A stretch of DNA of 64,000 nt from Mytilus californianus (taxonomy: Eukaryota): contig NW_026262745.1 in the NCBI RefSeq assembly GCF_021869535.1, positions 36,394,001-36,458,000 on the forward strand, in the 5' to 3' direction. A model generated the notes under the pieces. The model worked only from the letters and a program-made list of their open reading frames with translations, was not told the DNA's origin and searched no databases. The position numbers and the translations under genes were made by a program. Position 1 is the stretch's first letter; each line of letters begins with the position of its first letter. Shown piece after piece: positions 1-64,000 of the stretch.

Positions 1-425
1 GGATTTCACTTTCGCAAAAAAACAGGACTGCCAGAGTACTACTATTGGAAGAAGGGATTTCACTGTCGCAAAAAAACAGGACTACCAGACTACTACTATT
101 GGAATAAGGGATTTCACTGTCGCAAAAAAAAAAACAGGACTACCAGAGTACTACTATCGGAAGAAGGGATTTCACTGTCGCAAAAAACAGGACTGCCAGA
201 GTACTACTATTAGACTGATAAGGGATTTTATTGTCGCAAAAACAGGACTACCAGACTACTACTATTGGAATAAAGGATTTCACTGTCGCAAAAAAACTGG
301 ACTACCAGAGTACTACTATCGGAAGAAGGGATTTCACTGTCGCAAAAAACAGGACTACCAGAGTACTCATTTCGGATATAGGAATTTTGTAGCAACAAAC
401 AGGAGAATTTGAGTACTACTGTTGG
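1..425. repeat. Tandem array of about 54-60 bp units, about 7 copies, beginning at the window edge
   Basis: Unit GGATTTCACTGTCGCAAAAA(A)nCAGGACTACCAGAGTACTACTATTGGAATAAG recurs from 1, 55, 109 and onward with a variable A-run; it degenerates after about 370. Confidence 0.95.
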
Positions 426-1703
426 ATTAGGAAATCCGTTTCATATTTAATTTTTGAGTCTCATTTAGCCAGGCATCTACTGGAAATGTCATTGATTTTT
501 GTAAATGAACAACCGAAAGTTTCACCGTGCTTAAGATGTATCTTTTGTATTTTTAAAGTTATGGTGTATTTATTCTTGAGATAACTTCTCTTGTGTGTGC
601 CACATCATTCTCTCAATTTTAGGCCAGTTTTTATACTGAAATTTTAATAAGACGCACAGCACCTATTCTTAGCGCTCATCTCTATGTTAATTTTTTTTTC
701 AATTTCAAGCATTTATGGGGGGTCTATATATACCGTTATTTACGCAGACCGTACTGGTTACCGGAATTTTGGATGTATCAAATCAGGTACTTCATATCTG
801 AGAAACAGTCAATAAATGGCCCCTTTCAGATTAATTTATACTTTTTTGTATTATTCAAAATTTTTAATCAAAAGGTGTTGTACAAGGATCACCAGTCCTT
901 CACCTTTCATTTGATACCTAAATAACCAAAATATATTCTACATAGTTTGATATTTACACCAATGCGTAGGAACTATTTTGTTTTAGATATGTACTACTTT
1001 TCAGTATGTTTTTTTTTTTTTACCGGGCCCGATTTGGCGGTGTTACATCTTGCAAAGTCTGCCCGAATAATTGCAGTTTGCAAAGAATCCCGCTCAAACC
1101 TGTGCTAGGGGCCGTCTTAAACTTGCAGTGAGGTGAGAGTTTTTTTGCTCCTTGTTGATGGCCTCACTGTGAATTTGAGATAAAGAACAGCAATGAAAGC
1201 GCTGTTCCTTTGCTTTTTGTGTGTTTTTGCTGTGTGGCATGTCCTGATTTTGTGTCATGGATAAATACCCCATATCCTTTGTTTTCCTATTAACCTAGGC
1301 TTGTCTTTAACTGTTACCCTCAGCCTGTGACTTTGGGAATGATTCATTAGGGGACAAAACGGCCTCATTTATTTGCAAAGCAATAAACGAAAAATAATAA
1401 TGATAAACAATTACCAATGACAATCACTGGTTTACAGGTTACTGACTCGGAGCAATCCATGCATACAGAATGTAGCTTGGTTAAACATATTTGTGAGCGC
1501 TCAACCCTTCTCTAACCTTAAACAGCCTCAGTGATGTAACAGCACAACATAAGAAACAAATGCAATGAGCAGTTAAAAATGGCTTGACTCATCAGATCTA
1601 CACAAAGCAAAAAAAAAAACAATTAGCAAATAGACAAAAGATATAAAGTCCCGATGTAAGAGTACTCGAGGTTACTTTAGGCTATTACAAAACCAGTTAC
1701 AAC

Positions 1704-1901
1704 CAGGGGCGGATCCAGCCATTCATAAAAGGGGCGGGGACATATAGTTGGAACAACCCCCCCCCCCCCCTTTATCCTGGGTAACCTAGCCCAGGATAAA
1801 AGGGGGGGGGGTTCCAACTATATGTCCCCATTCAAATGCATTGATCGTCAAAAAAAAGTGGGGGTTCCAACCCCCGGAATCCCCTCCTGGATCCGCCACT
1901 G
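1704..1901. mobile_element. MITE with CAGGGGCGGATCCAG / CTGGATCCGCCACTG TIRs, 5-bp TSD and a large internal hairpin
   Basis: 15-bp TIRs with 1 mismatch; ACAAC duplicated at 1699-1703 and 1902-1906; internal inverted repeat at 1736-1829. Confidence 0.85.
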
Positions 1902-2039
1902 ACAACTAATAAATAAATCGTGCTTTCCCAAACTTAAATACCAATTAGTACACATCCAACGCCCGATTTCATTGTAAAGTGGGCAAATTTATAAATAATT
2001 ATTTACAATGTATCTACTGATCTATTTTGAATGTTTAAG

Positions 2040-2210
2040 GAAGTCAGCTAAAGGTTGTATCCACCATGTCAGTAGGCTTAGAGCATATTGATATACCAGA
2101 ATGTCGTCGCCGTGGAATAGCTGTCGGGTATACCCCGGGGGTGCTGACAGAGACTACAGCAGAGTTAACACTTGCTTTGTTACTAGCTACTTCAAGGAGG
2201 ATTAAAGAAG
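2040..2210 (+). CDS. GRHPR: Glyoxylate reductase/hydroxypyruvate reductase, internal exon
   Basis: AG acceptor 2038-2039 and GTATG donor at 2211. Translates (G)SQLKVVSTMSVGLEHIDIPECRRRGIAVGYTPGVLTETTAELTLALLLATSRRIKE(G), matching the GRHPR motifs KVISTMSVG and GYTPDVLTDTTAEL. Phase 1 at both ends. Confidence 0.92.
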
Positions 2211-2621
2211 GTATGCATTTAATGTAATGAAATTGTTGTTTCCAGTTACAAACCCACATATGGTTGATGACCCCTTCTGTAGGCCTTTGTGTTACGAAAT
2301 TTTCAAAAGTCCAATAATATCAAAACAGTAAAAATACAGAACAAAAGTGACGTGCCATTTTGTACATATACCAAAGGGAAGCGTTGTTCAAGCAATACTG
2401 TTAAATATTTCATTGCATTTAATGGAAAATCGGGATTTGGTGGCAAATAAAGCTAAGATATTTACAAAAAAAACCACAGACTTTATCACAGAGATTTTCG
2501 TTATAAAATTGTTAACATAGATTACTCACTTGTTTGTCCATGTTGTGCTAGCATTTATTGTTTACAAAAAGTCCTAAACAAAGTCGAGCGCACCCTAGGA
2601 GGGTGTACTTGAATAAGTCCA

Positions 2622-2992
2622 TTTCATACGCCCGTTTTCGGGACGTATCATGGTATACCGTTGTCCGTCTGTCTGTCCGTCGTTAACATGTCGGACAATA
2701 ACTCAAAAAATCTTTAACCAATTTTCATGAAATTTTGGTGAATTGTTTATATCTATTGACGTAAGCCCCCTTTTCGATTTCTATAAATTTTAGATTTTAC
2801 GTTTCCAAGTTATGGGATTTTATTCATGAAAAGGGGGGATTTTCCAGTTTTCGGACAATAACTCAAAAATGCTTTGAGCAGTTTTCATGAAAGTTTGGCG
2901 ACTGGTTTATATATATTAAAATAAGCTCCCATTAGTTATGGAACTTTATTCAAAAGCGACGGGCGTATCATGCGCTCATGGCGCAGCTCTTT
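2622..2992 (+). mobile_element. Helentron-associated non-autonomous element (HINE/DINE-1-like)
   Basis: T-rich ends; 5' subterminal ATACGCCCGT with a local inverted partner; GTCC/GTCT microsatellite; about two 160-bp core repeats (CGGACAATAACTCAAAAA at about 2692 and 2852); 3' ACGGGCGTAT followed by hairpin TGCGC-TCATG-GCGCA. Confidence 0.8.
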
Positions 2993-3774
2993 ATTATACT
3001 TGCTATAACCGATATCTTTATTTGTATACTTGTTTTAGGGAAATCATTGCTAGCACTGCACGCAATAATCCTCTATCTATTAAGCATCGAATTGTCAAAT
3101 GTAGGAGTACAAGGGGAAAGGGTGGGGATTTTTATAAGATTTCCATAAGTTTAGCTTTGAAACAACAAAAAGGTATCTTATCCTTAATAGGAGCATTTAA
3201 GATATTAAACATAGATAAATGTTTTGTTTGTTGGACGAATAAGAACTTGACAGTATATGTTGAAATCTTTATGTAAACCTCTAGGTGTCTCTTTGTTTGT
3301 GTCAGTTGGTTGCTGTCACATTGACGTTTGTCCCAGATATATCCTTTTATTTTACACTATTACTATAATAGTAAGATCTGTATGATTGACAGATAAAGTA
3401 CAAAATAATTACATATAGTTCTAATATCAATTTATAATATTTTAGTCATTAGTCACTTTCATTGAGAATTTACAACTGCACTTTAAGCAAGCAACACTCA
3501 ATCAATCATTCAGAAATCTGCGAACAAAGTTTAAGATGTATTTTTCGTATCTTCAATGTATAAAGCATATTCTGTGCATCGGAAATACACATTCTTTTCA
3601 CGAAGATAAGAAAACCAAATCTGTTAGGTTTGTTTAAAAGTTTATTTTACATTTGTTAATGCTTAAAATGTACATAAGATATACACTTACAATCGTATAT
3701 ACATGTAAATAACTTATGGGTTGGGAAATAAATCTTATTTCATCTTACTATGTCAATTCGTCTCTCCTAAGTCG

Positions 3775-3898
3775 TTTGTTTGTTTATTTGTTTGTTTGAT
3801 AGTGTTAAAACGCAATTTTCTTCTAACTTAGATGTTTCGTGATGGTCAATTTGTGTTCTTGGAGGAAGCCGGAGAAAACCATCTCAAAGTTGACAGGC
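3775..3898 (-). mobile_element. SINE-like fragment with (CAAA)n tail
   Basis: TTTG-type tail next to GGAGGAAGCCGGAGAAAACC, which resembles the core of a common bivalve SINE; degenerate and recognised from memory. Confidence 0.4.
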
Positions 3899-3925
3899 TA
3901 GTGATCACTGCAGCTAAACTTCTTT

Positions 3926-4053
3926 GACCAATCGGTATCTGTGGCCCCTCTTTTAAAGACCAATCGGCATCTGAGGCCCCTCTCTAAAAGACCAATCGGC
4001 ATCTGAGGCCCATTTCTAAAAGACTAATTGGCATCTGAGGCCCCTCTCTAAAG
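3926..4053. repeat. 32-bp minisatellite, 4 copies, in the GRHPR intron
   Basis: GACCAATCGGCATCTGAGGCCCCTCTCTAAAA starts at 3926, 3958, 3990 and 4022. Confidence 0.95.
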
Positions 4054-4782
4054 GATTGAAATTTATATTGAAAACTATCGTTGCATGATGTCTGTCAAAT
4101 TTCGTTCAGTTGAAAGTAACACCTTACCAATCTCCACACATTCAAATTTGTATGGCCAATGCTGAAGTTTATAGACATGAAGAATAGAACAATGGTAAAT
4201 AAGACCGTAACCTAATAGAATTATTAAAAAATAATATCTGGAGGTCTTTATTATATGGCCATTAACAATTAGCACCTATCGGGAATTCTGAATCTAGTCG
4301 AGTACATTTTTAGTAGACGAATCCTATTTAAATTTCATTATTAGGAGATTAATCCTGGTCAGAATACATTATTAGAAAATCAATCCTATTCAAAATCCGT
4401 TATTACTAGATGATTCATATAAATCAAAATAATTATTAGAAGATGAATCCAAGTCAGAACAAATTATTAGACTAGATGAATACTAGCCCAAATTTGAAAA
4501 AATAAGCTTGTGAGGACAAGTTTCTTGTTTCTTTTTCTTTTTTAAACAAGAAGAAATGCGTGTTACGTGCAATCAATGCAAATTCATTTAGATTTCAAAA
4601 AGTAAGTCAAAATGAATTCCAGACTTGTTGATTGAAACACGATACCCGTATGTGCCTTGTGGGCAATTCAAAAAGTGTACTTGTAGCTAACAAAAACAAA
4701 TTTTATGTATGTCTGAATGTGAAACTTTGCAAGGCGAGACATCATTTAATGTTTTTAAACATTAGTATTTTATATAATTTAG

Positions 4783-5381
4783 GGTTTAAAGCTGTAGAAA
4801 AAGGAATGGTGGGATGGCAAAATGGTCACTGGCTTTGTGGGAAACAGATAAATGGTTGTACAGTCGGGATCGTCGGTTTAGGCAGGATCGGTTTAGCTGT
4901 TGCTAAGAGACTACAGCCATTTGGTGTTGCTAAGTTTCTATATAGTGGCCATTCCGAAAAGCCTGGAGGAGCGGAGATTGGTGCTACATTTGTTTCCTTT
5001 GATGAGCTGCTTCGAAAATCAGACTTTGTGGTAGCATGTTGTTCAATGAACGAAGAAAACAAAGGTCTTTTCAACAAAGGTGCATTTTCAAAAATGAAAT
5101 CGGATGCAATATTTATAAATTCCTCGCGTGGTGTACTTGTCAATCAAGAAGATCTCTATGATGCTTTGAAATCTGGTCAGATAATGGCCGCTGGCCTCGA
5201 TGTGACTTCACCAGAACCACTTCCTGTTGATCATCCATTGAAAACTTTAGATAACTGTGTTATTTTTCCACATTTAGGTAGTGCAACGACTGATACCAGA
5301 AATGTCATGGCAGTCACTGCTGCTAAAAATGCTATTGCTGGATTCAAGGGACAAACTTTGCCTTCACCGATACCGCTGTAG
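4783..5381 (+). CDS. GRHPR: Glyoxylate reductase/hydroxypyruvate reductase, large terminal exon
   Basis: AG acceptor 4781-4782; joins the phase-1 exon ending at 2210 in frame (IKE-G-FKAVEKG). Contains the Rossmann motif TVGIVGLGRIG, FINSSRG, AGLDVTSPEPL and HLGSAT; stop TAG at 5379-5381. The ORF-track N-terminus (4632-4782) is intronic. Confidence 0.95.
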
Positions 5382-6074
5382 TTCGAGTACAACAGGGAAA
5401 CATCATTTTCATTACAAATTGCAATAGACATATTTTGCCTTTAACATCGTAGCAAATGGGATTATTTTTTTTGGGAAAATCAAGGAAAAAAGGGCATTAT
5501 TCATCTTCAGTTGTCATGGTATTGAATAATTTCAATCAGTATTGTAAAAAGGGTGTCGATTTTTTTTGTAAAATGTATAGATCATAAACACACTGACAGA
5601 TGTCTCATTTCAAGATTCCTCTAAAAACAGTTAATGATGTAAAACGTTTTAAAAAACAGGATATAATAATCCTGCCTTAAACTGAGGTGACACAGAACTT
5701 GCTATAATTTGTAACGCCTTTTTCGATAAGATTTTTTTCGGAGGGTGGCTTATGGTAAGATTGTAATATTGTAGATTGGATAAAAGCAAAGATTACAAAA
5801 GATGTAGGTGTTTCATTTTTATATGCAATTGTCTTGAAATTAATGTTAGAATATAATATAGGTGCTATATTCAGAATAAAAACAATAAGAAATCTTAATT
5901 GTTAATTGTGTACTGTCCAAGAACAAAAATAATAAGAAATCTTAAAATTGTACTGTCCAGATTTACAAAAGGCATGGTCATAAAAGAGAACAGATAACAG
6001 GAATAGAATTGAATGAGAAGAAGGGGTTATTAATTCAGTCACCACTCGTCTAACACGGTACTTGTCTCCCCATT

Positions 6075-7780
6075 TTTGTCTCTTGTCGACGAAGTAAAAA
6101 AAGCGAGACTTAGACGTGTTGTTTCCGGCGGTGGCGTCGGCGGCGTCAACAATGTATTAGTTTGTAATTTAGTCAGTTTATGGCAAACCACTAGTGGAGG
6201 TCAATGATATGTGGTATTCAGTTGTATTAGCATTGGAACATCTCGTGGAGAATATTTAGCCCTGGTCTATTGACTTTGAAACTTTTGCTTATTTTACACG
6301 TATTAGTTTGTTGTTAGGTCAGTTTAAGGGGAACCATTAGTGGTAGCTCAATGATATTTTATATGCAGATGTATGAGCATTAGCACATCTAATTTCCATG
6401 GAGAATATTTGGCCCTGGTCTATTGACTTTGGAACTTTTGCTTATTTTACACGTATTAGTTAGTGGTTAGGTCAGTTTAAGGGGAACCATTAGTGGTAGC
6501 TCAATGATATTTTATATGCAGATGTATGAGCATTAGCACATCTCATTTCCATGAGGTTTGTTTGGCCCCGCCCCCTCAGTCATGGTATATTGACCTTGAA
6601 TGTTTTGCATAGTTTATACCCCCATCACATTAGTACGACCTCAGAAATTGTGAAAAATTTTGGAAGTCGTGGTTAGATCATGGTGGTCGTAGTAAGGACG
6701 TGCCAAGGTCTACATGATCGTGAAGGTCCACGACCAATTTGAACATGATCAAAAAATTCGTAGTGTAGTCGTGGCCAAAACTATTCGTAGTAGAAGCGTA
6801 GGAAGGTCGTAGTAAGGACGTAGAAGGATTGGGATTGGCGTTGACGCATCGTATTGGAAACTTGATGCAATCGGAATGCCAATGGAAAAGATTTCGATGC
6901 GACCTAACTACGATTTCACTGCGACTATCCCGATTTCACTACGTCTTTATTACGCTTCTACTACGAAATTGATACGATTATACTACGATGGGGAAGACAG
7001 TAGTACGCTGCTACTACGCGCTTATCGTCCTTAATACAACCTTACTACGATACTGCTACGTCCTAACCACGATAATTGCACGACCTCATTCTATTGATAT
7101 AAAAAAAAACGGATGCAATAACTTCTACCTGTGTTTTTGATACCTTTGGCGGCATGTTTTCTCAAGGAAACTGGTGTGTACAATGGGAAAGCCAATGTAT
7201 TTATAGGGGCGAAGAGCGCAGTGACAACATAGTGGAAACGTAGTGGAGTCGTGGTTAGATCGTAGTAGAATCGTATTGAGATCGTAATGCGATCGGGAAG
7301 GTCTTTGTAGAAGCATACAGAGATCGCGTAAGTCGTGATAAGATCAAATTATGCGTAGCAAGAGCGTAACAATATCGTAGCTAGAATATGTTACTATCGT
7401 AGCGGAATCGTAGCAGGATCTTATCAGGATCCTAGCAAAGTCGTGTTATGAATATGAAAACTATGAAATTTTTAATATATATTCAAGCCGACAATACCAC
7501 GATCTCACCGCGATCTTTTTTTATATAGATCATAGTGGATTCTTCATGGTCTTAGTCTAGTGTGACGGGGGGGATTTACATGTTAAAGTTTGTGATAAGA
7601 TCAGTTTAAGATGAACCATGTTCCATGGATGTTATATGGCTTTGCTCCTTCAGTCGTGATTCTCAGACTTTGAATGATTTCCATAGTTTACATGTTTAAA
7701 TATTGCCATTTTAATTTCAACTTTTGCATTATACTATCAAAATTACAAAACGCCAGACATATCTCTGTGTCAACAGTTTA
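6075..7780 (+). mobile_element. HINE-like element with about 145-150 bp core repeats, interrupted by a nested TIR element
   Basis: 5' TTTTTGTCTCTTGTCGAC...GCGAGAC followed by GGCGGTGGCGTCGGCGGCG; three core units near 6156, 6301 and 6453; 3' ACGCCAGACATATCTCTGTG. Confidence 0.65.
6617..7574. mobile_element. Non-autonomous TIR DNA element rich in GTCGTAG/CTACGA motifs
   Basis: Imperfect TIRs CCCCCATCACATTAGTACGACC / GGTCTTAGTCTAGTGTGACGGGGG; TTTA duplicated on both sides; removing it restores the host core CATAGTTTACATGTTAAAG. Confidence 0.7.
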
Positions 7781-8789
7781 TATATTTTTTGTGTATTTTA
7801 TTTACACTTTATATATAATGTAACATGTTCTGCTTGCGAGAAATATATTTAAGGAACTATGTTTTATAATCAATGAAAGTCAATGGAACAGGTACATATT
7901 TGTTTAGCAAAATCAAATCCTAAAAAAACTTCGAATTTGATATGTTTCAAAGGAATGGTCTGCTTTGCTAGCATCGTGCTATTCGAACAAAATGTATGAT
8001 GCCTATTTGCGTGATCACGACTCCTGTTTTCCTAATGCCTTTCTTCGGTAAGTTCGAGGCCAAAAGTTTCGTAGGTCTTTGGTGACGCGCATTCGCGAAG
8101 GAAGAGACTTTATAAGGAAGAGACTTTATACTAACCGAAGCTTTGCGATTCAAGCGAGATAACTCAAAAAGTTTTAAATTACGGTATGGGTTTTGCTTAT
8201 TGAAGGCCGTACGGTTACCTATCATTGAAATGCTTAAATCCACACCATTTGGATGGATGGATGGATTGATGGTTCTTTAACGTCCATTGGTAAGTTGAAT
8301 GTTATTCAGGACGAGAACATGTTAATCTGATATAAATATGAGCCCTGTTTTGTACTGGACCGACATGTTAGGCTGGATTTTTAACATGCTAGTTCATGGT
8401 AAAGGTAAAAGTTCAATGTAACAATCCAGTCTAAAGGAAGACACTTCACCTTACCCACAGGTACAATATAAAAATAAGGAGATGAAGTATGATTGCCAAT
8501 GAGACAACTATCCACCAAAGTTGAAATAAAGTGGATGTAAGCAATTATAGACAACCACACGGCCTTCGACAATCAGAAAAAACCCATTCTCTAACTTTAG
8601 TTTGCCTCAACCAAATGTTATGAAACTTAAACACAACGCTTATAATCAAAAAACGGTTTTAACTACGTGAATCCTGCATCTGTATGTGGAAGATGACTCA
8701 TGCATATTTACATGCGGGGGCATCTGTGGCCCATAGACACATTCTCCATTTATATAAATCTCGCCTCGTACCTGTCACCTTAATTGGAC

Positions 8790-8959
8790 ACATTTTACTG
8801 GGCCAACCAGTATTTGACTTTATTCCCTGATGCCGATTTCTTGGCGGAGAATGAGCAAATACCATTTTTTAAGTCTTTGGGTTGACCTGTCCAAGGACCG
8901 ATTCCACGACCTCCGGGACTCGGCGTCGATCACACTACCACGAGACCACCAAGGCGGTC
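8790..8959 (-). mobile_element. tRNA-derived SINE (5' half)
   Basis: The minus strand reads GACCGCCTTGGTGGTCTCGTGGTAG... (A-box-like), GGTCGTGGAATCGGTCC (degenerate B-box), then GGTCAACCCAAAGACTTAAAAAATGGTATTTGC, resembling a Meta-type central domain (from memory). Confidence 0.6.
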
Positions 8960-9149
8960 CATGTCATTTGGACTCTGGTAAATAGCTGTCACAATTGGCA
9001 ATCATACCACTTCTCCTAATTTGTTATTAATGAGAATGAAAGTCATAACTTTTTTTTTTTTTGTACATATTTTTGTTTCTTATCATGATTTCCTTGATTA
9101 GTAGTTTTCTGGTAGCAGGAGAATTATTGAACTGTGGGGTTCTTACTGA

Positions 9150-9240
9150 TAAAGTCATCTCTTCTATAAAGTTTTACGACACCGTGATGGTTTCGTTGAC
9201 CGTTATGGAGTAACTGTGACCACGAATATGTTCACATTGT
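9150..9240 (+). mobile_element. Highly degraded Penelope-like RT C-terminal remnant
   Basis: With frameshifts it reads KSSL-KFY--RDGFVDRYGVTV, like the PLE C-terminal motif KSSLRKFYGRHHDLVDRYG. Confidence 0.4.
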
Positions 9241-10352
9241 GCTACCAATATTCCATCCTCGTTTTATCGTTTGTGTCATCACCGAATACGACTAATCACC
9301 GGATTAGAACTTGTCACGAGCATACAAATGATTCCATGAACTTGTAGCTGGAACTGCTTACCAACCAGGGCAGCTGAGCTCATTCCGATTTTTAAGGGTT
9401 AGTGCTTGAAGGACTAATGTTTCTTAGTTTTTTCATCTTTTGTCTATGGTGTTGTTTGTTTTTCTTCAACTTGTGGGTTTTTTATTACCCCTTGCACAAA
9501 CGGTTGGGTACAGGATGTCGACATGGTTTTATTTAGAATGGATAGTAAAATAAGGGACTGTGTCAGAGTTTATAATTTCGGTATTAAGCAGGTGAGACGA
9601 GCTCAGGAGGGTTTGGTATGAGGTGTAAAGCTAAAACATGTATATTTAGGGCGAACAATGATGAATACGATTTGAGATAGATTATTTGGAGGGCCTGATT
9701 ATTCGGGTTACAATTAACTGTAAAGATAAAGATTATAAACATTGCTTTTCATCATATTGGCTATCTTTTACAATATAACAAGAGAAGCGACATAACTTAT
9801 ACTCTAACTAAGAATTGAACTTGTCAGACTTGCATATTATGCATTTGTAATCAGTGGTGGAATATGTTTTTATATCTCCCCTTTACTTTGGTGATTGCCT
9901 TATAAGCCCAAATACCTCTAATATTTTGCAAACTCTTATCTAATGATGAATATTTTAAAACAAATTAATCTAACAACAACATCAACAAATGGATATTTAC
10001 AAAAATGACTTTCCACTTTGGGGGTAGGGAAACAGAAAACGAAAAATATTTAAGTAATTTCTTTCAGTCAAAGATCGAAAATTTGTAACAGGACCTTAGA
10101 AAAAGGAAAAGGGAGTTTTAAGGTATACCGGGTGTCTTTCGCCATCTGGGATTATAAAATACAATGTACCTAGAATAAAAAAAACGGTATAGATCTTTTA
10201 TGAAATATGCAAATTTTGAAAGAGGAATGCAATTAATTTGAAAGACTTCTCGTCTAAATGAAGAAAAGTGTGTGTTTTTTTCTTGTTATAACGTTTTTAT
10301 TTTTACAAAAACGGGATATTTTTGTTTGATTCAATTATTGTTCAACTCACTC

Positions 10353-10667
10353 AGCGCCAACTCGTTCGTTATGCCCGTGTGTGTAGTAATGTCATAGATT
10401 TTAACGAACGTTATCAATGCATCACCGGTAAATTATTAAAAGTCAGGGATTTCGTTACCATAAATTTCTTAAAACTTTTACTAAATTCTTTCATAGATAC
10501 AAAAATTTGATTAGAAAATTTGGCTGTACCTGTAGAAAACTTATTAAAAACGGTATTTCACATCCTAAATTTTACGGTAATATTGTACCAGAGACATATA
10601 TACGTCTCTGATTGTACTAAAAGCACGGAAATCACTATGTTATCCGTGTACACTCATCGAACCTACT
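10353..10667 (+). mobile_element. Penelope-like retroelement RT C-terminal (thumb) fragment
   Basis: QLVRYARVCSNVIDFNERYQCITGKLL, then after one frameshift SQGFRYHKFLKTFTKFFHRYKNLIRKFGCTCRKLIKNGISHPKFYGNIV[insert]LKARKS; homologous to the peptide at 29464-29778. Confidence 0.85.
10589..10610. mobile_element. 22-bp palindromic micro-insertion with 7-bp TSD
   Basis: CAGAGAC-ATATATAC-GTCTCTG flanked by ATTGTAC at 10582-10588 and 10611-10617; removing the insert plus one TSD restores the PLE frame (GNIVLKARK). Confidence 0.85.
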
Positions 10668-11527
10668 CTTGTTTTTGACTTTTTGTCAGATATTCGGAAT
10701 CCTCTAGTTTTATCCATGTAGTGCCAATAAAAATTTTGCCTGCTAACCACTACTTTTCTTTTTATAATTTTATAACTTATAGTTTTTAAAGGCCATTTTT
10801 GAAAATCTTATAAAATCCTTGTTATTTTTTCATAGTTTTTGAGAGAGAATAAAAGGCGATGATAAATGTATGAAAAGTCTAGAGAGAATCATTTCCCGCC
10901 AAATTTTCAAATGATTATATCTTAAAAACAAGGAGACACGGACCTATAATTGTTTTTCTGCTTTTAAAGTACCGTTATTTATAAACTATCAATTTATAAT
11001 GGTCTTTTAAAAAGCTTGTTATTTTGAGACAGAGGAGCAAACATCCTTAAACAAACTTATTAGTAAAGGTTATCTTACCAATGTTAGATCTTTGAATATA
11101 GTTTACATTGGCACAAATATCGATTTTGTCATCAGCAAATTAAAACATAACTAAACTTTATTCTTTTCAAACGGTTTTTGGGGATGTATAAATGCACATC
11201 TACGTTCATTTTCTATATAGAGATTACTCTATCTATATTATACAATAACTATTTTTTGATGCGGTTAATATTGTAATTTATTCCATATTGGTATTATTTT
11301 AGTAGGTTTCTCTAAATTAATTGGATTTTGAATAAAAAAAGGTATATTCACCTGGAGAAAAGTGTTATTCACAGCGCGAAACGTCACGCGCTTTTACATG
11401 TAACGTTATGGTAAAATGTTTGATGTACAATTGGCTTTAGTAAATATTTGTCATTAAAAACATTGTTTTCTTTCGGAATATGGAATAAAACAATTCCTGT
11501 CTTTTGTTTCGGTAAATATGTGGTTTA

Positions 11528-11588
11528 ATTGACTTTTGAAAAACTGATATTCACTTCGGCCGTGAATATCAGTTTTTCAAAAGTCAAT
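11528..11588. repeat. Perfect 27-bp inverted repeat (7-nt loop) near the end of an AT-rich element
   Basis: ATTGACTTTTGAAAAACTGATATTCAC-TTCGGCC-GTGAATATCAGTTTTTCAAAAGTCAAT. Confidence 0.9.
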
Positions 11589-12240
11589 AAAACCGTTTAT
11601 ACATATTTATTAACAGGTTAACTCCTAACTATTCTTCTGCCTGTCGATACTTTTATTTTGGCATTGCACAAGTAATGTCTTCTTTGACTGTCCATGACGT
11701 TAAAACACTAAATCCCTGGGATGTGTTTTAGTTGATTTTAGTCTCTGGTGCATGATTTTTATTATTAATTGTTTTTGGCTTTTAACTAGCTTTCAGTAAC
11801 TGCGAGTACTTTCAAATCTCACTTTCGTGTTAATTTGACCTGTTGATACAATTTGTTATGTATTTTTGTTATTTAATGTTTACTTATTTAGTGTTATATC
11901 TCGTCTCACTATTTTTAATATATACCACCTTTCACAAGTGTTTAGTATGACCATGGAAGTAATATTTAAATTCAATATTACTTCCATGGTATGACGATAA
12001 ATTTTCACTTTTGTTCTCGTACTAGGAACAACAAAATTATTTATTTGGTAAAAATTATTTCCGTGCTCCATTTATACCTTAACACAAAATTATTTTTTAT
12101 TTACTTGTGTACGTTATTTTATTTGGCGGCATTTTGTCCAAGGTTATGATTGTCTTTCTGATATATTTTTTACATCTAACCCCCTTGTTTTATGAATTTT
12201 GTATTTACATTGTGTCATAGATCAAATTTATTCGTTCAGT

Positions 12241-12675
12241 GTATGTTCACTCGTTTTTGTTAATATGTCTTTTGATTGAGTTAAGCCATTGCAATTGATA
12301 TTTTATAGTGTGTCTTTCTGTGTTGTGATGTAACACTATTGTTCAGGTAGGGTGAAGGTTGGCGCCTATTAAAACGTTTAAACCCGCTGCATTTGTTTGC
12401 ACCTGTCCTAATTCAGGAATCTGATGTTCAGTGATTGTCGTTTGTTGATGTGGTTTATAAGTGTTTCTCGTTTTTTATATAGATTAGACCGTTGGTTTTC
12501 CTATTTGAATGGTTAACACTAGTCATTTTTGGGGCCCTTATAGCTTGCTGTTCGGTGTGAGCCAAGGCTCTGTGTTGAAGGCCGTACTTTGACCTATAAT
12601 GGTTTACTTTTACAAATTTTGACTTGGATGGAGAGTTGTCTCATTGGCACTAATACCACATCTTCTTATATCTAT
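12241..12675 (+). mobile_element. Abundant PLE-related dispersed repeat (family 2), copy A
   Basis: Roughly 90% identical by eye to 13624-14065; ends GAGAGTTGTCTCATTGGCAC...CACATCTTCTTAT, as do fragments near 8480, 15250, 21900, 25480, 30710, 40930, 57580 and 62750. Confidence 0.85.
12343..12424 (+). ncRNA. Predicted type-P5 twister ribozyme (family-2 variant; L4 carries a G>T change)
   Basis: TCAGG..GGGT-GAAGG...T^AA-ACCC-GC-TGCA/TGCA-CCTG-TCCTAATT-CAGG-A..CTGA; predicted cleavage between 12379 and 12380. Confidence 0.65.
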
Positions 12676-13623
12676 AGTTTTTCTTTTGCTTTTCTGAAAG
12701 CACATTATCAGAGCTATCTTCTCATATTTTATTTTAAAATTATATCGATTATTTTTTTCTATTCACACAAAATAAATATTTCCTAAATATAAAAAATCAA
12801 CAGTAGCTTGAAAATAGCACGATTTAAACTGCATTTGGGCAAAGTATAAAATACTTTAAATTTAGTTCCCCATTTACCTTAAACAAGGGATTTTTTATCA
12901 AACCTATCAACATTAAAATCTTCCATGGTTCCATAGAGTTTAATTTTCGAGTCTATTTTGCTGTGTGGACGCAGTAAAAATATATCCCCGTATTTTAGGT
13001 TTTCCTTGTGCTTATTTCATGTATGTTTTTGAAATGAAGCTTCTTTCGCAATGCACTCTGTCCATAGTTACGCTACTTCTTTGGATTCCATCTTAGGCAG
13101 AGTTCTTTTTTTTATACATCAGGGATATCTATTTCAATTGCAATCCCTTGCCATCCTTATTTTCATTGACAAATGGAATTTTCAGTAACAACTGTTGGTG
13201 ATCTTGATCAGTATACATGTATTTTGGGTGTTAGTACTTCCATAACAACATCAAATTGGAAATATTTTATGATTTAATTTTATAATAAATATTTACCTCT
13301 ATGTACATAATACGACACGTGACAAACAAATCGAAACATTGACTTTGTTCTACTCTTGATAAAATGACAGCATTTAAATTGAATTTAATCAAATACTTGA
13401 TACCACATAAGCACTTAAAATAAATGTTAACTGTTTGCAAGTTTTGATAACATGTATTAAGTAAATACAACATTTGCTTCTACTTGGTAATAGTAGAATG
13501 TCCGTTACCAGTCAATTTCTCATGTACATTTCCTTGTGTCAAAAAATAAAACTAGCACCCTGAAATGAAAAAAAAATGTCATTACTACTGTCGGAATCGA
13601 TAGTTGTTACTGGTATAAATCAT

Positions 13624-14065
13624 GTATGTTCACTGGTGTTAATATGTATTTTGATTGAGTTAAGCCATTTCAATTGATATTTTATAGTGTGTCTTTTTGT
13701 GTTGTGATGTTACACTATTGTTTCAGATAAGGGTGAAGGTTTGGCACCATTAAAACGTTTAAACCCGCTGCAATTGTTTGCACCTGTCCTAAGTCAGGAA
13801 TCTGATGTTCAGTAGTTGTCGTTTGTTGATTTGGTTCATAAGTGTTTCTCGTTTCTCGTTTTTTATATAGATTAGACCGTTAGTTTTCCCGTTTGAATGT
13901 TTTTTCACTAGTAATTTTTGGGGCCCTTTATAGCTTGCTGTTCGGTGTGAGCGAAGGCTCCATGTTGAAGACCGTACTTTGACCTATAATGGTTTACTTT
14001 TATAAATTTTGACTTGGATGGAGAGTTGTCTCATTGGCACTCATACCACATCTTCTTATATCTAT
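13624..14065 (+). mobile_element. Abundant PLE-related dispersed repeat (family 2), copy B
   Basis: Same 5' and 3' boundaries and orientation as 12241-12675. Confidence 0.85.
13723..13805 (+). ncRNA. Predicted type-P5 twister ribozyme (family-2 variant, intact)
   Basis: P5 TCAGAT/ATCTGA; P2 ACCC/GGGT; P3 TGCA/TGCA; P4 CCTG/CAGG; L4 TCCTAAGT, whose CCT complements the AGG of GAAGG; predicted cleavage between 13760 and 13761. Confidence 0.75.
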
Positions 14066-14914
14066 GTGAAATTAATTTCAATATTTTGAAACTTAATGTG
14101 TCTGCGGAAAGCATAAGAATTGCCTATAATTCTTATACAAATTCATAAAAACCTATCACTAAAAAAAATAATAAAAAAATGTTAATTACACAAGTTTGTT
14201 TTAGGTCGTTTATATCGCCCAAATGCTTTTTTGAATTATTTTTCATATAGTGGAAAACAAGCAACGTTCTTGTCCCTCAATGATAATTAACATTTGAACG
14301 AGAGTTGGCTGAATATAATTTTGCAACTTATGAATTTTGATTTCTTCCGTCTAATTTTCTTTTCAGTATCTTTATTCTGCTGTGCATGTAATGTTTCAGC
14401 AATTTCCATTGACATCGCATACGACTTCTTGTTATATCTTCAATAAACCTTCATCATACGCTCAAAAGTGTATATAGCAAGGCAAAATTAATCAAATGTT
14501 TGACACTACACAGAACTGCTGCATTTTAAATGTTCCATGTTGTATTAACAGGTAGTCTTTGGAAATCATTCCACAGAAGAGTGTATTACGATGAGTTAGC
14601 GATGGTATTGGTTTCTGAATTGAAGATGGTCGACACCATTACCAAACTTTTGAAATATAGGGTACGGTAGTTCTTCTTGAAAGTTTTGCTTGAACTCTTG
14701 AATTGGGATCTGTGTAATCACAAGAACTGTACATGTACTTGTAATTGTCTACTTTGGGTATCAGATCCGGTTGATGGATCCCTTAGTTTTCCGAATTTTG
14801 TAAAGAATCAAAACCAGAAAGCTAGTCAGCAATCTGTCTATCGACAATTCAATTTTATTTTTGATTTGTTTCATTGGTGATGTTACATTTATACTATACA
14901 TAACTATGTCTCAC

Positions 14915-15090
14915 CTGTCAGTTGGCAATTTTAGTTCTTCTCCCATGAATTCGGCAATGATACTTGCGCAGGAAGTTTTTGAATTTTGATCCACTTTATC
15001 TGAATTGTGGTAGAAATTCATATTCATCATTGGCGATGAAGATCCTGCCCTCATCATCAAAATATCTGTTTGTATTTCTACTTGTATATT
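14915..15090 (-). pseudogene. Exon-like segment of a decayed, unidentified gene
   Basis: Minus-strand TTTTAG acceptor and GTGAGA donor flank an open frame (NIQVEIQTDILMMRAGSSSPMMNMNFYHNSDKVDQNSKTSCASIIAEFMGEELKLPTD). Downstream 12.75-14.85 kb looks coding but is full of stops. No family recognised. Confidence 0.3.
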
Positions 15091-15680
15091 CTAAAATGTG
15101 ACAAAATTCAGGTAAGTTAATAGATATAACAAAAAAAAACAGTCACGAATTATAATACAACGGCATATATTTATAATACATGGCTGTCTTCAGTTGGCAG
15201 CAAAATGAACTTATAGTTCCCATCTTTTACTTCATTTGGTCTATGATGGCAAGTTGTCTTATTGGCAATCATACCCCATCTTCTTATTTTTATTTTTACA
15301 GTCAAAAAGAGGTGCCTGGTTTAAAAAGCGAATAGCTTGTTATCTGCATATATAATGATTTTTGTAGTAGATCCTTTCAACAGAACTTTAAAGATAACAG
15401 GATAAGGGAATAAACCCTGCTCCTAGTAAACTAGACAAGACCAAAACCTTCCCCTACCAAAATCCTGAATTTGCCCAAATTAAAACCTATAAAGTTTTCT
15501 TTAATCGTACCCAGGTTTCCAAAATAATATAAACGTCACCAAATACATAATATATATATAGTCTAGGAGTCTGGCTCGCAGCACCGTTTCTGGAAATTAT
15601 ACTTTTACGGACTTGTAGCAGAGACTGATTACCAATGAGACATGTACCCACAAGATACCAAATTAAAAGAACTAGAAAAT

Positions 15681-15826
15681 NNNNNNNNNNNNNNNNNNNN
15701 NNNNNNNNNNNNNNNNNNNNNNNNNNNNNNNNNNNNNNNNNNNNNNNNNNNNNNNNNNNNNNNNNNNNNNNNNNNNNNNNNNNNNNNNNNNNNNNNNNNN
15801 NNNNNNNNNNNNNNNNNNNNNNNNNN
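15681..15826. other. Assembly gap (146 N)
   Basis: Run of N. Confidence 1.
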
Positions 15827-16498
15827 TTGAAAATAAAATAAATATGAAATTCTTATAAATGGGTTTCAATAAAATCGATTTAACTGTTGTATAGAAACAT
15901 TATGTTAAGCTACCGCCTATCTCGATGGTGTTTCTCGCGACCTTTTCAATGGTTTGATTAATTTAAATGCAGATAGAATGCATTTATTTATTTAGCATTT
16001 AGGTTTAAACACCAAATCAGATGTGTTTATATATGATTTGGGAACACTGCCAAACGACTTTTTAACGTTTTTTTTTATTAGTTATTAGTCTATTATTCAA
16101 AACAATAAAGTAATGAAGTACAAAGAGTGTATTCAATTTACTTTCACTAAACCATTTTGTAGTTTCTTTTTAACTAATAACATTTTTTCACAAATTTAAA
16201 TGCAAAGTCGAAACTTTTTGTGTAAAATAAGTAAGCTTGGCTCCTATTATCCTGTTTTCGTACCGAGTTTTACCTAAAATGACCAATGCCCACCACCAGA
16301 CCGACGTTAAGCAAACGACAATCAATTCACTAGCCATATATATTCAAGTATACTATCATGGAAATTGGCAAAAGTCCCTTGCGCCAACAGAAAATGTCCT
16401 CTGCTGTATTATCAAATTACCATTTACCAATTCGAGATTTTAGAAATTAACAGTTACCGATGTCGTTGCCTTTCGTTTTATCGTTGCAGCCGAAATAT

Positions 16499-16564
16499 TA
16501 GCCTGGGATCCTGGCTCACTGCTCCAGTAGACGAAGTATTAGATTGGGTCAGGATGCCAGACTA
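16499..16564. mobile_element. 66-bp mini TIR element with 9-bp TSD
   Basis: TAGCCTGGGATCC ... GGATGCCAGACTA (11/13 inverted match); CCGAAATAT duplicated at 16490-16498 and 16565-16573. Confidence 0.8.
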
Positions 16565-17519
16565 CCGAAATATATGACGCGAGTTATCGTTCGTCTACAG
16601 TGCAGTTTTTCATTTTACATTGTCTTTCACTCATTTGACTTTTTACATGTATACCGTCCCCCTTTTCATGTAATGTGCATTTACATAATGTTTGCTACCT
16701 CTTTCGTGCAAAGTTCATGCGACAGAAGTAAATTTACATTGATTAATTCTTACCTTGGCTTCCGTATTGAATTTTGTTGCTAAAAAATCGGTGAATTTAC
16801 TTAAAAAATCTTTCCTTATAGACTGTTTTGGGACATTTGTCCTACAATCCACAGCTAAATGAATCCCTGGCATGTTTATCCACTCTCAGAAGAAAATTTA
16901 ACACATAATACAAAGAGATAGTTAAATAGAACCTAAATTTATGTAGTTTAAAACCCACTAGTCGATCGACACTCCAGAAATATAAATTTTATGTATATTG
17001 ATTCACCTCAGGTGTAGGTAAAACTCATATATCATTGTAATTCGGTATATATATTTCAAAATAATAGTTCCGAAGAATGAACAGTAAGTTTCTTTTGTAA
17101 AAAAAATTATAAAGAGTTATAACTAGTTATTATTTTTCATGAGGGAACTTTTATCATAATGATTTATCAATAAACTGGTCTGTGTTTGGTGATTGGAAAA
17201 AAAGACTGTACTTATAAATCAATAGAAAACAACGTATAATGTAACTTGAATGATAATTGAAATTCAGAGGAATACTGTGTGTACAGTTATATTCATCGAG
17301 TTTTACAAATGAAAAAAAAAAACAGGATAATATCACAGCGACCTAAACCAAACTTTCGACGCGCTATTCTGTAACGCTCAGATGCAAAAGTTTGAAAACC
17401 ATGCAAAGAAGCGTATACATACATAGGCAAAGTGGAGAGCTATATATCTTACCATAGATATATAAATCAAATGGCTTTGTGCATCTATATATATATGCAT
17501 CAGATGACCGTTGTATAGA

Positions 17520-17805
17520 TACGCATGGATGTCATGGAGTCACATCGGGTTGGAAAAAGCACGATTCCTCGTATGGGGTGTCGCGTTCTCTGCACGTTAA
17601 CGAACCAATTTTCATCCTTCTGAGAGGTCCGTAGATGTCCTGTTGCAAAGCAAAATGTCTGACCTTATCTAGCATAACCTCATTTTTTTGGTAGGAGTCC
17701 AATTTTCTCTTTCTTCATCTTGGTCGTCCTACCTTGCAAAATCTAACGATTGTATCAATTGTAAACTTGTATGCATGAAATATTTGCAACTGGACGTTTA
17801 TTCAA
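17520..17805 (+). mobile_element. SINE-like repeat copy (same family as 32945-33390)
   Basis: Shares CTCTGCACGTTAA-GAACC, CCTGTTGCAA and ATGCATGAAATATTTGC-ACTGGACGTT with the minus copy at 33 kb. Confidence 0.65.
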
Positions 17806-19232
17806 TTAATCGCAATTTAGAGTAAAATTAACATTTTTGATAATTCCTGTCATCTTTTGATATATTTAATTGTTACATCGTGATCTATTAGTAACATTGC
17901 AATATAAATGAACTGATATCAAGGAGTGCGTGATTTGGATGTCTTATCCAACAGTTAAATGTTCAAGTGTCTAACTATTTGGAAATTAGGGCTTATCGTG
18001 CATGAACTCACTTGTTGAAAGATTCGGTTTCTGTAGGCCGGCCTCAGTTATATCAACTGAATTTCATATTAACTCTATGTGCACATTTCCCCCATCATAT
18101 TCGGTAATTTCAAAGTAGGGGAAGTCTCGGTGGAATAATGCATTATAACATCATGCATATGTATTATATATTTTGTATTAATTGATCTGGTTTTGACATA
18201 ACTATTCCCTCTGTGTATTCTTACGTGTATGTGAAATCATGAAATATCTTACATACAAGAACTTTTTGATGCGATTTTTGGTTTTGTATACAAATAATTT
18301 CTCTGAAGTAAGGTCAATGGGAGATAACTCTATTTGGCGCGTTAACTGTGTTATGAAGGGGAGGTAATTAACATTTTCCCGGGCGTATGCTGCTGTCACT
18401 GAAAATGAAAGGACCTTGCAGATCTATAAATTACTAAAAGTTTGTAGTATACACCATAAGAAATATGAATGGTAATTCATCTTCATTAGATCTACAGAAT
18501 GTCATTGTATAACTTCTATCAGTCATGAGTTGTGATGGGGATAAAAATAAATCTGCCTTTAAAACGATGACGAGCATCATGGGGTACTGATGATGAGTAT
18601 TAGTTTCATTTTATGAAGAACCTCATTTTATACAGAATTTAGAAACCTCGTTTGACAATAATGAGCATGGAAATAGTAGACCAGTAATGACCATCTAAAT
18701 TCAAAAGTGCAAGAAGGGTTATCTTTCTTTGTTCATTCCCAAAAAATATGTTTGCTCCTCTCATATTCAAAAGTGCTTTGGTTTTATTTATGAGAAAGAG
18801 TAGCTCAACAGTTTTCATTTTAAAACAAAATTATAGTTTATGAAAACAAATTATAACATTACATTCTTTAGAGATTCTTCACATACAAGATTTTAGAAAA
18901 CAAAAATGCAGCGATTCTTTCATTGTGATAATTTAGGTATTCAAATAGACAATTGTCAATTATCCAACTTTTTTTACCCATCTGCTTGTGTTTGGTTTAA
19001 ATTTTGAAAGTTTTCCTATGCAGCTCTCAAAGAGAAGCACTGTTCAGGATAAATTGTGTATCGCATTTTAACAGTTATAAGTTCTGTTGAGGAAAAGAAA
19101 AATTTTAAAATTGTGTGATTTTTCATCAGTTTCATTTGTTTAAAGTGATATAGTTGTTATATATTAATGTATTTTTGATGCAGAATACTATTTATTAACA
19201 CTATTTTGTTGTTTCTTCTTTTAACCTTAAAG

Positions 19233-19269
19233 GATTAAGTTGGAAGGCCTGGAGAATTATCTTTTTCCA
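19233..19269 (+). CDS. Candidate 37-nt coding exon of an unidentified long-intron gene
   Basis: Long pyrimidine tract plus AG (19231-19232) and GTAAAT donor; (G)LSWKAWRIIFF(Q) joins exon 25302-25405 in frame (phase 2). Confidence 0.4.
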
Positions 19270-19699
19270 GTAAATATTGGTTTTATAAAGTTTAACTACA
19301 TATATTAGTGATAGAGGTTAATTATTTAATGCATTTAAACCACAAATGTAAATAAAATGTTTGAAAATCCTGACCTGGATGTCAGATTATATAATAATTC
19401 TATTAATGTATATATCAACTTAAAAAAAAAATAAGTAGTGGGTATTTTCCTCAACCCTGTCCATTCCGAAATTTTCTGTGTAAATAAGGCATATTGATTT
19501 GCTATTGTATATTGTATGGTTTTTAATCCTTTATAATTCTTATTTAAATATAACTAATGTCATACATTTTGTGCCTTGTGTTATGACATAATACTGATGA
19601 ACTTATGAGCCTTGCTTTCCTTTTTATTAAATGCTTGATTCTTTTTTTCTTTTTCACCTTCTTGTCAGCAAGTTTGCACATTGTTATATTGTGAATTTT

Positions 19700-20600
19700 G
19701 GAAATATGAAATACTTCTGTCCAGACTAGAAATTTCAAAAACTTTCAAGTAATTAAAATATTTTTTTTAAGCTAAAGACAATTCTAATATAATCAGTTTT
19801 AGTTTCATTCATATCATGATTTTAAAGAAATAAATTTAAAATTCACAAAAAAATTGTTTTATATACCGGTACATAAAATGTAAGGGTTCTTTTAAGAACT
19901 GGATAATGATGGGATACCATATTTGATTTTTTAATACTAAATATAAAGAAAAGAGATAAAAGAGCATTAGAAGAAACTCTGATACTGGTATGACAAACAT
20001 TTGTTTTGAATACAACATAACTGGATAATGGTTGAATACCATATTTCATTTTTGCTAGCTTTGTTAAGAGAAATGAGTAGCAACAGAGCATTATAGATGT
20101 GCAGATTCATATACACGGGATTGATCATTATTTATTGTTTCCAATTTTTGTTGATTTCATGTGTGTATGAAAACCTTGGATAAAAATGTTCAAGGAAGCG
20201 TAAATTTTTCATAGACTTGCATGTAAACTTTTGCAAATCCTTGAAATAAAATGTCCCCAAATTTTTTTATTGCTAAATCCAAGGAAATTAGTACCAACTA
20301 AATTAAATGTATCAACAGTAAAACAAACACTTGTTTTTAGAAAAACATAGAGTACAGGTGAAATTAATTCATCATCTTGTCTAAAAATACTGGTAAATAA
20401 GATCAGGTTGTTGTCATTGTTTAAATATTTTGATAACAGTTTCCTTTGAACATCAAATTTCAAACAATAGGTGATTTTGATCAAAGATCTTGTTGAAGAA
20501 GACATCTGTTTGAATGTCTTAACTTGTTGACTTTTGCTGTAGGCAAATAATGGAATATTTTTTAGTGAGTTAGTCATAATATGATATGAACAGGTATTCT
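19700..20600 (-). mobile_element. Possible very old non-LTR (L2/Crack-like) 3' ORF relic
   Basis: Broken frames contain LIKITYCLKF, KYGIQP..., IRVSSNAL and HYPVLKRTLTFYVP, loosely resembling the post-RT motifs R-IKYW-K, FRVSSH and CP-L--LR--Y-P. Confidence 0.3.
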
Positions 20601-20867
20601 ATCATAATTAAACAAAATTCAATATTTTGAATGAAAACAAAAATCCTTTTTTTAGGGATACAAAAATAAAAAATCACATTTTACAATTAGGATTTAATTT
20701 TGTTTTTTTTTCTCTGTCTTCTAGAAAGAAAAAAAAAACACAGTTTTTAAGCAATTATGTAACCAGTACAAATACCTGCTGTTTAAATTTTATTTGCATT
20801 TCCTTTATTTTTATTTATATATTGACTTCTTGGTAAGTTCACTCAATCAGTCTGTCACGGAATAGAA

Positions 20868-21120
20868 GTTCCTTCATAATATAAGTTCCAAATGGAAACA
20901 ATATTCTGAAATATTATTTCCACTGGAATAAATATTACAGTAAATGTTCCAAACGGAATAAATGGTATAGAATATTTGTTCCAACAGGAACAGATATTAT
21001 GACATTGTTTATAACAAAGTTTCCAGTGGAACTTCTGTTAGGCGGAACAAATATACGTTGACAAGTCTGCTGTTTTATTTGATTGACTCTACTTTTTGTG
21101 CCTGTTGGACTGGCCACATT
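20868..21120. repeat. Old dispersed repeat made of TTCC-N(3-4)-GGAA units; paralog at 38112-38151 plus 39730-39950
   Basis: Shared blocks CCTTCATAATA, AATATTACAGT, GAATATTTGTTCCAA, GAACAGATATTA and GAACAAATATACGTTG. Confidence 0.7.
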
Positions 21121-21584
21121 AACACATCCCTAAATTTCAGATTTCAGAAGCATGTCAGCAAAGGTAAAAGTAATTAATCCGTAGGACTATTTTAATATTT
21201 TGCATTCTTCACCATACTAAAATCTTAACACAGTTTGTCAAAAAAATTGTGTGTTTTCATTGCTTATTACAGTTATATCAGTGCACCAGTTCTAATCAAA
21301 AATAGTATGCGAATGTTCTATAGCATAATAGAAAGAACCAGAAAACTCATAAGTGTTTGTCTTTGGTATTGTCAATTGATGGTAAATCTTGGGAAGTGTC
21401 TTCAACTTATTGAAAACTTTTCTACTCATCTTTCTCTTATTGAAGACCATAAACTAACCTCTAGATGACTTGATATTTGTATAGGTGGGTTGCTGTCTCA
21501 TTGTTTTATACTACCCCACACCTCTATTCATAGAATTTGCTAAAAGCTCAGGCTCAATGTAAAATGCAACGTGAAGGTCCTTAT

Positions 21585-21935
21585 GTCATACTGTTACACT
21601 ACTGTCCCAGGTAAGGGGAGGGTTTGGCGCCACAAACATATTTAACCCCACCACATTTTCCCAAGTCAGGAGCCTGTAATTCAGTTGTTGTCGTTTGTTT
21701 CTGTATATAATATTTGTATTTCGTTCATTGTTTTTTACATAAATCAGGCCGTTAGTTTTCTTGTTTGAATTGTTTTACATTTGTCATTTCAGGCCTTTTA
21801 TAGCTTACAATGGGGTATGGGATTTGCTCATTGTTGAATGCTGTACGGTGACCTATAGTTGTTAACTTCTATGTCATTTGGTCTCTGGTGGATAGTTGTC
21901 TTATTGGCACTCATAACACATCTAACTTTTATATT
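21585..21935 (+). mobile_element. Family-2 PLE-related repeat with a partially deleted twister motif
   Basis: CAGGT..GGG-GAGGG-TTTGGCGCCA..TAA-CCCC..TCCCAAGTCAGG-A-GCCTG, with P3 and the 5' strand of P4 deleted; family-2 3' end present. Confidence 0.75.
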
Positions 21936-22400
21936 AACCAGTTTTTTAACCAATCAAAAAAAAATATAACTCGTATCTATGTTGATTTTTTGATATCTGT
22001 TCAACATTATAATATGTAGTATTATTAGAATCCTCTTTTTCATCACCAATGTAATTGCCTAAAAATTGGAATTCCATTTCACTTACTTCATCATTAATTG
22101 TAATTTATTGCTAATTAGATAAACTTACTTGGACATTTGAAATGATTTATAAATATATAAATATTTATTTTATCAGAAAAATTAGTAGAATTGATGATAG
22201 CTATTTGATTAGCTTCCTTTCTGTGTGTCATATCAGTTGTAGAATTTCTTAGATGTGTTCTAAAGATGGCAATTCCACATACTAAACAGATACAGAGTTA
22301 ATATAATTCCTAAATCTTAATTAGACTCTTGACATGTAAAGGGGTACGATGTAGGGGGTAAGAGCCTTATTTGGCCAACAATTCAAGTCCTATATTTCGG

Positions 22401-22436
22401 CTGAGACTACTATAACACATGTTATAGTAGTCTCAG
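22401..22436. mobile_element. 36-bp palindromic micro-insertion with near-perfect 7-bp TSD
   Basis: CTGAGACTACTATAAC-ACAT-GTTATAGTAGTCTCAG (perfect 16-bp arms); flanks ATTTCGG / ATTTCGA (6/7). Confidence 0.7.
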
Positions 22437-23147
22437 ATTTCGATAAGAAATTGTTTTATATTGATGAATAAACATTTAAGTGAAACCATTTATGTTGAAA
22501 TTTTTTAATGAATCATTTGCATAAACACATCAAATAGACCCAAAGAAGAGATTCGGGTGGAACTATGGAAATTTGCCAAAGTCACCTTAATTTCAACAAA
22601 ATTTAGGCCCAGGAAACAGCAGGGTTTAACATACAAAATATTGAAGTCAGATGATGTTATTTATTATAACAAACATAATACTACAAGATTTTTTTTGTCA
22701 TCGCATGCATTATAGGTTTCTGATCCTTCAAACCAATGGAAATCTGAAAGCTTTCATCGAACTTGGTGGAAAATTGAAATTGATGCTAATTGTGACATCG
22801 TTGTTGATATATGTAAATTTTCAACCACAAAAATTGTTTTCTATCTAGTCACTGTTTTAACAAGGATTCCTTGTGATAATACCCAATAAATAATACAAAC
22901 ATTTGGTTAATGAATGGCCAAAGAACTAACAGGTAACACTGGCAGTAGTGAACCAGTAGTCTTGGTTTTCAAAGAAGAAAAAAATCTTGTTTCTGTATGT
23001 TATTGAAGAATAAATTGTTCTTAATCAAAGTAAAAATGAGTGTTTTTTCCTGAAAGATAAACCCATACCTGCTACTACCCCCCCCCCCTTTCCCACTCTA
23101 TTACTATAACAAGAATGTAAAAAAGGCTAAATGAATCTATAACAGAG

Positions 23148-23176
23148 CAAGGATTTGTATAGTATACAAATCCTTG
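23148..23176. mobile_element. 29-bp palindromic micro-insertion with 7-bp TSD
   Basis: CAAGGATTTGTATA-G-TATACAAATCCTTG flanked by AACAGAG at 23141-23147 and 23177-23183. Confidence 0.85.
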
Positions 23177-24693
23177 AACAGAGCTAAAGAAACTAAACAG
23201 TTGTTTATAATTATTCTATGAAAGTTACAGATTACTGAATGCATTCCTATATACTTTCAGATTGATAGGTTCTACAGTACATTTTAGCTGACACATATTC
23301 AGCTGTATGGTAAACTAATACCTTCACAAGACACAGTTCTAGATGCCTGGAAGTGTAAGAATTTGAGGAGGTAACTTTTACAAAGACTACATAACAGTTT
23401 GTTCAGATAAACTAACAGTTATATTTATCAAAATTCTATTCATGGAATTTCAATAGTAAATAAATTCTGTTCCTAATGAGGATCATGGCTCTTTATAATA
23501 TGATAATCTCAGATGGTGATAAATTAATAAGTTCTAATCATAAGATAGTTATATGCTAGACAGGGGTGTTAGACAAGGATTGATAATATCTCCTATCATC
23601 TTTGATAAAGAGGTGGGACTTTTACAAGGTAACTTGACAAGCTTGTATAAACATCCCTAGGGGATGGAGATTAGAATCCTCAGTCCCTTTGTAGGATAAT
23701 GATAAAATCAGACTAGGGACTTGTACCATGATTATTTTGTATTATACCAGATAATGATATTTTGATAGAAAATATTCTCCTTGCTTAACAACCAGGAAAG
23801 ATGTTATAGAAAAATAAACATTGATATAATTTTATATAATTTTCTAACTTCAGTCTCAGATTAATTGCTTTGACCCATGTCTGTATCCTGTTGAATAAAT
23901 AAACTGGTCTTTGACTTTTATGCTTCATTAGTATAAATTAATTGCAAAAGTATCTTTGCTGATTCTCAGATATATATATATATATATATGGTAGATGTAA
24001 GTGAACTAAAATCTGAATTATAATAATTTTATTACAATGAAATTCATCTTCTATCACGTTTTTTAAAACACAAAAATATAATTTATATCATATAGTAAAT
24101 AAATAATCAAATAATTTTCAAACTGTTTCAAATTATCAATCAATTCTGTAAAATTTTTGATCAAAAATAAGAAGATCAGAAATTTTTGTTTTCATTGAAG
24201 TTTTTTTATAAGATTTAGTTTTCATTTTATACACAAATCAGCAAGTTCAGACTAAATAACCAGTACACCAACACTTGTGTCTCTTTACCAAGAACATTTA
24301 ATTCGATCTTGTTTCTAGAGATAGAAAAAAATGGTAAATTTTGAAAATTATTGATAGAAGTTTTTTTTAGGCAATTTTATTTGTATTTCATAAAAGTAAA
24401 GATTTTCTTTATCTTTAAAATTATGCTTCACAATTTTTTTTCAGTAAGAAAAAAACTATAAGAATGTTAAAATTTTGATTTAAATTTTTTATCATGTAAG
24501 CTAGTGTTGTTTATCAAGGTAAAATTAAAAATCATAACGGAGGATGTCCCCATGGCTATAGAATTAGTCTAAATCCTATATATTTAAAAGACTTGAGACT
24601 TACTTTCTTGATTGTGTAGATTTTTCAGGAAAAAATAGTTCAAAGTTACCAAGGGGACATTCTAAACTCATTTGTTAAAAAAAACCCTGACAA

Positions 24694-25050
24694 CGTATTG
24701 TTATGCGTTTACTTTTCTACATTGGCTAGAGGTATAGGGGGAGGGTTGAGATCTCATAAACATATTTAACCCCGCCACATTTTTGCGCCTGTCCCAAGTC
24801 AGGAGCCTCTAGCCTTTGTCAGTCTTGTATTATTTTTAATTTTAGTTTCTTGTGTACAATTTGGAGTTTAGTATGGCGTTCATTATCACTGAACTAGTAT
24901 ATATATTTGTTTAGGGGCCAGCTGAAGGACGCCTCCGGGTGCGGGAATTTCTCGCTGCATTGAAGACCTGTTGGTGACATTCTGCTGTTGTCTGTTCTAT
25001 GGTCGGGTTGTTGTCTCTTTGACACATTCCCCATTTCCATTCTCAATTTT
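24694..25050 (+). mobile_element. 5'-truncated 3' end of the Naiad-like PLE (family 1)
   Basis: 357 bp with about five differences by eye from 30061-30417; nested in another repeat. Confidence 0.9.
24724..24814 (+). ncRNA. Predicted type-P5 twister ribozyme (family 1)
   Basis: P5 GGCTAGAGG/CCTCTAGCC, GGGG-GAGGG, T^AA-CCCC-GC, CCTG-TCCCAAGT-CAGG; predicted cleavage between 24767 and 24768. Confidence 0.72.
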
Positions 25051-25301
25051 AACATCAAGATACGGCAAAAAAAAAAAAAACACACAAAAAGACAAGTCCA
25101 CAAAACACTACATAGAAAACAAAAGACTTGGAAACATGAACCCAACAAAATCCAGGGGTTTACTCAGGTCCTCTAAGAGAGAGCAGTTCCTGTTCCACAT
25201 GTAGCACCCATCGAAAGTTGCTGAAAGAAGTATATAGGAAATGCTTACCATTAGCTAATCTGTTAATATTTACTAACAAGGACCCCTCTTTTTTCCCACA
25301 G

Positions 25302-25405
25302 GTATAGGCAATCATATTCATATAATAAAGTAAATATAAGAAAAGAAGAAAAAGATAATGGAACATCTTCTATTGGGATGCATATAGATGCAAGAACTTT
25401 CCCAG
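25302..25405 (+). CDS. Coding exon of an unidentified gene, possibly the start of a PDZ domain
   Basis: TACTAAC branch point at 25271, pyrimidine tract plus CAG, strong CAG|GTAAGT donor. Open frame YRQSYSYNKVNIRKEEKDNGTSSIGMHIDARTFP(G); KVNIRK...SIGMHI resembles PDZ betaA-betaB. Confidence 0.55.
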
Positions 25406-27608
25406 GTAAGTAAAATGTAAAAATCTTGAAACTTTGTACCTAACAGCTTCATTTCTCCATGTTAATATAAGGAGATGTGTTATGATTACCAATGAGAAAA
25501 CTATCTACCACAGACCAAAGGATGGGGTTGTGTAAAAAACTATAGGGCACCAAATGGCCTTCAACAATGAGCACAACCAATACCATAGAACAAGCTTTAA
25601 TAGGCCCCAGCATGACAAAACATGAAACAATTTAAAAGAGAAACCCAATGGCCTCATTTGTGCAAAAAACAATAAATTGAAAACAAAAATGAAAACTATT
25701 GAATTACAAGTTCTAGACTTGAGAAATGTACATTGTGACTGGTTGGATTACACATGTTTGTGGGTACTCCCCCCCCCCCCCTTTTTCCCCTAATACTGGA
25801 TGGTGTATGGGCACAAAAGAACAAATATTAAAAAAACAGTTTGAAATGGCTTGATGCATTTATTATGGGCAGCTAAGGGAGATAATCAGAAATTTTTATG
25901 CACACAAGTTAAATACTTTTTATCAGTATTAAAGTTTAAAGAAAACATGTGCATTCAGTTGTAAAACTGGCTAAAAAAAGGAAGAGGATAACAAATTTCC
26001 AAAGATATAATTTACTTAATTGTGTTATCTAGGGAAAAATGTGTAAGATTAAACGCTTTTAAGATTAGAACTAAATATAAGAAAGAGCTTTTTTATCCTA
26101 TGTGGCTAAAGTCATTGTGAGCTCTTGCTTTCATTTAGTGGCTGTGTCTGTCATGATCCTACTGTTTAGATTTGTCATTTTGATCGTCTACTTATGATTT
26201 ATATTTACATCAAAAACTTAAAGAAAAAACTGCACTGTGATTGCATAATTCCAATCCAAGTCCATCTAAGCTTCAAGAAAATATAAGGATGTGATTCTTT
26301 CTATCCAAGTCCATCAAAGTTTTTGAAAAAAGTTTTCTTTGAAGGTAGTCACTATGAAAAAATCCGTCAAAAACTTTGACCAAGAAAAATTGTACAAGAA
26401 AACTTTGATAGTGACCACTAGCCTTAATTTACTTCTTATATTTAAACTTAAGAAACTTAAAATCATAATTGTAATATGCTACTGAAATGAAAGGTTAATA
26501 TAAATGGGTTCGATAAATGTAGATTCCAACCTAAATAAGCATTAATGTGGTCTGCTGTCCTGTCCTATATTTTTGGTAATTGCTGTTATCCATTTACATT
26601 ACATCAACTTTATTTTCATAAAAATCTTTCAACAACTCGTGGTTTTCTGGTTCTTATTAATTTGACAATTTTAGACTAATGATTGGAAAAATTGAATAAT
26701 ATCATAATTATGTCATAGTAATTAAGATAACTTGATTAGCCTTGAACCCCAGCAAATGTGAAAATGATTGAACATGATGCCATAAGTGTGACCAGGTTAT
26801 TAAAATAAGATGGTATGGGTTTCATTTCATAATCCAGATTCATAATTATTTGGTAATTAAATGATATGATAAAGATATTTGCAGGATAAATTAATTAGAA
26901 ACTTGTTTAATTAATTACCTAAAGAAAGTGTGGTGAGGCTCAACTTCAGTTATGAATCTGATATGAGAGGAGGGTGACAGGGATGTGGGATATAAGGGCT
27001 TGAAAAAGAAGTGAGATCTGGGGAAAATAGTGGGATTTGTTTGAAGTTGTATTTGAGAAAAGAGCACCCCCAAGTTACCCCCTCTCCATATGTTTGATAT
27101 ATACCACCCCTCAAATGAAGTCCAACATGTACTACTACTAGAGTACTAGATGACCTCCCACTCTTCATAAATAATTGGAAGATGGTGTCAAGAAATATGA
27201 TGAAACTGACCCTCTGTGTGTATAATTATTTCAAATTAGTTCTAATTTGAATGATAAATCAAAATTATGTTCAAATTACAGATAAATATCTCTTTATTGG
27301 ACTTCATTCAGGTCAAGATTAAAAGTAATGGGGTTTTTCTAATATCTGTATCTACTCCATATGCCTTACACTGGTGTTATAAGTTTTGAAGGATCTGTGA
27401 CCAATGCATGTATTATGTATTAGTCACAGGTTGGATTTATCATAAAACAGTTCTTAAAGGAATATTGGATGTCAGTTTATAAAAATAAAATGTTTGGTCA
27501 TAAATGCTGTGAAAGGAGAATTAAGGTATATGTAGTCATCAATGAACCAGCAACCCAACAACACAATCAAACAAAATAGATATTTAATGGTAAAACAAAG
27601 AAGGAAGA

Positions 27609-28380
27609 TACTGTATAGCAGGTTATTTTCGCGGGTGTAAAATTTCGCTATTTAGGGGCAACAAAGTATACGAAAAAATTTGGCGGTTTTTATTTTGGCG
27701 GATTCTTTAATCCCTATTAAATATTTTGGCGGATACTGAAATGGTTGCAGTTAAAAAGTTGTAAACATTGACAAGAGATAGAGAGATAAGATAAATAATA
27801 GTTTATTTAAGTGTCACATATTGATCTATAATAAAAGTATCTATTGTTATGGTTAAATGATTGTTTTACCTGCATGACGTCTTTATATTTATTGATTATA
27901 TTTTGATACAGTTAATCAATAGAATACTGGTACTTATCTATTTGTCACAGGTGTACAAACCTCTGGTAAATGTTACGGTTGATTAGTTACGAAATTAACC
28001 GGACCTTTGATGTATTAATTAGATCATAAAATTATCATTAGTGACTTGCGACTCTTATATAATTTGACACTAATAAGGATAAAATACCTGACAGAGAACC
28101 TTACACTCTAATATTATTAATTATTTTATTATGTAACCAATTAACTAATTAACACCTGACAGCCTGGGAACAATGGCCTTTCGCATTTATGTTGGTTAAA
28201 TTAACATAAACCATTATTGATTTGACGAACGGGAAAAATAGATAGTTTATAAAACGCTTTAGCTATTAGAAAGTACCGAACGTATGCATAAATTTTCGTG
28301 GAATTTAATTTCACGATTTCCCCTTACCCGCCAAAATAAGCGAAAATAAACACCCTGCGAAAATAACCCGCTATACGGTA
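27609..28380. mobile_element. TA-target MITE (Tc1/mariner-type ends)
   Basis: About 45-bp TIRs TA-CTGTATAGCAGGTTATTTTCGC... / ...GCGAAAATAACCCGCTATACGG-TA. Confidence 0.9.
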
Positions 28381-28514
28381 CCAAGTGCAATCAAAAACCA
28401 TAACATAAGTTGAAGAAAGACAGACAAATCCTTGACCAAAAGAAAAAAGACGGACAAAGCCATGACCAAGAGAAGAAAGACAGACAAAAGCCTTGATCAA
28501 AAGAAAAAAGACAA

Positions 28515-28751
28515 CAGGGTTGCATTCAATATTGTAGCAGCTAGTACAGCCTCTATGTCTTAGATATCTATCTATGTTGAACGATATGCTAGGTAGCTAG
28601 CCTATCAAAATGACGTAATCAGTTATAACCTTTCTGATGCATTTTGGATTCTCTAGATAGCTTTTTTGGGCTACTTAGATCTAATAAGCGGCTAGGCTAG
28701 CTATATGTTCAGTCCTCAAAATTTACGTAGCAGCTACGATATTGAACGCAA
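28515..28751. mobile_element. MITE with TTGCRTTCAATATYGTAGC TIRs, nested in another repeat
   Basis: TTGCATTCAATATTGTAGC ... GCTACGATATTGAACGCAA; interior rich in GCTAG; the right end is eroded. Confidence 0.7.
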
Positions 28752-29463
28752 TATACACCACACACAAAAAATCCAAAGATTGACAACCACACAAAGTACT
28801 AAAAACTAAAAACAGAAAAAGAGGAATGGCAAAATTTAGTACTATTTAATAAAGTGTATCTTTTAGTCCTGTTCTAGTCTGTGATTGCTCAAGATATCCG
28901 ACTGTCTTTTTAGCTCACCTGACACAAATGGTCATCACTTGGTGCCTGTCATTGTTGTCTGTTAACTTTTTCAAAAATCAAAAATCTTATGCTCTGAAAC
29001 TGCATGTCCAATTGGAACAAAACTTTGCCACAATAATAAGATAAGGGTTATCTAGTTAAGAAGAAAATATGTCCAATGATCCAACCTCAGCCACCTGCCA
29101 TGGCTTGCATGACTAAAAACAAAACATATTGGTAAAATGCAAGTTTTGCCTATTATCTTAGTTTCAGAAATGTTCAGAATAATGAGAACTACCTAATGAT
29201 TAGTTACATCAAAACTGTCAGACGACTTCTCATAGAACTTTTTGCAATGCAACATATTTAAGTCTTTTACGTTCATAGATGGCATAACTTGGTAATGAAG
29301 TTATTTTAGGGTAAATCATTATAGTGGGTATCTGCTGCAAACAAAAACTTCCCACAAAACTTGTGTTTGTATTCATTATTTTGTGTAGAATTTTAATTTT
29401 TGTGTTAAATAAGCATTAAGATGCAAATAAGTTCTTTAAATGCAGTTCATTTAGTAAAGCAGG

Positions 29464-29778
29464 TTATTACACCAGGGTTTTCGATATCACAAACTAGTCA
29501 AAACATTTACTAAATTTTATCATCGGTATAAGGACATCATTCGTAAATATAGCTCAACATGCAGACTTCTTATACGTTCAGGTATTTCACATCCAATTTT
29601 TTATGGAAATATTCTTTATAAAGCACAAAAATGTCAGTATTCACCTCTGAAGCTAACAAAACCTTTAAATAGACTTATTAAGAAGGGATATAGTTACGAT
29701 ACTGTTGTCAGGTCATTAAAGATTGCATATTTTGGCGTTAATATTGATTCACTTATAGGGTCTTTGCATCGGCACTAA
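29464..29778 (+). CDS. PLE reverse transcriptase C-terminal 104 aa (no ATG, absent from the ORF track)
   Basis: LLHQGFRYHKLVKTFTKFYHRYKDIIRKYSSTCRLLIRSGISHPIFYGNILYKAQKCQYSPLKLTKPLNRLIKKGYSYDTVVRSLKIAYFGVNIDSLIGSLHRH*; no internal stop. Confidence 0.85.
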   Translation, partial: LLHQGFRYHKLVKTFTKFYHRYKDIIRKYSSTCRLLIRSGISHPIFYGNILYKAQKCQYSPLKLTKPLNRLIKKGYSYDTVVRSLKIAYFGVNIDSLIGSLHRH

Positions 29779-29821
29779 ACACATTTATTTAAAAACCAGT
29801 TGTTGGCATGACACGGGTTAT

Positions 29822-29902
29822 GTTCTTCTCATATATGTTATGATGGTATGATACTAAACCCCTAACGGGAAGGATTGTGCCTGATATTCATATGATGAAG
29901 AC
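29822..29902 (+). promoter_or_regulatory. SECIS element (form II) in the PLE 3' UTR
   Basis: ATGA at 29840-29843; 12 nt to AAA at 29856-29858; helix II GGTATGAT/ATTGTGCC; apical mini-stem CCC/GGG; 3' TGAT at 29882-29885; helix I CTTC..ATATG/CATAT..GAAG. Confidence 0.75.
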
Positions 29903-30090
29903 ATAATCTTTCAATCAGTTTAATTGAAGTCTGGAGCTGGCATGTCAGTTAACTGCTAGTAGTCTGTTGTTATTTATGTATTATTGTCATTTTGTTAATT
30001 TTCTTTGGTTACATCTTCTGACATCAGACTCGGACTTCTCTTGAACTGAATTTTAATGTGCGTATTGTTATGCGTTTACTTTTCTACATT

Positions 30091-30181
30091 GGCTAGAGGT
30101 ATAGGGGGAGGGTTGAGATCTCATAAACATGTTTAACCCCGCTGCATTTTTGCGCCTGTCCCAAGTCAGGAGCCTCTAGCC
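30091..30181 (+). ncRNA. Predicted type-P5 twister self-cleaving ribozyme
   Basis: P5 GGCTAGAGG/CCTCTAGCC (9 bp); P2 CCCC/GGGG; GAGGG with the catalytic-G position at 30108; T^AA (predicted cut between 30134 and 30135); GC; P3; P4 CCTG/CAGG; L4 TCCCAAGT. P1 is atypical. Confidence 0.75.
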
Positions 30182-30584
30182 TTTGTTAGTCTTGTATTAT
30201 TTTTAATTTTAGTTTCTTGTGTACAATTTGGAGTTTAGTATGGCGTTCATTATCACTGAACTAGTATATATATTTGTTTAGGGGCCAGCTGAAGGACGCC
30301 TCCGGGTGCGGGAATTTCTCGCTGCATTGAAGACCTGTTGGTGACCTTCTGCTGTTGTCTGTTCTATGGTCGGGTTGTTGTCTCTTTGACACATTCCCCA
30401 TTTCCATTCTCAATTTTATTAAACAGCAAAATATTTAATCTCAAAATAAAGTTTTTGTCAAATATACATATAATTTGATGGTGAAATTTTTAAAAGAAGA
30501 CATTATTGAAGCAAGGTATGCTTCAATTAGACAGCAACTCAACAACAAAAAAAGCAAAAGGCATCGTTCTCTATTTAATTGTTT

Positions 30585-30745
30585 AATATTTTTCATGTCG
30601 GGGCCTTTTATAGCCAACTATACCGTATGGGCTTTTCTCATTGTTAAAGGCCGTACAGTTGCCTATAATTGCTTACATCCACTTTATTTGAACTTTGGTG
30701 GATAGTTGTTTCATTGGCAGTCATACCACATCTCCTTATTTTTAA
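30585..30745 (+). mobile_element. Family-2 repeat 3' fragment
   Basis: GGGCCTTTTATAGC...GGTGGATAGTTGTTTCATTGGCAGTCATACCACATCTCCTTATTTT. Confidence 0.75.
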
Positions 30746-31045
30746 ATGTATAATAATCTTCAACAAGAGACATATGTCAAGCTCTAAATAGTTCTGAGTC
30801 TGTACATTTGCACAAGCCATATTATATCCATAAAACACCTGTAAAAAGAGCACCAGTTAAAGGAACAGTTTGAAATGATGTTGATTTGAATTTAAATCAC
30901 TAGTTGTTAAAGCATCTTTAGATGTTGCTGAAATAGTAAATCCAGCGACTTTTTATTGTACAGAAGTTCAACTGAAATTAGGCCAATTAAAATTAATTGA
31001 TAGATTTTCATCCCCGCTCACCCCTCTGAAATTGTCCCGCCCCGA

Positions 31046-32250
31046 TTTTTGTCGAGTCTGCGACTTTTGTTGCAGAAAGCTCGACATAGGGAAAGTGATC
31101 CGGCACCGGCGGCGTTAGCTAACTTCTTAAAAGCTTTATATTTTAGAAGCTAGAATACCTGGATGCTTCATGCTTTGTATATAGATGCCTTATGTTACGA
31201 AGTTTCCGTCTGTCATATGTCCAATGTCCTTGACCTCATTTTCATGGTTCAGTGACTATACTTGAAAAAAAAGTCAACATTTTTTGTAATGTTAATTTCT
31301 TTCTTATTATGAGTAATAGGATAACTATTTTTAGTATGTGCGTACCTTGCAAGGTCCTCATGCCCGTCAGACAATTTTCATTTGACCTCGACCTCATTTC
31401 ATGGATCAGTGAAAAAGGTTAAGTTTTCTTGGTCAAGTCCATATATCAGATAATATAAGCAGTAGGTCTACTATATTTGGTATATGGAATGATTGTAAGG
31501 TGTACATGTCCAACTGGTAGGTGTCATCTGACCTTGACCTCATTTTCATGCTTCAGTGGTCAAAGTTAAGTTTTTGAGTTTTGGTCTTTTTTTCTAATAC
31601 TATATGCAATAGGTCAACTATAAATGGTGTATGGAAATATTTTATGATGTACATGTCAGTCTCACGGGTTTTATTTGACCTTGACCTCATTTTCACAGTT
31701 CATTTCTCAGTGTTAAGATTTTGTGTTTTGGTCTGTTTTTCTTCAACTATAAGCAATAGATCAACTATATTTGATGTATGGAAGGATTATAAGGTGTATA
31801 TGTCTGTCTGGCAGGTATCATCTGACCTTGGCCTCATTTTCATGGTTCATTGGTCAATGTTAAGTTTTCATGGTTAAGTTTGTTTCTTAGATACTATAAG
31901 CAATAGGTCAACTATATTTAATGCCTTAATTGATTGTAAGGTGTACATGTCTGTCTGGCATGGTTCATCTGACCTTGACCTCATTTTCATGGTTCATTGG
32001 TCAATGTTAAGTTTTCTTGTTTAAGACTGTTTCTTAGAAACAATAAGCAATAGGTCAACTATGTTTGGTTTATTGAATGATTGTAAGGTGTACATGTATT
32101 TCTCATTTGGTTTATCTGACCTTGACCTCATTTTCTTGGATCATGTTAAGTTTATGTGTTACTTGTAGTAAAGCTTTGTATTTGGGACTATCAACATAAA
32201 ATCAATGGTTAGTAAAGAAGGCGAGACATTTCAGCGTGTGCACTCTTGTT
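31046..32250 (+). mobile_element. HINE with seven about 147-bp core repeats
   Basis: 5' TTTTTGTCGAGTCTGCGAC...GCTCGAC; anchor (A/G)CCTCATT at 31233, 31391, 31537, 31684, 31831, 31978 and 32125; 3' AAGGCGAGACA followed by CAGCGTGTGCACTCTTGTT. Confidence 0.85.
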
Positions 32251-32944
32251 TTTATTTTTACGATTTCAGGACTTTTTTCATTTCCATTGCCGGTAACCGC
32301 CAATAATTTCGCTTCATTCAAAACTTCCTTATTCAAATTTCGGTTTTCATATTTCTTCAAGAAATATAAGTCGACATATTCTTCTGCTCAATGATGACAA
32401 CATTATCTTCTGAGAATATAGATTGATTACTAAAAGGGCATGAAATATTCGGGTTATGAGTAATAGGCGGTGTCCTAAAGATCCCTAATCGCGGTATGTC
32501 ACAAATTTCAGTGAATAGAAAACCATGGATTTTTTTTTATTTATACAATGACTTTGTGTCAGATAGTTTGGACTGTAAATGATATCCAAAGTGCAAGAAT
32601 CGTGGAACACATTGGTACAAAAACATGACTGGAATAAAGTTATTGACACAAGCACGAACATGTGCGATAATGACCGTATATTGAGTACAAAGAGTCGGCT
32701 TGCGTACAAAATGTATTATAGCAAGCCCTTAGATTTACCCAAAGGCTGTTGTTTTGATGGACAAACAGCAAACACCCTATGTCCCCAGCCCCTCAAAAGA
32801 GTCATTAAAAAACTTTTTCTTTTTGGTTCAGTTCATGTTTTGAATTGTAATTATATTTGCACCTTGCAAAATAATCTTAAAAGCATCAACCCTAGTATTT
32901 TCAACTCAGTTTGAGTTTTCATTTCACTCTGTACTCATAATATT

Positions 32945-33390
32945 TGATTGATTGTTGATTGTTGGTTGCTTAACGTCCAGTGGCAAATATTTCATGCATG
33001 TTCAGGACTAGAACAGATCAACAATAAATACAATAGATAGGTCCTGTAATAGAGGACGTTTGGAACGAAGGTCGGGGTAAAGTTGGACTGCCAATGGAAA
33101 ATGAGGGTATAATGGATAGGGGCAGAAATTTAGCCTTGCAACAGGCGACCTACGAACCCCTCAAAGAGTTGTTGCAAGGGTTCTTAACGTGCAGAGAGCG
33201 TGGCACTCTTCTCTACAGGAGGCATCAGATTTAACATCCCCATTCTGCACAGCCAAACGGACGCCCCACATTGGCAAGGGTTTTACTGCCGGTCGGAAGA
33301 AGACCTGTAGTGACCATATTTCTATTCCCCAATCACCCTTGGGGATCATATTTGTGTCGCATACCAATGCATATGCTTCATTTTATGGTC
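32945..33390 (-). mobile_element. SINE-like element with (CAAT)n tail
   Basis: The minus strand has GGATGTTAAA...CTCTGCACGTTAAGAACCC (Deu/Nin-like core, from memory) and ends ...ACTGGACGTTAAGCAACC-AACAATCAACAATCAATC; the ORFs at 33161 and 33189 lie inside it. Confidence 0.65.
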
Positions 33391-36300
33391 ACTACAAATC
33401 ATAGCTTAGAAAGCGAAACAAATTTGATCTAGGTAGTCTAAAAGAGAACATTTCTCCATGTTTTTGCTATTTACTAAAAATAGGTTTTTAACGCGGCAAT
33501 TACATGTAGAACAATGGTTGCCAATCAGAAATATTAATTTAAGAATTTGAAAAATAATGTAGAATTCCTTATATATACATGATACAAGCTTAATATTACC
33601 CTTGTACATGAACAACACATCACAAAAAGGTTTAGAGGGAAATAAAAATTACAAAATAAAATCCTCCCACCCACCTCATTTTTTTCTGAAAATCTACTAC
33701 TAGTAATTAAGTTTAGTTGGCCTTACATAAGATTTTTAAAAGTATTTTGGTCATCCATTTTTTTTTAAAAAGAAACTTTTACAAATTAAATGAACAAATT
33801 TGGGGTTATGTTTTTCAATCTTTTTTAATTTACGGTAAATTAATAGTTTGAAATTATTTGTGGCAGGAATAGATGATACATATTAAGAACCTTGATGAAG
33901 GCATAATTACATTTTAAGTTAAATTTGAATGACCATATTGTACATTAAATATTCTATTTAGGGACCATCTAGGAATAATCCTATATTTGCAAAGCTCTTA
34001 AAAGTTAATTGTCCGTTTAAATGTTTAATTATAATAGGAATATTAAAATACCGACAAAGATGAATGTTCATGATGAAAGGATATAACATCATTTAACATT
34101 GTCCATTTTTCAGAAATAATTTTGTTTGAAGATAGAAAGTGAGATCATGACATGGACATTTGGGTGATAACTGTACCCTGTGATTAATTAGGCTGCTAGT
34201 GGACAGTGAAATGGACATCCTTTGTCCAACAATTCTGGATTTTAATGACCAATTTGTCTATTATAACTCTGGACAGGTTTCCATCTATCATCACTGCTTC
34301 TGCATTTGAGTAGATTTATTGTTCTGATCTTCTAATTATAACTTGGAACATTTAGAATTGTAATCTTGTCTTTGTGATCTTGAAATTTTTTAAGCCTAAT
34401 GTTTGGTTCTTTTTCTTATGTGGAATTTTCTGTGACAAAATATCAATTATTTGGAATTTTTTGGAGGGCTGTTCTATAAAAACATACATGGGACCAAGGG
34501 AAGGCACTTCCAAATCTCAGTGATGGGTGGGTGTCATATAAGTTTTTGCATAGTGGAAATGTAAGTGAAATTTTAATTTGCCTCTATAGATGGTTACCCC
34601 ATATTTAAAGTGCCTTTCCTGGGCACAATGTATGTTTTAATGGAACAGCCCTGATTTCATTATTGATTTGGCTAATGATTAAGAATGCAATATCCAAAGT
34701 TGGGAATTTCTTTAATACTGTGTTCACACCAAATTTAGTATTTTAATACCAGATAGATTACATGATATAATATTCAGCAATAAAAACATATTAATTGTTA
34801 GCATTCAAAATGTCAACCTGGGCTGAATCTAGATGCGTCATGAGATAGATACGATAAATATGCATTAATTGTCCATTTTACAAAAAAAACAATGCATATT
34901 GCAATGGAGATAATTGTGAAAGCTGAATCATTGTGCTATCATTCCTAACCCTGAGTTGGTTTGATCATGTGATGGCAGTTGTTTGATTAATCTAGAATCA
35001 TTGCTCATTTCTTTTACATGGGAACGGTATTTCCTGAATTTATTAGGTAGCATCCAACAATGAAAATGTGGTGTGAACAGGATATGGTATATTCTAGGAA
35101 TGAAACAGGTGATTGTAATTTGTCACAATTTTTAGTTTCTCACATTTATGCATGACTCGTTTGCCTTTCTCCATTGATGTCAGTTTTCTTTGTTTTTCAG
35201 TAAAGTTGGCAAACAATTTAAAATTTTCGAAACTTTCAAAGCTTGATTAGAAATAATTAAAATTATAAAATACATTTGCTATTTATTACAATTCAGAAAT
35301 TACTAGACAGAATTTCATCCCTGCTTTGGAAGGGTGAAAGTAGCTTAATGACCTATACAGATCTTTGATTCAGTAAAAAATTCTTTTATAAAGCTTTCTA
35401 TTGTTAATTTCGGTTTTCTACTGTTTGATGTTTTCAAACTTTTGAACCCCATTGAGTGAAAAAAAAATCTTAAAACTTTTCAAAGTAACCTAATTTATAT
35501 TCATTAGAAATCAGTTTCTTCTATTTACTTATTGTAACAAAATCAGATAAAATCTTACTGCTGAACAGGGGGTTGTTTGTTTTCTGAATTATTAAAAATA
35601 ATATTTTAAATAATTCTTCCCTTGATATTGAATTAATGGCAAAAAATCATTTCCTGAAGTACATTGCAAACATTTGAATTAGGTGATTAAAGCTTATAAT
35701 TTGAATTTGAGACAATTATTATTTGAATTGAGACAATTAAACTCATTTTTGATCTGATTTGAAGGCACATTGACCAGTAGTTAACACCTTTTAGCATACC
35801 TGGCTGCAGGTAAACTGGCCAGGTGACCACGGGTCAGTTTTCATCTCATTACAATTCACATTAACTTCATCTACAAAATACAAGGTTACTATTTACAACT
35901 TGAGGTCAGGGTGGTGAGTTCGAGGGTCGTGTCTAACAGGTTATAATTCTGTCAACATATGTCCAGATTTTTTTTTATTTCAAAATGATGTCTTTGAAAT
36001 TGAGTTTTTTTACAGCTGAAATTTAAGCTTTGATGGTTTCTCTACTGACATGAATTGTAAAATAGCGACAACAGCAATTATTTGGAAAGTTATTAATGGG
36101 AAAAATTAAACTGCTCAATTCAAATAGCTGTGAAATCATGAATGGACAAAATTCATATTAACTAACTAGGTGTGAGATCCTCGACCAAAATTGACCAGTG
36201 CTGACCAGCATCAGAAATGGGAGATTAAATGCAGTGAAGTTTAAAGCATGACCATCTACAGGAATTTTAGCAACAGATGGATTTCAAACCTTAAAAGAAA

Positions 36301-38151
36301 TCATTTTTAATGTTTAAATAATTCACAATTAAATTTTTCGCCCCATTTCCTCTGGACTCAAAACTTCCTATTAATAATAAATGTTAATGAAAATATTTAT
36401 ATGGACATCTTTAATTTTCAAAACCATGGTCATTTGGCTCCTTGGTGAATTAAACTGAGCACTCCTCACAATATAGTAATCTGCATAAACATATTAGGAT
36501 TAAATAGGTAGATAACAAAATGTCACCATTTATGTGTACTGTGGTGGCAGATGGTACCAAATATTTCAACATGTTCCTTAAACTGTAGTCCGAATTCCAT
36601 TTAAATTTTACAACCCATTAATCAGTATGTTAGTATACCATTTTCTCATCTTCTGATCCCTGAGAAAAATAAATTCTATCATTATTTTATGGAAAGATAA
36701 TTAATCATAGATATATTTGTATTAAATCTTTATAGATCTTAAATGTATAAACTTTCCCTAACCTGTTGGATTGAATGGTGGAATTTTCAGGTTTATTTCA
36801 CTTGAGATAAAACATTTAGTCAAATTTAAAATCTGTCACTGTGTAAAAATGGTAACTATTAAAAAATAAATTATACTTATTCCAGCATTTTTGCAGAAGT
36901 ATTGTCAAAGACAAGCTTGATTTGAAATTGATTAAGAAGCTAACTGAGGAGAAATGCATCACTGTGTGTGATTGTATTAATATTTGAACATGCTTGCAAA
37001 AGATTAATTCGTGTCCAGTGCCTTGCAAAATGATATTGAAATTATTAATTCAATATTTGCTCAGTGTTAAACATAGATGATTAAAAATTTGCTTGGTTGA
37101 GTTAATATTCTATAAAGTTTAGTGCATTCAAACTTTGATTCTCATACAATTAAATGATAACCTTGAGGAGAATAAATATGGTCACTTTCTGTCTGTAATG
37201 CAATTATTTGTCAAATTTTGTACTTCAAAAGTTTCAGTATTTTGAAAAAGACATTATTTGCATTTCCTTGCATGGTTATTTTGAGAATTGTAAGTGTTCA
37301 GATATATGCCATCAGATTTGTAACTTTTACGTATGTCCACTCTGATTAAAATACATCTAGACCAACTGTCCATTCTTTGCTTACATTATGATCTATTACC
37401 CCTCTGTTGTGATAATTATTTAGCCAACCTTTTAGTTCTTGCCTTAACATTTTTGAAGATATGTATCAATAGGACCAAGCAAGTATCCAAATTTGTTGCC
37501 TTGGCTTAGCATATGAGCCCATATCGCATGTGTAAAAAACGTAGATCAATATTATTATGATGGTAATTAAAGTTCGAGTCATTGTATTCCAGTATGATAT
37601 ATACAGTAATTGTTAAATAATAACATTGTACTAAGAGGCCAAAAGGGCAGTTGCCATTTTTTGGCCTCAGTTTTAAAAAATCTCTGATATCACAAGGTGA
37701 ATTGAAGACTGTATGTTGACCAGTTGATGTGTTTACATTATCAGTGTTTGTGTTATTGGGGACAGCAACCCAATACCCGGTATCTCCTATTCTATCATGA
37801 AATTAAATTTCCTTCATGAGGGTCATAATGGGGATACCTTCATGATGAATAACAGTAAAATATCTTGCCAAATGACAACGGTAATTTTTGGTGCATGACG
37901 ATAAAATGTACATTTTCTTTATGACAATAAATAAATTGACTTATTTTGAGGAATCACGTTAATTTTTTCCAAAAAATAACAGTAATGGATATTTATTTCA
38001 GACCTCACGATAAGGATATTTTGACGAATCACGATAAAATATTAACCAAATTGACGATAATGATAGCTGAAAATTACCATTTGACATCTGACGGTAAAGG
38101 GCATTCCTACCCTCCTTCATAATACAAATTCAAATTGGAAGAAATATTCTG

Positions 38152-39729
38152 TAAGGCCACACCAATTTGATTAATAGTTCAATGGATTTTTCCGCTCCTG
38201 TTTTGGAGAAATTGACTCTTCAATAAAAACAAAAAATTTACCACTTTCACTCCAAAATTAGTTTCTCCTTGAAATTTCTTTTTACATATAGACGCTTTTC
38301 TTTTGCATATAATGCTCCTATCGTTTTAAATGCACGTGTGATAAATCGATTTGTAAATAAAAGGTCAAAAATCGGGATGCCAATTTATTATATGCCTGTT
38401 ATTGAACACACAGTTATCCCAAATGCTTCTCGTTTTACCTTTGAAGAACTGTTTTAGGATGTAAAAATTAAAAATCTTTTGTTAGATGACCACAAACACA
38501 TCAATATTTGTTAAAACCATCGTCTACTCCGATTCTTTGTTCCAACAGGCATAGACCTATCTATCTTTTGGATGAAATGAATTGTAAATTCCCATGAACT
38601 CTTTATAAAATCACAGAAGTATTTGATGTTGATAAAACCCCATATCCCCTTGTTAGTCTTTTGGCATGCAAGCAGAACTCTTTTTTTGTTGGGGGGAATT
38701 TAAAGAGTTACAACGAGACCAAGGTGATGCCGTATTGTGATTGGCATGCTCATAATAATTAGGGGTGTTTAATTGGTTCAACCACCTCTTGTCGAGCTAA
38801 AGAGTTTTAAATGCATTACAGCTTATAGGAGCAAAAGGAAAGAGTATTTTGCTCAGTAAGAAAAATGCATGTGAATGGGGTGACAGGTATTTTAAGGGAA
38901 TATTTTAATACATTTTGATCTACACGTATAGCAATATAACTATCTTACTCAGGATGTTGTTTTAGTACAAAGCAAGAAATATTCACCTCACTCATTATTT
39001 TGATCCTAAATATGCACAAATAGTTCCAACTAGATGTCAAGTAGCCAATAGATAAAGGCAACAGTAGTATACCGCTGTTCAATAGTCATAATTCTATTAA
39101 GCAAAAACAAATCTGGGTAACAAACTTAAACCTAGGGAAACACTTCAACTATAAGAGGAAAACAACAGAACAACAGAAACACTGAACTACAACAATAAAC
39201 AATCATTACAATAAAATGAAAACTATCAAATATCTTTCAGGGGTATTTTTTTTTGGATACATACATATATTTTAATTTTATTCAACATGTGTCATTTATC
39301 TAACTAACATACCGGTACTTCCTCTAACTGCATCTGCTATGATGCCTAAATATATATATGGATTTAAATGAAAATTCACATAGACAAAGCTTACTTGAAG
39401 AAAATAACCAAAATTAACTAAACCACAGTGAGACAAGAAAGTCTGATAATTTGGTACAGGCACCAATAAATCAAATTATATGCATTAGAGCATCTGTTGC
39501 TCCTCGTTTTTCTATGAAATAACCCAGTTATAACATGTACATAAATTGTACAACTTCTGAATCACACATTTTTTTTTTTTTAATTATACCGCTCGCTTCA
39601 CTTGTAGAGCACTCGCCTAAAAAAAACTCATTTTCAAGAAATATATAAAACAAAATAAATTCGCTCACTCGCCCCATATTTTTTGGAGCTTTTGTCCGAA
39701 GAACTATTAATCAAATTGGTGTGGCCTTA
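38152..39729. mobile_element. 1.58-kb non-autonomous TIR DNA transposon (TA target)
   Basis: Perfect 29-bp TIR TAAGGCCACACCAATTTGATTAATAGTTC at both ends; the joined flanks reproduce the 20.9-kb repeat. Confidence 0.9.
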
Positions 39730-40375
39730 TATTATTATTTCTGGAACAAATATTACAGTATTTATTCCTGACGAAATAAAGATTATAGAATATTTGTTCC
39801 AAGATGAACAGATATTATTGCATTGTTTACAACAACTTCTGTTAGGCAGACCGAACAAATATACGTTGCCAAACATACCTACATGTATAGACATTTTTTG
39901 ATTGACTTGTTTTGAGTTGGAGTAATTTTCCTTTCCCATCTTGTTGGTTTTCAGTATCATGTTTTAATTTGATAAGTCAAATAAGGCAATCAAAAGGTTT
40001 GCCCTCCAACATGGTAGCCAGAGGCAATGAATTACTTCTTATTAAAGGCTATCTATGGAAAACATTGAAGAACAAATGCTGAACTGGTTCTAAGGATAAC
40101 AAAATATTTTTTTCATGTGGTATAGGGATCAGTTGATACATGCTCCTTGGATTTTAATGTGTTCTGAATATGAGAGGGTTTGGTCATTGCACAGATCTTC
40201 ATTTTTTTTTTTTTGTGTTTTCTGATGAAAAACAATATTTCTTCTTTTTTTCAGAAAGAAGACTTTTTATAAATTGTCTAAGTTATAAACTGAGAAACTT
40301 TTGAGGAGATTGTCAGCAAAGAAGGATTTCAGTATTCACTTGACTTCAAATTTTAAGAAGGTAGTCAGAACATGT

Positions 40376-40795
40376 AAAATTAAGAATGGAAATGGGGAAT
40401 GTGTCAAAGAGACAACAACCCCACCAAATAGCAGAAAACAGCGCAAGGTCGTAATGGGTCTTCAACAAAGCGAGAAAATCTGGCACCCAGAGGTGGGCTT
40501 CAGCTGGCCCTTAAACAATAATGTATACTAGTTCAGCAAAAATGGACGTCACATTAAACTCCAAAACATATAAATGAACCAAAATTAAAAAACATACAAG
40601 ACTAACAAAGGCTACAGGTTCCTGACTTGGGACAGGCGCAAAAATGCGGTGGGTTAAACATGTTTCGTGAGATCTCAACCCTCCCTTATACCACTAGCCA
40701 ATGTGGAATAAACAAACACACGGCAATATGCAGTGAAACTCAGTTAAAAAGAAGTTCGAGTCAGATGTTTTAGATAAGGTCAAACAAAAATAAAA
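40376..40795 (-). mobile_element. Older family-1 PLE 3'-end copy, including a twister motif at 40610-40699
   Basis: The minus strand reads GGCTAGTGG..GGGAGGG-TTGAGATCTCA..AAACATGTTTAACCCACCGCATTTTTGCGCCTGTCCCAAGTCAGGAACCTGTAGCC. Confidence 0.85.
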
Positions 40796-41852
40796 ACTGT
40801 ATTTGAAGAACATTAAAAAAAACCTAATTCTCCATTTAGCTTCTGATATTTGATTGTACCAGTAAATGTACTGCAAACCAATTAATTTTTCAAGTGATTT
40901 ATTAAATGTGAAAATAAGAAGATAATATATGACTGCCAATGAGACAATATTCCACCAAAGACCAAATAACGTAGAAGTTAGCAACTATAGAGCACTGTTT
41001 GGCCTTCAACAAAGAGCAAAACTGATGCCACTTAGCAAGCTATAAAATGCCCCGAAATGACGAATGAAAACAATTCAAATAAGGAAACCAATGGCCTGAT
41101 TTATGTACAAAACTATAAATGGAGATGAAACATGGTATACAGTAACAAATGACAGCCGATTTCACAGGAAGAAAAAAAAAAACATAAATGTCAAACTTCC
41201 ACCTCTTCTTTTTATGATTTCAACAAAGATCAAAATGAATCGTCATGAAGTTTGTATGAAAGGGCTACACAACAAAAAAGTGTTCAATAGACAGATGTCT
41301 ATAAAATATATCAAGCTCTAACCTACAGAAAAGTATACCAAGTAGTAACAGTTAGTCACCAATTTGTATGGGGAGATCATTCCACTCACTTAAGGAAGAT
41401 GTATTACAAAATTCAGGTCCAAATGTTCAACAAAAATGAGACAAATTGAGCAAGCATTATATTATTACAGCTATATAAAGATTGATTAATAATTTTGAAT
41501 CAGAATTTTTAGGTTAAATCTCTTAAAATACACTTTTTTTCGTTATTAGTAATGCTTACTTGTATTTTGAACCATTGAATTAACTATATTTTCTCTCATT
41601 AAAGATATAGTGCTAGGAGCATCAATTAGCAGTGCCAGCTTTTTGCTTGTTTTAACTGTTTACACATAAATTAGTCATGGCATTAATTTATTATTAATTT
41701 ACATATTAATTTGTTTTTATTAGTCTTATTGAAGTTTAATTCAGAGAAATCCAACATAAAGTTTGTTTACAAAGATCAGAGAAGATGGTGATGGAATCAC
41801 CACAAGACACAGGGGAGATTTGTGACCATGGTGACACAGGTATAAAGTACAA

Positions 41853-43118
41853 TAATGTGGTTTCATTTATTGTCGAGCCTTCGACTTTTGTCGAAAAAGC
41901 GAGACATAGCGATCCTACATTCCGTCGTAGTCGACGGCGTCCACAAATATTCACTCTGTGGTTAAAGTTTTTGAAATTTTAATAACTTTCTTAAACTATC
42001 CTGGATTTCTTCCAAACTTGGACAGAAGCTTGTTTATGATCATAAGATAATATTCAAAAGTAAATTTTGTAAAAAAATAATTCCATTTTTTCCGTATTTT
42101 ACTTATAAATGGACTTAGTTTTTCTGCTAGGAAACATTACATTCACTCTGTGGTTAAAGTTTTTGAAATTTGAATAACTTTCTTGAACTATCCTGGATTC
42201 CTATCAAACTAAGAAAGAAGCTTGTTTATGATCATAAGATAGTATCCAGAAGTAAATTTTGTAAAATAAAAATTCCCCTTTTTTTCCGTATTTTACTTAT
42301 AAATGGACTTAGTTTTTCTGCTAGGAAACATTACATTCACTCTGTGGTTAAAGTTTTTGAAATTTTAATAACTTTCTTAAACTATCCTGGATTCCTACCA
42401 AACTTGGAAAGAAGCTTGTTTATGATCATAAGATAGTATCCAGAAGTAAATTTTGTAAAAAAAAATCCGTTTTTTCCGTATTTAACTTATAAATGGACTC
42501 AGTTTTCTGCCAGTTAACATTACATTCACTCTGTGGTTAAAGTTTTTAAAATTTCTACAACTTTCTTAAACTATCCTGGATTTGTACCAAACTTGGACAG
42601 AAGCTTGTTTATGATTAAAAGCTAGTATCTAGAAGGAAATTTTGTTAAAATTTTGTTCCATTTTTTTCGTATTTTACTTATAAATAGACTTAGTTTTTCT
42701 TCCAGTTAACATTACATACAGTCTGCAGTTTAAGTTTTTAAAACATTTATTAGATTCATAAACTATCCTGGATTTTTACCAAACTTGGACAAAAGCTACT
42801 TACAATCAAAAGATAGTATAGAGAGGAATATTTTTATTAATTTTTTTCCTCATTTTTGTTGAGCCTGCGATTAACAGCAAAAGTAGGCGAGACACTGGGT
42901 TCCGCGGAACCCTTACGAATTTTATTCATAGGTGCCAATTTTTGTGGATTGAGGAAAATGGCATTTTCGTTTATATTTGATTTTGTAGTTTTGCAAAAAG
43001 TCTGTATACAAGCCTATAGTCAATTCATACGGCATTGAACATTTAAATTTGTGCTTTCCCTTTTAAGTAAAAAATCAATGAAAATTGGTATTCTGCGAAT
43101 AATAATGAATCCGAAGTA
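41853..43118. mobile_element. TA-target MITE split by the HINE at 41866-42923
   Basis: Left end TAATGTGGTTTCATTT; right part TTTTATTCATAGGTGCCAATT...AATAATAATGAATCCGAAGTA; joining at the T-run rebuilds a short MITE. Confidence 0.6.
41866..42923 (+). mobile_element. HINE with five about 190-bp core repeats
   Basis: 5' TTGTCGAGCCTTCGAC...GCGAGAC; units start at 41949, 42141, 42335, 42524 and 42716; 3' GGCGAGACA followed by hairpin GGGTTCC-GC-GGAACCC; inserted in a T-run. Confidence 0.9.
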
Positions 43119-43180
43119 TGGCAGAGAAGATGTATATGTATATTAAATTTAGTTGACCTTCCTTGAAGTTGTGTGAGGCA

Positions 43181-43230
43181 GGGTTTTTACTATGATTATA
43201 GCGCTGGGTTTTTACTATGATTATAGCGCT
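43181..43230. repeat. Perfect 25-bp tandem duplication
   Basis: GGGTTTTTACTATGATTATAGCGCT twice. Confidence 0.95.
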
Positions 43231-44444
43231 GAGTTACAGACCATGACTGAAGTCTTTGAAGGGTTAAATGTAACAAAGGAATTTGTTACTAGTTCGAACG
43301 TAATGTTTTGCGGTCAAAATGATTTTATAATTTCCAAAACTTATGTCTTTTGGTATCATCCTTGATTATAAATTATTGTCCTGGAGAAATTCTTGAAAAA
43401 CCCTGGATTTTTTTTTTGGCAAAAAAGAGTGAAAAGTCTTCTTTGGTAGATGGCACAAAAGACTTCAATGATCCTGCTTTAAAACATATTGTTAATAGGG
43501 TATTTGAACCTTGGGAATATATGCCTTTCCAGAGTTTTAGATAAGCTGGACTAATAAACCATTAACTTTACTGCAGACTTTAGAAAGCTTGAATCATTAA
43601 GCTAACAAAATAAGTAAATTGGTAACTAAAAGGTTGGATACAGATTTTGTATTAGGGTATTTTAGCCTTGGAAATATACTTTACAAGAGTTTTGAATAAG
43701 TAGGACTAAAAATCCATGAACATGGCTGTTGACACTTGGCAAGCTTCAACCTATAAGCCCACATAATAAGTAAATTGGTGATACCAACTTCAGGAGTGGA
43801 TTAATCCACATTACTAGTTCCCCCCAATCCTCCCTATATTATGCTCCTTATTCTATTTAGGGACTATGTTGCTATTACTTAAGTACTTTCTCTTTTGGGG
43901 GCCGAACCAAACGCTGAAAAGATACAGTGCAAATGAAAGCATCTGTTTTACACTAATCAGAGATCAGTAAGGGGCCCAAGACATGTTAACCGGTTCTTGG
44001 TTAGAAGTATAAACTGAACAAACACAGGTTTGGGACAAAGAACCACAGTTTAATATTTTCTTTGCATATCAATAAAGCAATAACCATAATTACAAACAAA
44101 GCAAAATCAAGTTGAAAATCTGTGGTACTCCAAAACAAACCCAAAACCTGTGCAAAGGTAGAAAGTAGGACATGCGTCTGAAACATGCTAAAGACTGAGG
44201 GCTGACGCGAAAAAACATTTATTTTCCTTAGAAAACTGAAGAAAAACTGTCATGTCTGTGTGCCTGTAAGCCTAAAAATAAGAAAATGGAGAGAATGACA
44301 GGACATGTGAGGAACAAGGTGTTGTACATACAAAGGGGTGCATAAGCATTCCTTCATAAAAAATTGACATAACTTGAATTCATGCGGTCCTGAAATAGCA
44401 TCTGCTAAAACATTTTGCTTCCCAGGCAAATGAATTGCAAACAT

Positions 44445-45039
44445 GGGGTAATGCAAATTTGTAATTGTAATGCATGGTAATGCATTACATTTTTCCAAGT
44501 AATTGCATGTAATGTGTAATGTAGCAATTTGTGCATTACATGTAATTGTAATATAATGCATTACTTTAGCAAAAAGTTGTGTAATTTCATGCATTACATG
44601 GCATTACATGTCACTTTTTTCACATACTACATCTTTAACATATTGTTGGAGTTTTAGATAAACCAATTTTAAGATTTCTTGATTAACTAAGAATATGTTA
44701 ATCATTAGAATATATTCTTTATTTCATCTTATTTCATACATTTTCCTGCATAAAAAGATTGATATTTGAAAAGCATAGCTGTATTGTTGTCATAAGATCA
44801 AAGAATATCTTTGTTTTGCTTAAATAAAAGATAATTAAACTTTGTTATAAAACACTAATTAGATTGTTTAACAATCATGACAATCAATATTTTCACCATT
44901 TAGACAATTGTTCATTAATTAAGGTCTATGTTTATTTTATAATTAGGGAAGTAATTCACAGTAATTAAATATTTCGTTTAAAATTAAAAAAAAAAAAAAA
45001 AATATATTTATAAAAGTAAAGTCAACATTAAGTTAAAAT
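44445..45039. mobile_element. About 600-bp insertion with GTAAT/GCATTAC repeats inside the DIRS RNase H
   Basis: Separates ...WLSASYN from FAIHLPGKQNVLADAIS; its left part is a cluster of GTAAT/ATTAC motifs. Confidence 0.65.
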
Positions 45040-45138
45040 AATTATAAGAAGCAGATAGCCAAAACAATTCACGCAAAAAGGACATCAAAAGTTTGTTTCT
45101 TGAGGTACACTTATTGATACAGGCAACAGTTGATGCAT

Positions 45139-45348
45139 TACTGTAAATTCAGAAATTATTGCGTGCATTTATTATTGCGATTTTGTCATCATAGACTAAA
45201 ATGCGATTTTAATTTTTGCGATATTGAGAAAAATCCTGTTTAATTCATATAAAAAATTTCAAAATGCGAGTTTAAATTATTGCGAATATAACCCTGTCGC
45301 ATTTTTTGCAATAATAAAAACATCGCAATAATTTCTGAATTTACAGTA
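45139..45348. mobile_element. TA-target MITE inserted in the RNase H catalytic Asp region
   Basis: Perfect TIRs TACTGTAAATTCAGAAATTATTGCG / CGCAATAATTTCTGAATTTACAGTA; excision restores FCDNASTVACINKCTSRNKLLMSFLRELFWLS. Confidence 0.92.
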
Positions 45349-45362
45349 TCACAAAAAATATA

Positions 45363-46751
45363 TTAACGCCTATTTTGCCAGCACTTAGCCCAACTTTTGA
45401 CTGCCAAAGCCACTGCAAGTGCCTCTTGCTCATTTATATGCAAAGATTGCGCAAATGGGAAATCCTCTTTCCAATTGACATAAAACCAATCAGTACCAAA
45501 AACTCCACCTGCTCCTGTATTGCAAGCATCAGTGTAAACTGAGGTAACAGGATCAGTATTTAGAAAGACGGATTTCCCATTGAAAGTTGCCATAAAATTG
45601 TACCACCAATGGATATCATGCAAAATTTTGCCGCCTAAGCGCATTTTGTGCCTGTCATGCTTGAGCTGCATGATGCTGTCAATGATTCTCCGGAGAAAAA
45701 CTCTCCCGCCGTGAACCACTGACGAAGCCCAGTTTAGCTTGCCCGCCAGGGACTGCAATTGTTTCTTAGAAACATGCTTGCACTGCTGAAAACTTGCTAG
45801 TTCTACCCTTAATTCATCAAGTTTTTTAATAGGTAATCTTAATTCCAATGTTGTGGAGTCAATCTCCACGCCTAAAAATACTAATTTCTGGCATGGATCC
45901 ACAACCTTGGACCAACTAATAGAAAAGCCTAACTTGCGCAGCAAGTAAATTAAAACCCTAAGTGCATGTGCACAGCGCTGCTTAGTGATTTCACAAATGA
46001 AAAAATCATCCAAATAAGCTATAATGGTAAAACCTCTGCGTGACATCATACGGCGGATAGCCTGTGATAGCCTATGAAAGATACCTGGTGCTAGTTTTGA
46101 GCCAAAGGGTAATTTTTTATCAATAAAGGTATGGGTCTGACCGTCAGGAAAAGTCCACCGTAAACCAGTTACCTGTTGACTATGAGGACTGATGCTAACA
46201 GATCTATAGGCCGACTTTAAATCAACTTTGGCCATGAAACAGTTTTTTGTGACTAATTTTGCCGCATCATCAACAGATTGAAACTTTTGTTTTTCTACCT
46301 CCCCCGCAAAATCATTTAAAGCAGACCCTAGCGGTCTGCTGCAGTCTTGAATTATCCTTACACCACCATCAGGTTTTGGAATAATACCTAAAGGGCTAAT
46401 AATTTTAGGTGTGGACTTAGCATACTCATAATTCCCATTTTCAATTTCAGTCAAAATCTGTTGATGGGCTTTTTCATATAAAGGACTTGAAGGATTAGCT
46501 GAAGGGTGATTTTTTGCCGATATGTTCAAGGAAGCCAAATTATCTTGAACAATGTTAAACCCATCTTTTATACCTTGCAAAAGAAAATCTTTATCAACAT
46601 CATATTTTAGTTCCTCTTGCCAAACATTATACACTAAGTCACGCACAGGCTTTACCTTTATCCGTTTTTTGGATGAGCAAAGGCTTGGTGTTGGGCACCA
46701 CAACCCTGAATTGAACAAATATGTACATAGCGACAGTTTGGAAATGAGCAA
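45363..46751 (-). pseudogene. DIRS/Ngaro reverse transcriptase-RNase H (interrupted)
   Basis: ISPLGIIPKPDGGVRIIQDCS, MAKVDLKSAYR, LPFGSKLAPGIF, AYLDDFFI, FLGVEID, LAGKLNW, VYTDAC and INEQEALAV; premature stop at 45363-45365. Confidence 0.92.
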
Positions 46752-47519
46752 CCTTTCCTACTGTTAAAACTTTTGCAAATTTCATTTCCCTCTATAGAGT
46801 GTGAAGTATACCTGGAATAGTCCTGCTGTTGTTTATTTGCATTCTTAAACATTGGACCAGATGCCTGAGGTTTATTGTATATAGCTTTAGGCCGCAAGTA
46901 AACTGACTGTAAATGGGGAATGTCAGTGCCCCATCTAAAAGTATGCTACTTTTGAAGCCTACGATAATCTCTATCAAAAAACAGCACTGACACAAATTCA
47001 CATGATGAAACTAAGTGATAAAATCTCATGGTATATGACAAATAATCGAGGACTTGTGTCTGTGTCAGTTGTCCAGTGCTGAGCAGCTTGTAGAGATTCA
47101 AGCTTTGGCATTAATGGCCCAGACTTAAACACTAGTTGCCCCCCTGATGCATTGGAAATAAGGCACTCTTCAGGCATACTGGTCCCCCCTATATCATTTG
47201 AGACAAAATCTACAAAATCGAGATAATTGACATTACTGTCTATGTTTGAATGTTTTAGATAAAATTGTGGATCCTGCCAAGACAGGATAGAGTTAATGCC
47301 CGTCCCAGGGTTACCTAAACTGTTTACTGAATTGTCACTTCCATTCACATTTGAATTTCCCGCAAAGTTCTGGTTTGGATGTCCATCCAATGAAACGGAG
47401 GAATGTCTATAATGTTTCTGCTGTTCGGAAAGCTGATGCAATACAGCATTAATGTATGCTTCGTCTGTGTTTGTCTGTATTCCGCCATCTTCACTACGAT
47501 CATGGGATTCCAGAATCAA
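46658..47519 (-). pseudogene. DIRS/Ngaro gag-like ORF1 with a frameshift and an internal stop
   Basis: YLDFVDFV...PKLESL, then a shift to LDYLSYTMRFY...FDRDYRRLQK*HTFRWGTDIPHLQSVYLRPKA..., ending in CKSFNSRKGCSFPNCRYVHICSIQGCGAQH; stop TAG at 46948-46946. Confidence 0.8.
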
Positions 47520-47677
47520 ACTTTAAAACACAAAGCTGATACTGCTTCCGGATTGTATTTAAATTTGCACATTTTTAACGTCAACTTTTGACATTAAAAA
47601 ACCAATTGGGAAAGTTAATGCAAAACACTTCGTATACGTTTTCCTAAACGTTCATATATAATATGGTCCATTTCCAC

Positions 47678-48718
47678 CAAGGCTTCCAAAACTGTCATAT
47701 ATTCCGGACATTTGTATAATGTCCGGTAAAAGTCTGGCTGGGCAAAGCATGAAACGGTCATCTACTTTTTGGTTTTGAAGGCTTTATTAAGAGATGGTCA
47801 TTTTTACATAATTCGCGATCTTTTTGACCCAACCTTTTGCCTTTAACAGCCACACATTTCCGGTCATAAAAGTGACATGATCATTAAGTACTATCAAAAC
47901 AACCCCTACTTTAATACCTTCTCATTTTAATAAATGCTAATTAGTTGTCGAACAGCTGAAATTTACCTGTTCAGGTGACAGGTAAACTATTTTGAACCGG
48001 ACATTGATAGGTCTATTCAAAGTTATTTTCTTACATTTCAGCGGTTTGCATCTAATTAATTTAGTCAAAAAGATTTAAATTATCAAAAATACGTTAATAA
48101 ATATGATTTGATGAAAAAATTAAAAAGGTGAAAATGAAAAATCGTCATAACCACGTTGTTTGAACCAGAGACATGTCTCTGTTTGAACTAGTACACGTGT
48201 GCGCAGGTGTGAAATTTAATGATGTATCCTAATTTCTTCAAAAAATGTTTAAATTGTCATTGATACCTTTATCTCATGTTTATTTCGAATATTTTCTTGA
48301 AGAAATAACGTAGAAAGAGCTACGTACACTCATTCATGCTATGCAAACGTATACACGGAATTTACGTATCCGTCTCTGGTCCATATTTTACCATTGTCAA
48401 GATAACATCCGGTTTAGATTTAAAAACGACAAGTAAAGTTTTTGACAACGCTATTTTGCACAAATAAAGAGTTTAAGGCAGATATAAGTACGCTGATGTT
48501 GCACACTTCGAATGATGCACTGCCAATTTAACAGTTTACGTCAGAACTTCGAATTTGAATAAAAGAAGTTTAATATCGTTTTTTTAATGTCAATCATTGG
48601 GATGGCCAACTCAGCAACTGAATACCATAATTGCCTTTAGTTTATTTAGTCTTAAGGGATTAAAATCGGGATAATATATAAAATGTCCGGCTGGCTAAAA
48701 ATAATTTTGGAAGCCCTG
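47678..48718. mobile_element. Non-autonomous hAT element
   Basis: TIRs CAAGGCTTCCAAAA / TTTTGGAAGCCCTG (13/14); perfect 8-bp TSD ATTTCCAC at 47670-47677 and 48719-48726. Confidence 0.9.
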
Positions 48719-50099
48719 ATTTCCACATTGAAATCTTAAATCCATTCATGATTATATAAATATATCTTGATAAACTGCTGACAATAAATAAATTATTTCC
48801 CAGAAATATTTGAATGTCTGCTCAAAGCAAGTGTTGCTTTCAGAATAATTATGTGCTTGTGCCTAAAACAAAAGCCCTGTTAATTAAGCGCTGATTGGTT
48901 AATTCAAATGCAATGTTAATTTTGATTGGTTAATTAGTATGATCTCGAAAAAGCAATTAGTAAACGAGATTTCACATGCAGCAGTAACTGGGAAAACCCC
49001 ACACTGATTGGACCAAATACTAGACAGGAATTCCCAATTAAAATTATATGTACAGGCATTGCACAAAAACGTATTGTGTATTAATAATCTATTTATACAA
49101 AATAGTTCCATCAAGGATATTTGAAAGTAGGGGCATAATTCCTGATTATTTAATATATATTGCCGAGATAATGATATGAGAATAAAATTTGGACGATTTT
49201 ATATGATTTATTCTGAAAAACATGAGATTTTAGATGTTTTTGACGATCAAAGGTTTCTATTTGGGCCTTGGTAGTTTGTGATACAGAATTTTTATTCCCT
49301 TTCCTCTCTACCATCTTTTCTTCCATTAATCAAATCACTATTTGTTAAGACAACTAGGAATGATTCAGTGGGGGTCGGGGTAGGTGAAACCTAGCATGTG
49401 ACAAACATATATGACTAGATTCCAAACCATTTGAATAAATGATTGTAAAACACAGTTCACAAGTAAAGGGGGCAATTGTAAACTGTTATAATCAGATGTT
49501 CCAAAGTGTTGTTATCTTAACTGAGGTGTGGATTTAAATGGAGATCCAATTTGATGAAAAGAGGATAAATTTCATTGAATTTGACTGCCATGATTTTGAT
49601 AAACTTGATTAGGAGCCAAAAACTTATAAATTGTTGTGAGAAATTGATAATTAATTGTTAAAAAAAACAAATGGAAGATTCTCATGATTTGTATCTTTGT
49701 ACAATATTTTTATTTGAAAATTTATTAAATCTCAAGCTTTGTGTCAAAAATCAGTTATTGCATCTGTATTTTGAAAGATAATAGAAAATTGTAAAGATCA
49801 GTAGAAGAATTAAATTACCCATGTTGAGATATAGAGTAAGATTTTGAATTCTTCTTCCACAAGAATAATGAACTTAGGTAATTTTCACACCTAAGGTTTA
49901 AATTTTCAAAATCCAAACTAAATTTAGAATGATTTGTATTAGTGATCCCCTGGTTAAAATTTAATATTTCAGAATCTAGCAAATTAAAAACTTATGTTCT
50001 GCTCGATTTCAATACAGCAACATTATTGTGGAATATTTTTGCAGAAATTATGTTTTACATTTTCTGAAAAAGTAAGCAGATCTTATTATTTTTTAATAT

Positions 50100-50700
50100 T
50101 GAAGAGACAGTGCAATTGAAAACTAGCATTAAAGACTTTGAACTTTATCATGCAACCTGTTTTTACATATTTTCATTTAGTTCTGTTGGGATCTTCTAAA
50201 GATAAAGTAAAGTCTGTACTGATTTGAATAAATCGACTCATTAGAATTTGGAAAGGCATGATAAATTTTCTTTTGATGGATCATTTAATGTGAAATGTAG
50301 TTTTAATTGACCCTAAGTTCTTTCTCATTAAGAATCATTCAAAGTGTTGACTATTTTGTTTGTTATGTTGAATAAAACAAAAATATATTTTACAATTAAA
50401 TCTAACTTCGGAAAAATTACTCTTAAATATTGAAAACTTGACGTAGATTCAAGACTTAGACAAGGAACTTTATCAGTACATGCTATTTTCATTCTGTTCT
50501 TTCGGGATCTCGATCGCTCCTCATGAGTTAATTCTGAAATCTGAAATGATTTTGAACATTTTGCGGGTTAGAATTAGGAAAGAAATAATAAATTTTCTTT
50601 TGATGAATCATTTGATGTGAAATGTAGTTATAATTGACCCCAAGTTCTTTTTAATATGAATCTATCAAATTCAGAAGTTATGTTGAATAAAACAATAATT
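50100..50700. repeat. Old tandem duplication, about 325-bp period
   Basis: ATAAATTTTCTTTTGATG-ATCATTT-ATGTGAAATGTAGTT...GTTATGTTGAATAAAACAA at about 50260 and about 50587. Confidence 0.75.
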
Positions 50701-51475
50701 TAAAACAAAAGTCTAGCTTAGAAGGAAAGTAATGGAGCAGATAATTTAGTTTCTTTCAACAGTCACTAGTTATATCAATCTTTTATACGAAGGGGTGTCA
50801 ACAAATCTCTCTGGAACTTCTCTAACATTTGTGATTGCTTTGTGAAGTATGCTAATGATGCTACTTTTTCAGGTTTTTGACTTGTAATTAAAATTATGTA
50901 ACATATTCCTGTGGATAAGTGTATAGAAATTTTCAGAATTATTCATACATTTGTGTTTCAGTTTCATATTAAGTGTATTCAAAATCAATAATATTACCTA
51001 AATTATAAAATTATAGAGGTAACATTTTAGGGCAGCTGTGGAAATATGTTCGTAAAATCTCTCAAATATTTAATTGCTAATGTATCTTATTGATTATGCT
51101 GTAAATATGGGCTGCAGTTTAGAAGAACAATTTAAAGTTCTCTCTTCAAAAATAGAACAAATAAAAGGCAGCTAATTTGATGTAACAGATGCTGTTTAGT
51201 CTATAAAGGTACTAATTACAGTTCATCATATGACAGTTTTAGACCTCAAATATAATCCTTAAGAGACTAGTATAATAGTTAATACAATGTTGGATAATTA
51301 GCTTTGTACAAAGAACAGATTGAAGATGACTATCAGTTGCTATTTTAGTGTTCAAATTATAAAATCAGTGTTGCAAATCTAAATGTAGATTAAAGACCAT
51401 GCATGTGATTATTCAATTCTTCATGACATTCTTAAATAAAATAAACTTATGATTATTTCATTGTACAAAGACGGG

Positions 51476-52255
51476 CTAACTTTTGGCAAAGGACATTTGA
51501 GCGCAAAATTTTAAGACATTTGAGCAAAATTAAGAAATAATCATAGGAAATTTGAGCGAAAAAAATTAAGAATGATGAAGGAGTTCCTCTTCCTGTAGCC
51601 AGATAGAATCTGTTACTCCTGTTACTGTTGAAGTAGGATTCTGAGCAGGATATAATTATTAAAATGTGGAGTTTATAACAAAGTTTAAAACATCTTTTAA
51701 TTGTTAAAAAACATAGCCCTGTCATAAAACTTAAAACTCAGTAACGGCATTATTTACAAGTCAGTTTGGGCTTGAAATTTATATCCTAGGCTTCTGACAT
51801 AAAAATCCCTCGTTATTTCCTGCTTACAGTACCGCGAATACAAACCCAGGAGATTCTGTCTCTTTTCCTTGTCTGTTCGTCTCTTAGGTGCATCAATATT
51901 CAAACCCCGAATTTTGATGTAAGTCTCAGATTGTAATTTGAATTATAGTAGAATTGATTGGTAAGAAGAGATTAACTCAGGACTACATTACCGTTAACTA
52001 GCCAGAACCGGTCGAATTACTTGGGTGTAAAATCAAATAAAATACATTTATTTTAAAAACTTTCTCTTTTTCTTACTTTTTAAAAATATTTTCTTAATTC
52101 ATATAAAGTAACACAGGAAATTTCATTCAAATATCCTATTTGAAAATCCAAGTAATGTTAATATTTCAGTGCTAAAATGTCCTATGATGTCGGCGCTCAA
52201 ATGACCCTATGTGCATTTTTTATTTTCGCTCAAATGTCCTATGCCTGGGAACTTT
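51476..52255. mobile_element. Degenerate DNA element with inverted subterminal GGACATTTGAGCG repeats
   Basis: Several GACATTTGAGC-type motifs at the left and their complements (CGCTCAAATGTCC) at the right; no TSD found. Confidence 0.5.
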
Positions 52256-55200
52256 AAGGGTAAAAAACATCATTAAAAAGATCAAAATAAAATAGCTAGA
52301 ATATATAAGATGGCCAAATAAGTCGTCACTTTTGTGTTGTTGAAGTTGTAAAAAGTGAAGTAACAAAAATACCGAACTCCTAGGAAAATTCAATGGAAAG
52401 TCCCATATAAAATGGCAAAATCAAAAGCTCAAACAAATCAAACGAATTGAAAACAACTGTCATATTCCTGACTTGGTACAGGCATTTCCTTATGTAGAAA
52501 ATGGTGGATTAAACTTTTTTGTTGTGTATTTACATCATTTGATCAAGTTAATAAGTTAGAATGACATTTTGTGATTTTGAAGTCAATTGTTGCAGTGGTA
52601 GTTTGATGAGAGTATATCAACAGGGTAACTTTATGGGTGAAAAATCAATAAAATAGAACAGAATGAAATAACTGGAATATCAGTGATGGCTTAATAAGTT
52701 AGAATGACATTTTTGTAATGTTGCAGTTTTGACATTGTACATACACATGTAATGTCTAATGCTGATCAGTCAAGTTCTATTGGTTTAAGGTGATCTCTTT
52801 TGATGTTTCATTTTAGATGAAGGGTTGAATTACTTTTGACTGTGGGAAATAAGTTTATAAAGTCTAGAAACAAAGTGTCCAGAATATCAGTGTTGTCAGA
52901 TTTAGTAGGAGTCAAATTAGATTGTATTTTATATAGTTTGTTTGATATCTTTTGATCTGTATTACACCCTGCCTTGTCTGGTCCGGTATAATTGGTAATT
53001 AGGAGATGTTCAGTTAAAATTAAAAAGATGAAATAAACTATCATTTCAGAAAAAAAAGATCCTGCAGTTTATTTTGGTTTGAAAAGCCTAAGATCTTTTA
53101 TCTCGCAGCCACAAATTATCATCCATAAATTCATAAGATCATCATCCAAACATTTAAGGAACCAATTTTGAGGGGTGTGTGGGAGGCAATTTGTTGAAAT
53201 AATTATTCAATTACATGAGAAATTAAATTAGTTTATAAAGTGTGTTGAAGTTTTTTTGGCTGGATTATTTTCTTGCAAAAGTTACAGAGAAATAATCTCA
53301 AACAGGTGGTTGTTTGATTTTCATACAGGGGTAGCTGTTTACCACCAACCATGCATTTCGTGGAAGTAATAATAATCAAAAAATTGAATAGTGTTTAAGT
53401 TGTGTTCATGTTGTTTTGCTGTTGTTTTTTTTTTTCTTAAATTACAGAGAAAATTATCTCTGACAGGTAGTTGTTTTATTTTCATACAGTGGTACCTGTT
53501 TACTACCTGCTGTGCCAATTGTGGATGAAATTATTGTGATAAACATTCTGAAATTTTTATAACTTTATCACAGCTAGAAAAGACAGTAAAATGTTTTGTT
53601 GACACTTTTTATCAAAATTTTGAATGTTTTTATGTTTTGAATGGTTCTGATGTGATAATTGTACTTTGACAAAGGGAGATAATTGCTTTGATTATTACGA
53701 GTTTCTTCGCTTCACAACCTGTGATCACCAAAGAATGTTTTTGGTAAATAAAAACTTATGTAACAGACTTTCAAAGACCAAGTACTAAGTGCAACCAAAA
53801 GAAAATTAGAGCTATTTTCCACCTTTTTGAAATGAAGCACATAGATTTTCATTTTTAACCTGTTTGATGATTGTTAGTATTGGTTCTATTATATATATTA
53901 AAAGTCATTACCAATTTTGAATTAGAAGGAAAACCTTTATATCTGAAAAATAAACTGTAAAAATCTTTAAACATTTATTATTTAATTTAAAATTTTTAAC
54001 AAAATAACAAATGTTTACTACTGTTTTTCGATATTAAATGAAAATGCCTTGTGGACAACACAGGATTAGACCACATATCATTAACAATAGATTTTATGAC
54101 TTTGACAATGCTTGTTACAATTTTTTAATCCCACTGGAACCAGATTTGGGATTTTATGTTTAAAATTGACATTTTGATGTGTTTTTGAATTAAAATGTTA
54201 AATTTTACATTGTAGTTTGGAAATAAAAATTGTATTTTTCTCCAAAGGAACATTGTTGTTCCAACATGGCATTTTCATGGGTTTACACATGTTTTTATGG
54301 GGTACTATTTATCTATAGATTTTACAAGATAAGTTTGAGAAACAATAGAATTGAAAGTATGACATTTTCATGTGCAGTAGCCTGTCTCTTTATGGTAATT
54401 AAACAACAATGCAATTTACAATACATGATAATGATAATTGCTTTCGATGACATTTTCGTGTGATTAAACTTCCCTAATACATGAATATAAATTATGCAAA
54501 AAATAAATGCTGTAATTTTCTCAACAGTGCAGCATGTTGCTTGATCCCACTCCCACTATGGTTTATGAATTGGATAGGTATTTCACAAGTCAAGGTAATT
54601 ATCAGAATTTTTGTCACTCTATATTAATCATTTATGTTTTTTTTTAAATTTTTATTGTGAGAGTTGATTTTATAAAAATTTTATAGTTTGATATGAGGTT
54701 TGAAATAAATCTTAAATGTGAAAGGTCCAAACTCACAACAGTTACTTTAAAATTAGGGTCTATAAAAAAAAGGGTTACAATAATTGTATAAAGTATATAG
54801 TTTAAAAGGGTGCTTAGTTTGTCTTCTTGTAGAAGAATTCTCATTGGTTATTACCCATTATTGAGGATTCAGTGATTATTAGCAAACTGGAATGACATCT
54901 TTTAGGCTTTAAGTAACTTGTTGACCATTTTAATGGCAGTCATACAACTTTTTAATGTCCAAACAACACTTTCTTTTTCTCTCCCCAGCTCAATTTGACA
55001 AGTCAAATAATAATTTTTAGCTTACATAAACAAGTTAACATCAATTTTGTAAAAGCCTTGATGTTTCATTCATTAAGTAAATATAACCAAATGATTGGCT
55101 CATATCTTGACAGAACATTGTTGGCAACTGTGTACTTATTGATAACTTATTTATAAATAGGCAAAATTGACAACTATAAGAATGAAAGACAAGAATAAGA

Positions 55201-58200
55201 AAAAAACACCATGAAAAACTGAATATATTTATAATCTATGGGTGACAATTGAAAACCTCATTTGTAAAAGACGAGCTATTTTTGGTATCAAGCAAATGGA
55301 AGTTTCATTAAAAATATTCAATTTCTTAGGCAGGGAATAGTGCTATTCTAAATCTTCAAGTTTGGCGAAAATTACCAGAAAGCTGCACACTTTGGGGTCT
55401 AATACTCTATCTAAATTTTTTTAAATAATTATGTACAGGTAAATGTGAAATTTTTATTGAACTCAACACATCTGTAGGGTAGTTTGATACTTGAAAAATC
55501 CTGTTATAAACTAGTCTGGAAAGTAAAATTCCATCTGGTAAACTCCCATCATTGTTTTTCTTTTATACTATTTTAATGCCACTCATATGTTTATAAATGA
55601 ACCATAAATGAAATAATGACAGACCATTTACAGTTATAATTTTATTTGGCCTGTCTAGGTACTATCTTTGTCCTAACTTGTCACTGTCATGTCCTATTAG
55701 ATTACACATGACTTTGCATTCTAATGATGCAGCTGACTATAGAAAAAGCTAGCATCTGCTTTTTTATGCTGTTGCAAACATTCTTTAAGGGTGCTTCTTT
55801 TTTCTGCAGAGGTAATTTATTGTTATGCGCCAAAAGATTAAAATATAAATGGAGATGTTTTGCAGCAAATATATCAACTGTTTTGAGTTGTTTTTTTAAT
55901 ATTTGAGGTTTGTTTGTTTTTTAAGGTCGAACTATTTTTCAAATGTATAGGTGATAAATTCAACTGAATACTATAGCAGAAAAAAAGCATTGTGCACATT
56001 ATCTTATGTTTGTATTTCCAGTTCTTTTTAAACGACCTAAAATTTGAACTTAGCACATTGTAACTGCAGATTCAAGTGTTTCAACATAAAAAAAATATAG
56101 TTGATTATTTTTTTAGCACAAAAAACATAATGTTCAGTACCATATGGCTATTAAATAATGGTTCTATGAAGTTAATCAATCATGGTTTTATTTTACAAGG
56201 GGCAGATGCAAAAAAATATGACATCTCTTATGTAGTTTTTGTCATGATTTCATTATTTTTCAATGATACTTCTTCATAATTCAAAGGAATCAGTTGTTTT
56301 GGTAATGAAAAATTTGATATGTCAAAAAAGTTCCATCAGTTTCAGTGTTCTGTAGATTTTGAACGTTTGCTATTTTGTATTTCAATTGATGGACTTGCAT
56401 GTGACCTGATTAAAATGTGCAGTGGTTCATGTTTGAGTAGGTGAATAAATAAAAGTAAAGACATTTTAAAAAAAGTATTGAATGGAAATCTAGTTTCTCA
56501 ATTAACTTTATTTGGCTTGTTTCTGAGTTTTTATTCTGTATTACAAGACAAAAAGATGAGTAAAAATTGAACTTCTGGCTGACTTTTGACTGTTATTTTT
56601 TTGTTTTTTTTAAATCTGATTAAAAATCAACAATCTGCATTTTCATATCAGAAGTATTCTTTTGAAAGTTTCAAACTGTCGCATAGTATTATTTTGCCCG
56701 TGTGACATTCAAAAATCATAAAGACATTTGTCAAACAATTCAGAAATAAAAAGGTTCATTAAATTTAAAAATTTTCACCAAACTATGAGTGGCTTCAAAA
56801 ATCGAATCATTGAAACTCTGACAGATTTTTGTTTTCTTAAAAAGCAATAAAATTTATTTCATAATGGAAGTTAAGTTGAAAATTTCAAAAAGGAGAATTT
56901 GATATCTGTATAGGAAACAACAGATGGCTTTTCAGGTATCAAAATAACTTTAAGGGGTCAGGTAGAGGAACAGGTTAATTTACCTGGCCAGGTAACTCTT
57001 TGAAGATGCTATCAAAGTGTAATAAAATTAAATACAGATCAAAGTTTTACTGCCATGTAATCATATATGTAATACCTGAACATTTTTATTACCTCTGAAT
57101 CTAAAACTCAAGTATAAGGTTAAGGTAGTTTTATTGCCCTCCTCCTGAATACCAGAGTTTAGGGGACATTAAAATATCACACCTTTAAATTGCAGGTAAT
57201 AATTTGGCCCTTTGTACAGAAGCAATTAGGTCTTTGAAGTCTTTAAGTTTTATGACATTGCCATTAGGGGATGTTAGAGTTTATTACATTCTTTATAGAG
57301 TTATTGCCACTTGTTTAAACTTTCTTTTGTTTATTAAGTTTTAGGAAAAATAACTATGATGTAATTTTGCAACTAAAAAAGTCATTATATGTTGATGTGT
57401 CCATTAAAATTTCTTGGGTTAGAGGAGATAAATTGAGTAAAGGCAATGCAAATTAGGGCTGCTATGATAAATTTATTGAGTACTCCCTCCTTTTTGAGAA
57501 AAAAAAAGAAGAAAAAATCCTCCTGATATGTTATTCAGGTCCTCATGACTATAATCTAAAAAAGTAAGCCTTATAATAGAGATAATGTGGTATGATTATC
57601 AATTAAACAACTATCCACCAGAGACCATAGGATGAAGATGTAAGCAGTCACTTTGTTTCTTTTCTTCCTTAATCTTTGGTCTTAGCTTAGGGAAAAGCTA
57701 CTCATTGCTTTGTTCCAATACCTTAAGCATGTTCAGTGGGATATTGTGGGTTCTTTTACTCAACTTGAGGTGGTTAGAGTTATTTATGATCTCTGAAATA
57801 AAATGTGCACTCTTTCTCAATTGTATGCATACATTGAATTCACTCAATTGTTGAAATGTTTAGAAAATTGATTTTTTTTTTCATTAAATGTTGAGCATAT
57901 ATGATGAAGGCAATCCTTGAAATTATGTTTTTTGCATCAACTTCAATTTATAGGCAATCTTTGAAATGGTTTGAATGCCCTCTAAATAAATAAGATATAA
58001 CACAAAAGAAATAAAAAAAATCATTAGAAATATCACTATAGATGAAATTACATGTGAGTTTCTAAAACTCTATTAAGAAGCACAATTTTAGAAGAACAAA
58101 TTATAGATAAAAATCATAGAAATATAACATGCATATACATGTAGTAGACCTTACATAGAGAAGTTAATATTTTTACTCATATATCAAGTTTTCATAATTT

Positions 58201-58748
58201 ATATTTTTTCACATTACATTTTGTTTTCAGGTAGATATATTTTCAAACTTTTTATCAAATTGATCATTAATTTTTTTAATTTTCACTCAAATTCTTGTTT
58301 TCATGTAGTCTTTGTAGATTTTCAAACTTTTTATCAAATTAATCATTTAATTACAATTAACTCCTGTAAATTAAGTGTCTAACCTAAAGGCAGAAGGACA
58401 TTTTCTACTGTACATTGGAACAGCAGAACTTGTTCTTCCAAAGAATGCTGGCTTTGATGTTTTTTCACAGGTTAAAATGTACAAAAGGTGTAAAGAATAG
58501 CAGCTCTACAATCTTGTTTTCATACTCTTTGATGTCTGTCTTCAGGTCAATGTGTTAACAAGAGAATTAAGAGAATTAAGAATACACATTTATGTAAAGT
58601 GCTTTATTTTGGTAATGTTGTTCTCTCTATTTAGTTTTCTGTTCTTGTAAATTTTCAATTATAAGCTATATTAGGAATTTTATAACAAAAGTATTAATGC
58701 AATCCATGTACAGCTTCTTTGCCTCTCATTTTATTCTTTTTTTTTATT

Positions 58749-59939
58749 CGGTCTCTAAAAACACCGCAAAGGACCTCCTTTGTGCACAAAGGAGCACAAA
58801 GGACCACAAAGGAGTATGATAAGTGCACAAAGGACCTGAAATTGTTCGTTTAATGGGGGGGAAGGCATTTCTCACGAAAAAAATATTAATTTTTATTAAA
58901 ATACTCGAGTTAAATCGGTATGAAGTTGAAGATTTACGAAACCGTGTTCCGTAACCGGTACGGATATGCATAAGATTACGGCAATTTTCGATAAGATGTT
59001 AGTATACCTATAATTATATATTGAAAAGTATTGAGAAAACATGAACATATAAATAAAGACTGGACATTAAACCGGAGAGAAAAAATTAAGCTAACACTGT
59101 TTGTAAAGATTTCAATTTCACAATTAATAAGTTTTGTATAATGAGGACTTGATTGCGCTTGGGATGAACAAAGCGTTATATATTCTTTACAGTTAATTAT
59201 CAGCGTTCAAAGACACTCTTTAAAAACAATAACATTGTTGAAAAATCAATTATATGTATTAATATATTAAAAAAAAACAAAAAAAAAAACTTCGCCAAGA
59301 AGCCTGGTCATCGTCACCGGCCAAGGACAGCTGCAGTGAGGACAAAACCAAAATTTTAAATGTTATTGTTAAATCATATGTATTTATTTATCATGTTTGT
59401 TTTATCTTAATAAATCATAATTGGAAATATAAAGTTTTGACTTTTTTGTTATAATGCAAGTATTCTTATACTTCACTTAAAAATATTATCATACGTAAGA
59501 AAACAAAGTGATGATATATGAGACAACAAAAAACAACAACACATTGCTATCCTATATAATTTTCGAAGTTTTGGCAATGCTTTACCCTTGAAAAATTACA
59601 ACAATGAAATATCAAGAATAATAATTGACATTTTTATCATTTATGTTAATATATTTAAACTATTTAAAAATTCACATACACGAACTATATTTTAACCCGG
59701 ATATAAAGTCGGTTCAAAACCGATACCGGTGATAACTAAAAATCGTACATTATTAAAATCGCAATTTTTATTGAAATTGATTTTTTTTTTTACATTTTTC
59801 TTCATGAATTATAATATTTTTATGTTTTGAAATGAATTTCAGGTCCTTTGTGCTCATATCAAACTCCTTTGTGGTCCTTTGTGCCCCTTTGTGCTCCTTT
59901 GTGCACAAAGGAGGTCCTTTGCGGTGTTTTTAGAGACCC
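58749..59939. mobile_element. Mutator-like non-autonomous element with long TIRs
   Basis: About 95-bp TIRs (GGTCTCTAAAAACACCGCAAAGGACCTCC...) built of CACAAAGGA repeats; 9-bp TSD TTTTTTATT at 58740-58748 and 59940-59948. Confidence 0.85.
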
Positions 59940-61929
59940 TTTTTTATTTAGGACCACATACTCACTTGGATAAAAATGTTAAAAAATTTTGTTAATGAAC
60001 TTTCAGGTAAAACTAGCAAAAAGAGTTTCCTTCTCAATTTGTAATTCAAATGGAAAATATGTTATCATGTTAATGTTAGAAATATGATTACAGCTTGCTA
60101 GTCTACACTTGCTTAACCCTCTTCCACTCAGCATCAATGTTTGATTTAAAATTTCTTTAGATTTTTAAACAACAATGAAAGCATCATACAATATATATCT
60201 GAATAGCCAAATAAATTTTTGAAAAATTTGGAGGAGATAATTTTTTTAATTTTTTTTTTTTATAAAAAGTGAAGGATGAAGAGAAATGATTATAATAAAG
60301 AGATCACTAATTATGAAAGTGTGATTTTAACAATTTCCTGGATTAGGATTTGAGAAGTTCCTGTCTAGGCTAAGCTTGTGAACCCATACCTGTCTTCACA
60401 GGTGGTATTCTTCACCCCTCTCTTTGATCTTTTACACCTGTAATTAAAACTCATTAATGTATTCAGAAGTGTGCCCAGTGTCTGTTCACAGTTTATACAG
60501 CAATATAGAGAAGTGTGCCTGCCATAAAAGGACAGTCTAGTCGTGGCTTCTTATACGTTGCAAAAATATGGTTTCATATTGAAAGTAAACTGTAAATGTT
60601 TCATGACGAGTTATTGTTATAATAATAAAATATGTTACAAATGATAATTTGATATTCTGATCATGGCTTCATAGTGAAAGTAAATTGTAGAAATAACAGT
60701 TGTGAGTCATTGTTGAAATTAAACGTGGCGATTTTTTACCCAAAAAATGCAGAATTTGAGGTGTTGTTACAAATTGTAACATTGTACTGGCTTATTTAGG
60801 CTTAAATAAAAATTGTATTCCAAGATACTGCTCATCCTATGCTTCTTGCGACTTTTTATTTTGATTGGGGGGAGTGGGGTATTTCAAATGATAATTTATT
60901 CCTTTAAGCAAAATCTGCTTGTACAACAAAAAAAATATGGTATGGATGCTTGTATTCAGGGAAAATATTTATTTGGCCAAAAGATCTTTGGGTTTTTTGT
61001 TTGATTTAGTTGCTTTGTTCATCACATTATCTTATTTCCTCCCATATCATCAAATTTAAAAGCATCTACCAGTTACCTCAATACATCCAGACCTGTAACT
61101 TCTCATTCTTTATTTAAAATAAACTATTATGGGAAAGAATTTTGCTACATTTTTTTTATAGTTGATTGAAAAATGCATCACAGAGCATTGAATTAAATGG
61201 AAAATGTATTGTTATAAAGATTTGCTGATTTTGTTCAATGCTGACCTTGGTCAAGACGTACAAATCTTGCCTCCTCTTTGTACAGACATCGATTCTGTAA
61301 TACCTAAAGTCTTCTAAATCTCTTATCTTATCATGTTTGCATGATTTAAGTTTGAATTTAGATCTATTCTCACCTTATGAATGGAACTTTCTAATGGAAA
61401 CCAACCCACTAATTCAATTTGATTAAGTAAGTGAACAAACCCATTAATTGAAGAAAACCTTAGTTAGTTTATCCAGTTGAAGATGATTTTGGATATCAAA
61501 AAGGCTTTGAAAGTCTTATTTTTCTTATTAAATCTGAAAAAAGGATTTTAGATAGCTTGTTTCCTTATCATCTGAATTTTAGTATCAGTATTTTCAGGTT
61601 GACCACACCACCATTATTATTACAAAAAGGCATATTATTGGGGGAAGTTCATCTCATTTGCCCATCTGAATTTAAACAATATATATATTTATTTTTTATT
61701 TCTTTCAATCATATAAATAGATAAAAAGATGTGATTGAAAAGTTAAACTTTGGCACCATTTAATTGTGAATGTAATTTATTTTTTTGTATCTTGAAATTC
61801 AAGTTTTGATAAGGAGATCAGAGAAAGGCAAAAATAGCAGCCATTTGGGTGAATTCTGATACAAATGGTATAATCTGTTTTCTTAGAAAGTGAGACAGCA
61901 GTGTAACTTAACCTAAAATTATTTTCTCT

Positions 61930-61998
61930 TTCTGTAAAGTTCAGCTTAATGTGTACCTCCCTCCCTGTAAAGTTCAGCTTAATGTGCACCTCCCTCCC
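61930..61998. repeat. 33-bp tandem duplication
   Basis: CTGTAAAGTTCAGCTTAATGTG(T/C)ACCTCCCTCC twice; this explains the repeated peptide in ORF 61777-61989. Confidence 0.9.
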
Positions 61999-64000
61999 TG
62001 TTTACTTAACTTACATATTTGAGCTTTATAACAAAAATCATAGATTCTCATCTGGTTCTTTTTGAATCGGGGTGAATTTTATATTAATGTTTTGTGAAAA
62101 ACAAATTAAGCTAATAATAGAAAGAAGTCAAAATGCGACTGTTTTGGGTCTGAAAATCTGGGCTATAGGAGGTAGTTTGGACGATCTTAAATTGTTTTAT
62201 TATCATTTTAAGGACTTCCAACATTCCTTGCTGTGGGAAACAGCAGAATTAATTTTATAGAAGATTTTAAGACTGCAATGGAATTCTGCTGAAAGCTTGA
62301 TGATTACTATTGTTTTTGAAACATCAATACAGAACTAAATCAAAGGTTCATTAATACTCAAGAATTTCTTGTTGAACATGGTCTGATAAAACTTGGGTTT
62401 GAAATAATTTAGACTAGCAAATCAGTTTAACAATCTGGAGATTTCCCCAAAAAATTCTTTGCTATCAGATTCTCAAGGCAAACATAGATCTATCTGGATC
62501 AGGTATAATCTACTTACAAAGGGAAACGTAATCCAGTTCAGATAATGAAAGTCATCCTTTGTAAATAGAAGGGATTTCATTTATTACTTACACCTTGCAA
62601 CAGGAAAAGCGAAAGGTGTAAGATAAATAAATATATGTATTTACCTAATTAAGTGTGTTGAAATAAAGTAAAAAGGATATTTTGTATTAAGGTTTTTTTT
62701 AAGGATGTAAATATTGAATCTGTTGACAATTGCATAATGTTGACATAAAAATAAGGAGATGTGGTATGATTGCCAATGAGACAACCATCCACCAAAGATT
62801 TATGCTGGGTTTTTTTCTGCCTGTATTTTAGTTTGACATCCATGAAGCTGGTTGTTGTATTATTCTGATTTGATTTTTTGGACTGTTATTTGTGTGTCTC
62901 TGACTATTTTATTTCTACATTTATTTGTTCATATTTGTTATACCATATAAAATGTTGGAAGTTTGGCTCTTGATATAATAGCAGATTTTCTATCCTATAC
63001 ATTTACAACAATCTGTGACACAATAGTTGAACTTTGAATATTCAATCAAATGATTTGAAACATTTTTTTCTTTCTGTCCAAATAGCTTGTAGTATATGGT
63101 TCAAACTTATATTTCAAGTTAATTTTTTGTAGTATACTGTACATAGATAAAGAAAAATAATTACTGTTCTTTATTTTGAGAGAGAATTCTTAGTTTTTAG
63201 TGATTTTCAACTAAATAAGTTCTTGACTGAATTTAAAAAAAAATTATTTTCAAGATAGGTGTGAATCTTTTCCTTTATTTTATATTTGCCATCAGTTAAG
63301 ATTTAAATTTGCCACTATCTATATAACTCATTGTGTATTACTATAATCATTGTTTTTACAACAATAATTGTGAAGCCAAAAAGATGGCCTTGGTCTAGTC
63401 ATGGCTTGTGCCTACCTACCTGAGTATAGGTTCTTTCTTTTGTCACTTTTGCCCTTTGATGTTACACATACCTGTAATTAGCTTGATTAGTGTTTTTATG
63501 GCAATGATAGAAGTGTGTCCATCATAAAATCATTATAGAATAACTGTAAAAGTTTGTCTGGACAAAGATTAAAAAATTGTCCTTAATTTTGTAAAGCTGC
63601 AATCATTTGTACAGTTTTTCCAATAAAAAGCAATCATTGTCTTTTTTATAAGATTGGTTTTAATTAGGTGTTAAAAAAAGATAGAAAAAGTGTTAAATTG
63701 AAATAGAGACCTATCAACAGGACACCATCCCTTGTCTAGTCATAGCTTGCTAAATGTTATTGTCTCATTTGAGAGTCCTAAGCACTTTACAATTTTAAAA
63801 AGATTTTACCAGAGCATTCAAAAAAAATCTTACATTTAATGCAGTTTTGGACCAAATTTAATTCTTTACACAATCATGAAAATGTTTTGTAAAATTTGAT
63901 AGTTAGAGAGTGTTTAAAATTGAATTTTAACATTGTTTTCACTCTGTTCAAATGGGATACAAAAAGGTCTATTTATTTACCAAACAAATGTCAAGATGAA

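Follow-up and report, generated by a model that had tools for sequence, protein, structure and literature searches.

The window analysed here is a stretch of 64,000 nucleotides of Mytilus californianus DNA. At about 29458-30420 it holds a 5'-truncated, dead-on-arrival inserted copy of a Naiad-Se Penelope-like element (PLE) that is very abundant and was active recently. The insertion begins between 29458 and 29464 and comprises the end of an ORF, a probable SECIS, a twister-class motif and a terminal tail (Table 1). Homology to other copies stops at 30417-30421, and at positions equivalent to 30418-30421 RNA-seq reads pass into dissimilar flanking sequence. From 29464 on, frame 1 has 105 uninterrupted codons before a TAA at 29776-29778, downstream of which no protein-like sequence was found. 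A tblastn search with the complete ORF from a longer copy aligns its residues 897-1002 to 29458-29775 at 96% identity. The open frame and this match bear out the sequence-only reading of an uninterrupted RT C-terminus that runs to the stop with no GIY-YIG after it.

Table 1. Features of the insertion and of short related tails in the window
Feature	Position	Strand	Basis
5'-truncated Naiad ORF end (last ~106 codons of RT/thumb, with TAA)	29458..29778	+	translation; tblastn
Probable SECIS, 3' UTR, 52 nt past the stop codon	29830..29894	+	Rfam SECIS_1
Type-P5 twister-class motif	30091..30181	+	Rfam Twister-P5; own model R1; covariation; domain table in PMC8501958
P5	30091-30100 with 30172-30181	+	
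P2	30104-30107 with 30137-30140	+	
L1, 3' side, GAGGG	30108-30112	+	
Pseudoknot T1	30110-30112 with 30160-30162	+	
Region in place of P1, two perfect palindromes	30114..30135	+	fold energies; family comparison
Palindrome UGAGAUCUCA	30114-30123	+	
Palindrome UAAACAUGUUUA, running into the predicted scissile U30134/A30135	30124-30135	+	
L1, 5' side, UAA	30134-30136	+	
L2, GC	30141-30142	+	
Pseudoknot T2	30141-30142 with 30165-30166	+	
P3 hairpin	30143-30154	+	
P4	30155-30158 with 30167-30170	+	
L4, UCCCAAGU	30159-30166	+	
Remainder of element tail to the 3' end of the insertion	30182..30420	+	homology to other copies; RNA-seq flanks
Short tail-only family, 277 bp	13623-13900		
Short tails, ~360 bp	24694-25051		

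The Naiad-Se family

The sequence belongs to a young, high-copy family with a unit of about 4.02 kb and partial-tandem pseudo-LTRs. Over 1272 candidate copies are present in the genome, and identity is 99-100% in the top 40. Adjacent tandem copies are spaced by 4020 bp, other copies run upstream to variable points, as expected of variable 5' truncation, and long or full copies carry partial tail sequence ahead of the 5' UTR, which corresponds to a pseudo-LTR. The structure of PLE insertions, with 5' truncation, partial tandems and a unit inside the 3.4-4.4 kb range, is thus found here.

Full-length anatomy was read from loci matched in genome searches. The complete ORF measures about 1002 codons, with the GIY-YIG nuclease at the N-terminus and the RT at the C-terminus. 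Full copies read MKLRNGK...IIYLLTUNKPGCGIQYVGETG...ELNWIKKLQTVYPLGLND upstream of the RT and end 5 aa past ...SLHRH, an endonuclease after the RT being absent. Motifs along the ORF include DKCHAKKULTCP (a CX4UxxC finger), a KR-rich block, SCNCS (CxC), GPKY, ADKAANNIIIVU (DKA) and RT motifs A-C. The features by which Naiads are recognized in PMC8557442 are the finger, the KR-rich block, CxC, GxKF/Y and the change of DKG to DKA; natural copies show C-HAKK-U-LT-C, RKNRSHGRRKNRNQRKFR, SCNCS, GPKY and PADKAANN. The N-terminal piece aligns to the protein P0177 at E 5e-68, and the matching P0177 stretch passes the Pfam GIY-YIG threshold; neither RT nor GIY-YIG was matched directly when Pfam was searched with the element protein itself, and a PDB sequence search with the same protein gave no match. 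More than 3243 homologues were found.

In-frame UGA (U) occurs at codons 55, 86, 97 and 522, and is common to three independent long copies. U86 precedes GIY-YIG, U97 takes the place of the first CCHH Cys, and U522 lies at DKA+8, all three being positions that Craig et al. 2021 describe. A relative in another assembly, 62% identical, repeats this pattern. The family was assigned to Naiad-Se because of the N-terminal GIY-YIG, CxC/DKA, C-terminal RT, pseudo-LTRs and four UGAs at published Cys positions. Full-length relatives with N-terminal GIY-YIG, CxC and in-frame TGA, and devoid of a C-terminal endonuclease, had been anticipated from the truncated copy, and all these traits were found.

Naiads combine an N-terminal GIY-YIG with a C-terminal RT, encode selenoproteins in clams and spiders and lack canonical hammerheads (Craig et al. 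2021, PMC8557442), as the earlier reading had correctly stated. The mussel family shares with the Naiad-Se elements of clams and spiders described there (Naiad_Mmer, Naiad_Scon, Naiad_Sdum, Naiad_Smim) the N-terminal GIY-YIG, CxC linker, DKA and C-terminal RT with no nuclease behind it, as well as the pseudo-LTRs, the 5' truncation, the 3.4-4.4 kb unit and the absence of hammerheads. UGA codons are likewise found before GIY-YIG, at the first CCHH Cys (the clam pattern) and 8 aa past DKA, and a probable SECIS follows soon after the stop. In contrast to published Naiad-Se elements, the host is a mussel, the SECIS is placed 52 nt past the stop, and a fourth predicted Sec replaces the second Cys in the CX2-5CxxC finger, where Sec had been reported only for spiders. 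Hammerhead families of Rfam gave no match at E <= 10 in 29300-30700, and none at gathering threshold in the window.

The probable SECIS matches the full Rfam SECIS_1 model at 31.7 bits against a gathering threshold of 35 (E 5.6e-4 in a 1.4-kb search). The core features AUGA, apical AAA and UGAU are in place, and an 81-nt fold has z = -3.4 against shuffles. SECIS elements of relatives, at the same place, score 34.5-42.8 bits, and those of sister families 36.5-42.8 bits. The sole Rfam match at gathering threshold in the whole window is another SECIS, at 11686-11749. In intact copies the SECIS would recode the four UGAs as selenocysteine.

The twister-class fold and its conservation

The second structure starts about 200 nt past the SECIS. 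Twister-P5 (RF02684) was the top of 4227 Rfam families, with a full-model match to 30104-30170 that scores 23.3 bits (E 0.0024) in a search limited to 111 nt (30080-30190) chosen post hoc, with the gathering threshold of 37.6 not reached. The Rfam check of the sequence-only reading thus came out as predicted for the family, and short of threshold for the score. No twister match was returned by the whole-window Rfam search at gathering threshold or by the 1.4-kb search at E <= 10, the latter because of speed filters. A model made in this analysis (R1) gives the motif 121.9 bits and recognizes 74 motif instances within 339 kb of the genome.

The conserved blocks GAGGG, UAA, GC and GUCCCAAG all match Twister-P5, and agree one by one with the twister domain table in PMC8501958. 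The permutation is that of RF02684, ending in P5 with the P1 side continuous, and the conserved nucleotides are the same; differences from the model are the 21-nt P1 segment, which is unpaired, and P3, which is a 12-nt hairpin where few bases are expected. The conserved loop nucleotides (L4 consensus GUCCCAAGC) are present as GUCCCAAGU at 30158-30166. The last base of L4 is U rather than C, which makes one T2 pair G-U, and the copy in the window has a U-G pair in P3 where the majority of copies have C-G. The predicted cleavage site, U30134/A30135, lies at the position expected from twister architecture.

At least 8 diverged tail families in the genome keep P2-P5 and T1 via compensatory changes, and so do 6 of 7 loci from other assemblies fetched by the RT protein alone. 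In alignment A2, 83.4% of the cells are paired (71.9 +/- 0.7% in shuffled alignments), and the covariation score reaches 0.355, compared with 0.182 in shuffled alignments and at most 0.065 when partners are slid. Alignment A3, which adds the loci fetched by protein alone, has 83.4% of the cells paired against 66.7% in shuffled alignments and a covariation score of 0.502, which drops to 0.219 on shuffling and to 0.10 or less on sliding. Both sides have changed in 22 of 26 pairs, among them every P3, P4 and P5 pair and 2 of the 4 P2 pairs. P5 is made by at least 6 unrelated complementary sequences among families, and P4 varies as CCUG/CAGG, ACCG/CGGU and AUCG/CGAU. Neither pseudoknot was part of the model used for aligning. 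T1 is 85-91% paired and varies as GGG/CCC, AGG/CCU, UGG/CCA and GGU/ACC, with swaps of G-C to A-U, U-A and A-U at 2 of 3 pairs; T2 is 96% paired, and its changes are mostly one-sided. In the family group with the UACCAAGU loop type (e.g. L025:1374-1486) the P2/L2 register is ambiguous.

A chance resemblance within a repeat, carrying no selected structure, would agree with the sub-threshold Rfam score and with the blank Rfam searches of the whole window and the whole genome, the whole-genome control being blank as well. Such a coincidence is scarcely credible: covariation greatly exceeds shuffled and slid controls, also in the pseudoknot left out of the alignment model, and the motif was recovered in loci picked by protein homology alone. 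By copy-number and covariation tests, both comparisons of sequences, a twister-class fold well beyond chance is strongly supported.

The order RT stop, SECIS, twister is kept in diverged Naiad-Se families of this genome, including a second family inside the window, and in other assemblies. The motif lies 250-330 nt past the RT stop in 6 of 7 loci, which come from five other assemblies and have RTs 47-62% identical, and four of these loci have a SECIS match at the ORF end. Neither twister nor SECIS was found at locus L068, where the ORF is partial and differently organised. The succession of SECIS and twister-like fold in the 3' UTR, originally seen in one truncated copy, is supported by the SECIS_1 match, which falls just short of threshold, and by covariation, and recurs in diverged Naiad-Se families.

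The module might instead belong mainly to short, non-autonomous tail-only sequences that hitch-hike on the Naiad machinery, and be of no benefit to the autonomous element, a view that overlaps with other readings. The 277-bp family numbers over 1738 candidate copies, with a single 5' boundary common to all of the top 40, and RNA-seq depth over tails is 5-50 times that over the ORF; a tRNA-derived head was looked for in the 277-bp family and not found. Against this, the motif resides within the 3' UTR of open-frame autonomous copies, and its spacing from the RT stop is the same in 6 or more diverged autonomous families from several assemblies. Because it is retained at the same distance, it is an integral, vertically kept part of autonomous elements, and primary residence in tail-only parasites is improbable.

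Palindromes in place of P1, and predicted cleavage

The canonical P1 stem is absent. Between GAGGG and U^AA lie 21-22 nt that form no stable structure (0 to -2.5 kcal/mol), and a conventional P1 hairpin in this interval was rejected, as the best register offers only G-U/A-U/G-U. The interval is filled by the two palindromes, and palindromes of differing sequence are found at the same two places in all families. The free energy of 30114-30135 is 0 kcal/mol as a monomer hairpin versus -15.6 kcal/mol as a homodimer. Two conserved palindromes may thus replace P1, neither of which would fold inside one strand; it follows that the activity of a lone copy is probably weak. Cleavage between U30134 and A30135 would switch on when two tails pair, either in two RNAs, or as upstream pseudo-LTR and 3' tail of one RNA. 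That P1 has been traded for dimerisation palindromes, with the predicted cut made only on pairing of tail RNAs (of two genomes, or of pseudo-LTR and 3' tail), is put forward tentatively, as a possibility that we consider somewhat doubtful.

RNA-seq depth is continuous across the predicted site, at about 200-900 in four runs, though truncated copies embedded in other transcripts, in either orientation, account for roughly half to three quarters of all reads. In the same four runs no pile-up of read begins or ends reaching one fifth of the depth was found at the equivalent of U30134/A30135 (L047 405/406). Since depth is continuous and ends do not pile up, most steady-state motif RNA is uncut. 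The RNA-seq data argue against efficient constitutive cleavage, and are compatible with partial or conditional cleavage. DNA copies extend about 285 nt beyond the putative site; because all of them end at 30417-30421, the template of reverse transcription is uncut at the 3' twister. The cleavage site as the 5' end of DNA copies is unsupported: the 5' ends observed vary in position, and the short families begin some 75-140 nt upstream of it.

These data also suit a tail structure which descends from a twister and is now, or always was, mainly something other than a ribozyme, kept for recognition by the Naiad RT/nuclease in target-primed reverse transcription, with negligible cleavage. The palindromes would then help RNAs to dimerise or to be packaged, much as the dimer initiation site of retroviruses does. 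Along with the silence of RNA-seq on cleavage, the missing P1, the sub-threshold Rfam score and the DNA copies that continue past the site, the motif sits in the 3' tail kept by every truncated copy, the usual place of stringent RT recognition elements. However, the active-site blocks (U/C-A-A, GAGGG-type L1, GC L2, YCCNAAG loop) are near-invariant, while the surrounding helices vary freely, as is expected for catalysis and not for a mere protein-binding scaffold, and twisters devoid of P1 keep some activity according to literature quoted in PMC8501958. A purely structural tail is accordingly the less likely account, and we regard it as rather unlikely.

The reading preferred here, which we consider reasonably probable, is that of a Naiad-Se insertion in which a SECIS recodes UGAs and a putative self-cleaving twister, activated by pairing, takes over the hammerhead role. 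The Naiad twister would fill the place that hammerheads have in the pseudo-LTRs of other PLEs; cutting would trim read-through or tandem transcripts to unit length, and the piece that carries the ORF would keep the SECIS. The idea of a twister acting for the hammerhead, advanced by the sequence-only reading, agrees with the anatomy of the element; its processing part stays conjectural, as P1 is missing, the Rfam match is below threshold and RNA-seq ends do not mark the site.

Relation to known ribozyme-bearing retroelements

Hammerheads of PLE pseudo-LTRs are active as dimers (Cervera & de la Pena 2014; Lunse, Weinberg & Breaker 2017; both as cited in PMC6765202), and the dimer-gated cutting proposed for Naiads would resemble that of these minimal hammerheads. 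Both feature a small ribozyme motif in a terminal repeat or 3' end, presumed to cut tandems to unit length, and a closing helix too short for one molecule and palindromic, suggesting paired action. In contrast to those hammerheads, the Naiad motif is of the twister class, has two palindromes rather than one short helix III, its activity is predicted, and it sits in the sole animal PLE clade reported to be free of ribozymes.

The Perere-3/RTE twister variants of Schistosoma mansoni (Liu et al. 2021, PMC8501958) are similarly linked to a retrotransposon, have a core with weak or variable P1, and share the blocks UAA, GC, GUCCCAAG and GAGGG followed by UUG. They are type-P1, reside at the LINE 5' end, derive P1 partly from the target-site duplication, and cleave in vitro and in reporters. 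In contrast, the mussel motif is type-P5, resides in a PLE 3' UTR/pseudo-LTR, and has palindromes for P1, its cleavage being predicted. The word "twister" is absent from Craig et al. 2021 (PMC8557442), and no link between twisters and Naiads was found in the literature searched.

PLEs are known for their terminal-repeat hammerheads, and Naiads, dominant in many invertebrate genomes, had been singled out as lacking them, which raises the question whether ribozymes matter to PLEs at all; Craig et al. 2021 speculated that hammerheads are parasites of the retroelement (PMC8557442). A conserved twister at the equivalent place in Naiads would suggest a need for some ribozyme class, not for the hammerhead specifically. 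Twister biology would then take in PLEs as well as LINEs, with the addition of tens of thousands of twister-like sequences missed by the Rfam model. The palindromes found for P1 provide a testable model of dimer-gated cleavage. If true, RNA dimerisation or packaging would be coupled to processing in an element that also requires selenocysteine recoding, and PLEs would possess a second, independent pair-activated ribozyme, of a different class. Naiad tails also spread SECIS elements across the bivalve genome, which bears on the origin of new selenoprotein genes.

Anatomy and identity of the element

When the 1.65-Gb assembly was searched with the segment 29464-30417, over 1272 candidate matches came up, the best 40 being 99-100% identical; the segment is therefore a single copy of a repeat that is both abundant and very young. 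Sequence 5' of ~29458 is unrelated to the element. Other copies start at many scattered upstream points and share a 3' end that corresponds to 30417-30421, which is the 5'-truncation pattern typical of target-primed retroelements. The uninterrupted RT C-terminus noticed in the sequence-only reading was recovered by translation, frame 1 from 29464 holding 105 open codons before the TAA stop (29776-29778).

The full element was read from natural longer copies returned by the genome search, rather than from a consensus. Long copies start with a partial tandem tail copy (pseudo-LTR), followed by a leader of ~370 nt and an ORF of ~1002 codons; neighbouring tandem copies are spaced 4020 bp apart. 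The ORF features, in order, a CX4-U-xx-C finger (DKCHAKKULTCP), a GIY-YIG core (IIYLLTUNKPGCGIQYVGETG ... ELNWIKKLQTVYPLGLND), a KR-rich block, the CxC motif SCNCS, GPKY, a DKA motif (PADKAANNIIIVU) and the RT motifs LPKLHK, FDFSTLYTTLPH, GIPMGTNCAP and FRYLDDIL, and stops without any C-terminal nuclease. The expected arrangement, GIY-YIG at the N-terminus and none after the RT, is thus seen in the long copies, as is the CxC linker that full-length relatives had been predicted to carry. A Pfam search with the element protein gave no direct match; the N-terminal piece of this protein can be aligned over its full length to a database relative (E 5e-68), and the corresponding stretch of that relative exceeds the Pfam threshold for GIY-YIG. 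One homologous protein is named as from Mytilus edulis.

In-frame TGA codons, suggested as a further check, occupy four positions common to 3/3 independent long copies: codon 55 (second Cys position in the CX2-5CxxC finger), codon 86 (Cys position ahead of the GIY-YIG motif), codon 97 (first Cys position in CCHH) and codon 522 (Cys position eight residues past DKA). The last three coincide exactly with those described in clam Naiad selenoproteins, and the ORF motif set is listed as diagnostic for Naiads (Craig et al. 2021, PMC8557442). Judged by ORF motifs and selenocysteine features, the element is shown to be a Naiad-Se. The SECIS-like fold behind the RT is matched by the whole Rfam SECIS_1 model and has the AUGA, AAA and UGAU features, but scores 31.7 bits, just below the 35-bit threshold.

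A twister-class fold under selection

Rfam searches of the 64-kb window and of a 1.4-kb stretch gave no twister match. When only 30080-30190 was searched, Twister-P5 (RF02684), the model proposed as a check, ranked top of 4227 Rfam families, but its full-model match (30104-30170) scored 23.3 bits, under the threshold of 37.6; the E-value of 0.0024 applies to this small search of a region picked after the fact. The blocks GAGGG, UAA, GC and GUCCCAAG align to the model, and score is lost in the unpaired 21-nt P1 segment and the 12-nt P3 hairpin. Set against the published table of twister domains (PMC8501958) one block at a time, the motif reads, starting at the cleavage site, U^AA, CCCC (P2), GC, UGC-AUUUUU-GCG (P3), CCUG (P4), UCCCAAGU (L4), CAGG (P4), AG-[P5]-UAUA, GGGG (P2), GAGGG, UUGAG... 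Since its ends lie in P5, the motif is a type-P5 permutation, as first read from the fold, and the comparison predicts the same scissile bond, U30134/A30135.

A covariance model made from 8 instances, with nested helices only, recovers the motif 74 times in 339 kb taken from this genome, and these instances include at least 8 families widely different in sequence. In an independent sample of 7 loci from 5 other public assemblies, chosen solely by RT-piece protein homology (47-62% identity), 6 carry the motif, on the same strand and 250-330 nt 3' of the RT stop (E 1e-13 to 1e-5). Pairs were counted on the structure with the pseudoknots T1 and T2 added, which the alignment cannot favour, as they are left out of its model. 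In alignment A2, 83.4% of cells are paired vs 71.9 +/- 0.7% after shuffling (0/500 shuffles reach the observed value); in A3, which takes in loci from other assemblies, 83.4% vs 66.7%. The covariation score is 0.355 in A2 (shuffled 0.182, partners slid <=0.065) and 0.502 in A3 (0.219 and <=0.10), and 19/26 and 22/26 pairs, respectively, are changed on both sides.

Compensatory versions were found in T1 (GGG/CCC, AGG/CCU, UGG/CCA, GGU/ACC), P2 (CCCC/GGGG, ACCC/GGGU, CCAC/GUGG), P4 (CCUG/CAGG, ACCG/CGGU, AUCG/CGAU) and P5 (including GGCUAGAGGU/GCCUCUAGCC, UCAGAU/AUCUGA, CUGUCAUA/UAUGACAG, GGCUGUUGCGG/CCGCAAUAGUU); P3 stems measure 3-7 bp and are unrelated in sequence between instances. Loop blocks are almost invariant while helices vary. 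Near-fixed loops with compensating helices are the mark of a functional tertiary fold of the twister type and set it apart from a chance hairpin, and on this comparative evidence a selected twister-class fold is shown to lie behind the SECIS. At window 30178 (position 449 of L047, the natural long copy used as RNA-seq reference), 402/410 RNA reads of one organism label have G for A, a change that turns U-A into U-G and so keeps the P5 pair.

Palindromes and cleavage

The segment that separates GAGGG from the cleavage site forms a hairpin in none of the families (monomer folding 0 to -2.5 kcal/mol), and in every family it has two perfect palindromes, with homodimers predicted at -13 to -25 kcal/mol. 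The first varies by family (UGAGAUCUCA, UGGUACCA, GGCGCC, UGAGCGCUCA, UAGCUAGCUA, UGGCUAGCCA, GGGAUCCC, AGGUACCU, AUGGCCAU). The second, AAAC-xx-GUUU, adjoins the scissile U and has AU, none, CG or UA as self-complementary centre. The symmetrical change of palindrome centres points to selection that only a two-strand duplex would exert. We infer RNA pairing, either of two molecules or of two tail copies within one read-through transcript; the palindromes may alternatively act in DNA. RNA pairing would parallel the minimal hammerheads of other Penelope-like elements, described as active as dimers in work that PMC6765202 cites. A gating of cleavage by dimer formation is an attractive, tentative idea.

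Raw reads of 4 RNA-seq runs (two organism labels) were mapped on L047, in which 405/406 equals U30134/A30135. RNA depth is ~200-900 in the tail and ~5-100 in the ORF. In the 4 runs, fragment starts or ends at the predicted site show no accumulation reaching one fifth of local depth, and depth is equal directly before and after it; steady-state RNA with the motif is therefore mostly uncut. Reads continuing into unrelated flanks (47%-76%) come from truncated copies within other transcripts, in both orientations, so that partial or conditional cleavage would escape this test. DNA copies extend ~285 nt past the site, hence the reverse-transcribed RNA was uncut at its 3' twister. Ribozyme activity of the motif is probable but unproven. 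Fragment starts cluster at L047:73-76 (window 29802-29805), between stop codon and SECIS (6-12 molecules at depth 24-48, 3/4 runs), and could reflect the start of a transcript, a point where copies are often truncated, or the limit of a subfamily.

Naiads are described as having no canonical hammerheads, and twister is not mentioned (Craig et al. 2021, PMC8557442). RTE/Perere-3 LINEs carry twister variants at their 5' ends, with cleavage demonstrated (PMC8501958; also PMC7761336 for occurrence). A search of the literature outside subscription journals returned no paper combining twister and Naiad, and none that connects twister with bivalves or with Penelope-like elements as its carriers.

Other carriers of the SECIS-twister tail or of twister motifs

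SECIS_1 matches lie at the ORF end in 4 outside loci (3/5 matches above threshold, 39-42.8 bits); U is found at DKA+8 in 5, and the same four-Sec N-terminus in one. The window also hosts a second, older Naiad-Se family (RT ~70% nt identity; genomic copies 86-93% alike), whose copy, as other genomic copies indicate, is one element minus a private insertion. The order first noticed in one copy, SECIS then twister behind a Naiad RT, thus recurs in outside loci and in this family, and the pairing is conserved.

Features of the window
Feature	Position	Strand	Remark
Second Naiad-Se copy	10358-12675
RT end	10358-11152		broken by insertions
Private insertion	11258-11596
SECIS	11686-11749		Rfam 36.5 bits, above threshold
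Twister motif	12332-12436
Tail end	12675
Tail-only 277-bp family	13623-13900
Twister motif	13723-13805		predicted site U13760/A13761
Run of N	15681-15826		146 N
SECIS, studied copy	29830-29894
Twister motif, studied copy	30091-30181	+
Tail fragment, twister-like core	1422-1529	-
Tail fragment, twister-like core	21595-21689	+
Tail fragment, twister-like core	24694-25051	+
Tail fragment, twister-like core	25694-25800	-
Tail fragment, twister-like core	40375-40768	-
Tail fragment, twister-like core	52452-52550	-

The 277-bp family has more than 1738 candidate copies, the best 40 of which all begin at the same base, which suggests a separate element of non-autonomous type instead of random truncation. 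A tRNA-like head was sought and not found. Tail fragments are variously decayed: in one (98% identical) both P3 and the second palindrome carry mutations, in another (82% identical) P5 has two mismatches, and another is missing P3 together with half of P4. At least 9 motif instances occur in the 64-kb window, including those of the studied copy, the second family and the 277-bp family.

A related element in an ENA assembly (L065) has Cys instead of Sec at DKA+8, keeps two SECIS matches, and has two twister motifs ~845 nt apart, corresponding to tandem tails; its lineage may be part-way between Sec and Cys use. At two other loci (L037/L038, G000:C154:8.34-8.37 Mb) element copies sit in a long satellite array, with BLAST matches offset by multiples of ~56 bp.
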